Assembly (NCBI GenBank): GCA_027319905.1
Contig: DAHVMJ010000004.1
Location: 1-63,501, forward strand
Reading direction: 5' to 3'
Length of the DNA stretch: 63,501 bases
From: Candidatus Micrarchaeota archaeon
GTDB lineage: Archaea > Micrarchaeota > Micrarchaeia > Micrarchaeales > CABMGC01
Shown: one piece after another, positions 1 through 63,501 of the stretch
Position numbering within the stretch: the first letter of the stretch is position 1
How the letters are laid out: each line of letters begins with the position of its first letter
Notes under the pieces: model-generated
The model's input: only the letters and a program-made list of their open reading frames with translations
Databases searched by the model: none
Told to the model about the DNA's origin: nothing
Position numbers and translations under genes: made by a program

Positions 1-8
1 AGAAAGAA

Positions 9-605
9 TTGAAACACTTGACTGACGCTTATCGTGTGAATAAAAAGTTCTTCGGCATAGATGTTCCGAAATTTCAAGTGAAGCTCTTTAACACGAGGGC
101 GGAGTTTAACAAAGAAGTGCATCAGAGGAAAACTCCCAGATGGCTGGCTGCTTATTCTAACAAACGAAGAATCGCAATATTTATGCCATCAGTGTTTGAG
201 AGGCTAACATCTCACAGACTTTCGGCGTATCGACAGATACTAACACATGAGATGAACCACGTATTTTACGGGAATTTTGTAGGCCATTATGCCCCTATTT
301 GGCTGATAGAGGGACTTGCAAGAAATGTTGCAGGACAGGGTAGAGAAACCAACGAGCCTGTTAATACGGACTACCTGTTTTACACGTACAGCGACAAAAA
401 GGCATACAAAAACAAGGCAGGTGCGTACCATCTATGTGTGGAGAACGGTTATTATTTCACCAAATTTATACTGGAGAAAGATGGCAAATCTGAGATAATA
501 AATTTCTTGCGAAAGTATAAGGTCAGGAAAGATAAGAAAGTGTATGATTTGTCTATGAAGAAGTGGGTGGCTGAGCTAAAGGTAGCCAGCTCAGTAGCCA
601 AGTAA
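9..605 (+). CDS. HExxH zinc-metallopeptidase-like protein (TTG start at window edge, start uncertain)
   Basis: 198-aa ORF with THEMNH (HExxH) motif followed by WLIEGLA. No closer family assignable by eye. Confidence 0.4.
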   Translation: MKHLTDAYRVNKKFFGIDVPKFQVKLFNTRAEFNKEVHQRKTPRWLAAYSNKRRIAIFMPSVFERLTSHRLSAYRQILTHEMNHVFYGNFVGHYAPIWLIEGLARNVAGQGRETNEPVNTDYLFYTYSDKKAYKNKAGAYHLCVENGYYFTKFILEKDGKSEIINFLRKYKVRKDKKVYDLSMKKWVAELKVASSVAK

Positions 606-860
606 ATCGTAAGAGGGCGATACCCTATCTCCTGCAACTGCCTAGGGCCGCAGAATCGCATATCTTTGTATACCTGTTCCCCTTCTCACGTGACGTGCCA
701 ATGGCGGCCTCCCCGTTTTTCAATTTTCTCGACGACAGAAAATTGTTTGTCGCCTATGTAGGAGATCTGAACCCGTGGTAAGAAGATCTTCTGGAGCTAC
801 GAGCCCTAAAAATTTTCTCCTTGAAGACTTTGCCAGTCGAAGTGTAAGAAGTTTGTGCCT

Positions 861-1379
861 TCAGAACAAATCTGAATCATTAACATATCCTAATTCTTCT
901 AATGTCTGCTTCATTTTCTGCGCCACCTCATCATCTTCAGAAAATGAGCCGCCATAATGTTTGGAGAAGGGCTGCGCTATGATGTAGTCATATTTCTTGG
1001 GAAGCGTTATGCAAAGATCTGTAACCGATACAGAGGCATTTACCTGAAAAGACAATTTGTCTGGAAAAGTGGTACCGGGGATGAAGGATATGTCTGCACT
1101 TAGATCTGTATCTACAACCAGAACCTTAATGCCTGATTTTTCAAACTCAGATTTGAGAGAATTTTGCACTGCATCACTTACGTGAGAATGAGTCACCGTA
1201 AGGTCCGATTGATATGCAGGTTCGATGCTGTATCCTTCTATTCCTTTGTTTCTGAAAGCGAGATGAATTCGCTCTGCTTCGAGATAGGCGACCTGGCCGG
1301 TTTCCTGCCTAACCTCCGCTTTAAGACCAGCGTCTGCGGATGGCGGTGTCTTTTCTTTGTCCATGAATTTTACACCCAT
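861..1379 (-). CDS. hypothetical protein
   Basis: 172-aa ORF, no recognisable motif. The opposite-strand ORF 1164-1712 looks like a shadow. Confidence 0.35.
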   Translation of the reverse strand: MGVKFMDKEKTPPSADAGLKAEVRQETGQVAYLEAERIHLAFRNKGIEGYSIEPAYQSDLTVTHSHVSDAVQNSLKSEFEKSGIKVLVVDTDLSADISFIPGTTFPDKLSFQVNASVSVTDLCITLPKKYDYIIAQPFSKHYGGSFSEDDEVAQKMKQTLEELGYVNDSDLF

Positions 1380-1606
1380 ACCATCGCAAGGAATGCCATC
1401 GTGCTCTTTAAAAGCTTATGTGTAAAAAATTGCGTCCGTGCCAAAATACCTTTCCAGCATCAGAAGCGCTCCTTTGTTCCGAGCGCCACCGGTTCACGTG
1501 AGAAAACGAATAGACGACGCCCAGCAAGTGTCACCAGGCATAGATTTTGTACCGACACATATGCTTTAAGCATGTGGCATATATACTATACGGTTGACAT
1601 ATTCAC

Positions 1607-2593
1607 ATGGAGAAGACGCCATTCAAGTTCGGCAGGAGCAGCTTTGCTATGGTCATACCAAAGGCATGGGCCGAGAAGAACGGGTTGCAGAGGAAGAATC
1701 TGCTCTACGTGAACGAGGATGACTCTGGAAACCTTGTGGTGAGCACCAAACAGGGTGGCAAGGCAGAATTCGAGGAGGTGGTCACAAAGGAGACGTACAC
1801 ATTCATCTGGCGCCTGATAGGTTTCCACTACATGTACGGCACGACAAGACTGCGCATATACTCCAAAGACGGATTCAGCGCGGGCCAGGTGCGCGCGATA
1901 GAGGAGAATGTGCACCGGTACTACATGGGCTTCGAGATAACAAGCCAGTCGATCAACGACTTTGTGATAGAGGACATGAGCAATATCAAGGACACGTCGA
2001 TAGACAAGATAACCGTGAAGATCGCCTTCCTGATCTCCGAGATGTTCAAGGAGCTGCTCAGCGAAGCGTACGAGAGGAGCGGAAAGCGGGACCTGCTGCA
2101 CCGCGGCGCAAAAATTGGCGGAGTGGATGTGGCGCATGCCGAGGCGGGGAGCATGAAAACTGGCGCTTCTTACAGCTCTATAGACGGGATCGAGGAACTA
2201 GTGAACCGCTACTATCTGCTGGGCATAAGGTACCTGAACATGCTCAAGCCAGGCAACATCTACCTGTATCTGAGGGCCCTCGAGCTGATGGAAGACGCGG
2301 CAGACATACTCGTAAGGTTCTCGAAGATCGACTTTGGACAGGCGAGAGGCGTGCTCGAAAGCGACCAGAGGCTGTTCGAGACCAGCGCGGCCGCCATGAA
2401 AGGCGATAGGAAGAAGATAGACGAGGTGTTCAAGATGACTGAAGCGATAAGCAAGGAGATGAGAAGAGTGAAGGTGCAGGAACACATCTTCGAGATGCTC
2501 TACGACCTTACGTGGAGCATCGCAGTCATAGCAGAAGCAGGCCTGATAAGGGAAAAGGTGGCGCAGCAGAGGGAGAACGCGCCTCGGCCTTAG
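1607..2593 (+). CDS. AbrB/SpoVT-domain plus PhoU-like phosphate uptake regulator
   Basis: N-terminus FGRSSFAMVIPKAWAEKNGL is a SpoVT/AbrB swapped-hairpin signature. The long helical remainder and 328-aa length match archaeal PhoU-type regulators. Confidence 0.55.
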   Translation: MEKTPFKFGRSSFAMVIPKAWAEKNGLQRKNLLYVNEDDSGNLVVSTKQGGKAEFEEVVTKETYTFIWRLIGFHYMYGTTRLRIYSKDGFSAGQVRAIEENVHRYYMGFEITSQSINDFVIEDMSNIKDTSIDKITVKIAFLISEMFKELLSEAYERSGKRDLLHRGAKIGGVDVAHAEAGSMKTGASYSSIDGIEELVNRYYLLGIRYLNMLKPGNIYLYLRALELMEDAADILVRFSKIDFGQARGVLESDQRLFETSAAAMKGDRKKIDEVFKMTEAISKEMRRVKVQEHIFEMLYDLTWSIAVIAEAGLIREKVAQQRENAPRP

Positions 2594-2709
2594 CATATAG
2601 CATACTTTAATAAAGCGGGAAAATCACTTTATTAGAGTGGGGCTCTGGCCCGCGGCAAGCGGACCTGGGCGGTGGACGGGAGAAGGTTGAGGCTACGGAC
2701 GCGCTCATA

Positions 2710-3459
2710 TTGGCTGGAGGTTTCGCAACTAGACTTGAGCCCATCGGAGAGTTTATACCAAAGGCGCTGCTCACGCTGAACGGCAAGCCGCTGATAGACT
2801 ACATAATAAACGACCTGGAGGGCATAGAGGCGGTAGACCGCATACTTATCTCAACGAACAAGAAGTTCGAGGACCAATTTGACTACTGGATGAAGCTGAG
2901 GACAGCAGCAGGTTTCAAGAAAAAAATGACGCTCATAGTCGAGCCCGCGATCCACAACGGCCAGAAACTCGGAGCCGTAAAGGGGATAGCCCACGCGATA
3001 AAGGAAGCAAGAATGAAAGACGACGCCCTCATAATCTTCGGAGACAACTTCTACACGTTTGACATGGGGATGCTGATGGAGGATCTGAGCGTGTCAGACA
3101 AGATACAGAGGCCGGGGCTTATAGCCTATGATATAGGTTCGCTGGAGAACGCGAAGAGATTCGGAGTGGTAAAGGAAGCCGGGGGCCGTGTCACGGACAT
3201 AGAGGAGAAACCCCAGAATCCGGCTTCTTCGCTGGTTAGCACGGGCATCTACTTCTTCCCGAAGACGGCCATTGGTCACTTTGCCAAGTACGTGCGATCT
3301 GGGGGCAACACGGACGGGATGGGCTTCTTCCTAAAGTGGCTGACAACACAGATGGAGGTCCAGGCGGTAGTGCCAACAAAGGGAGAGTGGTTCGACATCG
3401 GAACGCTCGACGGATACAAGGAGGTATTCTACAAACAAAAGGGCTACAAGCAGAAATAA
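2710..3459 (+). CDS. sugar-phosphate nucleotidyltransferase (glucose-1-phosphate thymidylyl/uridylyltransferase family)
   Basis: LAGGFATRL(x)P..PKALL N-terminal NTP-transferase signature, FGDN and EKP motifs. There is no in-frame ATG/GTG upstream back to the stop at 2611, so the TTG start is provisional. Confidence 0.65.
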   Translation: MAGGFATRLEPIGEFIPKALLTLNGKPLIDYIINDLEGIEAVDRILISTNKKFEDQFDYWMKLRTAAGFKKKMTLIVEPAIHNGQKLGAVKGIAHAIKEARMKDDALIIFGDNFYTFDMGMLMEDLSVSDKIQRPGLIAYDIGSLENAKRFGVVKEAGGRVTDIEEKPQNPASSLVSTGIYFFPKTAIGHFAKYVRSGGNTDGMGFFLKWLTTQMEVQAVVPTKGEWFDIGTLDGYKEVFYKQKGYKQK

Positions 3460-3563
3460 GCGCTTACAGCCAGCAACCGTGCGCCCTACTCTGTGATTTT
3501 CACCAACCTATTTAAATTGTTACCAGCCAAAGGTATTCTTAACGAGTTATAGAGCGGGATGCG

Positions 3564-4364
3564 GTGGCAAGGAAACCTTTCATAATTGTTTTTGTTTCGC
3601 AGAAAGGCGGAGTGGGCAAAACCACGATAGCACTCAATCTTGCCGTTGCGCTTACGTACAAGAATCACAAGGTGCTGCTCGTTGATACAGATACCGAATC
3701 AGCAAGCCTGAGCGAGCAACTGGGCATAAGACCAGACGGCATGGGATACCTTGACATGCTGGGTAGCAAATCAGAGATAAAGGACACGCTCTTCGCCTAC
3801 GAACCGATAGACCTGTATCTTTTGCCTGGTAAGCAGTCCGAGGTGAAGATAACTCCGAAGCCGGAGCATATCGTCTCGTTTTACGGCAAGCTAGCGCACG
3901 CGGACTTCGATTTTGTCATAGTGGACAGCCCTCCTGGCATGTTCAGCAGTGATGTTGCCAGGTACCTCAACGACGTTGCGATACTGACCACGCCCGATTC
4001 TGTCTCCTCATCAAGCAGCGCAAAGATGAACCAGTACTGCCAGAGGCTCAAGCTCGAGCACAGGCTGATAATAAACCGGATGGGTTACAGCAAGTACGAC
4101 CTTGAACGCGAGGAGGTGGAGCGCATCTACGGCGATGTTGCGTTCCAGACTGTGCCTGAAGACAAGATAATAGCTGAAAGCCTGAGAAAGAGAAAGCCGG
4201 CGTACATGATAGACAAGAACTCAGACTTCTGCGTCGCGATAAGCGAGCTGGCGAACGACTACTCGTTGAAGGTGGATTCGCGGCGAGGAGCAGAAGATGA
4301 GGTGTTTGAGAGAAGCACCACGCCCACTGTCTTCGAGAGGCTTGCAAAATGGTTTCTGAAGTAA
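3564..4364 (+). CDS. ParA/MinD-family P-loop ATPase
   Basis: Deviant Walker A SQKGGVGKTT, then LLVDTD and VIVDSPPG motifs. GTG start. Confidence 0.7.
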   Translation: MARKPFIIVFVSQKGGVGKTTIALNLAVALTYKNHKVLLVDTDTESASLSEQLGIRPDGMGYLDMLGSKSEIKDTLFAYEPIDLYLLPGKQSEVKITPKPEHIVSFYGKLAHADFDFVIVDSPPGMFSSDVARYLNDVAILTTPDSVSSSSSAKMNQYCQRLKLEHRLIINRMGYSKYDLEREEVERIYGDVAFQTVPEDKIIAESLRKRKPAYMIDKNSDFCVAISELANDYSLKVDSRRGAEDEVFERSTTPTVFERLAKWFLK

Positions 4365-4410
4365 AGGGCATTGCCTACTTATTTTAAGCTTGCATGCCTA
4401 TGCTTTTCGT

Positions 4411-4532
4411 GCCGGGGTGGCAGAATCTGGTTAATGCGCCGGTCTTGAATCAACTAGGTTCAAGAGCTGAATTGTGATGCGAAGAAAACCGGTTCCCTCG
4501 CGGGATTTAGGGTTCAAATCCCTACCCCGGCG
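4411..4532 (+). tRNA. tRNA-Ser(UGA), class II, with a 37-nt intron at the canonical 37/38 position (4450-4486)
   Basis: Hand fold: acceptor GCCGGGG/CCCCGGC, D arm GCA-GAATCTGGTTAA-TGC, anticodon stem CCGGT/ACCGG, loop CT-TGA-A|intron|A. Long variable arm TTCCCTCGCGGGATT, T arm TAGGG-TTCAAAT-CCCTA, discriminator G. Intron TTCAAG pairs with the anticodon-loop CTTGAA. Confidence 0.75.
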
Positions 4533-4658
4533 ATTCACTCGGCGCTTGCGCTTTTGGAACGGCCTGCGACCTAGCACCGTCTACGGCGAAACACGGAGAC
4601 AAACAGGACAGGAAAGCTGGTTTTAAATACTCTGCCTGCCAATTTCCTCTGCATTCTT

Positions 4659-5609
4659 ATGGGGGAAAACGCACAGGCTCTACTTGGAGGCAGAGTCAAA
4701 GATCTGAAACTTTCCAAGAACATGAGCGTGAAAGAGCTAATTGCAAACATGAGCGCGGTGGGCGGATTCTCGGCGCAGCACATGGTCAACGGGATAGGCA
4801 TACTGGGCGAGATGCTCAAGGACAAGAAGTCGTTCAACTTCCTCTCCTTTCCCGCCGACATAGTCGCGACCGGCCTCCGCGGGGCGCTGGCCCAGGCGGT
4901 AAAGCACTTCGACGCGATAATCACCACGGGCGGCACGCTCGACCACGACCTGGCACGCGCGTACGGGGGAAGATACAACCTTGGCAGTTTCTACGCTGAC
5001 GACGCCGAACTGCACAGGCGCAAGGTATACAGACTCGGCAACATCTTCATAGAACAGAAGGAGTACGGGCTCGCCGTAGAGAACTACTTCAACGAGATAA
5101 TGGACGACATACATAAGTCAAAGGACTACAAAACAGAATACAGCGCCTCCGAGCTGACGTACGAGTTTGGAAGACGGATGAAGGACAGCGGATCGATAAT
5201 AAGGCAGGCTTACCTGCACAACGTGCCGATATTCAACCCGGGCATACTGGATGGCGCCTTTGGCACGCAGCTCTCCATATTCTCGCAAACGCACAGGTTC
5301 AAGCTCAACCTGATAAAGGACGAGCTGAAACTCAGCGACATCTCCTTTGACAACAAGAAGACCGGAGCGCTGATGATTGGCGGAGGTATAAGCAAACATC
5401 ACGTAATCTGGTGGAACCAGTTCAAAGGCGGGCTTGATTATGCTGTCTATATAACTACGGCCTCGCAGTTCGATGGCAGCCTGTCAGGTGCAAGGCTCAC
5501 CGAAGCGGTCTCGTGGGGCAAGGTGAAAGAGAGGGCCAGGTACGTAACCGTGGACGGAGACGCCACCATCGTACTGCCTGTAATGTTCTCCGCGCTCGAT
5601 ATTGTATAA
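4659..5609 (+). CDS. dys: deoxyhypusine synthase
   Basis: 316 aa. Contains [20 protein letters not shown] and [10 protein letters not shown], which are typical DHS blocks. Confidence 0.8.
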
Positions 5610-5634
5610 ATTTGGCACGCTTGAAGGGAGATTG

Positions 5635-6804
5635 ATGACAAGAACAAGATACCTTATAACAGCAGAAAGCGTCACCGAGGGGCATCCAGATAAGGTCGCT
5701 GATATCGTATCGGACTCCGTGCTTGATGCAATAATGAGCAAGGACCCGAGCGCGCACGTGGACTGCGAAACGCTGATAATGCAGGGAATGGTTGTGATAA
5801 CCGGCCAGATAAGCACGCACGCATACGTAAACATACCAGACATAGCGAGGAGCTCTCTCAAGGAGATAGGGCTTGACAACGCCAAGGACGGGCTTGATTG
5901 GGATACATGCGGAGTCATAACCTCAATAGAGGAACAATCTCCAGACATAGCTCTAGGCGTGGACGAGAAGAAGGGCCTCGACATAGGGGCCGGCGATCAG
6001 GGATTTGTCTTCGGCTACGCATGCAACGAGACACCGGAGCTAATGCCGCTACCCACAATGCTTTCCCACAAGCTTGTTATGAGGCTAACAGAGTGCAGGA
6101 AGAATGGCATGCTTCCTTACCTCAGACCTGACGGTAAATCTCAGGTCACGGTGGAGTACGTGAATGGGAAACCCAAGCGCGTAGACACCGTGGTGATAGC
6201 GGCGCAGCACGTGAACGGCAGCGCGATAGATCAGGTGAGGCGCGATGTGGTGGAGAAAGTGGTGAAGAAGGTAATACCGAGTTCACTCATGGACAAGAAC
6301 ACCAAGTTCATAATAAACGGCACCGGAAGGTTCACGATTGGGGGGACGCTTGCAGACTCTGGGCTAACAGGCAGGAAGACGGTGGTGGACGGCTATGGGA
6401 GCATCGGCAAATCCGGGGGCGGGTGCTTCAGCGGCAAGGATCCCACAAAGGTTGATAGGTCAGGAGCGTACTATGCACGCTACATAGCAAAGAACGTTGT
6501 CGCAGCCGGACTGTCCGACAAGTGCGAGATACAGATCGCTTATGCGATTGGAGTTGCGAAGCCGGTGTCATTTTACATAAATACTATGGGCACCGGCAAG
6601 ATAAGCGATGATAAGCTGGAGGCGCTTGTCAAGAAGAATTTTGACATGAGGCCAGGAGCAATAATAAAGCAGCTGGACCTGCGCAGACCGATCTTCAAGA
6701 AGACAGCGGCTTATGGGCACTTCGGAAGGGACGACAAAGATTTCACATGGGAGAAGACAGACAAGGTCGACCTGCTAAGGAAGGGCGCAAGAGGAGCGAA
6801 ATGA
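5635..6804 (+). CDS. metK: S-adenosylmethionine synthetase, bacterial/eukaryotic MetK type
   Basis: [23 protein letters not shown] and [19 protein letters not shown] motifs. ATG at 5635 is preceded by gaagggaga; the TTG at 5602 in the ORF track is probably an over-extension. Confidence 0.9.
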
Positions 6805-7181
6805 CATTTGACGTAAGAACTGCCCTGATTCTTGTAGCTTTCGTGCTGTTCGTTTCTTTCGTAGGCTCCCTTTCGTACGTGCTCTCGTTCTATAACACGC
6901 AATCGACGCTGCCGCCTTTCTCCAGAGTCGTTACTCAGGGAACGCGCATAAGCAACTTTCTGGTGCAAAGCGTGAACGTGCCAAACGATACGGTCTCGGG
7001 ACTGCTCTACATCTTGTATCCCCCGGCCTATGTAAACGGCACGCCAAAAACCCTCGACGCCGGAGACATAATAGGGTACGCGTGCGACGACTCGGAGTGG
7101 ATACTCACGGGCGTAAACGCAAACAACGATACCGCGGTCTTTACCGAGGTCGTAACGAAAATAAGCCCGTGCCCGATCTGA
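6801..7181 (+). CDS. small membrane-anchored protein, function unknown
   Basis: ATG overlaps the metK stop (ATGA). N-terminal TM helix [21 protein letters not shown]. Contains N-x-S/T sequons. Confidence 0.4.
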
Positions 7182-7286
7182 CTGCAAGCGACAGGAGAGG
7201 AGCCGATACTATTGCCTTCTTTGCGTTCCGAGCGCCTTCGCAACGTCACGCAGGTATCTCTTGGCTTCTGGCTGTTGGTTTTGGCA

Positions 7287-7592
7287 TCAAGAAAGAGTTA
7301 TCTCGATCTGCACCGCGTCTGGGACAGGTATGCGCATTATCTGCCTGAGGGCCTGGTCGCTGCCGTCTATCTCGACGAGCCACTTGTGTATGCGCATCTC
7401 CCAGTGGTCAAACGTATGCGAGCCGTCTCCGCATGGCGTCTTTCGCGTGGGTATGATCATGCGGCGCGTTGGCAGAGGTATTGGTCCCTTGCACTTGACG
7501 TTTATGCTCTTCGCTATGTCGACTATCTGCTTGGCGATATCGCGCACTGAGCCCATGTTCTTGCTGATAAGCTTGATTCGCGCTACAGGCAT
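7287..7592 (-). CDS. rps10: 30S ribosomal protein S10 (uS10)
   Basis: 101 aa with ARIKL...GPIPLPT...HKWLVEI pattern, immediately downstream of EF-1alpha as in the archaeal str operon. Confidence 0.9.
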   Translation of the reverse strand: MPVARIKLISKNMGSVRDIAKQIVDIAKSINVKCKGPIPLPTRRMIIPTRKTPCGDGSHTFDHWEMRIHKWLVEIDGSDQALRQIMRIPVPDAVQIEITLS

Positions 7593-7595
7593 TCA

Positions 7596-8873
7596 TTAAC
7601 CCTGCTTCTTGACAATCTCGAGCACAACTCCTGCAGCAACTGTCTGTCCCATGTCCCTTATGGCGAACCTGCCGAGCGGCTTGAAGTCGCTGAACTTCTC
7701 CACTACAACTGGTCTGCTCGGCTTTATCTTGACTATTGCCACGTCTCCTGTCTTGATGAACTCGGGGTTCTTCTGCATCGTCTGACCCGTCTTGGGGTCT
7801 TTCTTCTCCACTATCTCAGTTATGGTGCAGGCGATCTGGGCGGTGTGTATGTGGAATACTGGCGAGTAACCAGGTGCTATTGCAGTGGGATGGTTTATGA
7901 CCACTATCTGCCCTGTGAACTCGTCGACAACCGCTGGCGGGCTGCTTGCGGGGCCTATCACGTCTCCGCGATGAATGTCCTTCTTATCCACGCCCTTTAT
8001 GTTGAAGCCTATGTTGTCTCCCGGCTCGGCCTTTTGCAGCTGCTGGTGGTGCATCTCGATGCTCTTCACATCTGTTTTGACGCCGGCAGGCATTATTATT
8101 ATCTGGTCACCTGGCTTCATCACTCCGGTTTCAACCCTGCCCACTGGCACGGTACCGAATCCAGATATGCTATAAACATCCTGGATTGGCAGCCTCAGCG
8201 GCTTGTCGGTCTCCTTCTGCGGGACGGTGAACGTGTCTAGCGCCGCTAGAAGCGTCGGGCCGCTGAACCATGACAACTTGTCAGACTTTTCTTTCACGTT
8301 GTCTCCGGTCAGCGCGGAGTATGGAATGAAAAGTATCTTGCTTGTGTCGTATCCTATGGCCTTGAGGAAGCTGGATACAGAAGCCTTCGTGCTCTCGAAC
8401 TTGGCGGCATCGAAGCCCACAGCGTCCATCTTGTTTATCGCGACTATCAGCTGGTTGATGCCCAGTATCTTCGCGAGCTGCGCGTGCTCCCTGGTCTGCG
8501 TCTGCACTCCTTCCTGCGCAGAGCACACCAGCACAGCAGCGTCAGCCTGGCTTGCTCCAGTGATCATGTTCTTTACGAAGTCCCTGTGACCAGGCGCATC
8601 TATGATTGTGAAGTAGTACTTGGCTGTCTGGAAGTCCTTGTGCGCTATGTCTATTGTCACTCCTCGCTCTCTCTCTTCCTTGAGCTCGTCCATGACGAAC
8701 GCGAACTCGAAGGTTGCCTTTCCCAGTGCCTTGGCCTCCTCCTTCAGCTTGTTCAGGTCCTGCTCGCTAACTGCGCCGGCCGCGTACATAAGCCTGCCTA
8801 CCGTGGTCGACTTGCCGTGGTCGACGTGACCTATGAAGATCAGATTCAGGTGTGGTTTTTCTGCCATATTCAT
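7596..8873 (-). CDS. tuf: translation elongation factor 1-alpha
   Basis: GHVDHGKST, DAPGHRDF and NKMD GTPase motifs. 425 aa. Confidence 0.95.
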   Translation of the reverse strand: MNMAEKPHLNLIFIGHVDHGKSTTVGRLMYAAGAVSEQDLNKLKEEAKALGKATFEFAFVMDELKEERERGVTIDIAHKDFQTAKYYFTIIDAPGHRDFVKNMITGASQADAAVLVCSAQEGVQTQTREHAQLAKILGINQLIVAINKMDAVGFDAAKFESTKASVSSFLKAIGYDTSKILFIPYSALTGDNVKEKSDKLSWFSGPTLLAALDTFTVPQKETDKPLRLPIQDVYSISGFGTVPVGRVETGVMKPGDQIIIMPAGVKTDVKSIEMHHQQLQKAEPGDNIGFNIKGVDKKDIHRGDVIGPASSPPAVVDEFTGQIVVINHPTAIAPGYSPVFHIHTAQIACTITEIVEKKDPKTGQTMQKNPEFIKTGDVAIVKIKPSRPVVVEKFSDFKPLGRFAIRDMGQTVAAGVVLEIVKKQG

Positions 8874-9066
8874 CTACCGATAAATGTGATTGTTTTGATT
8901 TATGCGAGCGCAGAATTCGAGACGAAAAAGCGCCCCATTAAACAGTAGTAGTTAGCGGACAACGTATTTAAAGGTTTGTGTGAAACGCCGACGGAAAGTG
9001 GAGATCTGCGGCCTTGAAAGCCTCGGACAGGAGCCGGGCCAATTAGTCAGGGTCCATCTGGACGGG

Positions 9067-9330
9067 TTAATCCAATTCGGGATTGCTTCTAACCACTTCC
9101 TTTGCTCCTTCTTTGAATGATTTATTAATCTCTTCTAAGACCTCCGCCTTCAAGACATCCGGGAGGTCTTCTTTCTTCAGATATTTTTCTTTGAACTCGG
9201 ACTGCATTTCCGAAACCCCGTGAACAGGGGTCGGGTCTCCTATTAAGGCACGCGCAGTGCCTAGTGCTCCTGCCTCAAACCCTTCGGATCTGGCAATATT
9301 CCTTAGTTCTCCCAGTCTTAGGGCTTGCAT
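9067..9330 (-). CDS. hypothetical small protein
   Basis: 87-aa ORF with no motif recognised. Confidence 0.3.
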   Translation of the reverse strand: MQALRLGELRNIARSEGFEAGALGTARALIGDPTPVHGVSEMQSEFKEKYLKKEDLPDVLKAEVLEEINKSFKEGAKEVVRSNPELD

Positions 9331-9534
9331 TGACGTAAGTTTTATTTCAGGTATATAATCAGAAAGAACATCGTTTTGGGTGAATATAAATCTTTGTTTG
9401 ACCGCCTCGGTTTGGAGTCAGGTCTAGCCCTGATGCATAAAGACAGGGATGCGAAGAAAACTATTTATACTTTATATAGCTCATAGTATGCACTTGTTCT
9501 CCCGCAAGTACTGCAATTGTGCAGGAGGGATTTC

Positions 9535-10170
9535 ATGCTGGAAGAGAAGTACCAGGAGTTTGAGAAGTTCATAGACGAGAATAAGAACCAGAGGAAGTTC
9601 GAGCAGAGCGTAGAGCTCGCGATAAACTTCAAGGGCGTGGACTTTTCGAAGCAGGCAAACAGGCTGAACGTTGACGTGCTGCTGCCGAACGGCAGGGGCA
9701 AGACCAACAAACTAGCGCTCTTCGCCACTGACAAGAACTTCGTCTCGGCCGCGAGGGACAAGGGCATAGAGGTGCTGGACGGCAACTCGCTGCCAACGAT
9801 AGCAAGCGACAAGGAGAAGATGAACTCCCTTCTGGGCTACGACCTGCTGGCACAGCCAAACCTGATGCCGAGCATAGCAAAGCAGCTCGGACCGTTTCTC
9901 GGACCAAGGAACAAGATGCCAAAGCCCGTGATGACAGCGCAGGATCTGGGCCGAACGGCAGGAGAGACGAGCAAGCGCATCTCCATAAAGAACAAGGGCA
10001 AGTTCCTGCCCACGGTGCACTGCGTGGTGGGCAGCGAGAAGATGGAGGCGAAGAAGATTTACGAAAACATACAGGAGGTTGTTGGTGACGTGAACAAGGC
10101 AGTAGGCGCGAACAGGATACGCTCAGTGTACGTAAAGCTGACGATGAGCAAACCGCTGAAACTGGTGTGA
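9535..10170 (+). CDS. rpl1: 50S ribosomal protein L1 (uL1)
   Basis: ATG at 9535 preceded by gcaggaggga. Typical L1 sequence (FEQSVELAINFKG, GPRNKMPKP). The ORF-track TTG at 9517 is probably an over-extension. Confidence 0.85.
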   Translation: MLEEKYQEFEKFIDENKNQRKFEQSVELAINFKGVDFSKQANRLNVDVLLPNGRGKTNKLALFATDKNFVSAARDKGIEVLDGNSLPTIASDKEKMNSLLGYDLLAQPNLMPSIAKQLGPFLGPRNKMPKPVMTAQDLGRTAGETSKRISIKNKGKFLPTVHCVVGSEKMEAKKIYENIQEVVGDVNKAVGANRIRSVYVKLTMSKPLKLV

Positions 10171-10172
10171 AC

Positions 10173-11015
10173 ATGACGATGATCAAGGCACAAAAGGTCG
10201 AGTACGTAAAGAAACTGCAGAAGGAGATAGCGAGCTACAAGACCGCTGCGATAATGCCGATCGACGGAGTGCCGGACAGGCTTCTGCAGAAGGTCAGGAA
10301 CGAGCTCAAGCCGGATTCGCACATGATAATAGCCAGGAGATCGTTGCTTTCGAGGGCTGTCGGAGAGGAGAAGCTCAAGCACCTTGGCAAGAGCATGGAG
10401 AGGAACTTTGCGCTCGTGCTCTCGAACAAGGAACCGTTCGAGCTCTACAAGGTGGTACACTCCAGCAGGCTCAGGCTAGGGGCAAAGCCGAACCAGATAG
10501 CGCCGGAGGACATTCGCATAGAGGCGGGAGACACCAACGTTGCTCCAGGGCAGACGGTGACGGAGCTGAAGAGCGCAGGAGTAGACGTGCAGATACAGAA
10601 GGGCAAGGTTGTCATATCCAAGGGCAAGGTGCTTGTAGAGAAAGGCAAGAAGATAAGCGGCGCTGTTGCAAACGCGCTCAAGATACTAGACATAAAACCT
10701 TTCGAGATCTCGCCGAGGCTGAGCGCGGCGCTGTCGGAGAGCCTGCTCTACAGCGATGCGGCGCTCGGCGTAGATGAGGACTTCGTCAGAGACGAGCTGC
10801 TCAGGGATTTCTCCCAGGCATACGCGGTGAGCCTTGAGGCGGGCATAGTCACGCAGTACAATGCAAACGTGTTCGTAGTTCGTGCATACAGAAGCGCGAT
10901 TGCCCTCGGGCTTGAGGCCAAGGTGCCGGAGGACGAGATTGTAAAAATGCTTGTGGCGAACGCCGCAGTGCAGGCGGGCGAACTCGCCAGCAAGACTGGT
11001 GTTGATACTAAGTAG
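10173..11015 (+). CDS. rplP0: 50S ribosomal protein P0 (uL10)
   Basis: Follows L1 with an overlapping stop. KVEYVKKL...[13 protein letters not shown] pattern of archaeal P0. ATG at 10173 or 10179. Confidence 0.85.
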
Positions 11016-11023
11016 GTGAAAAA

Positions 11024-11329
11024 ATGGAGTACATATACGCTGCCCTATTGCTCGACGCAGCCGGAAAGGAAGTCACGGAAGACAGCATAAAGAGTGTTGT
11101 CAAGGCTGCGGGCAAGGAGCCCGATGAGGCAATGGCGAAGTCTGTGGTGAGCGCTCTGAAAGGAGTGAACATAAAGGACGTGATAAAGAACGCACAGACC
11201 ATGCAGGCGGCTGCACCAGCGGCAGCTGCGCCGGCGCAGGCTTCGAAAGCCAAGGAAGAGAAGAGCGAGGCAGAGGAGAAGAAGAGCGAAGAGGAGGCCG
11301 CAAGCGGACTCGCGAGTCTATTCGGCTGA
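11024..11329 (+). CDS. rpl12: 50S ribosomal stalk protein P1 (aL12)
   Basis: [10 protein letters not shown] start, Ala/Glu/Lys-rich hinge, C-terminal GLASLFG. Confidence 0.9.
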
Positions 11330-11464
11330 AACAATGAGCTATGGTGCCAGCAGCTCAGCGCGTGACGCCTAGCGCACGCTGGGACTAAAACGTGACAGAT
11401 AGATGCTGCCCGGAAAAAAAGTATAAAAACATTTTCATGCACAACTGAGGTATAGCTGGTTTGG

Positions 11465-11839
11465 ATGGATGTTTACGTAGAGAAGGAGCACTGCACCGGT
11501 TGCCAGCACTGCAAGGATGTTTGCCCAGTAGCTGTTTTTGAGATGAAAGGGAGAGGCACGCCGGACAACCCAGGCGCCGAAGGGGCAAACGCTGATAGCG
11601 CGCCGCCAGAGCACCAGTGGAAGGGGCAGTCCAACCCAGAAAATGTCCAGAAGTGGAGCAGTGTACAAGACGGGCACAGGCACTTCGCCCAGGATAACAA
11701 CGGCACGAGCGGGGGTCTGTCAGTGGCTGTAAACGGCTCGGCCTGCATACTATGCCAGGCCTGCCTGATAGAGTGCGAGGGCGAGGACATAGTCATAACC
11801 GACGACAGCGGCAACGTCTACAGGTCGATATACAAGTAG
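11465..11839 (+). CDS. 4Fe-4S dicluster ferredoxin-like protein with a long inter-motif insertion
   Basis: CTGCQHCKDVCP and CILCQACLIEC cluster motifs separated by about 60 low-complexity residues. Confidence 0.55.
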   Translation: MDVYVEKEHCTGCQHCKDVCPVAVFEMKGRGTPDNPGAEGANADSAPPEHQWKGQSNPENVQKWSSVQDGHRHFAQDNNGTSGGLSVAVNGSACILCQACLIECEGEDIVITDDSGNVYRSIYK

Positions 11840-11845
11840 CTCAGC

Positions 11846-12610
11846 CTAGTGAAAGGTTGCTGTAAGTGTGCCGGGACCCACGGCGTTGGCCGTGGCGGAT
11901 TGGGTGCTGCCCGAAAGCATGACGTTGGCACTTGCGGTCCATGAGTAGAATGTATTTGATGAAGGGGGAAGCGCGTATACGGAGTAGGTGGAGCCGAGAA
12001 CGAACACAACATTGGCGCCATTCGCATACTGCACTCCGTTAAGCGCTATGTGGCCGTTTGTCGGGCTGGTGAGCAGTTGCACCGTATAGACAAACGATTT
12101 GTAAGGCGAAACCACAGCCACAGCCGTGCCGCTTGTGTTGTACACCTGCGCGGTGCACTTCGAGGTGCAGATCTGATAGCTAAGTGTAAACTTGGGATTT
12201 ACCTGCGTGCCTGCAGAAATCGAGTAGCCTGGCAGCGTGGCGTTGCACGTAATTGAAGAGCCGACGAGGGCGTTTTGCGGGATGCACCTTCCCTTGTAGG
12301 TGGTGTTGGTGTAGAAAGATGGTACAAAGAGGAGTGAGTTGGGCGGGAAATAGAGGGTTGTACCGACGTTGTTCTGAAATATCAACATAAAGTTTGTGGC
12401 CGTGGAGTTGGTGAGCAAAAGTGCCTGGGAACAGGGGAATGAAGGCGAGATGTAACACGACTGGGGGAGGTACGTGGGAGTGCTTTTCGAAGGAAGAGAG
12501 ACCACAGAAAGTATCGCCACAACAAACAGGCCCAGTACGAGGAAAGCCCATGAATATGTGGTAAGGAACTCAACCGCAGATTGCGCCTTTGCCATGGCTA
12601 TACCTTTCAT
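11846..12610 (-). CDS. class-III signal peptide (archaeal type IV pilin-like) secreted protein
   Basis: MKGIAMAKAQSAVEFLTTYSWAFLVLGLFVV has a prepilin-like N-terminus. Start is at 12610 or 12595. The upstream part of the 284-aa ORF overlaps the trm5 3' end. Many N-x-S/T sequons. Confidence 0.5.
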   Translation of the reverse strand: MKGIAMAKAQSAVEFLTTYSWAFLVLGLFVVAILSVVSLPSKSTPTYLPQSCYISPSFPCSQALLLTNSTATNFMLIFQNNVGTTLYFPPNSLLFVPSFYTNTTYKGRCIPQNALVGSSITCNATLPGYSISAGTQVNPKFTLSYQICTSKCTAQVYNTSGTAVAVVSPYKSFVYTVQLLTSPTNGHIALNGVQYANGANVVFVLGSTYSVYALPPSSNTFYSWTASANVMLSGSTQSATANAVGPGTLTATFH

Positions 12611-12629
12611 AAATAGGCTTATAGGTTTT

Positions 12630-13406
12630 TCAATTGACCAAGAGGTCCACCACGAGCTCGATCTCTGTGGCCGAGTAGGGTCTAACCATCCTGTGCCCAA
12701 GCACTCTCGCCTTCCTGCCCTTCCTAGAGAAGAAACCAGTTAGTCTCCTCATCGCCGAGCGCTGCTCGCCTTCCTTGCAGAAGGTATAGTAGTGTATTAC
12801 GCATCCGCGCGAGCACATTTCAAATGCAGATTCTAGGAACTTTGACGAGCCTTTGGGCAGAGGCATCACTATCCTATCTGCAAAACGCGAGTACTTCTTG
12901 GCGAAGGCGTCAACGTTTCCTTGCTCCAAAACGACGTTAGGAGTTTTGTTGAGCCTGGCGTTTTCTCTGGCGTACCTGCACGCTGCTGAGTTCAGCTCTA
13001 TCGCCACAACCGCACTCTTCTTGTGAGTCTTTGCTATCTCGATGGCATAAGGCCCCACGCCTGAAAACATCACGACCACGTGTTCGCCATCCTTCGCCAT
13101 CTCACTAACGCGCTTGCGCTCGTACGCCAGCCTGGTGGAGAAGAAGGTCTTGCGTATGTCAAACCTGAAGACGCAGCCGTTCTCTCTGTAGGTTGCAAGG
13201 TAGTTCCTCCTGCCTGCAACATACACGAATCTTCTCGTTCTGTAAAGGCCCTTGACCGCGCCTCCCTTCCTCAGCACCGTCTCTATGTTCTTGTTCTCCA
13301 GCAGCAATTTCTCTGCCAGCGCTTTCGCCGTGTTCGGGACCGCATCTATGACGACAATGTTCCCATACAGGTCGTATCCGCGCGCTGATCTGGCTGTAAC
13401 CTTCAT
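12630..13406 (-). CDS. trm5: tRNA (guanine37-N1)-methyltransferase Trm5 / Met-10+ family
   Basis: YDLYGNIVVI, FRFDIRKTFFSTRLAYER, VVVMFSGVGPYAI and RIVMPLP blocks typical of Trm5/Taw22. Confidence 0.65.
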   Translation of the reverse strand: MKVTARSARGYDLYGNIVVIDAVPNTAKALAEKLLLENKNIETVLRKGGAVKGLYRTRRFVYVAGRRNYLATYRENGCVFRFDIRKTFFSTRLAYERKRVSEMAKDGEHVVVMFSGVGPYAIEIAKTHKKSAVVAIELNSAACRYARENARLNKTPNVVLEQGNVDAFAKKYSRFADRIVMPLPKGSSKFLESAFEMCSRGCVIHYYTFCKEGEQRSAMRRLTGFFSRKGRKARVLGHRMVRPYSATEIELVVDLLVN

Positions 13407-13522
13407 ACCGACTCACTTCATGGGCAACCTATATAAATTGTTGGCTACTTAATACCATATAATTGCTCTCGAGCAAGCCTTTTTTCAAGATGTTGTAGGC
13501 TTTAGCAGAGCAGAGTGATGCA

Positions 13523-13969
13523 GTGTATTTCATAGTAAGAGTAACGTCGAGCCAGGAACGCATAACAGCAGACATACTCCAGAACAAGATAGAGAAGAGC
13601 ACCATACCCGTGTACGCGATAATACTAGCGGAGGGCATGCGCGGCTACCTCATACTTGAGGCGCAGGACGAGAACGCTGCGAGAGAACTGATACTCGACG
13701 AACCGCACGTTAAGGGCATACTGCCGAAGCCGCTGAGCGAAGACGACCTGAACCGCATGCTTGAGGTAAAGAAGGTCGTGCAGGAGATAAACACGAACGA
13801 CATAATCGAGTTCATGAGCGGCCCCTTCAAGGGATACAAGGCGAAGGTGATCAAGGTTGAGACGGCAAAGGAAGAGATAACCGTCGAGCTAATGGATGTT
13901 GCGGTACCTATACCGGTTACTACTAAAGCCAGCATCGCAAGAGTGGTGCAGAAGGCTGAGAAGGTGTAA
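13523..13969 (+). CDS. spt5: transcription elongation factor Spt5 (NusG)
   Basis: NGN domain (YFIVRVTSSQE...GYLILEA) plus C-terminal KOW (GPFKGYKAKVIKV). Directly precedes L11. Confidence 0.8.
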   Translation: MYFIVRVTSSQERITADILQNKIEKSTIPVYAIILAEGMRGYLILEAQDENAARELILDEPHVKGILPKPLSEDDLNRMLEVKKVVQEINTNDIIEFMSGPFKGYKAKVIKVETAKEEITVELMDVAVPIPVTTKASIARVVQKAEKV

Positions 13970-13971
13970 GC

Positions 13972-14439
13972 ATGGCAGAAGTGACGATAAGCGGATTGAT
14001 AGAAGGCGGCAAGGCAACGAGCGGACCGCCGTTCGGACCTGCATTGGGCCCGCTGGGGGTCAATGTGGCAAAGATAATAGAAGATATAAACAAGCAGACC
14101 GGCGCGTATTCAGGAATAAAGGTCCCGGTAAAGATAATGATCGATCCTGCCACGAAGAACTACAGGGTGGAGGTGGGCTCGCCTCCGAGCAGTGCGTTGA
14201 TACTCAAAGAACTTGGCATACAGAAGGGAGCAAAGACCAAGGAAGAGACCGTGGGCAACGCCACCATAGAGCAGCTTAAGAAGGTGGCAAAGGCGAAGGA
14301 GAAGAGCCTGTACGGCGAATCGCTGAAGGAGAAGGTAATGCAGCTCGCTGGCACATGCAAGAGCATGGGCATAACGGTCGAGGGCATGCCCGCAAGAGAG
14401 GCAATAGCAAAGATCGGGAGCGGAGAACTCAAGGTCTGA
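13972..14439 (+). CDS. rpl11: 50S ribosomal protein L11 (uL11)
   Basis: GGKATSGPPFGPALGPLGVN signature. 155 aa. Confidence 0.9.
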   Translation: MAEVTISGLIEGGKATSGPPFGPALGPLGVNVAKIIEDINKQTGAYSGIKVPVKIMIDPATKNYRVEVGSPPSSALILKELGIQKGAKTKEETVGNATIEQLKKVAKAKEKSLYGESLKEKVMQLAGTCKSMGITVEGMPAREAIAKIGSGELKV

Positions 14440-14923
14440 TTCTGTCTCTGGCAATCTTCCATGAACCCTTGAACCACGGAGCTGCCTTATCTGAATTTGC
14501 TATCTGGTCGACTCTGCGTATTGAATAAAAACTGGCGTAATCGGCCTCGCTCGGATCCAGGGTTATCTTGTCGTCGCTCTTTGCGTAGAAGACAGCCACG
14601 ATTTCGTTCTCGGGGTAATCAAAATGGGTGAACTTGCCGAGATAGCGAACTGGTGCCGTCACTCCCGTCTCCTCCTCCAATTCGCGTTCTGCAGCCTGCT
14701 TATAGGTCTCCCCGAACGTCACGTGAAACGAGGCCGAGCATTCATAGCAGTTCGGAAATGTCTTCTTCTTCTCATTGCGCCACGGAACCAGAATCTTGCC
14801 GTCGCTCCTCACCAGAAACACCACGCCGGAACGGTGCAGGACGCCCTTCTCATGCGCGTTGTCCCTTTCAATGCTGCCCAGAATCCTATCTCTTTTATCA
14901 ACCTTGTACAATAGCTCCGTCAA
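14429..14923 (-). CDS. Nudix hydrolase, IDI-like
   Basis: Nudix box GETYKQAAERELEEETGV. The N-terminal region (RILGSIERDNAHEKGVLHRSGVVFL) parallels the type-1 IPP isomerase layout. Overlaps the IPK stop by 4 nt. Confidence 0.6.
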   Translation of the reverse strand: MTELLYKVDKRDRILGSIERDNAHEKGVLHRSGVVFLVRSDGKILVPWRNEKKKTFPNCYECSASFHVTFGETYKQAAERELEEETGVTAPVRYLGKFTHFDYPENEIVAVFYAKSDDKITLDPSEADYASFYSIRRVDQIANSDKAAPWFKGSWKIARDRIRP

Positions 14924-15720
14924 GGCAACACTTTTGTACCGACAACCGCCTTGCCAAGCAGAAGGTTCTGCAGCACGCCTTTCTTGCTTCCGTTTATTAT
15001 GTAGCCAGTAGCTCTGCTCTTTTTCACGAGATTGAACAGAAGGAGCAGTTTGGTGTGCATACCTCCAGTAACATCCACTTTCTTTGAGCCCTTGGCGTAA
15101 GCAAGAAGCCGCCTTATGCTCCTTGCGTCCACTTTCTTAATCAGTACGGCGTCGCTGTATATCTTGGGATCTTTATCCAGCAGGCCGTCGACATCGGTAG
15201 CAAGCACTATTTTACGAGGATGGAGCTTCGATGATATGAATGTGAATACTTCCTCCGTTGACGCTATGCCGACTCCCTGCTCTTTATCCGTAACAACGTC
15301 TCCGTATACCACAGGAACAAACCCGTTTTCAAGTGCGAGTCTGAGAGGCCCGAGGTTCCACGACACTATCCTTCCCTTCTTTGCAATCGCGCTCCCCGAA
15401 GGAGGGAACGAAACCGCATTTATGCCCTGCTTCAGCATTCGCTGAACCACTATCCTGTTCAGATTGGCGGCGGCATCTTGGGTTATGCTCGCACCCAACC
15501 TACTGTCCTTGTTGATTATGCCTAGGTGGGTTTTGTACTTGTGCGCTGGCACGTGTGCGAATGACCCGCTGCCGTGACCCACGACCAGCGTGCTGTCCTT
15601 TGGAAGTTTTTTCAACTCTCCTATTATGCGATCGATCGCCTGCACGTTCGGTGAGTTCTGCTTTTCAGTATGCGTTATTATGCTTCCGCCAATTTTTACC
15701 AGAAAGAGGTTCTTCGGCAT
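14920..15720 (-). CDS. isopentenyl phosphate kinase (amino-acid kinase fold)
   Basis: LVKIGGSIIT and VGHGSGSFAH motifs. 266 aa. Sits in a mevalonate-pathway neighbourhood. Confidence 0.7.
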   Translation of the reverse strand: MPKNLFLVKIGGSIITHTEKQNSPNVQAIDRIIGELKKLPKDSTLVVGHGSGSFAHVPAHKYKTHLGIINKDSRLGASITQDAAANLNRIVVQRMLKQGINAVSFPPSGSAIAKKGRIVSWNLGPLRLALENGFVPVVYGDVVTDKEQGVGIASTEEVFTFISSKLHPRKIVLATDVDGLLDKDPKIYSDAVLIKKVDARSIRRLLAYAKGSKKVDVTGGMHTKLLLLFNLVKKSRATGYIINGSKKGVLQNLLLGKAVVGTKVLP

Positions 15721-15730
15721 TGATATCAGG

Positions 15731-15940
15731 TCAAGCTTCCTCGTATCCCTTCCTTAGCCCGCGTCTCACTTCGTTGTATATCTTCCCGCTGGGCACGCCC
15801 TTCGCGCTCTCCCCGAGTTCTGGTTTCCCCATCCCCGCGATCCTGGCCAGGTCGGCAAGTGCGTGACCCATTTCCCGCCCTATCTCGCCTGCCGCCTTCA
15901 GATCCGCCTTGGTCATCCTAGGCATAGAAATCAATAGCAA
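15731..15940 (-). CDS. hypothetical small protein upstream of IPK
   Basis: 69-aa ORF (internal ATGs at 15925 and 15916), 10 nt upstream of the IPK start on the same strand. Confidence 0.3.
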   Translation of the reverse strand: MLLISMPRMTKADLKAAGEIGREMGHALADLARIAGMGKPELGESAKGVPSGKIYNEVRRGLRKGYEEA

Positions 15941-16048
15941 TTGTATTTCAGCCTATTTAAATATTTTTGTTTGGGTAGAACGTTCGTCGAAGAACAAAGT
16001 GCCAACAACGCTTATAAATGAAAACTGAGATACAAACCTTGTGTTTGT

Positions 16049-17098
16049 GTGTTAGACAAGGTAGTGACAGCGGTGGGCACACCGAACATAGCCCTTGTAA
16101 AGTACTGGGGAAAACGTGACGATGAGCTTACGCTACCAATCAACGGATCCGTCAGCATGACGCTCGGAAGGAGCAGAAAGGGCGAGTTTGCCACGGTAAC
16201 AAGCGTTGTCTTTTCGAAAAAGTTCAGGAAAGACACGATATACGTAGACGGGATAAAGAGAGATATAACGGACAAAAGAGTAAACGTGGTCGTGAACAAG
16301 CTTCGTGCCCTGGCCAAAACGAGCGCCAGAGTACTGATTGTGTCGAAAAACATGTTCCCTGCAGATGCGGGAGTGGCGTCGAGCGCTTCGGGGCTATCAA
16401 CTTTGACATTTGCAGCGGCGAAGGCTCTGGATCTTAATCTTTCAGACAAGGAGCTGTCCATGATCGCGAGGCTGGGAAGCGGCAGTGCGTCCAGAAGCAT
16501 GTACGGGGGCTTTGTGGTGTGGCACAGAGGCAAGAGAAAAGACGGCATGGACTCTTATGCTGAGCAGATCATGCCGTTCTCCCACTGGCCTGACATGGTG
16601 GACATAATTGCGTTGACCGATACCGGTAAGAAAGAGGTCTCGACCTCTGAAGCGATGGGAAGAAGCGCAAAGACGAGTAGGCTTTATGCGCACAGGGCCA
16701 AGAGCGCGGAGCGCAATGTGTCCGATATCACCAAGGCGATAAGGGACAAGGATTTTGAGACGCTTGGAAGGATAGCGATGCAGGACAGCAACAACATGCA
16801 CGCTGTGATGCTTGATACCATGCCTCCAGTAACGTACCTGAACGACGTCTCGAAGAGAATAATGAAGAGCATACACGCGCTTAACGAGAGAGAGGGGCAC
16901 GTGGTTGCAGCCTACACTTTCGATGCGGGGCCAAACGCGCACATAATAACCACAAAGAAAAAAGAGGAGACGGTGATGCGGGAGCTCTCAAAAATAAAGG
17001 GCATAGTGAGCGTTAACAGCCTCGGCATCGCGAAGAACGGCCCTGTGCTGGAGAGCTCGTCGCTTATAGACGGGAGAACGCTGGAAAAGAAGAGATAA
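16049..17098 (+). CDS. mevalonate (di)phosphate decarboxylase family (GHMP kinase fold)
   Basis: PNIALVKYWGKRD and GSGSASRS motifs. GTG start. Substrate (MVAPP, MVAP or other) cannot be read from the sequence. Confidence 0.8.
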   Translation: MLDKVVTAVGTPNIALVKYWGKRDDELTLPINGSVSMTLGRSRKGEFATVTSVVFSKKFRKDTIYVDGIKRDITDKRVNVVVNKLRALAKTSARVLIVSKNMFPADAGVASSASGLSTLTFAAAKALDLNLSDKELSMIARLGSGSASRSMYGGFVVWHRGKRKDGMDSYAEQIMPFSHWPDMVDIIALTDTGKKEVSTSEAMGRSAKTSRLYAHRAKSAERNVSDITKAIRDKDFETLGRIAMQDSNNMHAVMLDTMPPVTYLNDVSKRIMKSIHALNEREGHVVAAYTFDAGPNAHIITTKKKEETVMRELSKIKGIVSVNSLGIAKNGPVLESSSLIDGRTLEKKR

Positions 17099-17100
17099 GA

Positions 17101-17637
17101 TCAACTCTTGTAGTTGAGAATCACCTTATCTATGGCGATCCTCAGCCAGGGGGTAAAGCTTCCTGGGTTTTCCTGTATCTCCTTTTTGAGCTTCGGGAGG
17201 GAGACCCATCTGTAAGCCATAGCCTCCTCCTTGTTCAGGCTGGGCTCGCCATCGTATCTGCCGAATATGACGTGGTCATACTCGTGCTCAGTGAGCCCGT
17301 TACCGACGTCGGCTTTGTAGACGAACGAGAACGCCTCGTTCATCTCGCAGTCAAACCCCATCTCGTCCTTTAGCCTCCTGTGCGCAGCTTCCAGCACACC
17401 CTCTTTGGGATACGGATGGCTGCAGCACGCATTGGTCCACTTGCCAGGAGTGTGGTACTTACCCATCGCCCGCTGCTGCAGCATGGTTTCGCCCCTGCTG
17501 TTGAACACAAATACCGAGAAAGCGCGGTGCAACTTTGCGCCGTTCTGATGGGCCGCGAGCTTGTTCTCAAGGCCTATCTGCCTGTCGTTTTCGTCGACAA
17601 GTACTACCTGCTGCTCGTCGTTCTTGCTCATTGGCAT
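17101..17637 (-). CDS. idi: isopentenyl-diphosphate delta-isomerase, type 1 (Nudix fold)
   Basis: LHRAFSVFVFN, WTNACCSHP and EHEYDHV motifs of IDI-1. Confidence 0.8.
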   Translation of the reverse strand: MPMSKNDEQQVVLVDENDRQIGLENKLAAHQNGAKLHRAFSVFVFNSRGETMLQQRAMGKYHTPGKWTNACCSHPYPKEGVLEAAHRRLKDEMGFDCEMNEAFSFVYKADVGNGLTEHEYDHVIFGRYDGEPSLNKEEAMAYRWVSLPKLKKEIQENPGSFTPWLRIAIDKVILNYKS

Positions 17638-17835
17638 CAGACTTTTTCCCCCCCTGTACGCTTCCCTTTCTCAGCTCCAATATTTATAAATTTCGCATGG
17701 GTGCGTGACGGAAAAGGCGAAATTTCACGATTGACGAAGTTGGCACTATGCTTTAAATAGGGGTAAAATTACATACTGGTAAAGACACGGAAAGAACCTT
17801 GGGCATACGAGCTCTCTCTGCCCGAAGGAGATTGG

Positions 17836-18855
17836 ATGAACTTCAAAGAGTACATAGAGATTCACAGACCCAGCATCTATGCGAAGATCTGCGAGTACGT
17901 TCCCATGGCTGAGCCGAAGGCGCATCATCAGATAATGCGAGACTACATAGACAGGCAGGGCGCCTACAGGAGACCCGGCCTCGTGATGCTTACGGGCGAG
18001 CTCTTCGGTGCAAAACCAGAAGACCTTGTTGTTCCTGCGGCAGCAGAGCAGCTGTCAGAAGACTGGATACTTATGCAGGATGACGTCGAGGACGACTCTG
18101 AGCTGAGAAGGGGCAAGCCAGCGATACAGAGGATATACGGCTGGGTTCACTCGTTCAATGCAAGCAACACGGGCCAGATGGCGATGTGGCGCATGCTCAA
18201 GGACTACATGGTAAAGTACCCCGAGAAGGGCAACAGGCTCTTCGAGAAGTTCTACCACATGCTCGAGTACACGGTGGAGGGGCAGTACGTGGAGAACCAG
18301 TTCATACACCACACCAAGGACCTCAACCAGGCGTCTGAGGCGCTCTACTACAGGATACTTGACAGCAAGACCTGCTACTACACCGTCTACGGACCCATGC
18401 AGTTGGGAGCGATAGCGGCTGGCCAGAAGGGAGAGACGCTTGAGGTGCTGAAAGAGATAGGACAGCCGGCGGGCGTCGCCTTCCAGATTGTAGACGACAT
18501 ACTTGACATGACAGGCGACGAGAAGCTCTTTGGCAAAAAGAACTTCGGCGATCTCTACGAGGGCAAGCTCACGCTCATGGTACTGCACGCGTTCGAGAGC
18601 GCAACCCCTGAAGAGAAGGCGAAGATGAATGCCATATACGCGAAGAAGAGGCAGGACAAGACCAAGGAGGAGATAGATTTCCTGAGGGAGCTGATAGATA
18701 AGTACGACGGTCTTGGCTACGCGAGGAGAACCGCCGAGGTGTATGGCAACAAGGCCAAGGCCGCCGTTGAGAAACACAAGGACAAGTTTCCGTTGAATGG
18801 GTTCACGCCGCTGGTAATGTCGGCAATGGAAGAACTTTACATAAGGAAGAAATAA
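17836..18855 (+). CDS. polyprenyl (geranylgeranyl) diphosphate synthase
   Basis: First and second Asp-rich motifs LMQDDVEDD and FQIVDDILD. Confidence 0.8.
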   Translation: MNFKEYIEIHRPSIYAKICEYVPMAEPKAHHQIMRDYIDRQGAYRRPGLVMLTGELFGAKPEDLVVPAAAEQLSEDWILMQDDVEDDSELRRGKPAIQRIYGWVHSFNASNTGQMAMWRMLKDYMVKYPEKGNRLFEKFYHMLEYTVEGQYVENQFIHHTKDLNQASEALYYRILDSKTCYYTVYGPMQLGAIAAGQKGETLEVLKEIGQPAGVAFQIVDDILDMTGDEKLFGKKNFGDLYEGKLTLMVLHAFESATPEEKAKMNAIYAKKRQDKTKEEIDFLRELIDKYDGLGYARRTAEVYGNKAKAAVEKHKDKFPLNGFTPLVMSAMEELYIRKK

Positions 18856-18874
18856 GTTTCAAAGCGCGCGCGAT

Positions 18875-19090
18875 CTATAGGCCTTCTCCTATATCGGCTT
18901 CTACTCTGATGAGTTTGCGCTTTACGTTCGATAGGGCGCTGCGTATCTGCTTGATGCGACCCGGTTCGTTATAGTACAGTCTTGAAGATGCGGGCGTGTG
19001 GCCTCGCAATTCATCGCTAAGGTCAACTATATTGCGGGCCCTCTGGGTCGTGGGTTCCGCCTTCTCAATCGGCTCTGCAACAACGGACAT
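18875..19090 (-). CDS. hypothetical small protein
   Basis: 71-aa ORF with no motif. Confidence 0.3.
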   Translation of the reverse strand: MSVVAEPIEKAEPTTQRARNIVDLSDELRGHTPASSRLYYNEPGRIKQIRSALSNVKRKLIRVEADIGEGL

Positions 19091-19304
19091 GATTTCACGG
19101 ACGTGATTAATTTTCAGCTTATTTAAAGGCGAGCTTTAGCTTCGCTGATGGTCGAAAAGTGCCAAACAGCAACGCGCTTTCCCGCACGAAGTGCAGTATT
19201 TCGCGTCGTGAGCGGTCTTAACTTCGAAGTTCGGAATGGGTTTCGGTGTTACCCCGCTCCTATGGCCGTTTGACATATCTATTGTGCCAAGAAGGTTAAA
19301 AATG

Positions 19305-19895
19305 CTATTGTTGCGGTTCTTCGGAGCTGTGTTTCGATTCTACCTTGTAAGTGCCGCGCTCTGTCTTTCTGAGTATCCCGTTCTTTCTCATCTCATCGAA
19401 AACCAGCCAGGTATGTCCTTCTGTAAGCTCCAGCCCGATTTCTAGTTCGCATAACAGGTCGTCTTCTGTGGCCTCTCCGGTTGCGTGCTTACTTGCCAGC
19501 GACTCTGCGATCCCGCGGCCTTTTTCCACCCAATAATCGGCATCAGGTCTCTGGTTCTCCATCCTCGCCCTGAACCCCGGCTCCGCTCTCATCAAGGCTT
19601 CGATACTTGGAAGCTCGATGACAAAGTCGTCCCTGGGAGCCGGCACCACGCGACGCCTGCGGCCATCAGGGCAGTCTATGTAGACCTGATCCTGCACTCC
19701 GGATTGGCCTCCTGATGCGCTTGACGACTGGTTTTTTTCCAAGTCTTTCAGCCGCGCGTGGGCCGCAGCCGCGGCCTCTGTTTCGTTTTTGTACGTACCT
19801 GGCAGCGGATACCATTCAGAAGAGAACGCGTCGTAGCCTTTCAGCACATATTCCTTCTTTTTGGCTTTTGTTCCGCTTATCTTTTTGCTCTCCAT
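19305..19895 (-). CDS. hypothetical protein
   Basis: 196-aa ORF with no motif recognised. Confidence 0.4.
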   Translation of the reverse strand: MESKKISGTKAKKKEYVLKGYDAFSSEWYPLPGTYKNETEAAAAAHARLKDLEKNQSSSASGGQSGVQDQVYIDCPDGRRRRVVPAPRDDFVIELPSIEALMRAEPGFRARMENQRPDADYWVEKGRGIAESLASKHATGEATEDDLLCELEIGLELTEGHTWLVFDEMRKNGILRKTERGTYKVESKHSSEEPQQ

Positions 19896-19910
19896 CTCAT
19901 TCGCCTCTTG

Positions 19911-20441
19911 CTACACCCTTAGCAGTTTCCCGTCCTTCACAAGGAAGTAGATGAATTTGTCCGGGCCAAATATGGCTTTGTAGTGGTTGATCACGTGCTC
20001 CCTATCTTCGTATACCTCGACCAGGTCGTACCCCTCTGCAAGTTCGCCTAGCTTCTGGGCCTTGAACTCCTTAAAAGTCGGTTGGAGTGTACCGGGATGG
20101 AAGTATGCCTCGTTGTATCTCAAGCCGTTCTTTCTTGCAATCTCGAGAGTTTGCTCCGCTGCCTCCTGGGACCTCCCCGTAAGTATTACGACCTTGTAGC
20201 CTTCCCTCGCTCTTTCATTGAGCCTGTCTATCGTATTTTTGTTGGGTTCGGGAGTCAGCGTATCCTGCTCTGTTGCAAAGCGAACCGCATAGCTGAGAGG
20301 ATGTGGCAAAGCCCACACCTCCTCCCTGGTGAGTGGCCTGCCTGTTACGCGGAGCGCTGCCTTGAGGAGCGCGCCATCGGTGAGGAACAGGGTGCCGTCA
20401 AAATCAAAAACTGCAAGTTTCTTGGTTTGCATGCTAGTCAC
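19911..20441 (-). CDS. small HAD-superfamily hydrolase-like protein (paralog 1)
   Basis: LAVFDFDGTLF (DxDxT motif I). Paralogous to 20438-20980 and 53002-53532. Confidence 0.5.
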   Translation of the reverse strand: MTSMQTKKLAVFDFDGTLFLTDGALLKAALRVTGRPLTREEVWALPHPLSYAVRFATEQDTLTPEPNKNTIDRLNERAREGYKVVILTGRSQEAAEQTLEIARKNGLRYNEAYFHPGTLQPTFKEFKAQKLGELAEGYDLVEVYEDREHVINHYKAIFGPDKFIYFLVKDGKLLRV

Positions 20442-20980
20442 ACTCTCCTGAACCCATTCTTCTTTACCAGATAGTACCTAAATCCCCTGGAGCCGAAGCG
20501 CTCCCTTAGGAAGTCTATGTTTTCCCTCTTGTCCTCGTATATTTCTACGCTCTTGTATCCGAAGGTTATGGGCTCCAACATTATTGCCTTGAATTCCTCG
20601 TCGGGAATGTAAACGCCAGCGGAGTTGTGGTACACGGCGTCGCAACCAATGCTCCACATCCTGACCAACTCCAGCGTTGCGGGTTCGCTGCTCTTATGCC
20701 TGGCGGTAAGGATAACCAACGCATACCCCCGATCACCCAAGGTGTTCATGCGATTTATAACCGACTTGTTCGGGGTAGAAGCCGCAATGTCGTTGTTGGC
20801 AAGATCGTAGATCTTAGACTTTATCTCATGGGGTAGCGCCCTGATCTCCTTTTTCGACAATTTCCTGCCTAGCGCCTTCTGCGCGGCTTTCATAAGCGTC
20901 AGGTCCGTGTCGAACAGAGTCCCGTCAAAGTCGAAGATCGCAATCCTCCGCTCATCTCTGCCGCTCAACTTTTTCACCAA
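20438..20980 (-). CDS. small HAD-superfamily hydrolase-like protein (paralog 2)
   Basis: IAIFDFDGTLFDTD. Tandem with paralog 1 and overlaps it by 4 nt. Confidence 0.5.
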   Translation of the reverse strand: MVKKLSGRDERRIAIFDFDGTLFDTDLTLMKAAQKALGRKLSKKEIRALPHEIKSKIYDLANNDIAASTPNKSVINRMNTLGDRGYALVILTARHKSSEPATLELVRMWSIGCDAVYHNSAGVYIPDEEFKAIMLEPITFGYKSVEIYEDKRENIDFLRERFGSRGFRYYLVKKNGFRRV

Positions 20981-21101
20981 GTAACATAATGAGTTCCCTG
21001 ATATTTACCGTATAGCTTTTAGGATAAAAATACAGCAGTCTATTAGACTTATGGACGAGGGTTAGAGAGCATTTTTATTGTTATGCATAAGTAATTTAAT
21101 C

Positions 21102-22160
21102 ATGGACGAAGAGGTTGACAGTGAGTTTAACACCAAATACAGCCCGCTTACGAACCGCATGATGAGACTCCTTTCTGAGAACTCCAGGATGAGCGTTACC
21201 GATATCGCCAGTTCGTTGTCCATACACAGGAAAGATGCGGAGCGCAGGCTGCGTGCAATAGAAAGCGAGTTCGGACTGTGCTACACGCTGGAACTGAACC
21301 AGAGCAGAATAGGGCTGAAGAGCCCGCACCTTGTCGGAGTGAAGCTTGGAGAAGGAGTTGACATAGAAAGGGTCATGAGAGAACTGCGCCGCTTTTACGT
21401 CCCCCAGGTGGTCTTCGCTACGAAAGGAAAGTACGATCTGGTGATATACGCGAACGCGTTTTCGAAAGCGGAGTACGCAAGCTGGGACAGGGCGATGAGG
21501 CGGAGACTGACCGTAGGCGGCGAGATGCGGTGGGACACCTCAGAGATAACCTTCAGGCGGTTCGGCTTCTTCCCGCTCACCAGCAGGACAATAGATCTTG
21601 CGTGGCTGCCCGAAAGGCAGAAAGCTATGTTGAAGCTGCTCAACGACAACTCCAGGATGACGATCGCCGAGATTGCAGAGAAGATGGACATGAACTACAA
21701 AACGGCGGTTTACAGCTTCAAGGAGCTACTCAAGACTGGATACATAAGCCGGTTCACCACACTTGTGCCGATGAGAAAAGAGATCTCTGTAATGGCGGTA
21801 TTCATAAAATATCTCGGAATGCGAGAAGACGCTAATATCGGCATCAATTCCTCCAAGATATTCACATCTGATGCCGAGAACCCGCTGGTGAGCAGGTATC
21901 TGATAAAAGCCTCACTCCTTGGCGCCTATGACTCGTTCTTCATGGGCGCCTTTGACAGCATGAGGAAGGCGGTGCGCTATGGGCTTGGAGCGTACAGAAC
22001 CAGAATGCGGGACATCGCTAAGGACAGGATTGTGGAACTGGGTGTGAGAGAGGTGTTACTGGGCGGGCTACCGATAAGAAACTTGAACCTGAAGAAAGAG
22101 TACAAGGAGCACAGGAGCGGTCTCGTCTCGGCGCACGATACAGACGAGAACGTAGGATAA
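21102..22160 (+). CDS. transcriptional regulator with two Lrp/AsnC-type wHTH modules
   Basis: Two repeats of the pattern LLSENSRMSVTDIASSL / LLNDNSRMTIAEIAEKM. ATG at 21102 is preferred over the TTG at 21078. Confidence 0.5.
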   Translation: MDEEVDSEFNTKYSPLTNRMMRLLSENSRMSVTDIASSLSIHRKDAERRLRAIESEFGLCYTLELNQSRIGLKSPHLVGVKLGEGVDIERVMRELRRFYVPQVVFATKGKYDLVIYANAFSKAEYASWDRAMRRRLTVGGEMRWDTSEITFRRFGFFPLTSRTIDLAWLPERQKAMLKLLNDNSRMTIAEIAEKMDMNYKTAVYSFKELLKTGYISRFTTLVPMRKEISVMAVFIKYLGMREDANIGINSSKIFTSDAENPLVSRYLIKASLLGAYDSFFMGAFDSMRKAVRYGLGAYRTRMRDIAKDRIVELGVREVLLGGLPIRNLNLKKEYKEHRSGLVSAHDTDENVG

Positions 22161-22201
22161 CTTTTGATACTTTAAAACGCAACTTTGTTAGCAAAGCAGT
22201 A

Positions 22202-22861
22202 TTAGGCCTTCAGCCTGTCCACATTCTTCATCTGAGAGAGGCTCCTCAGCGCGTCGAATGTCGCAAGGGCCATATTGTACTTATCTCTGGTCCTGCCCTT
22301 CGCGAACGTCCATATGTCCTTTATACCAGCGAGTTCGAGCACCACCTTGGCGTTGACTCCGGCAACAACTCCGACTCCTCTCGGTGCCGGCTTGAGTATG
22401 ATCTCGGCCGTGCCCACCTTGGATCTCAGCGTTATGGGGAGAGAGTGCTGAGTGCCGCAGTTGCACTCCCATGAGCCGCAGCCGAGGGCCAGGCTGATTA
22501 TGTGCATCTTCGCGTTCTTAACCGCCTCGTCGAACGCGGGCCTCACCTCAACTGTCTTGCCCACGCCTATGCCAACGTGGCCCTTCCTGTCTCCAACTAT
22601 TACCGTTGTGCGGTATTTCTGCTTCCTCGCGTCCTTGGTCATTCGCTGCACGCTTGCTGTTTCGATGTTCTTCGCTTCCAGGCCCGGGAGTAGGGCGTCG
22701 ACTATCTCCACCTCCTTGATCGGCTTGCCCATCGCAAATATCTCCTCTATGCTCTTGATCTGGCCGCTCTTGACCATCTCCCCGAGTTTGGTCCTGGGCT
22801 GCCACGCCTCTATGCTGAACGCGGGCTTCTCCTCCTCTTCTCTTCTTCTCCTGAAAAACAA
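22202..22861 (-). CDS. rps5: 30S ribosomal protein S5 (uS5)
   Basis: Sequence and position at the distal end of the L18-S5 block. Confidence 0.9.
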   Translation of the reverse strand: MFFRRRREEEEKPAFSIEAWQPRTKLGEMVKSGQIKSIEEIFAMGKPIKEVEIVDALLPGLEAKNIETASVQRMTKDARKQKYRTTVIVGDRKGHVGIGVGKTVEVRPAFDEAVKNAKMHIISLALGCGSWECNCGTQHSLPITLRSKVGTAEIILKPAPRGVGVVAGVNAKVVLELAGIKDIWTFAKGRTRDKYNMALATFDALRSLSQMKNVDRLKA

Positions 22862-22862
22862 A

Positions 22863-23432
22863 TCAACTACCCTTCAATATCTTCTCCTTTACCTCATTAA
22901 ATAGCTTTGGAAGCGACTGAACGTCTATGCTCTTTGCTGCGTAATTTCCGAACTGCCTCTTCATCTCCTCCGGCTTAGCTCTGAGCTGTTCGGCGTGCTT
23001 GGCTATGTGCGTGGCGTTGTAGAACTCTTCTTTGGCATCTATGCTGCCGCGTAGCTTCATGCCGCCGTCTATGCATCCTTTGGCAAAGACGAATGGTATG
23101 GACCCTGAAATCGGCGTGGTTATGCCTATGTCGAGCACAACGTCAGCTGTATTTTTCGCTTTTTTTGCAAGCAGCAGGCCGGTAAGATAAGCGGTGGGCC
23201 TGTTTCTTCTGCTGGGCCACCCGTATTTCTTGGCTAGCTCGGCAGAGTCAGCGCTTGCCCTTACGCTGTCGCCTCCCTCCCCGTATTTGATGATCTGCCC
23301 CAGTATTCTCTTGTTGGTTTTCCTGACCACCACGCGATCGAGGCCGCTCTTTACCAGGGCCAGGCGCTTTGCGTAGTTAGTTGTTCCCTCCCGCCTTCTC
23401 CTGAACTTTACCTCCCTTATCACCTTGACCAT
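22863..23432 (-). CDS. rpl18: 50S ribosomal protein L18 (uL18)
   Basis: RRRREGTTNY...RLVVRKTNK signature. Confidence 0.9.
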   Translation of the reverse strand: MVKVIREVKFRRRREGTTNYAKRLALVKSGLDRVVVRKTNKRILGQIIKYGEGGDSVRASADSAELAKKYGWPSRRNRPTAYLTGLLLAKKAKNTADVVLDIGITTPISGSIPFVFAKGCIDGGMKLRGSIDAKEEFYNATHIAKHAEQLRAKPEEMKRQFGNYAAKSIDVQSLPKLFNEVKEKILKGS

Positions 23433-23436
23433 GATC

Positions 23437-23910
23437 TCACCTATACGCTCCCTTCGCTAACTCGTTTATCTGCTTTACTTCCTCGTCGCTGACCTTTATG
23501 CCCTCGTCGCTAAGGTGGAGCAGAAGCGATCTCTTGTCAGCGAATGCGTTTCCCTTTACAAGCAGGTAGTACCTCTTGAAGGTTGCATTGTCTATCTTGC
23601 CCGCAGTTTTTAGCCTTTTGAGCACGAACCTCTGCGCCCTTACCTTCTTCTCCCACACTCTTCCACGTCTTGCCTTAGCGCTTCCTCTCCTCTTCCCTCT
23701 TCCTCTCTTCCTCTTTTCAGTTTTTGTGCTCTTGTGGAGCTCGTACCTGGGCTTGACGGCCACCACCGCACCGTCTTTAATCAGCTTCCTGACGTCGTCC
23801 CTTGTTATCGCCTTCTTTATCTCGTCCATGGACTCCGGACGCAACCTGAGGGCATTCTCGCCTCTGCCCAGAATCTGGCTTGCTATCCTCTTGGTGAATT
23901 TTACGCTCAT
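23437..23910 (-). CDS. rpl19e: 50S ribosomal protein L19e
   Basis: Basic 157-aa protein with KRKRGRGKRRG stretch, in conserved order. Confidence 0.85.
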   Translation of the reverse strand: MSVKFTKRIASQILGRGENALRLRPESMDEIKKAITRDDVRKLIKDGAVVAVKPRYELHKSTKTEKRKRGRGKRRGSAKARRGRVWEKKVRAQRFVLKRLKTAGKIDNATFKRYYLLVKGNAFADKRSLLLHLSDEGIKVSDEEVKQINELAKGAYR

Positions 23911-24278
23911 CTTCCAAACCTGTTTAGTACGTTTATTCCTTTGCTGTCAGCAAGTTTCTGCATCAGCACCCTCTTTTTTCTGGACACGCTGTGCGCGAAT
24001 ATGGCTACGTGATTTTTGTCTTTCTGCACGGCTAGCATTTCGGCCTCGTTGTGCACGAGCACACCCACAGTTCCATCGTTCCTGGTGAATCTCAGCTCTT
24101 CGGGGTTCTTGTAACCTATCTTCGGAGTTGCGCCATAGCCACTCCTCTCTATCCGCTTCTTGTTGTCTATCCCGCGCTGCTTCCTCCATCTCTCCGGCAC
24201 TCGCTTCCTGCTCTTCGCACCAAAGTTAGGTACGCGGAAGCTTGGATGCTTTTTCTTCTTTTCTACCATGATAATCAT
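23907..24278 (-). CDS. rpl32e: 50S ribosomal protein L32e
   Basis: FRVPNFGAKSRKRVPERWRKQRGIDNK signature. Confidence 0.85.
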   Translation of the reverse strand: MIIMVEKKKKHPSFRVPNFGAKSRKRVPERWRKQRGIDNKKRIERSGYGATPKIGYKNPEELRFTRNDGTVGVLVHNEAEMLAVQKDKNHVAIFAHSVSRKKRVLMQKLADSKGINVLNRFGR

Positions 24279-24814
24279 TCCTCCTGAACGAAGTAGATGC
24301 CGTCTTGGAACACTCTCGAATCCTTGCGTCTGGAGAAAGAGAGTCTGTTTATGTTTGCGGCGGTCTGGCCTACGTCATACGGGTCGACGCCCTTCACTGT
24401 TACATCCTGCCCCTTTACCTCTACCTTTGTTTCCCCCACTATCTTCGCTACGCGTGGCTTCTTCTCGCCGAAGACGTTCTTAGCGAGCACCTCACCGGCT
24501 TTGACCTCCAGTGACATCGGAAAGTGAGCGAATACAACCTTCATTTTTCTCTCTATGCCTCTCTCGACCCCGGCCATGGCGCGCTGCGCCTCGGATGCCA
24601 GAGCCTGTGATGCCAAAGCAGCCTTCTTCGCGAGCTTCTTGTGCTTGACCTCTTCTATGGTGAGCTTTCCGCCGGTTATCGAGACTGAGAGCAGCCTTGA
24701 GTTGACTTTCTTCTTCGTTGACCCAAGCTTGCCGCTGACGCTTAGCTCCTGCTTGTCCTGCGAGAGCTCGACCTTCACGCCGCTCGGTATTTGGATTTCA
24801 TGCATAAGTATCAC
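24275..24814 (-). CDS. rpl6: 50S ribosomal protein L6 (uL6)
   Basis: IQIPSGVKVEL start and conserved order. Confidence 0.9.
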   Translation of the reverse strand: MILMHEIQIPSGVKVELSQDKQELSVSGKLGSTKKKVNSRLLSVSITGGKLTIEEVKHKKLAKKAALASQALASEAQRAMAGVERGIERKMKVVFAHFPMSLEVKAGEVLAKNVFGEKKPRVAKIVGETKVEVKGQDVTVKGVDPYDVGQTAANINRLSFSRRKDSRVFQDGIYFVQEE

Positions 24815-25197
24815 TAGTAAACATAGGCAAGCAGCCTGCCGCCCATCCTCTTCTCCTTTGCCTCTCTGTTCGTCATTATGCCCGCCGGGGTTGACATTAT
24901 CAGTAGTCCGAAGTCCTTGCTCGGTATGTACCTGTTCTCATACTTCTGGTACTCGTTCACCTTTACCGCGTGCCTCGGCTTAACAACGCCGATGTTGTTT
25001 ATCTTGTTTGCAAGCACAATCCTTAGCGACTTGAACTTGCCGCCCTCCACCTCCTCGAACTCGTTGATGTATCCGCTCTGCTTGAGCGTGCTCAGCACGT
25101 TCCTGACAAGGCTTGTGGATGCTACCACACACTCCTCCCTTCCGAGGTTTTCGTAAATCTTTATCTTGTTCAGGCTTTCGGCCAGCAAATCTGCCAT
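24814..25197 (-). CDS. rps8: 30S ribosomal protein S8 (uS8)
   Basis: The true start is MADLLAESLNKIK at 25197. The 166-aa ORF in the track is an upstream extension across S14. Confidence 0.85.
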   Translation of the reverse strand: MADLLAESLNKIKIYENLGREECVVASTSLVRNVLSTLKQSGYINEFEEVEGGKFKSLRIVLANKINNIGVVKPRHAVKVNEYQKYENRYIPSKDFGLLIMSTPAGIMTNREAKEKRMGGRLLAYVY

Positions 25198-25205
25198 GTC
25201 AACCA

Positions 25206-25361
25206 CTATAGTTTCTCGAACCCGAGATCGTTCGCGACCTCTCTGAAGCACCTCCTGCAAAGGTAAAGCTTGTATGATCGTATCAGACCCCTGCTGTTGC
25301 CGCAGATCTGGCACTTTCTCAGACCCTTGCCCTTGTATTTCTTGTCGTAGCTTACCTTCAT
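25206..25361 (-). CDS. rps14: 30S ribosomal protein S14 (uS14), zinc-binding short type
   Basis: 51 aa, [41 protein letters not shown] with CxxC...CxxC. It is embedded in the longer 102-aa ORF of the track. Confidence 0.85.
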
Positions 25362-25365
25362 TTCC

Positions 25366-25884
25366 TCATTCCTTCTCCGCAATCTTGATCCCGAAACTCT
25401 TCTCCAGATACGCCTGCAGCGCCTCTCTCGGGATGTTTCTGTGCTCGCTGCCCACCCTGCTGTTCTTTCTCCTGCGGGTTTCAACCCGCAGGCCTCTGCG
25501 CGAGAAGGATGCATTGACGTTGATCCCGAGCATGCCTATCTTTGGGTCGTACTTCACCCCGCTGAAGTATATGTACTCCTTTATTCCGAAGTTGAGCGAA
25601 TTTCCAGCTATCGAATCTGTGTACACAGTGTTGTTGTTGGCGTCGAGCGCGTTCTTCAGGAACTCTGACGCAGCGCTGTCTCTGAGCGTCACCACGGCGC
25701 CTATTATCTGGCCCTTCTTTATGCCGAATTCTGGAAATCTCTTCTTGGCCTTGGTATATGCGGCTTCCCTGCCTGTGAGTTTCTTCAGCAGCGCGCGGGC
25801 GTTGTCGAGCTTCTCTTCGTTAGCGCCTATGCCCATGTTCACCACTAGCTTTTCGAGCCTTATATCGCGCATGGAGTTTGACAT
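25366..25884 (-). CDS. rpl5: 50S ribosomal protein L5 (uL5)
   Basis: Sequence and conserved order. Confidence 0.9.
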
Positions 25885-25886
25885 GA

Positions 25887-26570
25887 TTAAGCACCTATCA
25901 CCATTACGTTCTCAACAGGGGTTTCGAAGGTTCCGGCGCTGCTTTCCACCTTCACCGCTGCCACAGATGTGGCGCCTCCTGCCTTGATCGCTTTTATAGT
26001 ACCGGTTTCGGAAGCGTGAGCTCCTTTTACAACCAGGCACCTTGCCCCGCTCTCGAATTTAAGCACAGATTTTATCTTGCGGCCGTCCAGCACCACGGAA
26101 TCGTTGACCATGGTCTTCCCGTCGCCCGCGGAGAGGGACCCGTCATAGAGCCTGAGCATAACCTTGTTACCCTTGGCCAGGTATTTGCCCACAACCTTGA
26201 GCGTCCTGCTCTTGCCCGTGCCTTCTTTCTTTTCCAACCTTATATCGCCGTTCTTGCCTACATTCACAGTGTATAACTCCTTTGTTTGCGCCAGCGCAAT
26301 CACGTCGCCAAAACCTATGGGATAGGATGCATCTGATACTTTGCTTCCATTCACCGCTACCTGACCTGACTTTATCATCTTGCGCGCCTCTCTGGCGTTC
26401 GCAGCGAATGCGAGCTTGTCCCTCAGGAGCACCAGCAGTGCTATACTCCTGCCAAGTGAGTGCCTGCCGGAGGTGGGTTTGGCTAGGTACTTGACCGTTT
26501 TCCTGCTCACCCTCGAGTAGGTGCTCGCAGCGAGCCTGTTCAAGTGCCTTGAGTTACCGTGCCTGGCCAT
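25887..26570 (-). CDS. rps4e: 30S ribosomal protein S4e
   Basis: MARHGNSRHLNRLAAS start. 227 aa. Confidence 0.9.
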   Translation of the reverse strand: MARHGNSRHLNRLAASTYSRVSRKTVKYLAKPTSGRHSLGRSIALLVLLRDKLAFAANAREARKMIKSGQVAVNGSKVSDASYPIGFGDVIALAQTKELYTVNVGKNGDIRLEKKEGTGKSRTLKVVGKYLAKGNKVMLRLYDGSLSAGDGKTMVNDSVVLDGRKIKSVLKFESGARCLVVKGAHASETGTIKAIKAGGATSVAAVKVESSAGTFETPVENVMVIGA

Positions 26571-26574
26571 ATCG

Positions 26575-26961
26575 TCACTGCTTTGTTGCCTTCAGCGCTT
26601 GCATCTTTGCGCTCCTGAGCTTGTCGCCCAGGTCCATGTCTGTTATGTAAACGTTAGACGCGTTTATCGCGATCTGCGATTCTTTCCCCTTCGCGTTCTT
26701 GCGCGTTATGCCCTCCACAAAAACCACAGCGCGGCCAAGGTCGACGCCGAGCACCTTGCCCGTCTTGCCCCTGCTCGAGCCACTCATCACCTTTACCGTG
26801 TCTCCCTTCCTTACCCCTATGCTCCTCTTCTTCACTCCCAGCTTCGCAGCCAGTTCCTTTGAAATGTGAGCATTCACGAAGCTCTGTCTGAGGTGGTTGC
26901 TCGCGGTGTACCTGAAGAGCCTTTGCTTCCTGGGTTTGGCGCTTTGTATCATTAAAATCAC
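26575..26961 (-). CDS. rpl24: 50S ribosomal protein L24 (uL24)
   Basis: KOW motif GDTVKVMSGSSRGKTGKV. Start at 26961 or 26952. Confidence 0.85.
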   Translation of the reverse strand: MILMIQSAKPRKQRLFRYTASNHLRQSFVNAHISKELAAKLGVKKRSIGVRKGDTVKVMSGSSRGKTGKVLGVDLGRAVVFVEGITRKNAKGKESQIAINASNVYITDMDLGDKLRSAKMQALKATKQ

Positions 26962-27359
26962 TACACTATCTTCGACGCTATGCCGGCAATCTTAGCGTAT
27001 CTTTCGACTATCTCCCTGGCCATCGCCCCTTTTATCTCGGTGCCTATGGGCAGGTTATCATCACCTACCATTATGCCCGCGTTGTCCTCAAACCTCACGC
27101 GCATGCCGCTGCTCCTCCTTATCGAGGCCCTCTGCCTTATTATGATCACGCGCACGGGCTTCTTCAGATAAGCTGGCGTACCCTTTATCACGCTGGCTAT
27201 GACTATGTCGCCGAGTCCCGCCGCCGCCAGCCCGCCGTGTCTGTGGCCCTTGCCTATCTTGTTGATTATCTTGAATATCATCGCACCGCTGTTGTCGGCG
27301 CACGTAAGCGTTGACATGGGAACCAGTGTCCTCGTTATCCTCGATGATATTCCTCTCAT
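26961..27359 (-). CDS. rpl14: 50S ribosomal protein L14 (uL14)
   Basis: LTCADNSGA signature. 132 aa. Confidence 0.9.
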   Translation of the reverse strand: MRGISSRITRTLVPMSTLTCADNSGAMIFKIINKIGKGHRHGGLAAAGLGDIVIASVIKGTPAYLKKPVRVIIIRQRASIRRSSGMRVRFEDNAGIMVGDDNLPIGTEIKGAMAREIVERYAKIAGIASKIV

Positions 27360-27363
27360 GCGC

Positions 27364-27669
27364 TCATGCCTTCGGTTTGACTATGCCTGTTATTGCGAAG
27401 GACTTCGTTTTGCTCAGCCTTCGCGCCTCCGCCACATTGACCGTGTCTCCGGCCTTTGCGTTTATGCAGTCAGGATTGTGGGCCGCTATTCGCGAATGCT
27501 TTCTCAGATATCGCTCGTACTTGTAGAGGTAGATCGTGTAGTCTATCTTCACTATCGCCGTGCGTTTCGCCTTGCTACTTACGACCAGGCCAGCGAACCT
27601 CGTGCCCCGTGTCTTTAGCCGCCCGTGTATCGGGCACCTTGGGTCATCGCATTTGATTTCTTGCGTCAC
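27364..27669 (-). CDS. rps17: 30S ribosomal protein S17 (uS17)
   Basis: CDDPRCPIHG N-terminus and OB-fold sequence, in conserved order. Confidence 0.85.
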   Translation of the reverse strand: MTQEIKCDDPRCPIHGRLKTRGTRFAGLVVSSKAKRTAIVKIDYTIYLYKYERYLRKHSRIAAHNPDCINAKAGDTVNVAEARRLSKTKSFAITGIVKPKA

Positions 27670-27977
27670 TCTTCCCTCCTCTTGTAGTACTTCATTGACT
27701 TCTCTATCCTGTCCTCGGGTCTGAAGTTTATTTCAACTCCGTTGACTATGAACGACTTCCTTCCCGCGTAAAAGCGAAAGGTAGACGTTGCTTTTACCAG
27801 CCTCTTGAGCCGGTTGCCCGTGTCTACTACGAGAGTGTTTTTGCTCTCGTCTACTACGGTACCGTGCAAACCAACCTGCTTCCTGTCGGCGCACCTGAGA
27901 ACCCGCACCCTGAGCCCTATAAGCTCGTTGAGCACTATGTTCCTGTTGTTGTACGCGCTGTAATCGCTAGCTGCCAT
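27666..27977 (-). CDS. rnp1: RNase P protein component 1 (Rpp29/Pop4)
   Basis: LIGLRVRVLRCADRKQVGLHGTVVDESKNTLVV Sm-like pattern. Lies upstream of S17 as in archaeal S10-spc clusters. Confidence 0.75.
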   Translation of the reverse strand: MAASDYSAYNNRNIVLNELIGLRVRVLRCADRKQVGLHGTVVDESKNTLVVDTGNRLKRLVKATSTFRFYAGRKSFIVNGVEINFRPEDRIEKSMKYYKRREE

Positions 27978-28026
27978 GGGGTTATTTGCTTATTAGTTTT
28001 TATAAGGGCAAGTATTTAAACTTATC

Positions 28027-29007
28027 ATGGTGCGTGAGAGGGCAGGTGCTGCAAGTCGCAAGGCGCAGTCCGCGATGGAGTACCTCATGACCTACGGGTG
28101 GGCCATATTAATAATAGCGGTAATACTTGGCGCTCTCTTCCAGCTCGGCGTGTTCAACTCAAACTCATTTGCTCCGAAGGCGCCTCCCGGAGCATGCGTG
28201 GTCTACAGGCCCTACGGGCCTGTCGATGTGAGGCTAGTATCCTTGAGCGGCATTTGCAACGGGGAGCTGCCGCAGTACGTTGGAAACTTTAACAACTACC
28301 CCGGACCCGCTACGCAGTATATAGGTGTCAACCTTACCGCTTTCCAAAACCAGGGATCAACAATAAACGAGCTTACCGCGTCTGCTTGGTTTGCAGAGGA
28401 CCAGCTGCAAACAAGCAATATCTGCGCTGTTGGATTGATGGGCCAGATGGAGGGCAACGGAGGCGGGTCGGCGGGCGTCGCTCAGGGATGGTCGTTCGAG
28501 GCATACAGGACATGTGACAACGCGCCGTTCATAAGTTTTCTGGCAGGAAACGGAGTTACGCAGGCGAACGGGGGTTTGTACGGCATAGGGACTTCAAGCC
28601 TGGAGCCCGATACGTGGTACTTTGTCACAGGCACGATAAATGGGAACGTCATATCGCTATATCTAAACGGGCAGTTTGTTGCAAACACCGTCGTCACCAG
28701 CGGCGTTGCAAATACGCAGTACCCATTCTCCATAGGCGTCTACGGATGGAACGGTTGCCTTACGTGCTTTGACTGGTGGCAGGGGAGTATAGCCAATATA
28801 CAGCTATACAATACATCATTTTCAGCGAACGAGGTGCAGCAGCTGTATGTAGAAGGCATAGGAGGCGCGCCTACGCGGTTGCAGAACCTTGTCGGATGGT
28901 GGACGCTGGATGGGAATGCTAACGATTATTCAGGAAACGGCCGCAACGGGACGACAAAAGGTTTGAGTTATAGCAGCGACTGGACTTCGCAGTACACCCC
29001 TCCGTGA
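28027..29007 (+). CDS. class-III signal peptide protein with LamG/concanavalin-like domain (paralog A)
   Basis: RKAQSAMEYLMTYGWAILIIAVILGALFQLGVF prepilin-like N-terminus. LYLNGQFV...GSIANIQLYNTSFSANEVQQLY is typical of the end of a Laminin_G_3 domain. Paralog of 59398-60282. Confidence 0.6.
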   Translation: MVRERAGAASRKAQSAMEYLMTYGWAILIIAVILGALFQLGVFNSNSFAPKAPPGACVVYRPYGPVDVRLVSLSGICNGELPQYVGNFNNYPGPATQYIGVNLTAFQNQGSTINELTASAWFAEDQLQTSNICAVGLMGQMEGNGGGSAGVAQGWSFEAYRTCDNAPFISFLAGNGVTQANGGLYGIGTSSLEPDTWYFVTGTINGNVISLYLNGQFVANTVVTSGVANTQYPFSIGVYGWNGCLTCFDWWQGSIANIQLYNTSFSANEVQQLYVEGIGGAPTRLQNLVGWWTLDGNANDYSGNGRNGTTKGLSYSSDWTSQYTPP

Positions 29008-29020
29008 GATGAGAAAGGTC

Positions 29021-30265
29021 TCACTTCACTACTACCTTGTCAGATACCTCAACCACACGGTCGACGCTGTATCTTACAGGATTACCGAAGCTGGTGTTTA
29101 TTATCAGCCCGCCGCGCTTTACGTCGACTCCGGCAACCTTGCCTATCATCGTGCCCAGCTCGTTGACCACAAGCTTGTTTTTCAGTCTCTTGGTGCGTAG
29201 CACGCGGACCCTCAGAAGGTTTGACACCACGGATATCGCAACTCCCGCCACTATCGCTGCCAGAGTGAATGAGAGGAACTGGCTGAAGTATATCTGTCCG
29301 AGAAGCCAGGCCATGAACGAGTACGCGAGCACCCAGACGATCACAGAAGAGCCTATGTAAACCCCGTACCTGAAGTTGCGGAAGATGTACCTGTTCGACT
29401 TGGTGTCTATTATCCTTCCTATCAGGTACAGGCCGAACATGAATGGCAGCAGAAGGAGAAAGCCTTCAACAGCATACGCTGTCGCGAAGCCGGTATCACC
29501 TGTTATCTTGAGTTGAGCAAGGTAGTTGCTCGCTCCTATGAAGACGCTGGCTATGAAGAAGACGAGCGCGCTGAGGTAGAAGACGAAGCTCATGCGTTCT
29601 ATGCTGAAGCCGAAGCCGCGGAACGAGCCTATCAGTATATCCTCTAGGCCGAAGCCCTTTATCAGCAGGTAGAGGCCCACGAGCCCCAGCGGCACCTGCC
29701 ACCCGAAACCCGCAGCGTAGCTTATCGCGAAAAGCAGAAAAAGTATTGCCGGTATGCCGAAGACTATCCTGGCATAGTGCGGTTCTTTCAGTTTCTCGAG
29801 CACAGCGACATAGGTGCTCTCAAGCGCCTTGTTCTGCTTCACAGCAACCATCTTCACGCTGTTTATCTTTATCCTAGACTCTATGATCGGAAGCACCTGC
29901 TCGTCGCTGGCTCCGTCGGTGATGAACATGCAAGAGTCAGCCTTGGTCTGGTCAATCACTCGTTCTATCTGCGATGCGACTTCGCGGCCTGCATTATAAC
30001 CCTCGCTTTCCGCGCCTGTTATCGTGGCTATGTTTACGGAGTAGCCTTCCTCCTTTAGCTCGTCATAGAGCTTGACCGCCTGGAACATGGTGTTCGCGTC
30101 TGTATCTTCCGGGTCTGCGAGAGCAAGCTGGGTTGCGCCGTTGAGGTTCTGCACCCTGCCGATCAGCGGCCCGCCTATCCTCGTCTTCCTGTACAGGTCA
30201 TTGTCGACGTCAACGACAAGGACAAGAAGGCGTTCCGACTTTTCAATCCCCCTTGATTTTGCCAT
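29021..30265 (-). CDS. DUF373-family archaeal membrane protein
   Basis: N-terminal soluble domain (LVLVVDVDNDL...ATITG...FITDGASDE) followed by about 7 TM helices and a C-terminal PRC/OB-like tail. Confidence 0.5.
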   Translation of the reverse strand: MAKSRGIEKSERLLVLVVDVDNDLYRKTRIGGPLIGRVQNLNGATQLALADPEDTDANTMFQAVKLYDELKEEGYSVNIATITGAESEGYNAGREVASQIERVIDQTKADSCMFITDGASDEQVLPIIESRIKINSVKMVAVKQNKALESTYVAVLEKLKEPHYARIVFGIPAILFLLFAISYAAGFGWQVPLGLVGLYLLIKGFGLEDILIGSFRGFGFSIERMSFVFYLSALVFFIASVFIGASNYLAQLKITGDTGFATAYAVEGFLLLLPFMFGLYLIGRIIDTKSNRYIFRNFRYGVYIGSSVIVWVLAYSFMAWLLGQIYFSQFLSFTLAAIVAGVAISVVSNLLRVRVLRTKRLKNKLVVNELGTMIGKVAGVDVKRGGLIINTSFGNPVRYSVDRVVEVSDKVVVK

Positions 30266-30432
30266 ACCTATAACCCTTGTGAATAGTAATATTTAAAACT
30301 GCACACAAGATACGGCTTAACGTCTATTTTTCCCGTTCCTGCTGCCTGCCAGCACCCTGCTGAACGGAGGGTGAAAACTTATATGAGCTTTATGTGTAAT
30401 TAGGCAGTTCCTGTAATGGCGAAACGTGCGGA

Positions 30433-30948
30433 TTGTCAATGAAAAGCGAGAGAGGGGACGGTGGAATTGGAGAGGTCAGCATAAACAGAAAGACAGGCGT
30501 GCCCACGTATCCGTTCACCGAAGTTTTCAAAGGCTTCGAGAAGGTCGATGCCGTGAAGGAGATATTCGGGAAGAGCACGAAGAGGACCCTGAACAATCTG
30601 AGGGTCTCGTTGTATAGGTCAAGACGCGGCGGCTATATGTGGATTGACGACAAGGCGGGATGCATCGTCTGCAACCTCGACTATTTGAGAAGCGCGAGCA
30701 AGACATACATATACCTGGATGTTATACACGAGCTGGTGCACATAAAGCAGCTGCACGCAGGCAGAGCTCTCTTCGACTCAAGATACCACTACCTCGACAG
30801 GCCCACAGAATTGGAGGCGTACAGGGTCGCCATCGACGAGGCAAGAAGAACGGGGATGGGGAAGAAGGAGCTGACGGAGTACTTGAAGGTGGAATGGGTC
30901 ACCAAAAAAGAGTTCGCCAGATTCCTCGGCCGTTTCGGTCTGCGCTGA
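30433..30948 (+). CDS. HExxH metallopeptidase-like hypothetical protein
   Basis: VIHELVHIKQL motif. Otherwise unassigned. Confidence 0.35.
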   Translation: MSMKSERGDGGIGEVSINRKTGVPTYPFTEVFKGFEKVDAVKEIFGKSTKRTLNNLRVSLYRSRRGGYMWIDDKAGCIVCNLDYLRSASKTYIYLDVIHELVHIKQLHAGRALFDSRYHYLDRPTELEAYRVAIDEARRTGMGKKELTEYLKVEWVTKKEFARFLGRFGLR

Positions 30949-31004
30949 AATGCACGCTTCCATGTGAGTAAAAATAAATATCTTTAGAGGCAAGACATAC
31001 TCCT

Positions 31005-31661
31005 ATGCGCTACGATGGGTTTGAGTCTCTTCTCAGTGACAGCACATGGCGCAGAGGCATGCGCCACCTCGCTAAGAGCGACAAGAGGATGGCAAAGCTG
31101 GTCTCAGGGTTCGGGACGATAAAACGAGATTGGGGCTCTTCTGACCCGTACGAGTCCATACTAGAGTCGTTCATCTACCAGCAGATAGCAGGCTCAGCCG
31201 CAGATGCCATAGTCAAAAAGTTCAGGGGGCTTTATGGCGGAAGATTTCCAAAGCCTCGCGAGTTCTTGAGAACGCCTGAAAAGCGGGTAAGGGGCGCGGG
31301 CATATCCCCTCAGAAGTATTCATACATAAAGGACCTGTGCAAGCGGCTCGTCCGCAAGGAACTGGATCTCAAAACGCTTGGTGAACTACCCGACGAGGAG
31401 GTGATAGCAATCCTCGACGATGTAAGAGGCATAGGAAGATGGACCGCAGAGATGTTCCTCATATTCAGCCTCAGAAGGGTGGACGTTTTCCCTATGGACG
31501 ACCTGGGAATCCAGAACGCGGTGAAGAGAAACTACGGACTTAGGCGCCAGCCCAGTAAGGAAACGCTTCGGAAACTGTCCGATGGGTGGTCTCCTTACCG
31601 CTCAATCGCCACTCTTTACCTGTGGAGAAGCCAGGATCAGGCACTGCCGAACGAGAAATGA
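31005..31661 (+). CDS. HhH-GPD DNA glycosylase (3-methyladenine DNA glycosylase II / AlkA-like)
   Basis: QQIAGSAADAI, helix-hairpin-helix LDDVRGIGRWTAEMFLIF and the catalytic-Asp region VFPMDDLGIQ. Confidence 0.7.
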   Translation: MRYDGFESLLSDSTWRRGMRHLAKSDKRMAKLVSGFGTIKRDWGSSDPYESILESFIYQQIAGSAADAIVKKFRGLYGGRFPKPREFLRTPEKRVRGAGISPQKYSYIKDLCKRLVRKELDLKTLGELPDEEVIAILDDVRGIGRWTAEMFLIFSLRRVDVFPMDDLGIQNAVKRNYGLRRQPSKETLRKLSDGWSPYRSIATLYLWRSQDQALPNEK

Positions 31662-31749
31662 TATTTAAGACGTCAAATCCGAAGCGAAACCGAAATATTC
31701 CAGAATCTATTTTAAAAGGTAGGGGCATAATATCTTCCGAGGTGCAGAC

Positions 31750-33378
31750 GTGACGAAAACATGGCAGACGAAAAAGAAAATATTGAAGTTGGTGTCCAAG
31801 AACGCTAAGACTCCCGGAGAGATAAGTGAGGTGCTCGGGCTTGCGCCATCTACAGTAAGCGAGCACATGGAGGAACTTGAAAGCATGGGGGCGGTAAAAC
31901 CGGTTGATAACCCATTCATAAAGAAATGGAAGTACTACAGAGCGAATCCAGATTTTGATGTTCAGAGCGTTTCAAGCATGAAGAGGATAAGCAACATACC
32001 CCAGATCGCAGCCGCGCTCGTCATCCTGTTGGGCATTGTGGCGTTTCTGGCGCTGGGTCTGCCGGGACTTGGAGCCGGGGGGGTCGGGCATTCTGTTGTG
32101 TTCTCACTGACCGACCCTCCCAGTGTGCCAAACGGCACACAGGCGCTAAACGTAACGTATTCCTCGCTTAGGGCTCACTATACTGCAGCAAACGGGACCG
32201 CTACATGGGTGAATGGAAGCGGTAGTGGCAGCCTCGATCTTATGAGTCTGATAAATGCGAGTCAGGTCATAGGTGTGGGCAGGGCACCCGCGAACTCTAT
32301 AATCAACCTGGTGAGTTTCACAATAACCTCAGCGTACATAGTGATTAATGGTACTGAACACAACGTGACCGTGCCCAGCGGTAGCCTAACTGTACCAATC
32401 ACCAGAAGCGGGGCCGTGACCACAAACTCTAGCGTACTGATAGATCTCAGCCCGGTGGTGGCCACGATCTACACCAACAACTCTGCAGTCTTTCTGCTTG
32501 TGCCCTCTGTGAGAGCGGTACTTGTGGGTAATGGGACGGTGAGCGGAAGGGTAGGAGAAAGGCACGCTATAACGCGGCATGAGCAGGAGGAACTGAACTC
32601 CACCGCACCGGAGATAACCATAAGTTCTGCCAGCTTCAGCGTTGTTAACAATTCTACTGTGAAGATACAAGCTACTGTCAAAGACAACGCAAACGTGAGC
32701 GTTGACCTCAGGCACGTGATACTCTACGGACTGCCTGCCGTCTTTGTGACTCCCGATACGAACGGCAGCGTGGGCGCAGAAATAGGCGCAAAACCTGCGT
32801 TCCTGAATGGAACTGTTGGCATGGGAGTGAACGCTGACGCTGGAGGAGAGAGCAAGGGTATAGGAACCAGAGAGGATTCGTTGATGATGAACAGAAGTGA
32901 AGGCGGTTCGGAAGTACCCGATGTGATAAACGGAGTCAACGTGCACGTCTTCGGGAACGAAGCGATCAACGCGACGACGCACATGCCGATGCTCAACGCG
33001 CGAGAGACTTCGGCGCTCAATAACCTCGTCTCGGTAGGGGCTGAAGCACGGTCATTCCGGGTGCTGAACTTCCTGGTGACTGCAAACGGCACTCTGGCTC
33101 TGCCGTTTTTGAGCAGCAGCTGTTCGTGCGCGGGCAGGATCTGCCCGATGAAGGACGCTGCTTCTATCGCTTGCATTGTTGAGGGAGAGGGCAACGCAAG
33201 CGCGCTGGGATACACGCTGGCGCCTGGGACTTCTGTGAACCTTACCTTCTCTGCGCCCATAGCCTACGCCAACAATCACATACAGATAACGCCTGTTGTC
33301 GGAAGCAAGTGGCAGCTCGTGGTCCAGGGAGACGCGGGAGCGAGGGCAACGACAAACGTTATGGTGACAAGCGGTTAG
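31750..33378 (+). CDS. membrane-anchored protein: N-terminal ArsR-like wHTH, one TM helix, large sequon-rich extracellular region with DUF4382-like module
   Basis: ILKLVSKNAKTPGEISEVLGLAPSTVSEHMEELESMGAV is the wHTH. TM helix is IPQIAAALVILLGIVAFLALGL. FSLTDPPSVPNGTQALNVTYSSLRAHY is paralogous to 33453-34103. Many N-x-S/T sequons. GTG start. Confidence 0.5.
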   Translation: MTKTWQTKKKILKLVSKNAKTPGEISEVLGLAPSTVSEHMEELESMGAVKPVDNPFIKKWKYYRANPDFDVQSVSSMKRISNIPQIAAALVILLGIVAFLALGLPGLGAGGVGHSVVFSLTDPPSVPNGTQALNVTYSSLRAHYTAANGTATWVNGSGSGSLDLMSLINASQVIGVGRAPANSIINLVSFTITSAYIVINGTEHNVTVPSGSLTVPITRSGAVTTNSSVLIDLSPVVATIYTNNSAVFLLVPSVRAVLVGNGTVSGRVGERHAITRHEQEELNSTAPEITISSASFSVVNNSTVKIQATVKDNANVSVDLRHVILYGLPAVFVTPDTNGSVGAEIGAKPAFLNGTVGMGVNADAGGESKGIGTREDSLMMNRSEGGSEVPDVINGVNVHVFGNEAINATTHMPMLNARETSALNNLVSVGAEARSFRVLNFLVTANGTLALPFLSSSCSCAGRICPMKDAASIACIVEGEGNASALGYTLAPGTSVNLTFSAPIAYANNHIQITPVVGSKWQLVVQGDAGARATTNVMVTSG

Positions 33379-33452
33379 GCGCCGCTTGCCCGAAGACGTC
33401 ATCGAGCATCGTTTTAAATAATTTGTGAGAGAAGGTAGCAGGGGCAGAGGAT

Positions 33453-34103
33453 ATGGCATCATCAAATACAATATACTACATAGTCGGAGCTATTGTCGTG
33501 ATCGCAATAGTGGGATTTGTGGTGGCCGGAGGCTTTGCTGGAGGCTCAACCGTAGCGGTTCAGCTGACAGACCCTCCCAGCGTGCCGAGCGGAACTCAGC
33601 ACCTATTTGTAACCTACAGCTCTGTGCAGGTACATGTTTCTAGCACCGGCTCGGGTTCTGTGAACGCAAGCAACCAGTCAGGATGGGCGACGGCGCAGGG
33701 AAACGGCACGGTAGACCTTATGGCGCTGGTCAACACTTCGCAGACGTTGGCGAGTGCACACGTTGCAGCAAACTCAACTGTGAACCTGGTGAGATTCAGT
33801 ATAAGCAGCATCGCGATAGTGGTAAACAACAACACCTACAACGTCACAACGCCCAACAACGAACTGACCGTGACTGTAACTGGAGACCAGAAGATAAACG
33901 CCGGTTCTGCAGCCGTGCTCATTGATCTCTTCCCCACGGTGACTGCACGAGGGGGTGCTGGAGCCACCACGTACATGCTCGTGCCTGCGGCAAGAGCCGT
34001 TATACTAAACGCGGGAACAAACGTTACGGTGAACACGAACGTGGGCGGCGTGGCCAACGTGTCTGCGACGGCGAGAAGCAGACTGGGCCTGAACGTGGGC
34101 TAG
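33453..34103 (+). CDS. membrane-anchored DUF4382-like secreted protein
   Basis: TM helix IYYIVGAIVVIAIVGFVVA, then VQLTDPPSVPSGTQHLFVTYSSVQVHV, colinear with the extracellular start of the preceding gene. Confidence 0.5.
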   Translation: MASSNTIYYIVGAIVVIAIVGFVVAGGFAGGSTVAVQLTDPPSVPSGTQHLFVTYSSVQVHVSSTGSGSVNASNQSGWATAQGNGTVDLMALVNTSQTLASAHVAANSTVNLVRFSISSIAIVVNNNTYNVTTPNNELTVTVTGDQKINAGSAAVLIDLFPTVTARGGAGATTYMLVPAARAVILNAGTNVTVNTNVGGVANVSATARSRLGLNVG

Positions 34104-34173
34104 AAGCGCATCAGCGCTAAACGAGCCTGGAGAAATGCTTAATAATCGCTAGTTCTCATGCTACCACAATTCA

Positions 34174-34575
34174 ATGTCATTGGCGACCGCTCTCGGATTC
34201 AGAATAAATGAGACCCAACACGAAAAGCAGAGGTCTCCAAACAATATAGGAGACTGGATACCCGGCAAGCCCATAGAGATACGGATAAGCGCGATGAGAG
34301 ACAGGAGACACGTGGAGCTGGTGGCGGTTCACGAAATCGCAGAATACATGCTTTGCAAACTACTGAGGAGATCTGATGAGAAGGCAATCGCCTTTGATAT
34401 CAACTACAAAGGTGAATTCAAAGAGCCCGGAGACGACCCCCGTGCTCCTTACCATGCAGAACACGTAATGGCCACTTTTGTAGAAAGGATCTGGGCGCGG
34501 ATACGGGGAGTCAGTTGGTCGGACTACTCAAATGAGGTTGATGAGATCGTTTCGTCGCAGGTGCGCATCAACTAG
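34174..34575 (+). CDS. hypothetical protein
   Basis: 133-aa ORF with no confident motif. Confidence 0.35.
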   Translation: MSLATALGFRINETQHEKQRSPNNIGDWIPGKPIEIRISAMRDRRHVELVAVHEIAEYMLCKLLRRSDEKAIAFDINYKGEFKEPGDDPRAPYHAEHVMATFVERIWARIRGVSWSDYSNEVDEIVSSQVRIN

Positions 34576-35219
34576 AAACCCAGCTTTTCCTTGACGAGTA
34601 TTACTTTTGTCCTTCCGGGCCTGTCACGCTCCAGAATAAGCACCTTGCCCACGTAGCTGCTCTCCCAACCATAAGCCTCATGCACGCGCCTACTCTCAAG
34701 CGGAAGAGCATACCCGTATATGCGCTCAAGGGCTTCGTCGAGATCCTTCACTATCTTATTGGTGCTAACCACTAGTATCACGTTCTGAGAATCGAAAGCG
34801 TACATAGATATCTGGCTGCCGCTGGCTGATGCGGACACCAACTGACCGCCTTCGGTTATCGCCTGCACGCTTCCGATTGCGTAAGGCGTACCCAGCGACT
34901 TGCGGCGCATGTTGTTCCTCTCCTCCGAATCGGTGATTCCGTACAGTCTCTTTCGCACAGAGTCATATCTGCCGCTCTCCTCTATCTCCGTGGTCACGCC
35001 TATCTCTTTCATCGTGGTTGATGACGCTTCCATAACCTCGGAGCCCTGGGGAATGAGATCCAGCACCTTTCTCTTTGCCTCGGCTCCGTCGCTGACTACG
35101 AAAACCTCAATGCCTCTTTTCACAAGGACCTCCGCGACTCTGTCTACTGTCGCGTCATCTGCAAGCGCCTCCCATCTCATAGTGTTCTCTTCCCCTTGTT
35201 TGCTTACCATACGGTACAA
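34572..35219 (-). CDS. LUD-domain (LutC/YkgG-like) protein
   Basis: Pattern IPQGSEVMEASSTT...AIGSVQAITEGGQLVSASASGSQ...ILVVSTNKIV resembles the LUD fold. Confidence 0.45.
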   Translation of the reverse strand: MYRMVSKQGEENTMRWEALADDATVDRVAEVLVKRGIEVFVVSDGAEAKRKVLDLIPQGSEVMEASSTTMKEIGVTTEIEESGRYDSVRKRLYGITDSEERNNMRRKSLGTPYAIGSVQAITEGGQLVSASASGSQISMYAFDSQNVILVVSTNKIVKDLDEALERIYGYALPLESRRVHEAYGWESSYVGKVLILERDRPGRTKVILVKEKLGF

Positions 35220-35263
35220 TATGCACGCTGTGGTATATAAATATATAGGACGTCCTATATCTA

Positions 35264-36568
35264 TCAGAGGTAACCCCAGCTCAGCAGCATATCACTGTCC
35301 CTGCTCCATCTCTGCGCTATGTCAGAGCGGTAGAACATGTTGGGTATCATCACGTTGCTTACGTGAAGGTACGAATCCTTTATGGCGTCGGACATCGCCG
35401 CCCCCGATCCGGTTACAACAAGGGCGTACCCCGACTGGCCGGCTATGAACCAGTCGTCCTTGACCTTCTTTACCTCTCCTATGTGTATGCCGTCTATGTT
35501 CTGGCGCTTGAACAGTATTGCGGCGCCTTCGGAATACTTCTTGAACGCTTTCTGGTCTTCAAATGGGAATGGGGGTATCGCTATTACGATGCCGACCTGG
35601 AATCCTTTCTTTGATTTGAGCTGGATCTCCTCCTTTCCGTGGGCGAGGTCATAGATGAACTGCCCCCATTCGCTTGTTATGCCCTCCATCTGTATGCTTA
35701 TGGTTGGATAACCAAGCCTGGAAGTGAACTCCAGCGGCCAGATGCCTCTGCTGTTCGCGATGCAGTTGATGTCTATATAGCCCACGTAGCCGCTTGCCGC
35801 AATTTTCTCCTTCATCTTGAGCAGCGTCGCCTCGAAAATAGGGCTGCTCCTTGTCCAGTACATGTTGGTGCCCATCTCTCCTGTGCTCGGCCCGATCTCG
35901 TTTGGAAAGAGCTTCTTGTGCTCGAAATTCACGCACACGGGCATTGCGAACTCCTTGCCGTTGAAGAACGCTCCGACAGCGACCTCCACCCCTTCGGCAT
36001 ATTTCTGCAACAGGAATTTTTTCATCTTCTTCGACCATGTTTCTTTGTAGTGCTCGAGCACCTGAAGAACGTCCTTGCCGTCGGGCTCCTGCCCGACGAA
36101 TAGCAGCTCCTTCTCGTCCTGGATCTCGCCGCTCGGTTTAATCACGTATCTATCAGGATTCGCCTTGACAAACTTTATTGCTTCGTCAAATGATTCGAAA
36201 TTCTGCCCCGGCAGTATCGGGACGCCAGCGGCCTTCAGCTCTTGCTGGCCGAATTCCCTGTCGAACTCGAGGTTGTCGGTATATGCCGTGCCTCCAAATA
36301 CGAATTTGCCCTCTTTGCGCAACTGGTCTGCTTTGATGCCGAAGCCAACATCATCGAACAAAATAATATCGGCCCAGTCCTTATGTTTCTCCCATTCATC
36401 TACTTTTTCGAAGAATCCGTCCCCCACGTCCTTCTCTGGCTGATCATGGCAGTAGAACCTAACATCGTGCCCTTCCTTGGCCAGTTGCCACGCAAGATCA
36501 GCAGAGAGGGCCTCTTGCGTAACGAAGAGGAATTTGTACTTTGCTTTCTGGTCTCCGTTCTGAGCCAT
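35264..36568 (-). CDS. ATP-grasp enzyme, PurD (phosphoribosylamine-glycine ligase)-like
   Basis: 434 aa with an N-terminal Rossmann-like pre-ATP-grasp region, YVIKPSGE, and ATP-grasp core motifs (EGVEVAVGAFFNG, GEMGT, LEFTSRLGYP). Confidence 0.45.
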   Translation of the reverse strand: MAQNGDQKAKYKFLFVTQEALSADLAWQLAKEGHDVRFYCHDQPEKDVGDGFFEKVDEWEKHKDWADIILFDDVGFGIKADQLRKEGKFVFGGTAYTDNLEFDREFGQQELKAAGVPILPGQNFESFDEAIKFVKANPDRYVIKPSGEIQDEKELLFVGQEPDGKDVLQVLEHYKETWSKKMKKFLLQKYAEGVEVAVGAFFNGKEFAMPVCVNFEHKKLFPNEIGPSTGEMGTNMYWTRSSPIFEATLLKMKEKIAASGYVGYIDINCIANSRGIWPLEFTSRLGYPTISIQMEGITSEWGQFIYDLAHGKEEIQLKSKKGFQVGIVIAIPPFPFEDQKAFKKYSEGAAILFKRQNIDGIHIGEVKKVKDDWFIAGQSGYALVVTGSGAAMSDAIKDSYLHVSNVMIPNMFYRSDIAQRWSRDSDMLLSWGYL

Positions 36569-36636
36569 TGACTCTATGCAAAAGGTTCGACTCCAATTTA
36601 TTTATACTTTCTCTATTTTATGCGCTCAAGCCCTGC

Positions 36637-37287
36637 TCATCGTTTCTTCCTTACTATCCTGTAGTTGAAGTACTCGCCTGGCAACGCGTTGGAGAGCGAC
36701 GCGAACAGGAGCAGCAGGGCCTCTTGCCCTCTGGCCGACTTTATCCCTCCGAGGTCTATTATCGATTTCCAGCCGAAACTTTTGAGCAGCGCGGTCACCT
36801 TTGCTTTGGCTTCTGCGTCGTTGCCTGATATGAAAATGTCGTGCTCATCTGCCAGCAGTGATGGGTTGACCTGTATGTCGGTATTTACAGTGTTCAGCGC
36901 TTTGACCACCTTGACATTGGGAAACGCGCGCTGGACCTGCTCGCCCAGAGAATCTGTGTTGCTTACAGTGAGTTTTAGCTCCCCGGTCGAAAAGTCAAGC
37001 GGATTTGCTACGTCGACAAGTATCTTGTTGTTCAGGTTCTTCTCGCCTGCGGAACGCAGGGCATCAAGCGTGTGCTGGCCGTTTGTGCAGTTGAAGACAA
37101 TCTCTCCGAATGCGGCCGCATCGGCAAATGTGCCCTGTGAAGCTTTCGAGCCGTTCGCTTTTGCCCAGTCTGCTGCGCTTTTGTTGTCAGCCGTCCTGGA
37201 GCCCATCTTCACCTCGTGCCCCAGTTGCACGAGCTTTGTCGCAAGATTCTTTCCAACAGTTCCGGTACCTAATACTGCTATTTTCAT
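36637..37287 (-). CDS. NAD(P)-binding oxidoreductase, F420-dependent NADP reductase-like
   Basis: MKIAVLGTGTVGKNLATKL dinucleotide-binding start at 37287. The upstream 47 codons of the 263-aa ORF cross the att repeat and are probably not translated. Confidence 0.55.
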   Translation of the reverse strand: MKIAVLGTGTVGKNLATKLVQLGHEVKMGSRTADNKSAADWAKANGSKASQGTFADAAAFGEIVFNCTNGQHTLDALRSAGEKNLNNKILVDVANPLDFSTGELKLTVSNTDSLGEQVQRAFPNVKVVKALNTVNTDIQVNPSLLADEHDIFISGNDAEAKAKVTALLKSFGWKSIIDLGGIKSARGQEALLLLFASLSNALPGEYFNYRIVRKKR

Positions 37288-37328
37288 ATTGTCCCCATCT
37301 ATTGTACGCCTAAAAATATTTAAGCTAG

Positions 37329-38453
37329 AAAGATGACTGGGCCCGCCGAGAGCAGCACAGAGGCTCGCAGGCTGTTGGCAGCCTGCTCGCCCGCACCGCA
37401 TCCCACAAGGACAAGCTACTTCTCGCACCCCAGCTTTATCTCACTTTCGACTGCGAGCGAGGGCTTCCCAAGAAGCCCGAAGCGAGCAAGCGCATTGTCG
37501 GGCGGGTCATTGGCTTGGCAAGGCAGGATGGGTCTTTGCCCCTCCATAGCAGCGACATCCGAACACATTTCGAGGTTCTGCCCGTGAGAGCCCACGAAAG
37601 CCACGTAGAGCTGCTGGCAAGCCCAGCGTTCGTTCATCAGCGCATACCAGAACCCGCAACCAAGCCCAAAGACTACATGCGGGAGCAACTACCGCTGATG
37701 GCCAAGTGGGAGATTGAGGAGCTTAGGAGCGAGATCAAGCAGCATTATCTCAGCAGGTTCAAGAGGCCCAGAATCGCCAAGTACGGAACGCTAAACAAGG
37801 GTTTCGAGGAGCAGGAGCTTAGGGTATTCCTAGCGCACATAGACAACGAGAAGCATCGCTTGCTATTCGAGTTTATGGCTAATCTGGGCTTGCGGGTGGG
37901 CGAGGCGGTGAGGGTTAATATCAAGGACATAAAGCCAGAGAGCAGGGAGCTTATCGTTTATACTGAGAAAGCTAGGCAGCCCGACAGCCTGCGCATACCT
38001 CTCCCGCTATTCAAGGAGACGCTAGACTTCATACATGCGCATACGCAAGAGATAGAGCAGCACGAGGGCTATATCTTCTTCAAGGACTTCAAGTACAGCA
38101 AGCATGGTTGCAACCACCTCGACCTTAACTATGTGCGAAACATCTTCAGGGAGTACATAACTGACGCTGGGCTCGATGAGACCTATGATGTGAGCGAAGA
38201 GCGCAATAGCAGAACGCCAAGACGCTTGCATCGCCTAACCACGCATTCGCTAAGACATTATGCTATAACCCGCTTTGCGAGGAGCACGAACGGCAATGTG
38301 GTGCTCACAGCACACTTCGCTCGGCACAGGAATCCGAGCACTACGAACACTTACATCGCATTGGACAAGAAAGAGCTTTATGATGTGATTGATGCGATTT
38401 CTGTGAATGAAGCGATATTGCTTAAAAAGAAAATTAGCGAAGAAAAAATCTAA
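37329..38453 (+). CDS. tyrosine recombinase (integrase), int(C) portion. Frame open from the att core, first ATG at 37677.
   Basis: Catalytic signatures LGLRVGEAVRV (Arg), HSLRHYAIT (HxxR), FARHRN (His) and TNTYI (Tyr). There is no stop codon in this frame between 37329 and 38453. Confidence 0.75.
   Translation, partial: KDDWARREQHRGSQAVGSLLARTASHKDKLLLAPQLYLTFDCERGLPKKPEASKRIVGRVIGLARQDGSLPLHSSDIRTHFEVLPVRAHESHVELLASPAFVHQRIPEPATKPKDYMREQLPLMAKWEIEELRSEIKQHYLSRFKRPRIAKYGTLNKGFEEQELRVFLAHIDNEKHRLLFEFMANLGLRVGEAVRVNIKDIKPESRELIVYTEKARQPDSLRIPLPLFKETLDFIHAHTQEIEQHEGYIFFKDFKYSKHGCNHLDLNYVRNIFREYITDAGLDETYDVSEERNSRTPRRLHRLTTHSLRHYAITRFARSTNGNVVLTAHFARHRNPSTTNTYIALDKKELYDVIDAISVNEAILLKKKISEEKI
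37335..37352. repeat. attL core gactgggcccgccgagag
   Basis: Identical to 40858-40875. Equals the displaced copy of the tRNA-Val 3' end plus 3 nt. Confidence 0.8.
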
Positions 38454-38458
38454 GATAA

Positions 38459-39619
38459 TCAAGCAGTTATTTCACCAAGAATGTGAGTTTTCAATTTCTT
38501 CTTGGCATCGAGATAATCGGCTACTGTTGAGCCCTTTAAGAATTTGCCAGATGCCTTGAGTTCCCCATCGCTAAGGAAAACCTCGTGTATCCGTGAATAA
38601 TCTATGGCTTTAGATATAAGCAGTTTATTTTTCATTGCTTCTTTTGAATTTATTTCTTTGACGAGCGTATCAGAATAAAAGTCATTATGAATTTTCTCTA
38701 TCTTTCCTTCGGCTAATATCTCTGCAAGTGGTTTAACAGTTAAATCTTTGCGGAAGAATTTAATTCCATCCCACTCTCTTGGCCCTCCGCCTCTTACTCT
38801 TACTCTATAAGAGTACAAATCTCCGAAATTAAATTGTGAGTCGTGTATTCTAGAAACGGTATCATCATATGCTCGTTTTTCTATATTTATTATGTTGAAT
38901 AGAACATCTCCAGATGCTAGCTTACTAAGAATGTTATAGTTGTGTATCGCATCTGCGGGTGGCTTATGTCTGAAACTTATGATTGGTATTGTACTCTTCC
39001 CATAAGACAAGAGTTTATTCAAAAGCAATTCAAAGACTTTTGAGTCTGCATATCCCATATCTAAAACAATATTGAGTTGCTTGCCGTTATCCGCCTCTCT
39101 TTTAATTACGCTTTCTATTTCATTAATATTCGCCGTGGGTGTGGCACCGAGCGGGACTGTGACGGGTAGAGTAAGAATATCAACAGGTAGCTGGTTTTGA
39201 ACTGCTATCAACGTATCAAGATATTTTTTAAAAAGTTCCTTGTTTTTGTATAATTCAGAATAATCAACCATTCTGACGGATGGGATAAACATTTTTAGCG
39301 TGGCGTGCTGGGCGCTTCTGAAAAATGTACTCGCCGTTCTAATTATATTTGATGGGGCTGTGTTATTTCGCACAAAGATCGAAATATCATCTATGTTCAT
39401 TGGCTGCTCATATACGAACACAGGAGACTCGCTAAATAGAGAACGTATTTCTGGAAAGTTGTTTTTTGCGCGCAAATCAGTTTGGGTAATGGCTCTTATA
39501 GGGGTACGAAAACTTGTTTTGTTATCGATTTTAAGAATTCGTGAGCCTATCTTTAACTTTGGCTCTTTTAGTTTGGAATCAAATTCGTATATGTTTTTTA
39601 ACTTTATTTTTATGCTCAT
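38459..39619 (-). CDS. cargo ORF A, unknown function (386 aa from ATG 39619)
   Basis: Its ATG overlaps the ORF B stop (ATGA). AT-rich. No family recognised with confidence. Confidence 0.55.
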   Translation of the reverse strand: MSIKIKLKNIYEFDSKLKEPKLKIGSRILKIDNKTSFRTPIRAITQTDLRAKNNFPEIRSLFSESPVFVYEQPMNIDDISIFVRNNTAPSNIIRTASTFFRSAQHATLKMFIPSVRMVDYSELYKNKELFKKYLDTLIAVQNQLPVDILTLPVTVPLGATPTANINEIESVIKREADNGKQLNIVLDMGYADSKVFELLLNKLLSYGKSTIPIISFRHKPPADAIHNYNILSKLASGDVLFNIINIEKRAYDDTVSRIHDSQFNFGDLYSYRVRVRGGGPREWDGIKFFRKDLTVKPLAEILAEGKIEKIHNDFYSDTLVKEINSKEAMKNKLLISKAIDYSRIHEVFLSDGELKASGKFLKGSTVADYLDAKKKLKTHILGEITA

Positions 39620-40200
39620 GCTCCGTGTCGACCCCAAGTAACATCCATGTACAACTTCTTCACCGTTGATTTTGTAGTATATTTTCTGTATTCGGGTTTG
39701 CTATAAATATACCTTAATAGCCCAGCAGGAGAGAATTCGTCAAGTTCTTTTCTGGCCATTGTGATAGTCTTGGCCAGTTTCGAGTTGCTTTTTCTTAATT
39801 TGTTGAAAATATTCCTTCCTTTACTAGTGAGATAGTAGGCCTGATTATTGGAATTCTTTCTACCTCTGTAACCTAAATAGCCACTTATAATTAATGCATT
39901 AGTGAGTTCGGCGAGTTTGAAACTATATGGCCCTAAACGATATGGGACAAACCGCAGGTCTTCTAATTTTCTTTCATAATCCAGATATTCGTTGGCAACG
40001 AGAAATGCTTCCTTTTGTAGCCTTATGTTTCCATTGAGCTCTTTCTCGCTTGCTCCTATAAGCAGCAGTATCTGTTGCAAGGCATTCAGTTGATTGTGGT
40101 CTACTTTTTTAGAATGTTTCAAACTATCCGCATATGTTCTAATTATTATCTCTGCCTCTGCCCAATCCAATACTCTCGTTCCATCGGAATAGATTTTCAT
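39616..40200 (-). CDS. cargo ORF B, unknown function (194 aa), possible C-terminal wHTH
   Basis: Its ATG overlaps the ORF C stop (ATGA). YYLTSKGRNIFNKL resembles a winged-helix wing region. Confidence 0.55.
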   Translation of the reverse strand: MKIYSDGTRVLDWAEAEIIIRTYADSLKHSKKVDHNQLNALQQILLLIGASEKELNGNIRLQKEAFLVANEYLDYERKLEDLRFVPYRLGPYSFKLAELTNALIISGYLGYRGRKNSNNQAYYLTSKGRNIFNKLRKSNSKLAKTITMARKELDEFSPAGLLRYIYSKPEYRKYTTKSTVKKLYMDVTWGRHGA

Positions 40201-40706
40201 TTGATTACCTCAAAACTTTTCAATATGAACACTACTCCTCTTTTCCTATCATTCCCTTTTTCCACATGAAGCTTAATTTTCAGCTTTTTAAGGCGTATAG
40301 CCGTGCTTTTGCCAGATTTAAGTTTTGCAAGCATTCTATTTATCTTTGTACCCTGCGAATTGATGCCTTTTAGTAAAGGGCTGAAATTAGCATAGCCTGT
40401 TGCTGCCCAAGACCCAGCGAATATATCAGAGGGTAGAAAATATCGGTCAAGTACTTCAAATACGCCCCCGTTATCAAAGACGTAGCCACAACCAAGACAT
40501 ACGTAACGTGTCTGAAAGCGAGATTTAATCGAAGAATTAGAAGATGTCGCAGACGATACCCCCGCTGAGAATAAGGGTATGCCGCCTTTCGCTTTCGAAG
40601 CAGAACTTTTCGCAGAACCTGTGTCAATTACGCTGCCTTTTGATAATTGAATATTATTAGTACCACACTTAGGACAATATCGAAAAAATACTCCGTTTCT
40701 CCTCAT
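40197..40706 (-). CDS. cargo ORF C, zinc-ribbon protein of unknown function (169 aa)
   Basis: CPKCG ... CLGCG pairs are separated by a Ser-rich low-complexity linker. It is the first gene of the operon. Confidence 0.5.
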   Translation of the reverse strand: MRRNGVFFRYCPKCGTNNIQLSKGSVIDTGSAKSSASKAKGGIPLFSAGVSSATSSNSSIKSRFQTRYVCLGCGYVFDNGGVFEVLDRYFLPSDIFAGSWAATGYANFSPLLKGINSQGTKINRMLAKLKSGKSTAIRLKKLKIKLHVEKGNDRKRGVVFILKSFEVIK

Positions 40707-40751
40707 CCGCTCGCTTTCTTTGAAACTTATATTCTAATCGCATCCTTGCTA

Positions 40752-40761
40752 TTTAAATACT
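40752..40761. promoter_or_regulatory. palindromic TATA-like box tatttaaata between the divergent cargo operon and int(N)
   Basis: About 42 nt upstream of ATG 40798. A second A/T box (aaacttatattct, 40726-40738) lies about 26 nt upstream of the ORF C ATG. Confidence 0.35.
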
Positions 40762-40797
40762 CTCGCAGAGAGCTAACAGCACTTTTCGGTTGTGTTT

Positions 40798-40875
40798 ATG
40801 CCCCAAAAAAATTCTAATTTTCTAGCGCCGAACTCCTATTCTGTCGTCGATAATGACGACTGGGCCCGCCGAGAG
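40798..40875 (+). CDS. int(N) fragment: 20 codons (MPQKNSNFLAPNSYSVVDND) reading in phase into attR
   Basis: ATG at 40798. It reads the 18-bp core as D-W-A-R-R-E, the same phase as int(C) at attL. Confidence 0.45.
40858..40875. repeat. attR core gactgggcccgccgagag
   Basis: Identical to 37335-37352. Positions 40861-40875 are the 3' terminal 15 nt of tRNA-Val. Confidence 0.8.
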
Positions 40876-40931
40876 TCGAACTCGGCTCTCCACTCTGTGA
40901 AAGTGGCGTCTTACCGATGGACCACGAGCCC
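40861..40931 (-). tRNA. tRNA-Val(CAC)
   Basis: Hand fold: GGGCTCG/CGGGCCC acceptor, anticodon arm CCACT-TTCACAG-AGTGG, T arm CCGAG-TTCGACT-CTCGG, discriminator A. No encoded CCA. Confidence 0.85.
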
Positions 40932-40977
40932 TCATTTTTAATAAGTTCGCAACATATTAAATGCAATAAGTGGGGGC

Positions 40978-41517
40978 ATGCCTTACTACACTGGCAAAGG
41001 GGATAAAGGCTACAGCGGCCTGTTGGGGGAAGGAAGGTTCGCCAAGAATGATCCTGTGATTGCGTCGATAGGAGAGATTGACGAGCTGAACAGCGCGATA
41101 GGTGTTGCGCTCTACTACACGCACGACGATCTGGTAAGAGCAAGGCTCAGGGAGATACAGAATGATCTTTTCATAATAGGCGCGAGCGTGGCCTCAGCGC
41201 AGAATGTAAAACTTGCGAAGGCGAAGCTCGGAGACGGCGCTGTGGGCGGACTGGAGGAGGCGATAGGCGACATGGGCAGGCGCATGCCCGAACTCAAAAA
41301 GTTTGTCATACCTGGAGGTTGCGAAGCAGCTGTACACTTGCATCTCGCCAGGGCGATTGCAAGAAGGGCGGAGAGGAGCGTAGTTGCAGCCTCGAAGGCA
41401 CATGCGATAGACCAGAGGATAATGGGCTATATGAACAGGCTCTCCTCATACCTGTTTGTTGCGGCGCTGTACCTGAACTACATTGAAGGGGTTAGGGAGT
41501 CGCATCCGGCCTATTAG
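40978..41517 (+). CDS. ATP:cob(I)alamin adenosyltransferase, PduO type
   Basis: YTGKGDKGYSGL...IGEIDELNSAIG N-terminal signature. Confidence 0.75.
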   Translation: MPYYTGKGDKGYSGLLGEGRFAKNDPVIASIGEIDELNSAIGVALYYTHDDLVRARLREIQNDLFIIGASVASAQNVKLAKAKLGDGAVGGLEEAIGDMGRRMPELKKFVIPGGCEAAVHLHLARAIARRAERSVVAASKAHAIDQRIMGYMNRLSSYLFVAALYLNYIEGVRESHPAY

Positions 41518-41977
41518 GCGCGTTGAAGTACTCCTTGAACTTGTTTGTCGTGCTTACCCTCCAGCTCCTCCCCTGCCTCCTCCTTTCTATGAAACCATGC
41601 TCGAGCAGCTCCTTGATGTGGTCGTACGTAGACGCGCCAAAGACCTTGACCAGGTAGCTCTGCACCGAGTTCTTGTTCTGACTGACATACGCGAGCAGCT
41701 TTAGGGCGCCCTTGGTTATGTCCGGACCGCTGGCAAGCTGGCTGACCCTGCTCGCGTACGGTTCCTTGAGCGTGAGCATATATTTTTTGTCTATCTCCAG
41801 CACCTCGAGCGAGGTGTCCCTGGATGCGTACTCGGACCTGAGCTCGTTCAGCATCTGCTCTATGTGGCCCATTGACTTTATCCCAGTTATCCCGGACAGG
41901 TCCCCGACGCTGAGCGCGTTCGGTGACATGAAGAGCGCCGCTTCTATCAGCCTCTTGTAATCGAGCTGCTCGTCCAT
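41492..41977 (-). CDS. scpB: segregation and condensation protein B (ScpB)
   Basis: MDEQLDYKRLIEAALFMSPNALSVGDL start at 41977. Two wHTH repeats. Directly downstream of scpA. Confidence 0.7.
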   Translation of the reverse strand: MDEQLDYKRLIEAALFMSPNALSVGDLSGITGIKSMGHIEQMLNELRSEYASRDTSLEVLEIDKKYMLTLKEPYASRVSQLASGPDITKGALKLLAYVSQNKNSVQSYLVKVFGASTYDHIKELLEHGFIERRRQGRSWRVSTTNKFKEYFNAPNRPDATP

Positions 41978-41985
41978 GCACACTC

Positions 41986-42678
41986 CTAGTTGAGCGATAC
42001 CAGTATCTCGCCGAAGAACGTCTCCTGAAGCAGAAGAACCCTGTTCTTGTTTGCAAGGAAGAGCAGGGGTATGAAGACTTCGATAAGCGGGCTGCCGCCG
42101 TCTGCGCTGTCGCACAGGAGCGAGTACGTGACCATCTTGCTCCCGTCCATGTTCTTCTTGATCAGAGAGAAGACCTTCTCCACTTCTGCTTCCACGTTTG
42201 CGTGGCTGAATGTGAGCTGAACCGGCTTGGCGTCAGTCGAGCTTGCCTGCGCCTCCCTGTACTCCTTGAGTTTCATCGCCTCCTCGAGCGCCGCGATGAG
42301 CTCGTTGAGAGATACGCGACTCTTCGGGGGCAGTCTCATCCTTATGGAGAGCCCCTCCGCTGGCACAAATGCTGGCATGAGAACCTGCTCCTCGCCGCCT
42401 TCGTCTTCGTGCTTCTCCTCCAGCTCGAGCATGTCGCTCTTCATCCTCAGCAGTATCGCCGCTGCGAGGATTATGTTCGCCGGCACTCGCAGGTCCAGCA
42501 CCTTCATGTGCTTTACTACCTCTATGTATCTCTCGACTATGTCGACGAGATCTATGTCCCAGGGATTCAGCTCGTTCTTCTTGACCAGCTCTACAAGTAT
42601 GTCCTTCCAGGTAGCCTCACGAACCAGATCCTCTATGTCAAACTTACTAACGCTAACTGTGCTCTCGATCTCCTGCAT
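41986..42678 (-). CDS. scpA: segregation and condensation protein A (ScpA, kleisin)
   Basis: NELNPWDIDLVDIVERYIE N-terminal motif and a C-terminal winged helix. Confidence 0.7.
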   Translation of the reverse strand: MQEIESTVSVSKFDIEDLVREATWKDILVELVKKNELNPWDIDLVDIVERYIEVVKHMKVLDLRVPANIILAAAILLRMKSDMLELEEKHEDEGGEEQVLMPAFVPAEGLSIRMRLPPKSRVSLNELIAALEEAMKLKEYREAQASSTDAKPVQLTFSHANVEAEVEKVFSLIKKNMDGSKMVTYSLLCDSADGGSPLIEVFIPLLFLANKNRVLLLQETFFGEILVSLN

Positions 42679-42798
42679 CTTCTGTCGCCGTATATATGCT
42701 CTCGGTATAGTAATAAAAAACTTATCTATGCGCGCGGTTGCGGCTGTGCCCCTATTCCGCTATTTGCGGCGTTGAGTACGCACGCTTCTGGCGCGTCG

Positions 42799-43689
42799 TT
42801 ATTCTGTTCTGCGTTCCAGTAGGCCATGCTGTTTTGCATACTGTCTGCCGTCGGAAGACGCCAGATAGCCGAAGCGGCTGCTCTCGGCCAGACCTCTCTT
42901 GCTCAGTTCGCGCAACGCGTTATCTACACTGGCAGGACTTTCATTCATCTCCTGTGCTACGACTCCAGAGCTTTTGGCCATGCTGGTGCGCCTCAACAGG
43001 TGTACTAGTATCTTTTTGGCCAGGGAATCGAGTTCGTATGCATCATACTCCTCCTTGCTGTATATCTCGTCTTGCGACATGGTGCGCGGCTTGGTGTCTT
43101 TTGCCTCGTCGTGCTTCTCGCCTCTCTTTGAAGCTCCTGAGTATCTGAATATCAGCGCTATCTCGTTGAGGTCCTCAAGGCAGTCTACTATCTTCTTCTT
43201 ACCTGTCCCTTCTTCTATGAAGGGCAGCGCTCTATCCACGAGCTCCATCGCCTTCTCAATCTCGCCCTTCTCCCACTGCCCTCCAATGGCTTCTGCTGCA
43301 CGTTTGCCTAGGAAATCAAAGGTTTCAGCCTGCGTTTGGTTCTTGAGGCGTATGTTCATGGCGGTTATTTCAGAAAGCAGGCGGAGCGTGTGCGAGCTTT
43401 CCTCGGGATACCTTTTCATCAGCTCCGCGAGCTTCAAGGCCGATTCGAAAATGTCCTTGTCCTGCCAGTTCAGCAGGCCCAGCGAGATCACTATCTCGGA
43501 GTCGTATGCAGATTCGCGCATGCCTGCCGCGAACTTCACTATCTTCTCGCCCAGAATCGCCTCTTCTAGCTTATCCGTGTAGAACCCCAGCGTCTTCCTT
43601 GCGTACAGGTACTCTATCACGCCTACGCTTACCGTGGGCCTGTATGACTGGGCTATCTTCTTGTAGATTGACCCCTTTTCCGCCTCCAT
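42799..43689 (-). CDS. hypothetical protein with C-terminal MarR/ArsR-like wHTH
   Basis: KILVHLLRRTSMAKSSGVVAQEMNESPASVDNALRELSKRGL. Confidence 0.4.
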   Translation of the reverse strand: MEAEKGSIYKKIAQSYRPTVSVGVIEYLYARKTLGFYTDKLEEAILGEKIVKFAAGMRESAYDSEIVISLGLLNWQDKDIFESALKLAELMKRYPEESSHTLRLLSEITAMNIRLKNQTQAETFDFLGKRAAEAIGGQWEKGEIEKAMELVDRALPFIEEGTGKKKIVDCLEDLNEIALIFRYSGASKRGEKHDEAKDTKPRTMSQDEIYSKEEYDAYELDSLAKKILVHLLRRTSMAKSSGVVAQEMNESPASVDNALRELSKRGLAESSRFGYLASSDGRQYAKQHGLLERRTE

Positions 43690-43841
43690 AAAACACCTTT
43701 TGTGAGTGAGGAATGTTCGCTATGACTGTTGTGTATGGTGTTCGAATCCTGCGTTATTAAATGTTGGCTTTACGGCTTGATGCCGGCGCTTCGCCTCACC
43801 TGAACGCATTAATAGTTTAGCCTGGCAATAAGTATGATTGC

Positions 43842-45461
43842 ATGTCTAGTTTTCAGAACGAATCAACGTATAGGAGCTACGTGGAGCGAGGCAACGAGGC
43901 CGAGTTTGACAAACTATTCGAGGAGGCTGTGGAGCGAGTGAAAAGGGAGGTGCTGGGCAAGAAGCACGGCATTTTCATAAACGGCAAGGAGATCTTTGCA
44001 AACGAGGAGCTGGTCGAGAGATCGCCGATTGATGGAGCTGTGATGGGCACCTTCCAGAAAGGCACGCAGGAGCATGCGATGCAAGCCATATCTGCGGCGA
44101 AGGCTGCGTTCGAGAACTGGTCGGGTACGGACTACAGGGAACGCGTGAAAATTATGCGTAACGCAGTTGAACTGTTCAGGAAGCACAAGTTCGAGATTGC
44201 TGCGATACTAAGCATGGAAAATGGAAAGAGCAGATATGAATCAGTCGGAGAGGTGGACGAAGCGATAGACTTCCTGAACTACTATTCCGATGAGATGCTG
44301 AGAAACAAGGGCTTCGTGAGGAAGACAAGGATAGGGGCGAGCAGCAAGCAGGTCACTGCTGGCTTCCAGGGAGCTCCAGGAAACGAGGAGAGGATAACTC
44401 TGCCTCTCAGACCATACGGCGTCTTTGGCGTGATAGCTCCGTTCAACTTCCCCGTATCCATCTCTACAGGAATGAGCACTGGCGCGCTAATAACCGGCAA
44501 TACAGTAGTGTTCAAGCCCTCCTCTACCGACAACATGACGATGCTGACCGGCCTGAAAATCTACGAGATGTTCAGGGAGGCGGGTGTGCCGGAGGGCGCG
44601 TTCAACTACATAACTGGCCCTGGCTCGGAGGTAGGCAACGAGCTGGTGGTTAGTCCTGACGTGAACGGCATAGCGTTCACCGGCTCGCGTGCTACAGGGT
44701 TAGAAATGATGAAAAGGGCGCTTGAACTCAATCTTACGAAGGCGTTCATAGTGGAGATGGGAGGCAAAAACCCGACGATAGTGAGCAAGAAAGCAGACAT
44801 AAACGATGCTGTTGACGGAGTGGCGAGTGCTGCGTTCGGATTCGACGGACAAAAGTGCAGTGCCTGCTCGCGCGTCTACGTGCAGGACAGCATCAAGGAG
44901 GAATTTGTGAGCAAGCTGATAGACAAGATGAGGAGCTTCAAGATAGGCGACCCGCTCAAGAAAGAGACGTACATGGGCCCGCTGATAAGCCAGAAAGCGC
45001 TGGACAAGTACAAGACAAGCATGGAAGAGGCGAAGAGCACGGGCAAGGTTCTCTACGGAGGAAATACGGTCAACGCCGGCTTGCAGGGCGCATACGTGGA
45101 ACCTGCACTTATCGAGGTAGAGCAGAGCAACAAACTGATGCACGAAGAACTCTTCGTACCAATACTAGCGCTCGGCACATTCAAGAAATTCGACGAAGCG
45201 CTGCAGAAGGCAAACGACGTTGAGTTCGGGTTGACGGCAGGGTTATACAGCAAGAACAGGAAGGAGATGACAGAGTTCACCAGACAGGCGCAGGCAGGCG
45301 TGGTATACATAAACAGGCGAACCAGCGCGACCACGGGCGCGATAGTGGGCATGCACACGTTCGGCGGATGGAAGGGCAGTGGACTCACTGGCAAGGGCAC
45401 CGGCAGCAGATACTACCTTCCGCAGTTCATGCACGAGCAGAGCGTTGCAGTTGCGAAGTGA
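43842..45461 (+). CDS. aldehyde dehydrogenase family, probably 1-pyrroline-5-carboxylate (glutamate semialdehyde) dehydrogenase
   Basis: FNFPVSI, EMGGKNP and GQKCSACSR catalytic motifs. The 539-aa length and N-terminal extension are typical of P5CDH. Confidence 0.7.
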   Translation: MSSFQNESTYRSYVERGNEAEFDKLFEEAVERVKREVLGKKHGIFINGKEIFANEELVERSPIDGAVMGTFQKGTQEHAMQAISAAKAAFENWSGTDYRERVKIMRNAVELFRKHKFEIAAILSMENGKSRYESVGEVDEAIDFLNYYSDEMLRNKGFVRKTRIGASSKQVTAGFQGAPGNEERITLPLRPYGVFGVIAPFNFPVSISTGMSTGALITGNTVVFKPSSTDNMTMLTGLKIYEMFREAGVPEGAFNYITGPGSEVGNELVVSPDVNGIAFTGSRATGLEMMKRALELNLTKAFIVEMGGKNPTIVSKKADINDAVDGVASAAFGFDGQKCSACSRVYVQDSIKEEFVSKLIDKMRSFKIGDPLKKETYMGPLISQKALDKYKTSMEEAKSTGKVLYGGNTVNAGLQGAYVEPALIEVEQSNKLMHEELFVPILALGTFKKFDEALQKANDVEFGLTAGLYSKNRKEMTEFTRQAQAGVVYINRRTSATTGAIVGMHTFGGWKGSGLTGKGTGSRYYLPQFMHEQSVAVAK

Positions 45462-45940
45462 CTCGCTTGGACAAGATTGAGATACTCATACGGGACTACC
45501 TCGAAAAGGCAAAGCTGATGCAGATAGCCACAGTGAGCAAGGGGAAACCGTGGGTTGCATCGGTGTGGTACGTGCACGACGATACGCTTAACCTTTACTT
45601 CATCTCGCGCAAGACCAGAAGGCATTCGCTGGAGCTCAAAGCTGACCCAAATGTTGCTGGAGCGATAACGACGCCGCATGTAATCGGGAGCGGAGAAAAA
45701 GCAAGGGGGCTCCAGTTCGAGGGAACGGCTGAGGAATGCGCGGGCAGAGGCATGGAGACAGCGAGAGAACTGTACATGAAAAAGTATGCCGGAGCGGAGG
45801 ACATATCCCTAGAGGAGCTCAGAGATCCCAGCTTCATCGCCGCATTCTACGTTGTGCATCCAAGCGTGTTCGTGCTGTTCGACGAGGTAAACTTCCCGAA
45901 AGAGCCGAGGCAGGAGCTCAGGGTCGGAAGGAATGGGTGA
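45458..45940 (+). CDS. pyridoxamine 5'-phosphate oxidase-like FMN-binding split-barrel protein
   Basis: MQIATVSKGKPWVASVWYVHDD...LYFISRKTRRHS. The GTG at 45458 overlaps the ALDH stop; a TTG at 45467 is an alternative start. Confidence 0.55.
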   Translation: MTRLDKIEILIRDYLEKAKLMQIATVSKGKPWVASVWYVHDDTLNLYFISRKTRRHSLELKADPNVAGAITTPHVIGSGEKARGLQFEGTAEECAGRGMETARELYMKKYAGAEDISLEELRDPSFIAAFYVVHPSVFVLFDEVNFPKEPRQELRVGRNG

Positions 45941-46355
45941 TATCGTGCTCACGAAAGCTTTCTATGAGATACTAAACAGGCAGCCCTACAAGACCGAGAC
46001 GGTAGTGGTGGGAAGGAAGAAGCTGAAGGTCGAAGTGGCTGACAGTTTCATGAAGAAGATGATAGGGCTCATGTACAGGGAAAACATGGGCAAGACCGAC
46101 GGCATGCTCTTTAAAATATCAGAGCCGGGGGTAATGGCCTCAACGATAACCACGATCAACATGAGGTTCAGCATAGACATAGTGTGGCTGGACTCGAGAA
46201 AAAGGGTGGTGGATGTGGCCAGGAATGCCGAACCCTCACCATCGATATTTGCTTCCTACAGGCCAAGGAAGCCGGCCGCATATGTGATGGAGCTCAGGGC
46301 AGGAGCGGCTAAGAAACTCGGCATAGAGCCAGGCGATAAGGTCGCATTCCCTTGA
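45933..46355 (+). CDS. DUF192 protein
   Basis: KMIGLMYRENMGKTDGMLF ... MRFSIDIVWLD pattern. Confidence 0.6.
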   Translation: MGDIVLTKAFYEILNRQPYKTETVVVGRKKLKVEVADSFMKKMIGLMYRENMGKTDGMLFKISEPGVMASTITTINMRFSIDIVWLDSRKRVVDVARNAEPSPSIFASYRPRKPAAYVMELRAGAAKKLGIEPGDKVAFP

Positions 46356-46423
46356 TGCATCGTCAGACGTTGATGCTGAACGCACTGGTATAAAAGGCAA
46401 ATCAGCGCAGGCGTTCTCATTTC

Positions 46424-46963
46424 ATGAGTGGAGAACTTAGGTTCAGGTCGCAGGTCAGCAATGTCGCGGTGCAGGGACACGTCACTGAAGCATTCGCCCT
46501 GGTGGGACTGCACGACAATATGGATGAGAGCTCAGGTCGTTATCTCCACCAGTACATCCTTGCCTACGACACCGCGAACGTCAGGCCGGAGCATATTTCT
46601 GAGATGGTGCAGAGCAAAATAATCGAGACTGCGGAAGAGACAGGTTTCGCGGCGAAGTTGCTGGAAATGCGCGGAGAGCACCGCGCCCTTAAGGCGGTGA
46701 TCATCAGCGACTGGCAGGGCCACGAGGCCGTACTTGGAGCGAGGGAGGTGAAGAACAAGAGTCTTGAGGGCACGCCTTTCCACAGCACAATGGTCATTGG
46801 AGGTTTCGTGAAGAAGGACGTTGTAGACGCTCCCGGAGGCGGTGAATTTGTGTCGATGGTGGAAAAGATAAACGGAAAGACTGTGGACAAGCTCTTTGGA
46901 ATGGAGAGCATGCGGGACGTATACTCGCTGATGAGAAAAGGCAATCCGAACTACATACAGTAA
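46424..46963 (+). CDS. hypothetical protein
   Basis: 179-aa ORF with no family recognised. Confidence 0.4.
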   Translation: MSGELRFRSQVSNVAVQGHVTEAFALVGLHDNMDESSGRYLHQYILAYDTANVRPEHISEMVQSKIIETAEETGFAAKLLEMRGEHRALKAVIISDWQGHEAVLGAREVKNKSLEGTPFHSTMVIGGFVKKDVVDAPGGGEFVSMVEKINGKTVDKLFGMESMRDVYSLMRKGNPNYIQ

Positions 46964-46966
46964 CCA

Positions 46967-47038
46967 AGCCGCCGGCGAGGATTGAACTCGCGACCTTCTG
47001 CTTACCATGCAGACGCTCTACCACTGAGCTACAGCGGC
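46967..47038 (-). tRNA. tRNA-Thr(GGU)
   Basis: Hand fold: GCCGCTG/CGGCGGC, D arm GCTC-AGTGGTA-GAGC, anticodon arm TCTGC-ATGGTAA-GCAGA, T arm GCGAG-TTCAATC-CTCGC. Confidence 0.9.
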
Positions 47039-47053
47039 CTGGTAAACAAGTTG

Positions 47054-47308
47054 CTAAGAAACCTTATATACCGTGTCGCCCTCGTGCACCTTTCCGTCGA
47101 CCTTCAGGCCGACATCGTCGCCGGTCTTGCACGCGTCTACGTTCTTGTGGTTGATCTGCATGCTCGACACCTTCTGCGCGAGTTTTTCTCCAGCGCCTTC
47201 TATCTCTATGTCGTCCCCTACTTTCAACTCGCCGCTGAGCGAGACAACAGCCACACCCACATGTCCGTAGTAGTGCGTTATAATTCCCACCGCGTTCCTT
47301 TCGCCCAT
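47054..47308 (-). CDS. small beta-barrel protein (EF-Tu domain 2-like)
   Basis: 84 aa with VGIITHYYGHVGVAVVSLSGELKVGDDIEI ... GDDVGLKV pattern. Confidence 0.45.
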   Translation of the reverse strand: MGERNAVGIITHYYGHVGVAVVSLSGELKVGDDIEIEGAGEKLAQKVSSMQINHKNVDACKTGDDVGLKVDGKVHEGDTVYKVS

Positions 47309-47398
47309 GATAGAAATAGGGAGCGGAAAAACTAAAACCTTCGCATTTCTGATGGGTATAAAAATATGTATTACATAACCGAGTTATATGGGGGCGGA

Positions 47399-48394
47399 AT
47401 GAAAGGCGTAACAATAGCATTGGTCATACTTGCTCTTTCCTTCTTCGCGATCAACACCGTATCGGCTTACGGCTACGGAACATCAAGCATAACTCTCTCT
47501 CTAAGCGGCGCAAACGTCACGCAGGGCAACGGCACGTCTGCAGGCTATACTGTCAGTCTTGCGAGCGGGAGCACGTGGGGAACAACGCTCAGCGTGGTCA
47601 ACAGCGGCCAGCTATCATCCGACGGGATAACTGTGAGCCTCAGCAACACGTATGCGGACCCGACGTACACGGGCACAATGACCGTATCAACGAGCGGATC
47701 GACGCCTGCAGGCACATACACAGTGACGCTCGCTGCCACCGGCGACGACCCGTCCCAGAGCAACGCTGCTTTCGATCTGACCGTACTGGCAAAGCCACTC
47801 CCGACTACAGTGCAGGCAACCGCCGCAAACACTACAATCAGCAATACCACCACCGTGCAGAGTACCACGAAACAGCAGACGACGACATCTCCTACCACGA
47901 CCAAGAACTACGCTACAAGCGGCTATTACAGCTACACCGGAGGATCGGCTGCGCTGGCTTCGCCAGCGCTGATAGCGGTTATTGCGCTCGTGGCCATATA
48001 CGGGATCTATGCCTATAAGTCAAGGCTCGCGAGGCTTACCATCATAGGTGCGGCGCTGATACTTATCGGCACGGTCGCCTGGCTCTATGGTGACTACTCA
48101 GGAGGCATACAGACATACATCTGGGGAGGCGCGGCCGCTGTGGTTATAGGAACCGCGGCATGGACATACGGCGATGCTGGCGGAGGCACTTTCAAGCAGA
48201 AAAGCGCGAGCGGTGCTGTGTATCTTGGCATAGCGCTCATCGCTGTAGGCTTTCTGGCGTGGATTTACGGAGAGCTTGGAGCGCCTGGCGTATCGAGCTA
48301 CTGGTGGGGCGGAACCACGCTGCTCGTGATCGGCACTCTCATCTGGCTGTATGGGGACGTAAAGGCAGGAGCGTTCCTTAGAAAGAGCAGGTAA
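47399..48394 (+). CDS. secreted/membrane protein with Thr-rich linker and four repeated TM-hairpin motifs
   Basis: Signal peptide MKGVTIALVILALSFFAINTVSA. TT-rich stalk. Repeats AWLYGDYSGG / AWTYGDAGGG / AWIYGELGAPG / IWLYGDVKAG. Confidence 0.5.
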   Translation: MKGVTIALVILALSFFAINTVSAYGYGTSSITLSLSGANVTQGNGTSAGYTVSLASGSTWGTTLSVVNSGQLSSDGITVSLSNTYADPTYTGTMTVSTSGSTPAGTYTVTLAATGDDPSQSNAAFDLTVLAKPLPTTVQATAANTTISNTTTVQSTTKQQTTTSPTTTKNYATSGYYSYTGGSAALASPALIAVIALVAIYGIYAYKSRLARLTIIGAALILIGTVAWLYGDYSGGIQTYIWGGAAAVVIGTAAWTYGDAGGGTFKQKSASGAVYLGIALIAVGFLAWIYGELGAPGVSSYWWGGTTLLVIGTLIWLYGDVKAGAFLRKSR

Positions 48395-48397
48395 GCT

Positions 48398-48922
48398 TTA
48401 TCGGCTTCTTCCGAGGACCCTGTACCGCAGTTGCACCTCGCTCTTGGATATCTTTCTCGCCCAGAGCAGCTTCAGTTTTGCCTCGAAATTCGGGCCGTCG
48501 AAGAGTCTCTTGCCTTTGGTGAATACGGCAGGCTCAACGTCGAGGAAGATCTCGTCTACAAGACCATTCTGCATGAAGGCAGCATTGCTTGCGCCTCCTC
48601 CGGCAACAAGCGCCTGGCTGAACCCCTCTTTCTTGAGGATCGAGAGCGCTTCCCGCGGTCCGCTGGCGAATGAGACCTGGTTATGACCGCGCTTTCCTGT
48701 TTTGTTGTGAGTCATGACGACTATCCTGACGCCCCTAAATCGCTTTAACTCGCCTTCATTGACTATGACGTTGAATGTCTTATGGCCGACTATCATGTTG
48801 CCCGTGCTCTTTGCCTTCTTGATGAACAGCAGCCAGTCGCCGGGCAGCACAAAGCTAGTATCGTCGTTTTCTCTTGCCACCATCCCATTCGGCGTAACCG
48901 CCATATACATTACGACCTTCAT
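48398..48922 (-). CDS. dihydrofolate reductase-like / RibD C-terminal domain protein
   Basis: MKVVMYMAVTPNGMVA start at 48922, plus LVAGGGASNAAF. The upstream part of the 220-aa ORF is actually tRNA-Leu. Confidence 0.6.
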   Translation of the reverse strand: MKVVMYMAVTPNGMVARENDDTSFVLPGDWLLFIKKAKSTGNMIVGHKTFNVIVNEGELKRFRGVRIVVMTHNKTGKRGHNQVSFASGPREALSILKKEGFSQALVAGGGASNAAFMQNGLVDEIFLDVEPAVFTKGKRLFDGPNFEAKLKLLWARKISKSEVQLRYRVLGRSR

Positions 48923-48936
48923 CTCATACCCCCTTT

Positions 48937-49038
48937 TGCAGGGGGAGAGATTTGAACTCTCGAAGGCACTAGGCCACGGGATCTTAAGTCCCGCGCATTT
49001 TCCGTGGCTTACGCCATTCCAGACTCTGCCACCCCTGC
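48937..49038 (-). tRNA. tRNA-Leu(UAA), class II, with a 17-nt insertion (putative non-canonical intron) in the D-loop
   Basis: Hand fold: GCAGGGG/CCCCTGC, D stem GCA/TGC, anticodon arm CGGGA-CTTAAGA-TCCCG, variable arm TGGCCTAGTGCCT, T arm GAGAG-TTCAAAT-CTCTC, discriminator A. The D-loop is 29 nt and contains the hairpin TGGC-GTAA-GCCA. Confidence 0.7.
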
Positions 49039-49056
49039 ACGCTCTAGTATTGGTGC

Positions 49057-49527
49057 TCACAATTTATAACGTTTGGATGGGCGTGCCGGGTTGAGCTTTT
49101 TTATCATAAGCAGCCTATCGGTATCGTCCTCATAATAGTTCTTTAGCACCCTGATTTTCTTGAATCCTAGTTTTTTGTAAAGCTTAACGGCTTCTTCGAA
49201 CTGGTTCATGGTGTCCAGGATAATCTTACCGCATTTCGAATCCCGCTCGACCCTTTCGAGGAACTTCGTTGCTACACCATGATGACGAAATTCTGGACTG
49301 GTAAATACGGAGTCGATGTATATCGCGCGGGGGTTCTTGGTTGCGAACGCTACCATCCCCCCCACTATCCTGCGGCCTTCCACCGCCTTGTAGACGTATG
49401 CGCCGAGTATCAAGGGTTTCCAGAAGTAGATGAAGTTCTTGTCGTACTTCATGCCGAAGCACTTGGCTTCGAGTCTGATGAGGTCGTCCGCGTCTTTAAG
49501 TTTGGCCTGCTCTATCCTGATGGCCAT
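49057..49527 (-). CDS. GNAT N-acetyltransferase (RimI-like)
   Basis: FRHHGVATKFL ... acetyl-CoA binding region. 156 aa. Confidence 0.6.
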   Translation of the reverse strand: MAIRIEQAKLKDADDLIRLEAKCFGMKYDKNFIYFWKPLILGAYVYKAVEGRRIVGGMVAFATKNPRAIYIDSVFTSPEFRHHGVATKFLERVERDSKCGKIILDTMNQFEEAVKLYKKLGFKKIRVLKNYYEDDTDRLLMIKKLNPARPSKRYKL

Positions 49528-49542
49528 CAGCTCTCCGATTGG

Positions 49543-50298
49543 CTATGCGTATGAAGGCGGTCCCGCCTCATCTGAAGACTTTCCGTAGTGCTCGTGCGTT
49601 TCCTTCGCCTTCTTAACCATGTCCCTGACACGCGCCTCGACCTCCCTCGCCTCGCTCTCCAATTCGGCGGTGTCGATCTTTATACCGAGAAGCTTGCTCA
49701 GCCCACTTATCGCAACCTCCGCGTACTTGGGATCCATTATGAGCGGGTTGACCTCAACAAGCAGGTCCATTGTTGGAATGTCGAACTCCTTCGCGCCTGT
49801 TATCAGCAGCGCGCTCACGCCGGCTATAACGCCCTCGTTCACGGGCTTCAGGCCCTGTTTTGCCGCCTCTTTGGTCATGCTTGGCTGCGATGCTATTATG
49901 TAAGCCGCATCCGAGGGCTTTTGAGACGGCATGCCGCCTATGGAGACGATCCTGCTTATTCCCGCTTTCCTGACAAACGAGAGAAGCTCCGCGGCGAGCT
50001 GGTATATGACGTGCTGTGGTATTGTGAACTCCGAGAGTACGACCACGAGCTTGTTTTTCGCGTCCGCATATATTCTTGCGGTGTGCATCGGCAGACCGTC
50101 GTGCACCGCTGCTATCGGAGGAAAGAGGTCGCTCTCTATGTGGCCGATGTTCTTCATGCTCAGCTTCTCTATCATATAGCTTGCGGCCATCGGGCCGACA
50201 AGTCCAGCGCCGGGGAAGCCCTCGACAAGCGTGTAGCCCCTAAGCTCGGCCTTCTCGTGAAGCACTATTTCTATCATTTGATCGTACGCGTAACGCAT
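49543..50298 (-). CDS. PAC2-family proteasome assembly chaperone-like protein
   Basis: LVEGFPGAGLVGPMAASYMIE N-terminal signature of the PAC2/COG1938 family. Confidence 0.55.
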   Translation of the reverse strand: MRYAYDQMIEIVLHEKAELRGYTLVEGFPGAGLVGPMAASYMIEKLSMKNIGHIESDLFPPIAAVHDGLPMHTARIYADAKNKLVVVLSEFTIPQHVIYQLAAELLSFVRKAGISRIVSIGGMPSQKPSDAAYIIASQPSMTKEAAKQGLKPVNEGVIAGVSALLITGAKEFDIPTMDLLVEVNPLIMDPKYAEVAISGLSKLLGIKIDTAELESEAREVEARVRDMVKKAKETHEHYGKSSDEAGPPSYA

Positions 50299-50406
50299 GA
50301 AAAGTATAAAAAGAGAGGGCTAGCGGACAGAACTCGTGTATTTTACTCTCGACATTACGACGATAAATATAAAAGGCTGCTCGATGTTTTATTACTCGGT
50401 GAATTG

Positions 50407-50631
50407 ATGGCTGAAAGAGTAACCCGTGAAAGAATAGACAGGGAAGACGGCTACCTTTACTATCTGGGTAAGGATGGCTACGCCTGGAGAACGCCAATGA
50501 AGACGAACTCCCGAGGAAGAAAGGCGAGAGTGGGAAGCGAGAAAGTGAAGAGAGCCGAGGGCTTCCTTTATTTCATCGACAAGTCCGGCTATGTCGCTAG
50601 GGCAAAGATGAACAGGAGAGGAAGAAGGTAA
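50407..50631 (+). CDS. small basic protein with two tandem repeats
   Basis: 74 aa. DGYLYYLGKDGYAWRTPMK and EGFLYFIDKSGYVARAKMN. It is the only credible part of the 347-aa ORF 49588-50631. Confidence 0.4.
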   Translation: MAERVTRERIDREDGYLYYLGKDGYAWRTPMKTNSRGRKARVGSEKVKRAEGFLYFIDKSGYVARAKMNRRGRR

Positions 50632-50775
50632 TTTCTTTGGGGGGCTCTGCCCCTCATTTTTTTTAAAGCGCACCATGTTCGGATAGGCGCTTGTGCTGCG
50701 CCTCTTTTTATTTCTTAGCATCTATTTGCTAGTGCCCGGCTTGTCCGGGAGCGGCTTGATGGCATAGCATACAGC

Positions 50776-51762
50776 TTGAAACGAAGCCTCATCGACTATC
50801 TGGTGCTTCTGCTCTTACTCGCAATAATGATAATCGGAGCCATAGCGAGGCAGTACGTGGTAATCCCGGTGGGCCTTGTGCTCTACTTCGCGTACGAGGT
50901 GACCAGGCACAACAGGCCCGAGGCGGCTTGGCTGTCGCCTCCAGGCGCCGCGTGGTGGGTTGCGCTCGTGGTTGTTCTGGCTGTGCTCGCGGCGCTATTG
51001 TTCAGCCTCTCTGGTTTAGGAAGTGGGAATGGAGCCCGCGGCCACGCTGCCACGTCCACCTCTACGATAGCTCCCGCACAGAACATAACGACATCGGCTG
51101 GCGCGGTGACAACTACGCAGGCGAGTTCCAGCAGCACCAGCACAACAGTGGGCACGACGAGCACAATAGTCTACGGCACGCAATCTGCCACTTCAGCCGG
51201 ATCTGGCCAAGGATCAATATTCCTGAAGGGCGCCTACAGTCTTTACGTATGCGGCGGCTCCAGCACCAGCACTGTCGGCGTGTCTTGGAAACCGGATGTG
51301 TTTGTGCCCAACTACTCGTCAATAGGCATAAATTCCAACGGCACGTGCACGCTCTACAACGGCAACATAAAGGGACTGTTCGATTCATACTATGCGGCCC
51401 TCGCAGGAATCGGGCTCAACGCAAGCAACTACACGCTTGCGGCGGGAACGAATGTGACACGTATGTTCTTCTCCGTTGGGGCGCAGAATTCGTTCGTCGT
51501 TGCGATCGTAACGGGAAACACGCACAGCTTTGGCCCGTATCTTCTGACTTCTCCCGTGGTTTCATACCCGCCCGGTGCAAGCTTCGATTGCAATGTGACA
51601 GAGCAGCAGGACTCAACCGCGGTGAGAGAGAACGCGACCTCATTTGTGAAGAGCACGGTTTCGCTGGTAGTGTGCCCGCAGGCCTCGGCAGGTAACTATC
51701 TTCTCTCTGAGGCGAACCTCACCGACTCCTCGTTTGCAGTCTACGTGTTCAGGCCCCGCTAG
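50776..51762 (+). CDS. membrane-anchored Ser/Thr-rich secreted protein
   Basis: Three N-terminal TM segments, an S/T-rich stalk and many sequons. Confidence 0.4.
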   Translation: MKRSLIDYLVLLLLLAIMIIGAIARQYVVIPVGLVLYFAYEVTRHNRPEAAWLSPPGAAWWVALVVVLAVLAALLFSLSGLGSGNGARGHAATSTSTIAPAQNITTSAGAVTTTQASSSSTSTTVGTTSTIVYGTQSATSAGSGQGSIFLKGAYSLYVCGGSSTSTVGVSWKPDVFVPNYSSIGINSNGTCTLYNGNIKGLFDSYYAALAGIGLNASNYTLAAGTNVTRMFFSVGAQNSFVVAIVTGNTHSFGPYLLTSPVVSYPPGASFDCNVTEQQDSTAVRENATSFVKSTVSLVVCPQASAGNYLLSEANLTDSSFAVYVFRPR

Positions 51763-51766
51763 ACAG

Positions 51767-52000
51767 TTAGTCTGAATAGTTGACTATGTAGGCGTCTACT
51801 TCTTTATTGCTCAGCCTGGGATAAGACTTCCTGACGACGCTCAGTAGTTCGGTCGGGATTTTGTGCATCAGGTAGCTGTTTTCCAGTTTGCCTCTTACCG
51901 CAGCCATCGGATCATCTTCTGCACTTGCTACTGGCAGGCTTTTAAAAAGGCGGCAGTGGGGATACGCCTCGACGAACCGCTTTGGCTCTTGACGACGCAC
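51767..52000 (-). CDS. hypothetical small protein
   Basis: 77-aa ORF. Confidence 0.3.
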   Translation of the reverse strand: MRRQEPKRFVEAYPHCRLFKSLPVASAEDDPMAAVRGKLENSYLMHKIPTELLSVVRKSYPRLSNKEVDAYIVNYSD

Positions 52001-52145
52001 TTCGGCTATTGCAGAAGCCGTATGAGATAATAAAAGCGCTAAGAGGCATCGGCTGATTTAAATACCGTTCTGGCAGGAATTTTTATATCAAGAAAGATCT
52101 TGTCCTGCTGCATTTAAAAGCGCCTGAATTGATAGCTCACTTCTT

Positions 52146-53009
52146 ATGGGAAGCGATCAGAGGTTCAGGCTGCATATCGAACCGCGTGAACTGATTGACA
52201 GGGTGCACTTCGCCTCTGAAGCTCGCGCGATAAGAGAGACTCTGCGGGATGCGAGCGCGGTAGTGTCGACGATTGACATAAACAGAATGCAGAAAGGGAA
52301 AGAGATTGGTGATATATCTCTGGAGATAAAAAAGATGCCGAACGCCGATCTGGAATCGCTTGTCAGAAGCGTGCCAAACAAAAAGGGGGAGCTGGTATAC
52401 GCCTCTTCCATGATCTCTTCGGGCTACATCTCGCATGATTCTCTGCTGAACTATCAGACCTTTATTTACGTGCCCAAACTGCTCAGCCTCGACCAGCTCT
52501 CAGCTTTGTTCGAACGCTTCAGCTTCTCCGGAGTGCATAACTCCGCGGCGTACATAATAAGTTACAAAGACGGACACGAGAGCTATGTCGCATTCTATGT
52601 TCCTCCGTTGATTGAGACGATACCGAAGGGCAGTGTCTCGATCTCGCTCAATGAATTGTCAGCGAGAGCCAGGTCCGCTCCCGAACTCTCCGTCGGCACC
52701 TACAACGGCGACAGGCGAATAAACATGGAAAATATCGTAGACGCCTGGAATAGAATAATGGCGAACCGCGCGGTGATGTCGGTGCAGGTGGTAAGAGACG
52801 GAACACACAGGCTGTATCTGACTCATGCCTGTGGAGCGCCACAATACGTGGTGTCGATAAATGGCGTCTCTGGAAACGCGCCGAGCGTTCCCATACCCAC
52901 GCAAACGATGGTCATGGTGGACTCAAAGCCCGATAGAAAGGCAGACAGGTATTTAGGCTTGAATGAAGAAGGATGGACAGACGAGAAGTTTGTTGGTATA
53001 GATGGATAG
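52146..53009 (+). CDS. hypothetical protein
   Basis: 287-aa ORF that overlaps the following HAD-like gene by 8 nt. Confidence 0.4.
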   Translation: MGSDQRFRLHIEPRELIDRVHFASEARAIRETLRDASAVVSTIDINRMQKGKEIGDISLEIKKMPNADLESLVRSVPNKKGELVYASSMISSGYISHDSLLNYQTFIYVPKLLSLDQLSALFERFSFSGVHNSAAYIISYKDGHESYVAFYVPPLIETIPKGSVSISLNELSARARSAPELSVGTYNGDRRINMENIVDAWNRIMANRAVMSVQVVRDGTHRLYLTHACGAPQYVVSINGVSGNAPSVPIPTQTMVMVDSKPDRKADRYLGLNEEGWTDEKFVGIDG

Positions 53010-53532
53010 AAAGGAAAACCTCGTGCTGGTAGACTTTGACAACACGCTCTTCTTCGGAGACGAATCGCTCAGGCATGCGGAAAGGGACATGTTCGGGAGG
53101 CTGCTTGCCAAACGGGAGCTGAAATCTCTGGACAGGCGCGTTAGGTTCAAGCTTCACGCCCTGGCATACACGAAGTACCATCATCTCATACGACCGCACA
53201 GGGAGATGATTGAAAGGGTGAAAAAGATAGACGGGGCGAAAACGATCATAATGTCAGCGAGAGGCGAATCACTGAGGGCGCTGACGGAAGCGCTGCTTGC
53301 AGAGCAAGAGATAAAAGTCGATGGACTGCTGCTCAGAAACAAGCAAGAGATGAAGATGCACGACGAGGAATGGAAACTGATGCAGGTCAGACACTTCATG
53401 AGGCGCTACAGGCAATTAAGCGCGTACGAAGACAAGCTCGAAAACCTGGAGTACATACGCAGGCATATAAACGAGCCTAAGCGATTGCACTTGTTCCTGG
53501 TGCTGCCTGGCCGTGTGAGAAAGATAGGATAG
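53002..53532 (+). CDS. small HAD-superfamily hydrolase-like protein (paralog 3)
   Basis: LVLVDFDNTLFFGDESL. Same size and layout as 19911-20980. Confidence 0.45.
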   Translation: MDRKENLVLVDFDNTLFFGDESLRHAERDMFGRLLAKRELKSLDRRVRFKLHALAYTKYHHLIRPHREMIERVKKIDGAKTIIMSARGESLRALTEALLAEQEIKVDGLLLRNKQEMKMHDEEWKLMQVRHFMRRYRQLSAYEDKLENLEYIRRHINEPKRLHLFLVLPGRVRKIG

Positions 53533-53626
53533 ATGCTGTGCGCGCTCTCCAGAAGTCGGATACGAGCTTTAGAGGATTTGAGAGGCCTAGCAAAATTATA
53601 AATGTATGAGATGCTTATGTCTGCTC

Positions 53627-54109
53627 ATGCGGAAGCTCATAATTGGAGTCATGGGCCCAAGCGACGCATCTGAAAGTGCTACCAAACAAGCACGTGAGCT
53701 CGGAAGGCTTATAGCGAAAGAAGGCTGGCTGCTCCTGAGCGGCGGAATGGCCAGTGGAGTGATGGATGCCGCCAACAGGGGAGCGCACGAGGAAAGGGGC
53801 ACCACAATAGGGATTCTCCCTACAGATGACTCCTCGCTTTGGTCGAAGGAGATCGACATACCAATAGTTACCAAGATGGGCAGTGGCAGGAATTTCATAA
53901 ACGCGCTATCAAGCGAGGTACTCGTTGCTGTGGGCATGAGCGCAGGCACTTCCACGGAAGTGGCCTTCGCGATACAGCTAGGAAAACCAGTCATCCTGAT
54001 GGAAAACAGTGAAGAAAACGAAGCCTTCTTCAGGAAGATGGGCAAAAAAGTGTACGCTTCGAAAACAGCTAAGGAAACGGTGAACCTGATCAAAAAACTC
54101 CTTGGCTGA
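53627..54109 (+). CDS. LOG/TIGR00725-like (SLOG superfamily) Rossmann protein
   Basis: IIGVMGPSD ... LLSGGMASGVMDAANRGA ... GTSTEVAFAIQLGKPVILM. Confidence 0.55.
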   Translation: MRKLIIGVMGPSDASESATKQARELGRLIAKEGWLLLSGGMASGVMDAANRGAHEERGTTIGILPTDDSSLWSKEIDIPIVTKMGSGRNFINALSSEVLVAVGMSAGTSTEVAFAIQLGKPVILMENSEENEAFFRKMGKKVYASKTAKETVNLIKKLLG

Positions 54110-54133
54110 AAGCAGGTGCCACATGCGTGGTAC

Positions 54134-54679
54134 CTAATCAAACTTGAGATACATCATTATGTTGTCTATCTTGAGTTTCTTGCCTCTGAGAAATGCTCCG
54201 GGAAGCACGCCGTACACCTTGAATCCGAATCTCTTGTAAAGTTTCTGTGCTCTTTTGTTGAACCCGAAAACATCCAGTTTTACTACTTTGAACCTCTTCC
54301 TTGCCTTCTTGAGCGAACCTTCTATCAGCTGCGTCCCGACTCCCATGGATCTGTAACCCTTTCTCACAAGTATGCCAAGCGAGCCTACGTGCTTTGCCTC
54401 GGGGCTCTTTCCTGCCAGGGTTATGTCGCACATGCCCACAACGTGGCCGTTTACTTCTGCCACGCAGACGGCGGCGTCGCCTTTTTTAATCTCATTGATC
54501 AGCTCGTTTAGCCACTTCCTTTCTTTTTTGAGACTGGGCCTTCCTGCAGAGCGCGGTATTCCGATGTAGGGATTTGTCTTAATCTCCTTCTGAACCATAA
54601 GGTAGTTGGACATTAGGTCCTTCAGGTCACTTCTCCGAAGACCTCTGATTATAAGCTTGGGTTTTTGTTTTCTTCGCAT
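54134..54679 (-). CDS. GNAT N-acetyltransferase
   Basis: VRKGYRSMGVGTQLIE ... KLYKRFGFK. ATG at 54679 is preferred over 54712. Confidence 0.6.
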   Translation of the reverse strand: MRRKQKPKLIIRGLRRSDLKDLMSNYLMVQKEIKTNPYIGIPRSAGRPSLKKERKWLNELINEIKKGDAAVCVAEVNGHVVGMCDITLAGKSPEAKHVGSLGILVRKGYRSMGVGTQLIEGSLKKARKRFKVVKLDVFGFNKRAQKLYKRFGFKVYGVLPGAFLRGKKLKIDNIMMYLKFD

Positions 54680-54715
54680 TTTACTCCCGGATGAGCACGA
54701 CGTGAAGCGCATTCA

Positions 54716-54898
54716 GGCCCGCAGGCTGTTGGCAGCCTGCTCACCCACACGGCATCCTGCAAAGGCAAGCTACTTCTCGCACTCCATCTTTATCTCTCTT
54801 TCGACGGCAAGCGAAGGATTCCCAAGAAGCCCGAAGCGAGCAAGTGCGTTGTCGTGCAGGTCATTCATTTGGCGAAGCCGGATAGGTCTTTGCACCTC
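54716..54898. repeat. second, truncated copy of the integrase-proximal 183-nt block (homolog of 37359-37541)
   Basis: Ungapped hand alignment gives 156/183 identical. It includes the conserved hairpin gcaggctg-ttgg-cagcctgc and ends in TAA in the integrase frame. Confidence 0.8.
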
Positions 54899-54906
54899 TA
54901 ATACAA

Positions 54907-54950
54907 CGGGATCTGAACCTGCAACCAACGGCTCCGCAAACTGCATGCTA
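54907..54950 (-). pseudogene. degenerate tRNA-Arg fragment (T arm to D-arm region)
   Basis: About 41 of 46 aligned positions match 56760-56805 of tRNA-Arg(GCG), with one 1-nt gap. The acceptor 3' strand is absent and the T stem no longer pairs. Confidence 0.6.
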
Positions 54951-54987
54951 AAGACGTGCACGGAGGACATTGGCGGCGGCAAGACCA

Positions 54988-55737
54988 CTAGGGCTCGCGC
55001 CACAGCGCCTTCTTGTACGCGATAACCACCAGCGCGATGCACACGCCAACAAGCACGACCCAATCCACGGCGAGGTTGAACGTCGATATGCTGATGAAGC
55101 CTATGGCGCTCTGCACTATCTCGGCCGCGTAGGTGGTGGGTGAGATGTAAGCGAGGATCTGGAACGGCTGTGGTATGTAGCTTATTGGGTAGTAGACCGG
55201 AGGAAGGGTCGTCAGCACGACAGACAGTATGCCTGTGAACCCCCAGCTTTGCAGCACGTCAGAGGTGAACGTTGACAACACGAAGCCTAATACAATGGAG
55301 AATATGAACGATATGCCCATTACAGCGACAATTATGAGCGATTGGACCAGCGTGGGATGGATGAATATGGCTGCAAGGACAGCAAGCACGGCCATGACGG
55401 GTGCTGAGAACACAAGCTCGGACAGGCCCATGCCAGCGACGTACGTGAGCGATGTCGTAGGCGAGCTGACCACCATGTCCTGAAGCTTCATATCGTTTTT
55501 CAGGTGGGAGAGGTCGGCCTGCAGGCCTATGCCCGCGGTTATAGTGGTCATAATGAGCGCGCCTTCTATGCCCACCTGCAGCAAGCCGCCATGACTTACC
55601 AAGATTATCACTATCAGGATGGAAAATGGGGCCAGAAGCGTGTTTATGAACATCACCGGATAGTTCTTCATAGCGTAAATCGAATTAACCAAAACAGACG
55701 CAAGCAGCTGGCTGCCTACGCTTCTCTTCATCACCAT
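54988..55737 (-). CDS. ABC-2 type transporter permease
   Basis: 249 aa with about 6 TM helices. Overlaps the ATPase gene by 7 nt. Confidence 0.65.
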   Translation of the reverse strand: MVMKRSVGSQLLASVLVNSIYAMKNYPVMFINTLLAPFSILIVIILVSHGGLLQVGIEGALIMTTITAGIGLQADLSHLKNDMKLQDMVVSSPTTSLTYVAGMGLSELVFSAPVMAVLAVLAAIFIHPTLVQSLIIVAVMGISFIFSIVLGFVLSTFTSDVLQSWGFTGILSVVLTTLPPVYYPISYIPQPFQILAYISPTTYAAEIVQSAIGFISISTFNLAVDWVVLVGVCIALVVIAYKKALWREP

Positions 55738-56660
55738 TCGTCCCCACCTCCGGACGTCTCCTCGCTCTCTATTGATTTCTTTGCGAAGCGGTAGAATATG
55801 TCCTCGAGCGAGACCGGGTTTATCGTGAACCTTGCCTTTTCGCGTATCAGTTTGTCAGAGAGCTCAAATGCTTTCTTCTCGCTGGTCATCAGCTGGTGGC
55901 CTCCCTCAAACTTAGTTGTCTTGTAGCCTCTCAACGACCTGGGCTTTACCTCTTGGGTCACGCGTATGCTGTACTGCTGCCCCGCCTTCTTCCTGAGTTC
56001 GTCTATGGAACCCATCGCCAGCAGTTTGCCCCGGTCTATGATCCCTATGCTGTCGGCGAGCAGCTCTGCTTCCTCCAAATAGTGCGTGGTGAGGAATATG
56101 AGATAATTGCTCTTCAGCCTCTGAAGTAGCCTCCACACTTCAGCACGTGATATGGGATCAAGGCCCGTGGTGGGTTCGTCAAGGAAAATGATCTTTGCCT
56201 CGGAGGCGAGAACAGTGGCGACAAGTACCTTACGCTTCGTGCCACCGGAAAGCTTGTGGCCCAGTACATTCTCAAACTTGCCGATGCCAAGCTTCCCCAA
56301 AGACCGCCTGGCGCGCGTCAGCGCCTCGTGATAGCCGAACCCCCTATAGAGCAGATACGACAACACGGTTTGGCGCGGCGTAAGCCACGGCATTACCCTT
56401 GCCTCCTGGGGCACTATTGCTATCAGTTCCCTTACCCTGCCGGGCTCTTTGACCACGTCGATGCCGTTAATCGTGGCGCTTCCTTTGCTGGGCATAAGCT
56501 CCGTGGCCATTATCCTCATAAGAGTCGTCTTTCCTGCCCCGTTGCGGCCTATCATAGCCACTATGCCCCTGTCGGGAAAGCTGAAACTCATGTTCCTCAG
56601 GGCATACGTCTTCCTGTCGTAGGTCTTCGAGATGCCTTTGCAGACAACGCCTCTCATCAA
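55731..56660 (-). CDS. ABC transporter ATP-binding protein
   Basis: Walker A GRNGAGKTT, signature LSGGTKRK, Walker B IIFLDEPTTGLD. Confidence 0.85.
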   Translation of the reverse strand: MMRGVVCKGISKTYDRKTYALRNMSFSFPDRGIVAMIGRNGAGKTTLMRIMATELMPSKGSATINGIDVVKEPGRVRELIAIVPQEARVMPWLTPRQTVLSYLLYRGFGYHEALTRARRSLGKLGIGKFENVLGHKLSGGTKRKVLVATVLASEAKIIFLDEPTTGLDPISRAEVWRLLQRLKSNYLIFLTTHYLEEAELLADSIGIIDRGKLLAMGSIDELRKKAGQQYSIRVTQEVKPRSLRGYKTTKFEGGHQLMTSEKKAFELSDKLIREKARFTINPVSLEDIFYRFAKKSIESEETSGGGDEW

Positions 56661-56750
56661 ATCAACGGTTTAACGCAAAAGTGTTTCCGAAGAAGGTATT
56701 TATTTATGTTAACAGACCATGGAGGAACCTGCTTCGCAAGGTTTCCCAGG

Positions 56751-56825
56751 CGGGCACGGCGGGATTTGAACCCGCAACCAACAGCTCCGCAAGCTGCCGT
56801 GCTATCCAAGTTACACCACGTGCCC
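56751..56825 (-). tRNA. tRNA-Arg(GCG)
   Basis: Hand fold: GGGCACG/CGTGCCC, D arm GTGT-AACTTGGATA-GCAC, anticodon arm GCAGC-TTGCGGA-GCTGT, T arm GCGGG-TTCAAAT-CCCGC, discriminator G. Confidence 0.85.
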
Positions 56826-56876
56826 TCGGTGCTTTTATATACCTTGCTTTATTAATAAGATTCTACGCTTCTTTGA

Positions 56877-57053
56877 AGTGATAAAATAGGACCACTAGCA
56901 GGCAAAGTATGTGTTTCGTGCGGCAGGCTTACCTCCGCGTACACAGAATTCAAATGCCCTAATTGCGGCAAAAGCGACATAATACGCTGCAAGCAGTGCC
57001 GCGAAACGTACAACAAGTACAAGTGCAAGGAATGCAACTTTGAGGGACCCTGA
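56877..57053 (+). CDS. four-CxxC zinc-ribbon protein (COG2888-like), not in the ORF track
   Basis: Hand translation gives VNKIGPLAGKVCVSCGRLTSAYTEFKCPNCGKSDIIRCKQCRETYNKYKCKECNFEGP. The stop overlaps the aEF-1beta ATG (TGATG). GTG start is provisional. Confidence 0.6.
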   Translation, partial: SDKIGPLAGKVCVSCGRLTSAYTEFKCPNCGKSDIIRCKQCRETYNKYKCKECNFEGP

Positions 57054-57298
57054 TGGGCAACGTAGCGGTCCTTTTCCGAGTCTACGCGCAGGAAGGCAAG
57101 GAAGAGACGGTCAGGAAAGAGATAGTTGACAAACTGAAACCAAAAGGTTCGCAGCTTGAAGATGTCGCCTTCGGCATAAAGACGATAAAGGTACTTTTCA
57201 TGCATGACGACTCCACGGGTAGCTCGGAGATAGAGGAACAGCTAAGAAAGATATCTGGCGTAAAGGAAGTCGAGATTGTGGAAGAGAGCCTTGTATAA
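57053..57298 (+). CDS. translation elongation factor aEF-1 beta
   Basis: 81 aa. MGNVAVLFRV...DVAFGIKTIKVLF...ISGVKEVEIVE matches the aEF-1beta pattern. Confidence 0.75.
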   Translation: MGNVAVLFRVYAQEGKEETVRKEIVDKLKPKGSQLEDVAFGIKTIKVLFMHDDSTGSSEIEEQLRKISGVKEVEIVEESLV

Positions 57299-57354
57299 CA
57301 GCTCTCTGAAAGAGTTATATAGTTTTGAAACTTAGTGTAAACGCTGGGGGTCTG

Positions 57355-59367
57355 ATGATTGATTCTATCGAGCTAAAGAACTGGAAGACGCACAAGGACA
57401 CCAGACTCAAATTCTCCAAGGGCACCAACATACTACTCGGCCAGATGGGTGCGGGCAAGAGCAGCATAATGGATGCTATCTCGTTTGCGCTGTTTGGCAC
57501 CTATCCCGCGATACAGCACAGACGTGTGGCTGTAAACGAGATAATAATGAACAGGCCAGAGCAGCAGGATCACGCACGTGTAAGCGTGGATTTCGGAATG
57601 GACGGCGCTGCATACCGTATCGAGCGCGATCTGGAACTCAACGGTTCTACCAAGGCCAGCATAACCAAGGATGGTGCGTACCTGCAGTCGCAGTCGCAGC
57701 GGGTCAACGAGGAGGTAGAGCGCATACTCAAGGTCGATTACGATCTGTTCTCAAGAGCGATATACTCTGAGCCGAATAGGCTGACCTATTTCTTGGAGCT
57801 TCGGCCCGCAGAGCGCAAGAAACAGATAGATGAGTTGCTCGGCCTTGACAAGTTCGCTACTGCACAGGAGAACGCCACATCGCTGGTAAATAGGATAAAG
57901 GATATTGTATCGGAGAGCGAGAAGGCGATAGCCAACTTTGATGTGAAGAAGCTCAGGGAACAGCACAAGGCGCTGCTCGATGAAGTGGAGAAGATAGCCA
58001 AGGAAAAAGAGGGGTTGTCGAGAGAGCTTGAGCTTCAAGAGAAGAAGAAAGCGAGCCTGAACGAAGAGCTGGAAAAGACAAAGGAGATGTACAACAGAAG
58101 GATATCGCTTGCAAACGAAATCGGTAGGCTGAAAAGCAAGATAGAGGTCATAGAAAAAGAGATCGAAAAGATAAAGAAGAGAGGCATTGCTGACAAGACG
58201 TCTCTGGAGAAAACGGCGTCAGAGAAGAGGAAGGGCCTTGATTCTCTTGTTGCTGAGGAGAAGAAAGCAGAGGAGGCGGAGAAGAAGACCTTCGAGGAGA
58301 TGGCGCGGCTCACTGCCGAAAAAGGCGAGCAACAGAAATGGCTCGCAGAGCTGGAGAAGCACTTCAGCAAGTGCCCTATATGCGAGAGGGAGCTATCGGG
58401 GGAAATAAGGAAAAGGATAGTGGATGAAAAGACCGCCTTGATAACCAAACTTGAGGGACAGATTAAGGAACAGAAGAACGAGAACCTCAAACTAAAGGGG
58501 AAGAGAGAGGAGGCAGCTGATGCCGTCTCAAAGGCGAAAGAGGCGCTGACAAAGCTTGAAATGGAAAAAGAGACCGTAGAAAGGCTCGAGGGCTACGTAG
58601 CCGACAAAGGCAAGTCTGCCAAGATGCTTGAGGAGAAAGAGCAAGAGCTCGGCAAGATAAAGATCGATGAGGGAAGCCTGGACAAGATGCAGAAAGAGTT
58701 CACGCAGATAAATGTCAGGGTAAAGGAGCTTGATACGAAACTCGGAATGAGTGAGAAAGAGGAGAAAGAGAAAAAGGCACAGGCTGAGGAAAAGAAGAAG
58801 GAAATAGAAACAATAGACAAGATGCACGAGGACGTGAAAAGCAAGAAAAATGCCGTTGAAAGTCTTGTGAAGTTCAAGGATGCGTTGGCAGAGACGCAAA
58901 CGGTGCTGCGCACCAGGCTGATCGGCTCGATAAATAATATTATGCAAGAGATCTGGCCTGACCTTTATCCATATGGAGATTACCGCGGCCTATTGCTCGA
59001 ACCCACTGCTGACGACTACGTATTGAAGGTGAAAACTTCACTGGAGGAGAACAACGGTTGGTCAGATGTAGATGCCATTGCGAGCGGAGGTGAGAAGAGC
59101 GTGGCGTGTCTAGCCATGCGTGTGGCCTTTGCGCTTGTCCTGGTTCCGAATCTCAGATGGATAATACTGGACGAGCCGACTCACAACATAGACCAGCAGG
59201 GCCTGGAGAAGTTCGTGAGGGCAATAAATGAGGTTCTGCCCCGGCTTGTGGAGCAGGTCTTCATAATAACGCACGATGAGATGCTCAAGCAGGCGGTCAA
59301 CGCGAAGATATATGTGCTGTCGCGAAACAAAGAAGAGAGCGGAGGCACGATGGTCGAGGCCTACTGA
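57355..59367 (+). CDS. rad50: Rad50-type SMC-like ATPase with zinc hook
   Basis: Walker A GQMGAGKSS, long coiled coil with central CPIC (CxxC hook), signature SGGEKSV, Walker B ILDEPT. Confidence 0.75.
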   Translation: MIDSIELKNWKTHKDTRLKFSKGTNILLGQMGAGKSSIMDAISFALFGTYPAIQHRRVAVNEIIMNRPEQQDHARVSVDFGMDGAAYRIERDLELNGSTKASITKDGAYLQSQSQRVNEEVERILKVDYDLFSRAIYSEPNRLTYFLELRPAERKKQIDELLGLDKFATAQENATSLVNRIKDIVSESEKAIANFDVKKLREQHKALLDEVEKIAKEKEGLSRELELQEKKKASLNEELEKTKEMYNRRISLANEIGRLKSKIEVIEKEIEKIKKRGIADKTSLEKTASEKRKGLDSLVAEEKKAEEAEKKTFEEMARLTAEKGEQQKWLAELEKHFSKCPICERELSGEIRKRIVDEKTALITKLEGQIKEQKNENLKLKGKREEAADAVSKAKEALTKLEMEKETVERLEGYVADKGKSAKMLEEKEQELGKIKIDEGSLDKMQKEFTQINVRVKELDTKLGMSEKEEKEKKAQAEEKKKEIETIDKMHEDVKSKKNAVESLVKFKDALAETQTVLRTRLIGSINNIMQEIWPDLYPYGDYRGLLLEPTADDYVLKVKTSLEENNGWSDVDAIASGGEKSVACLAMRVAFALVLVPNLRWIILDEPTHNIDQQGLEKFVRAINEVLPRLVEQVFIITHDEMLKQAVNAKIYVLSRNKEESGGTMVEAY

Positions 59368-59397
59368 AGCTAAGGCTTTTATTTTTCGTATGCGCTG

Positions 59398-60282
59398 TTG
59401 AGACACATGCGAAGAAGGACGGCAAAGGCACAGTCCGCAATGGAGTACCTCATGACTTACGGGTGGGCGATACTCATCATCGCAGTTGTGCTTGGCGCTC
59501 TCTTCCAGCTTGGCGTCTTCAATGCAGGCGCCTTCGCACCGCGCGCGCCTCCAGGAGCATGCCAAGTCTTCAGACCCAACGGGCCCAACACGGCGTCGCT
59601 GGTAAACCTCGAGGGCGTGTGTAGCGGAGAGCTACCACAGTATGTCGGAGTTTTCAACGGACAAACAGGCTACATCAATGCTGGCAATCAACCAGTATTG
59701 CAAGTCCAGTACCTGGCTGCTTCTGCTTGGGTCAACACAAATAGCATAGCAAACTGGCCAGATGTTGTGGACCAGTATAATAGCTGTTTGACAGGGTGGG
59801 CCTTAAGAGTATCTAACGCCGGTAGCGGCTACCCAGAATATGTTGTAAATATAGGCAACTCTGAATACGGGATTGATTCTAACTTAAAAATACCTCTAAA
59901 TAGTTGGGTAAACCTTGTAGAAACTTGGAATGGTGTAGCTGTAACTGGATATATGAATGGACAGCTTGTCGCTGGACCGGCGAATCCGACATTTTCCGGG
60001 TCGATATCATCAACGCAATCAGTACTCATAGGAGAAGGATGCGGTGGATATTTGTCTGGTTCAATAGCCAACGTCCAGATCTACAACACCTCGCTCACTA
60101 GCCCAGAAGTCAATGCGCTGTACGCTGAGGGTATTGGAGGCGCGCCTATCAAACTCTCAAACCTCGTGAGCTGGTGGCCTCTCAACGGGAACGCGAACGA
60201 CTACAGCGGAAACAACAACAACGGAGTCCCGAGCGCGGTGACGTACACGAACCAGTGGAGTTCAGGGTATACTGCACCGTGA
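59398..60282 (+). CDS. class-III signal peptide protein with LamG-like domain (paralog B)
   Basis: AKAQSAMEYLMTYGWAILIIAVVLGALFQLGVF ... GSIANVQIYNTSLTSPEVNALY ... WWPLNGNANDYSGNNNNG. Its N- and C-terminal segments are colinear with 28027-29007 at the nucleotide level. Confidence 0.6.
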   Translation: MRHMRRRTAKAQSAMEYLMTYGWAILIIAVVLGALFQLGVFNAGAFAPRAPPGACQVFRPNGPNTASLVNLEGVCSGELPQYVGVFNGQTGYINAGNQPVLQVQYLAASAWVNTNSIANWPDVVDQYNSCLTGWALRVSNAGSGYPEYVVNIGNSEYGIDSNLKIPLNSWVNLVETWNGVAVTGYMNGQLVAGPANPTFSGSISSTQSVLIGEGCGGYLSGSIANVQIYNTSLTSPEVNALYAEGIGGAPIKLSNLVSWWPLNGNANDYSGNNNNGVPSAVTYTNQWSSGYTAP

Positions 60283-60292
60283 TTACTAAGTA

Positions 60293-61345
60293 CTATAGCA
60301 TTCCCAATCCTAAGCCGCTTTCCTCCTTGGGCTCCCTGCCGAGCACGGACGTGCCACTAACTCCTGTGAATATGCCTATTATCTCAGCCTTGCCCATGTA
60401 GTCGGGGTCGAGCCTTGCACCCCAGGTCACGTTGGCGTTTGTGGCTACGCTATCCGTAAGCTTGGTCGCTATCTCGTTGGCTTCGCCAAGCGTGAGGTCG
60501 GGGCCGCCGATTATGTGGAGCAGCACCCCACTCGCCTTAGAATAGTCAACATCCAGCAGCTTGTTCTTGAGCGTCGATTTTACCGCGTCATCGACCTTGT
60601 TGGACCCTTGGCCCATGCCGACGCTTATCATCGCCAGACCTCCCGCGGCCATTATTGTGCGTACGTCAGCAAAGTCTAGGTTAATCAGGCTCGGCTGGGT
60701 TATCGTTTCTGTTATTCCGCGAACAGCTTTTGCAGTTATCTCATCGGCAGTCATGAAGGTCTTTTCTATGGGCAGGTTGGGATACAAAGTTACAAGTTTC
60801 TGGTTGTCTATTACAACGACTGTGTCAAGGTTCTGCCTTAGCTTCTCTATTCCCTTCCTCGCGGTTTCCAGCCTCACCCTCTCGAGGGAGAACGGCAAGG
60901 TGACTATGCCTATAACTATAGCCCCGGCCTCCTTGGCGACCCTTGCGACAACAGGCATGGCCCCAGTGCCCGTGCCTCCACCCATTCCCGCTGTTATGAA
61001 AACAAGGTTTGTATCCTTGAGCAGAAACTCTATCTCGTTCCTCGATAACTCTGCCGATTTCTCTCCTATATCAGGAAACCCTCCGGCGCCGAGCCCGTGG
61101 GTCAGTTCCTTCCCCAGAATCAGTTTTGTTATGCTTGGATTCAGCATGCCGAGGTGCTTTGCGTCGGTATTGAAGGCGAAAAGGCCCGCGCCTTTTATGT
61201 CCATGAGGCTGAGTCTCTGAACCGTATTGTTTCCGCCGCCTCCCACTCCGACCACAGCTATCTTCGGTTTGAAGTACTCGAACTCTTGAGGGATTGTGCC
61301 TTGTGTTGGTTCTACCGGGTCGCCACCGTACATTTTACCACGCAT
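60293..61345 (-). CDS. ftsZ: cell division GTPase FtsZ
   Basis: VGVGGGGNN and GGTGTG tubulin signature. Start at 61345 or 61333; further upstream would overlap the preceding gene. Confidence 0.9.
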   Translation of the reverse strand: MRGKMYGGDPVEPTQGTIPQEFEYFKPKIAVVGVGGGGNNTVQRLSLMDIKGAGLFAFNTDAKHLGMLNPSITKLILGKELTHGLGAGGFPDIGEKSAELSRNEIEFLLKDTNLVFITAGMGGGTGTGAMPVVARVAKEAGAIVIGIVTLPFSLERVRLETARKGIEKLRQNLDTVVVIDNQKLVTLYPNLPIEKTFMTADEITAKAVRGITETITQPSLINLDFADVRTIMAAGGLAMISVGMGQGSNKVDDAVKSTLKNKLLDVDYSKASGVLLHIIGGPDLTLGEANEIATKLTDSVATNANVTWGARLDPDYMGKAEIIGIFTGVSGTSVLGREPKEESGLGLGML

Positions 61346-61379
61346 TATACTCGATGGCAAAGATAAAAATACTTTCTTG

Positions 61380-62201
61380 CTAGGAAGAGAGCAGTTCATC
61401 ACTGTCGTTTTCCGGGAGTTCGTACCACCTTGCCCTCTCGCCAAGTTTTGCCCTGAGCTTCCAACCCGTGCTCTTCGGGTATTCATTCATCATTGACACG
61501 AGCTTCTGGGCTCTCGGCACGATTACGTTCTCGCTGTCAGAACCCGTCGCGCGAGCGTGATCTATCATCTCATTGATACTCTTGGCGAACGTAGTATACA
61601 GCCCCCAGTCCTTTGAGCACAGCGCGGCGATTTCATCGCCACGTATGCAGCCCAAACCTCCTTTCTCCACATCGAAGTCGTGGAAGCCCAGCATCAGGTC
61701 CTTGTATTCCTTCTCCGTCTTCTGCACTACCTGCAGCTTCGTCATCATGAGTTGGGTTATGGGAAGCGTGTACGTGTCTGCGAGTATGCTTGGCCTGAAG
61801 TCGAATTTGTGGCACATTGCAAACTCGTTTAGGAAAATGTCTATCCTGAACTTGTCTGCAGTGTTATAGTAGATGAGCCTTTGGCCCATATTGAGTTTGT
61901 TGAACATTTCGCGCGGCTTGTAACCCAGCGACTCCATTGCTTTCTGAATATTTTTGGTTTCTTCGCGTCTTCCTATGAGGTCTATGTCCTTGTTCTCTCT
62001 GTAGAAACGCGGATCGCGGCAGCTCGGGCACAGTCTCTTGAACGCCAGGCCGCCAACAGCCCTTAGCCGGGCTCCATGTAGCTCTGCTGCTTCTATTATG
62101 GCGGGCGCGGCGTCTTCTATCACCGCCTGATTTACAGAAACCCGGACTCCTTGTGCTGCAGCAACGGGCCTGAGAACCCTAAGATCTGCTTGTGGCAAGG
62201 C
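61380..62201 (-). CDS. nucleotidyltransferase-fold (pol-beta superfamily) protein, start uncertain
   Basis: GGLAFKRLC...x...DIDLIG fits the GG-x(n)-DxD minimal NTase pattern. The first in-frame ATGs (62369, 62324) collide with the PolX start, so TTG 62201 or GTG 62123 is more plausible. Confidence 0.4.
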   Translation of the reverse strand, partial: ALPQADLRVLRPVAAAQGVRVSVNQAVIEDAAPAIIEAAELHGARLRAVGGLAFKRLCPSCRDPRFYRENKDIDLIGRREETKNIQKAMESLGYKPREMFNKLNMGQRLIYYNTADKFRIDIFLNEFAMCHKFDFRPSILADTYTLPITQLMMTKLQVVQKTEKEYKDLMLGFHDFDVEKGGLGCIRGDEIAALCSKDWGLYTTFAKSINEMIDHARATGSDSENVIVPRAQKLVSMMNEYPKSTGWKLRAKLGERARWYELPENDSDELLSS

Positions 62202-62293
62202 GCCTAGGGAAGATGCGTGATCTTGGCCTCTGATTCTCGTTTGTTCGCTTATCCCATCCCCAAAACTGAAGAAGGTTGTTGAGTTGTTAAATC

Positions 62294-62300
62294 TTTTAAA
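62294..62300 (+). promoter_or_regulatory. TATA-like box ttttaaa about 26 nt upstream of the PolX ATG (leaderless arrangement)
   Basis: Position and A/T composition only. Confidence 0.35.
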
Positions 62301-62322
62301 GTCTCGTTGCGCAAATTGATAC

Positions 62323-63501
62323 ATGATTAACTCGAAGCTTGCCGAAATGCTTGAGGAAATAGCAGACATGCTCGAGCTCGAGGGAGAGAAGTACAGCAGG
62401 TTTGAGGTGCTCGCCTACAGGAAAGCCGCGGTAACTATAAGCGGCCTCCAGGAGGACGCTGAGGAGATTTACAAGAAGGGCGGCGTAGATGCGCTGATGG
62501 AGCTGCCCGGCATAGGCAAATCCATGGCGGGTCACATAGAGGAGTACATAAAGACAGGCAGGATAGGCAAGTATGAGAAGCTGAAGAAGAAGTACCCGCT
62601 CGACATAGCGAACCTTACGAAAATCCAGGGAATGGGAGCAAAAAAGGCTTTCAAGCTCTACAAGGAACTGGGGGTGAAGAATGTCGATGATCTCAAGAAG
62701 GCGCTCGCGCGGCACAAGATAAAAGACCTGGAGGGATTTGGAGAGCAGAGCGAGGCACAGATGCAGAAAGGCATGGAGTTCCTTGAGAGTGGCGGAGGAA
62801 GGATGCTGCTTGGTTCCGCGCTTCCGGAAGCAGAAGCAGTAAGAGACAAGCTGCTGAAATCTGGGCTTGTAGAGAAGGCGATAATTGGCGGATCCACCAG
62901 AAGGATGAAGGAAACTGTCGGCGACCTCGACATACTTCTGATCTCAAGCAAGGGCCAGAAGGTTATGGATTTTATCACCTCAATGCAGGAGGTTGAGAGC
63001 GTTATCGCGAAAGGCCCAACGAAAACATCGGTCAGGCTTAAGATAGGGCTTAACTGCGATTTCAGGCTCGTAGAGAAGACCAGCTTCGGGGCTGCGCTGC
63101 AGTATTTCACGGGCAACAAGGACCACAATGTCAAGCTCAGGGAGATAGCGATAAAGAAGAAACTCAAGCTCAACGAGTACGGGCTTTTCGATAAGAAGAA
63201 CAAGAACCTCGCCGCTGGGGAAGACGAGGAAGAGGTATACAAGACACTCGGCCTTGATTGGATGGAGCCGGAAATGAGGGAAAACAGAGGCGAGATCGAC
63301 CTCGCTCTGCAGCACATGCTGCCCAAGCTGGTGAAACTTGAAGACATGAAAGGTGACCTGCATGTGCACAGCAAGCATAGCGGCGACAGCTCCAACAGCT
63401 TTGATGAGATCGCCGTGGAGATGAAGCGCCTTGGAAGGAACTACGCGGGTATAACAGACCACTCGAAGAGCGAGTACATGAACAGAGGGCTGGATGACAG
63501 G
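62323..63501 (+). CDS. family X DNA polymerase (PolX) with start of PHP domain, 3'-truncated by the window edge
   Basis: Hand translation is open for 393 codons to the window end. It reads MINSKLAEMLEEIADMLELEGEKYSRFEVLAYRKAA, HhH LPGIGKSMAGHI, GGSTRRMKETVGDLDILL (catalytic Asp pair), ALQYFTGNKDHN and PHP GDLHVHSKHSGDS. It is absent from the ORF track because there is no stop in the window. Confidence 0.85.
   Translation, partial: MINSKLAEMLEEIADMLELEGEKYSRFEVLAYRKAAVTISGLQEDAEEIYKKGGVDALMELPGIGKSMAGHIEEYIKTGRIGKYEKLKKKYPLDIANLTKIQGMGAKKAFKLYKELGVKNVDDLKKALARHKIKDLEGFGEQSEAQMQKGMEFLESGGGRMLLGSALPEAEAVRDKLLKSGLVEKAIIGGSTRRMKETVGDLDILLISSKGQKVMDFITSMQEVESVIAKGPTKTSVRLKIGLNCDFRLVEKTSFGAALQYFTGNKDHNVKLREIAIKKKLKLNEYGLFDKKNKNLAAGEDEEEVYKTLGLDWMEPEMRENRGEIDLALQHMLPKLVKLEDMKGDLHVHSKHSGDSSNSFDEIAVEMKRLGRNYAGITDHSKSEYMNRGLDDR

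Follow-up and report, generated by a model that had tools for sequence, protein, structure and literature searches.

The window, that is, the whole stretch of 63,501 nucleotides analysed, contains an integrative element of 3,523 bp whose insertion site is the 3′ terminus of a tRNA-Val(CAC) gene (40861–40931, minus strand). The nearest contig is labelled Marsarchaeota and the next nearest Micrarchaeota. The element is bounded by an 18-bp direct repeat, GACTGGGCCCGCCGAGAG, which occurs in exactly two copies: the attL core at 37335–37352, which is the reverse complement of the tRNA-Val 3′ end, and the attR core at 40858–40875, which spans the final 15 nt of tRNA-Val and 3 nt past it. The repeat is clearly beyond chance (two matches in 0 of 100 dinucleotide-preserving shuffles), and its description in the initial annotation, together with the tRNA target and all coordinates, was borne out by a sequence recount, ARAGORN, and Rfam. 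The GC content is ~37% in the cargo, 50–60% in the integrase gene (int), and ~52% in the flanks. The cargo consists of three ORFs on the minus strand. The first (38459–39637, ~37% GC) encodes 392 aa (386 aa in the gene call of a second assembly), and family searches gave no family assignment for it. The second (39616–40200, 194 aa) matches PHROG 24871 (4e-10) and the PADLOC candidate PDC-M19A (1e-11) and has a weak DarG-like match, and the third (40197–40706, 169 aa) carries Zn-ribbon-like CxxC motifs with weak matches only.

The conserved coding region of the integrase, a PF00589 tyrosine recombinase, occupies 37584–38456 of the plus strand and encodes 289 aa from a GTG at 37584, the next ATG being at 37677 (258 aa). 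A Shine-Dalgarno (SD)-like GAGGT (37572–37576) is located 7 nt before the GTG, and nearly every member of the clade has GAGGT or GGTGGT there. All six catalytic residues, R207, K232, H324, R327, H351, and Y360 (numbered on the 392-aa fusion described below), are conserved. Between the window and a relative, L002, the int core differs at 14, 8, and 61 sites by codon position, with 57 synonymous and 10 non-synonymous codons, which points to strong purifying selection. The PF16795 profile shows no match to the integrase, even at E ≤ 10, and among solved structures XerA, XerH, and IntI rather than SSV1 Int are the closest in both sequence and fold. On these comparisons, the integrase is not a member of the SSV family, and its nearest structures are Xer-like. 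According to the initial annotation, homologues that uniformly start at the MREQL position with unrelated upstream sequence would argue against a split gene; many are indeed called to start there or ~30 aa upstream, but the starts are not uniform, and many family members of 254–263 aa begin a few residues before an LP motif.

The int frame extends well upstream of this region. It stays open between 37329 and its stop codon at 38454–38456, and its first ATG (37677) lies 114 codons from the start of the attL core. At the other end of the element, an ATG at 40798, 39 nt downstream of a palindromic TATA-box-like tatttaaata (40750–40759), opens 20 codons on the plus strand (MPQKNSNFLAPNSYSVVDND; 40798–40857, hereafter Int(N)) that run into the attR core in the phase of int. 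This TATA-like sequence could alternatively belong to the divergent 169-aa ORF. The two copies of the core share one phase, GAC-TGG-GCC-CGC-CGA-GAG, giving DWARRE, and the in silico joining of 40798–40875 to 37353–38453 yields an ORF of 392 aa. The open frame, the upstream ATG, and the fusion of about 392 codons had all been predicted from the window and were reproduced in this way. However, the openness of the upstream frame, taken alone, is not beyond chance. The three sense frames of the spacer between att and int contain 0, 1, and 0 stops, and the open frame carries little weight because such spacers are stop-poor in all frames.

The spacer that separates the core from the internal start (37353–37583, plus strand; 77 codons open in the int frame, 61% GC), referred to here as N-ext, contains no TATA-like motif and is conserved as DNA but not as an amino-acid sequence. 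Compared with L002, it shows 24 differences, distributed 7/10/7 over the codon positions, with 2 synonymous and 15 non-synonymous codons; its divergence is 10.4%, whereas that of third positions in the int core is 24.7%. Int(N) behaves similarly: all seven differences from L002 are non-synonymous, with none at third positions, and across seven lineages its variability by codon position is 0.50/0.40/0.38, the third position not being the most variable. These patterns suggest that Int(N) and N-ext evolve without codon periodicity, like constrained DNA rather than coding sequence. The apparent peptide motifs PN(S/P) and IRT are one DNA motif, CGAAC, read in two frames. No library protein aligned before query residue 76. 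Furthermore, AlphaFold2 (AF2) predicts residues 12–93 after the core to be disordered, in a part where the alignment is shallow, and confident structure begins just before MREQL.

The same spacer also carries DNA motifs. A hairpin or inverted repeat, GGCTCGCAGGCTG-ttgg-CAGCCTGCTCGCC, is located at 37362–37391, and at the same offset L001 has a different stem that is still complementary, GTGCGCTC-ttgg-GAGCGCAC. A second perfect hairpin, GGGCTTC-ccaa-GAAGCCC (37461–37478), lies within a stretch that L002 shares without any difference. The T-loop of tRNA-Val reads TCGAACTC on the plus strand (40876–40883), and the same motif recurs inside the element: a YCGAACNC copy (CCGAACAC) at 37559–37566 of the plus strand, ~20 nt 5′ of the internal start, probably serves as a binding site for the integrase or as an arm-type site, and Int(N) carries a YCGAACYC copy at 40828–40835.

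It had also been cautioned that the open upstream frame might be the shadow of a real gene on the opposite strand, an ORF at 37416–37688 (90 aa, TTG start). This ORF does exist, shares its codon boundaries with the int frame, and has a similar counterpart in L002. Nevertheless, its frame shows no codon-periodic constraint (3 synonymous and 14 non-synonymous codons), the corresponding frames of relatives contain stops, about 100 nt overlap the conserved int coding region, and the ORF combines its TTG start with the lack of any family match. We therefore regard it as highly improbable that this ORF is a gene.

The architecture of the ends is conserved among relatives. L002 has the tRNA, core, Int(N), and N-ext as in the window, without indels, and its cargo is unrelated; this combination of differing cargo and conserved ends implies recent activity. 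In nine of nine lineages of the integrase clade, an ATG is located 20–22 codons before the TGG of the tRNA-derived core, and all nine have a TTTAAATA-type TATA box 41–46 nt 5′ of the Int(N) ATG. The spacers between att and int in the clade lineages contain no TATA-like motif, except for one TTATAT in L092, which lies ~50 nt before the start. The identity block in the clade is 12–18 bp. Independent lineages with cores and tRNA targets of their own share this layout. L085/L093 are inserted in tRNA-Val(GAC), have elements of only ~1.9 kb, and possess the box, the ATG, and the in-phase ORF; L087, in tRNA-Val(GAC), and L091, in tRNA-Ile(GAT), show the same end layout with their own cores. In these lineages, an ORF of ~21–22 codons ends in ...DDKxx-W-A-R and the int frame is open from attL. 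L001, in tRNA-Ser(GGA), has the same Int(N) in the same phase, with one stop in the spacer.

The phase agreement itself had been noted to carry a chance expectation of 1/3. Among lineages with GC-rich spacers, the TGG is in the int frame in 5/6 (p ~0.02), and four of eight lineages are both open and in phase, compared with an empirical null of ~0.145 (p ~0.02). There are counter-examples: L005 and L092 are out of phase and contain stops, and L084 is one base out of phase. In addition, L010 has 9 in-frame stops. All four keep Int(N)-like ends.

A rival explanation is that a long leader precedes int in an otherwise conventional type II (lambda/pNOB8-like) layout and that the integrase, of 289 or 258 aa, stays intact in the integrated state. 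The attP would then lie in a 5′ untranslated leader or arm region, the TATA box and ATG at the far end would represent a promoter and a short upstream ORF, whose unbroken link to the int frame would be accidental or simply tolerated in GC-rich lineages, and integration would part int from its promoter only and not from any enzyme part. Consistent with this, an SD-like motif and an ATG/GTG are conserved at the MR position, conservation at the protein level and confident structure start only there or later, and many family members of 254–263 aa begin shortly before the LP motif. The DNA-like behaviour of N-ext and Int(N), the stop-poor spacers in every frame, and the closed and out-of-phase spacers of L010, L005, and L092, which nonetheless retain the TATA box and ATG, also fit, as do L001 and L092, where an ATG directly follows the last stop (preceded by SD GGTGA in L001). 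On the other hand, the supposed start is GTG in the window and ATA in L084, and in the window, L085/L093, L087, and L091 an upstream in-phase ATG without a stop would cause the long protein to be made anyway. The phase match in the GC-rich lineages and the distant relatives described next, in which the start codon is clearly beyond att, also argue against it. Overall, this arrangement is possible but less likely.

A joined attP form is present in a more distant relative, L017, as one ORF of 334 aa. Its order is a methyltransferase gene, a TATA-like box, an SD AGGTGA, an ATG, 9 codons, a 53-nt tRNA block, and int, where the block is identical to the 3′ two-thirds of tRNA-Arg(GCG); L020 is its integrated counterpart, with the complete tRNA present. 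In the wider family, the int frame is open into a sense tRNA just upstream at 25 of 26 loci, compared with 10 and 2 for the other two frames. These 26 loci comprise sixteen different tRNA targets, and 18 of them have no ATG in the spacer. L058, L062, and L075 have a perfect SD (GAGGTGA) with an ATG and Int(N) ORFs of 39–50 codons, which exist only in the phase matching int(C), the part of int that remains beyond the core.

Another explanation is that the element is a fixed, decaying relic, its in-phase ORFs being either remnants or coincidental and serving no function today. The empty site or circular junction suggested as a check in the initial annotation was sought for this element and its close clade, and neither was found; both assemblies with this host region hold the element at the same site, and several relatives are visibly decayed, with a frameshift in Int(N) of L005 and stops in L001 and L092. 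However, the purifying selection on the int core, the six intact catalytic residues, the perfect repeats, and the recent activity implied by the comparison with L002 make a relic very unlikely.

Collectively, we favour, with a probability of roughly 0.6, an SSV-like topology that places attP within the 5′ portion of both the int frame and its transcription unit, the element having been inserted by its own tyrosine recombinase. In the free circle, the TATA-box promoter and ATG would be on one side of attP and the catalytic part of int on the other, and the 18-bp core would be read in frame as DWARRE, giving a single 392-codon ORF that may be translated. When this core recombines with the matching 18 bp in the tRNA gene, the promoter, ATG, and 20 codons (40798–40857) would be left at the tRNA-proximal end and int(C) (37353–38453) would come to lie 3.5 kb away at the opposite end, by which int could be silenced. 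The region around the core would double as DNA, its YCGAACNC copies (antisense T-loop motif) and hairpins probably binding the integrase, and the ~105 N-terminal residues would probably constitute a dispensable, disordered extension. Since the conserved internal SD and GTG/ATG (37584) would remain with int(C), the gene for a complete enzyme, short only of its promoter, may persist in the integrated state, and integration may remove nothing but the promoter and this extension. The notion of a working enzyme being divided into two parts is weakened by the non-periodic evolution, the predicted disorder, and the internal start.

The SSV-type (type I, "suicidal") archaeal integrases comprise the SSV1/SSV2, pTN3, and pT26-2 families (She et al. 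2001-2004; Badel et al. 2020, PMC7253208; Badel, Da Cunha & Oberto 2021, PMC8371274). All three suicidal families known so far are marked by PF16795 (Phage_integr_3). As in those systems, attP would lie within the int frame, the 3′ part of a tRNA gene is the target in an archaeal host, int(N) would stand beside one att copy and int(C) with the catalytic domain beside the other, and related elements have conserved ends and differing cargo. In contrast, PF16795 is unmatched here and XerA, XerH, and IntI are closest, the identity block is 12–18 bp in the present clade compared with 40–50 bp, Int(N) comprises just 20 codons and the core, and the core is read antisense to the tRNA. The split-off part and the ~80 codons after the core, kept with int(C), appear free of amino-acid constraint and are predicted to be disordered. 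Moreover, because a conserved SD-led start is kept with int(C), integration may not be "suicidal" in this case.

With the pNOB8-type (type II) or lambda paradigm, the element shares a PF00589 recombinase with the full R-K-H-R-H-Y set, a tRNA 3′-end target, an int at the very end of the element adjoining att, repeated motifs on either side of the core that resemble arm sites, and an intact conserved enzyme-coding part after integration. It differs in that no promoter-like motif is present between att and int, the putative promoter and in-phase ATG lying across att, and in the frame, which is unbroken through the core in the window as well as in four further lineages. Archaeal XerA (P. abyssi 4a8e, T. 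acidophilum 5hxy) is the best solved sequence relative (profile E 3e-7) and among the best structural matches, although the NCBIfam XerA_Arch match is weak (54 bits, far below the 220-bit cut-off). Unlike XerA, the present integrase is not a chromosome-dimer resolvase; it resides in a repeat-bounded element in a tRNA gene, and its model has only two helices before the catalytic domain and no full core-binding domain. The thaumarchaeal cryptic element NitEve-E3 has an integrase described as SSV1-like and split (Krupovic et al. 2019, PMC6563490). It resembles the present case in being small, cryptic, integrated, and devoid of viral hallmark genes, and in the splitting of its integrase upon integration, whereas the present integrase is unrelated by sequence to SSV1 Int. 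The SSV-type topology, known from archaeal viruses, would here occur in an unrelated, Xer-like family of PF00589 integrases.

The 18-bp direct repeat GACTGGGCCCGCCGAGAG, pointed out in the initial annotation, occurs exactly twice in the window, at 37335-37352 (attL core) and 40858-40875 (attR core), and none of 100 dinucleotide-preserving shuffles contained two matches. The proposed target, tRNA-Val(CAC), was located at 40861-40931 on the minus strand and is intact, with its last 15 nt lying within the repeat; the right repeat copy is thus composed of these 15 nt plus 3 nt. The further claims about the integrase (int) reading frame also agree with our analysis. The frame has no stop from 37329 until 38454, its first ATG being at 37677, and at the other end a TATA-like box of TTTAAATA type (tatttaaata, 40750-40759) precedes an ATG at 40798, from which 20 codons run on into the right core copy. 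Both core copies share the reading GAC-TGG-GCC-CGC-CGA-GAG, and the fusion of 40798-40875 to 37353-38453 gives the anticipated stop-free ORF of 392 aa. In the following, Int(N) denotes the short ORF at the attR end, int(C) the int part at the attL end, and N-extension the spacer between the attL core and an internal start codon (37353-37583).

The element is 3,523 bp long, and its three cargo ORFs (38459-40706, minus strand) have a GC content of about 37%, compared to 50-60% in int and about 52% in the flanks. The 194-aa cargo ORF (39616-40200) matches PHROG 24871 (4e-10) and, among the candidate defence families of PADLOC, PDC-M19A (1e-11), and it weakly resembles DarG; no family was found for the other two ORFs; the cargo may be a defence or toxin-antitoxin-like cassette. 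On the host side, an AT-rich, TATA-like stretch (aaaatatttaag, 37312-37325) abuts attL on the left. It probably serves the divergent F420-oxidoreductase gene, though transcription from it could also read through into int(C), and the closest comparable locus described next, L002, does not retain it.

A genome scan by tblastn gave two contigs that align from query residue 21/22, the first core residues, onward. The nearest is labelled Marsarchaeota and the next Micrarchaeota, and a homologue carries the name Micrarchaeaceae; Micrarchaeota have been renamed Microcaldota and belong to the kingdom Nanobdellati (DPANN). Locus L002, labelled Candidatus Marsarchaeota, has host genes syntenic with those of the window and shares with it the tRNA-Val(CAC) target, the core, the open N-extension and the Int(N) ORF (MPRKHSDFPAPNSHSVVGNN-DWARRE). 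Its element is 4.5 kb long (L002 10001-14573, corresponding to 37335-40875 of the window), with an unrelated cargo of membrane proteins, and identity between the two amounts to 86-94% over the integrase, att core, N-extension and Int(N) end. The cargo is swapped between conserved ends.

Three further groups of relatives, each with its own core and its own tRNA, were counted as independent cases: L085/L086 with the sister locus L093 (tRNA-Val GAC, 13-14-bp repeat, element of about 1.9 kb), L087/L088 (tRNA-Val GAC, 17-bp repeat, 2.0 kb) and L091 (tRNA-Ile GAT, 15-bp repeat, 3.2 kb). In L085/L093, L087 and L091, the attL core continues into an open int frame, and the opposite end carries a box of the same TATA-like type, an ATG and a 21-22-codon ORF that enters the attR core in phase with int, as TGG-GCC-CGN, read as W-A-R (MAEKAAVSRILNPHAADDKTS-WARG, MAKKASDSRILNPDFVVVNMR-WARGE, MAAKKAAIPVIPNPAPTDDKYQ-WARGE and MNSKSPSSPILNPNPTEDKTE-WARGD). 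Locus L001 (Micrarchaeota, intron-bearing tRNA-Ser GGA) reads MSQNTPLFPAPNSYTIDDKYT-WARRD with the same attL phase and one spacer stop. Across nine lineages, the distance from the ATG to the TGG is 20-22 codons and the TATA-like box lies 41-46 nt 5' of the ATG, whereas the only TATA-like motif in their att-to-int spacers is a single TTATAT in L092, about 50 nt before the start. The location of box and ATG beyond the core, together with spacers that lack a promoter motif, puts the int promoter and its first start codon on one side of att and the enzyme-coding part on the other.

Minimal elements of about 1.9-2.0 kb, holding the integrase and one small antisense ORF only, are found in L085 (9949-11905), L087 (9732-11795) and L093 (5572-7434), in tRNA-Val(GAC) with the same host neighbours (Lactamase_B, NFACT_N, PcrB) in different MAGs. 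Extra integrase genes or fragments and att-like pieces lie beside attL in L087 (8788-9264), L088 (6091-7224) and L090 (262-310 and 3234-3493), suggesting that one tRNA has received integrations in tandem or nested within each other. At L090, the locus of protein P0002, att-like fragments form a complex array; one of them is a sense T-arm fragment about 70 nt 5' of int.

The openness of the spacer frame by itself means little, since the spacers are stop-poor in every frame; stops in the three sense frames of the window spacer number 0, 1 and 0. For the same reason the mononucleotide-shuffle null for open frames was dropped, with the other two frames serving as the empirical null in its place. 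(Against mononucleotide shuffles, the spacers of the window, L001, L084, L085, L087, L091 and L093, with 57-69% GC, are stop-depleted in each of the three sense frames and in part of the antisense frames.) Among GC-rich (0.57-0.69), stop-poor spacers, the TGG is in the int frame in five of six lineages (window, L085, L087, L091 and L001, with L084 the exception), compared to an expectation of 1/3 (p about 0.02), whereas the AT-richer spacers have many stops and are out of phase in 3/3 cases. A spacer that is both open and in phase was found in 4/8 lineages, against an empirical null of ~0.145 (p about 0.02). The pattern has counter-examples. In L010, 9 in-frame stops interrupt the spacer; L005 combines a frameshifted Int(N) with 3 stops; L092, out of phase, contains 1 stop followed by an ATG of its own; and in L084 the frame is open but shifted by one base.

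In a wider sample of 80 metagenomic loci, a complete sense tRNA stands just 5' of int in 26 loci, which represent 16 different tRNA targets; the spacer lacks an ATG in 18 of these loci. The int frame continues without a stop into the tRNA in 25 of the 26, whereas the other two frames do so in 10 and 2. Taken alone, these open int frames might reflect start codons located at the border of the tRNA. One locus that speaks against this account is L017 (1-1773, VFSW01248248.1), in which a methyltransferase gene is followed by a TATA-like box, the SD sequence AGGTGA, an ATG at 533, nine codons and a 53-nt block equal to the 3' two-thirds of tRNA-Arg(GCG), without the tRNA 5' part, and then by int, all in one 334-aa ORF. 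L017 looks like the joined, unintegrated attP form of a related element, and its integrated counterpart is L020 (9839-10783), behind a complete tRNA-Arg(GCG). L058, L062 and L075, which hold both ends on one contig, speak against it as well: in each, a perfect SD (GAGGTGA) and ATG begin an ORF of 39-50 codons, which enters the second repeat in the phase of int(C) and in no other. On the sequences of these loci, genuine members with att inside the int ORF exist in the family.

Several other features of the wider family were observed. In both orientations, a D-D-K motif (GACGACAAA) accompanies the tRNA-derived core at a distance of a few codons: it comes after the core in sense-tRNA elements (xFDDKxGF) and before it in the window's clade (DDKxx-WAR). 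Many contigs (L018, L022, L034, L042, L043 and L045) end inside or a few bases before the integrase 5' end, as would happen where polymorphic integration junctions interrupt the assembly. The called N-termini of P0025-P0027, P0030, P0034, P0046, P0047, P0088 and P0115 (e.g., MREVAGSNPAES and RGVAGANPAES) are translated T-arms; family gene calls thus often begin in tRNA sequence, giving spurious starts in public annotations.

In an AlphaFold2 model from a 49-sequence alignment that is shallow in the N-extension, residues 12-93 counted from the core have a pLDDT below 50, and confident structure begins just ahead of the MREQL position encoded at 37677, with two helices followed by the catalytic domain. 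Nearly all members of the clade carry an SD-like GAGGT or GGTGGT 3-10 nt before a conserved ATG, the conserved internal start codon being GTG (37584) in the window and ATA in L084. The initial annotation had set against a split gene the case of homologues that uniformly start at MREQL with unrelated sequence upstream; many homologues are indeed called from the conserved internal start (37584), but not uniformly.

Comparison of the window with L002 gave 83 differing sites in the int core, distributed 14/8/61 over the codon positions (57 synonymous and 10 non-synonymous codons), compared to 24 sites in the 231-nt N-extension (7/10/7; 2 synonymous and 15 non-synonymous codons) and 7 sites in Int(N) (4/3/0, all non-synonymous). 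Third positions of Int(N) are not the most variable across seven lineages either. Codon-position and dN/dS-type tests, to which an unconstrained linker and non-coding DNA look alike, detected no amino-acid constraint on Int(N) and the N-extension. Divergence is 10.4% in the N-extension and 24.7% at third positions of the int core, indicating that the N-extension is constrained as DNA. Furthermore, the P-N-(S/P) of Int(N) and the I-R-T 5' of the internal start are one DNA motif, YCGAACNC, in two frames; being read in different frames at different sites, it is kept as DNA. Copies in the window lie at 40828-40835 within Int(N), at 37559-37566 about 20 nt before the internal start, and at 40876-40883 in the T-loop, and relatives carry it also just 5' of the TATA box. 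In the attB tRNA, the antisense T-loop bordering the core has this same sequence, and the motif copies are probably integrase binding sites.

Two other roles for the N-extension DNA were considered and rejected. As a structured RNA gene it is disfavored: Rfam finds tRNA only, and the RNA fold of the whole N-extension is no better than shuffles (z -0.46). The antisense ORF, of which the open frame might be a shadow according to the initial annotation, shows no periodic constraint and was for this reason rejected as the real gene. Local hairpins are present at 37362-37391 and 37461-37478, and the first has an equivalent in L001 (10030-10049), where the ttgg loop and the position are kept and the stem is different yet complementary, a compensatory change. 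These hairpins are possible protein-binding palindromes.

The internal SD and GTG, together with the intact conserved region, are what would be expected if att lay in a long leader and integration separated only the promoter from int. The in-phase ATG across att and the spacers free of TATA-like motifs but for that in L092 speak against this conventional arrangement, which we regard as the less probable of the two. Collectively, the phase statistics, the TATA-like box and ATG conserved across att, the promoter-less spacers and the fused family members favor a split ORF: with a probability of roughly 0.6, the reading frame and transcription unit of the window int span attP and would be split by integration. 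A dead relic or other explanations take the small remainder.

For such a split gene, the free element is predicted to have the circular junction ...GATAATGAC|GACTGGGCCCGCCGAGAG|CAGCACAGAGG, and the empty tRNA site would read ...GAAAGAT|core|TCGAACTCGG. Integration would cut off a disordered and probably dispensable extension together with the promoter and the first start codon, and the conserved enzyme with its internal SD-led start would stay whole. For the window element and its clade, searches found neither a circular junction nor an empty site, and no full-length called protein; no library representative aligned upstream of query residue 76. The joined junction of the window element is absent from every fetched locus, a second assembly (L089/L094) holds the same integrated copy, and scans of IMG/VR for the Int(N)-core pattern and for attL or joined-junction sequence returned nothing.

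The Pfam tyrosine-recombinase catalytic domain PF00589 covers residues 178-366 of the 392-aa fusion (5e-14). The catalytic R-K-H-x-x-R-H/W-Y set is present, with R207, K232, H324, H351 and Y360 invariant and R327 conserved in at least 90% of 44 sequences. The modelled catalytic domain has pLDDT above 90, and its best fold matches by Foldseek are XerH, IntI4, XerA, Cre and lambda Int; SSV1 Int is absent from the best 50. A PDB profile search likewise did not find SSV1 Int, and the best solved sequence relatives are the XerA structures 4a8e and 5hxy. The archaeal XerA model (NF040815) scores 54 bits against a cut-off of 220. Membership in the SSV-type family is not supported: Pfam at E<=10 gives only PF00589, and PF16795 (Phage_integr_3) is not matched.

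A 2021 review (Badel et al.) assigned the SSV, pTN3-like and pT26-2-like integrases all to PF16795, superfamily 25_02, proposed a single origin of these suicidal integrases with att of 40-50 bp, described self-splitting integrases mostly from hyperthermophiles, and did not mention DPANN or Micrarchaeota (PMC8371274). A thaumarchaeal cryptic element with one SSV1-like split integrase has been described (PMC6563490), and among the papers since 2020 that the search covered, none on suicidal integrases dealt with DPANN. Against this background, a broader scenario could be proposed, to which, taken as a whole, we assign somewhat less than even odds. The SSV-like placement of att inside int would have arisen again, apart from the PF16795 lineage, in an Xer-like PF00589 family found widely among Micrarchaeota-type and allied uncultivated archaea. 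Members would range from an ORF fused through att, through a fused ORF with an internal SD-led restart, to fully separate genes, such that the family preserves the evolutionary route linking conventional with suicidal integrases. Within the window's clade, the integrated copy could be rescued by its own internal start, and the repeated antisense-T-loop motif would be the integrase recognition element on attB and on the arms of attP.

Self-cutting integrases have been treated as an archaeal curiosity of one origin (SSV, pTN3 and pT26-2, all PF16795). If the scenario is true, the same topology in a sequence-unrelated Xer-like family would make the arrangement convergent and more widespread, in hosts that are uncultivated, small-genome archaea, with elements down to about 2 kb and att cores of 12-18 bp. 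Fused, restart-capable and unfused members would make the rise and persistence of suicidal genes testable, as well as splitting as an expression switch, in which the promoter is severed, versus true gene destruction. Moreover, since these integrases are annotated from internal or spurious starts, some within tRNA, element borders and integrase lengths in MAGs are systematically wrong.

Compared to archaeal XerA, the window gene lies in a repeat-bounded element with low-GC cargo in a tRNA gene and has no chromosomal dif-resolvase context. In type II (pNOB8/lambda-like) systems int is complete, lies apart from attP and stays intact after integration with expression signals of its own, which the internal SD and GTG and the intact conserved region would fit; the in-phase ATG across att and the spacers without a TATA-like motif (the sole case being TTATAT in L092) speak against it. 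Type I integrases are defined by attP within the int gene, such that integration gives int(N) and int(C) (PMC7253208; PMC8371274). With this SSV type the window element would share attP inside the int ORF, with int(N) and int(C) at opposite ends and joined in frame on circularisation, and it shares a tRNA-gene target restored by the element's own core copy. There the att identity block measures 40-50 bp; the window has 18 bp, its clade relatives 12-17 bp and the distant L017/L020 pair 53 bp, and the Int(N) of the window differs in size and nature. Whereas the split kills the gene in the SSV type, the window has an internal restart, and the conserved, confidently modelled part, the SD-like motif and the GTG/ATG all stay in int(C). 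As far as its sequence tells, the window integrase is SSV-like in topology and stands outside the SSV-type family.
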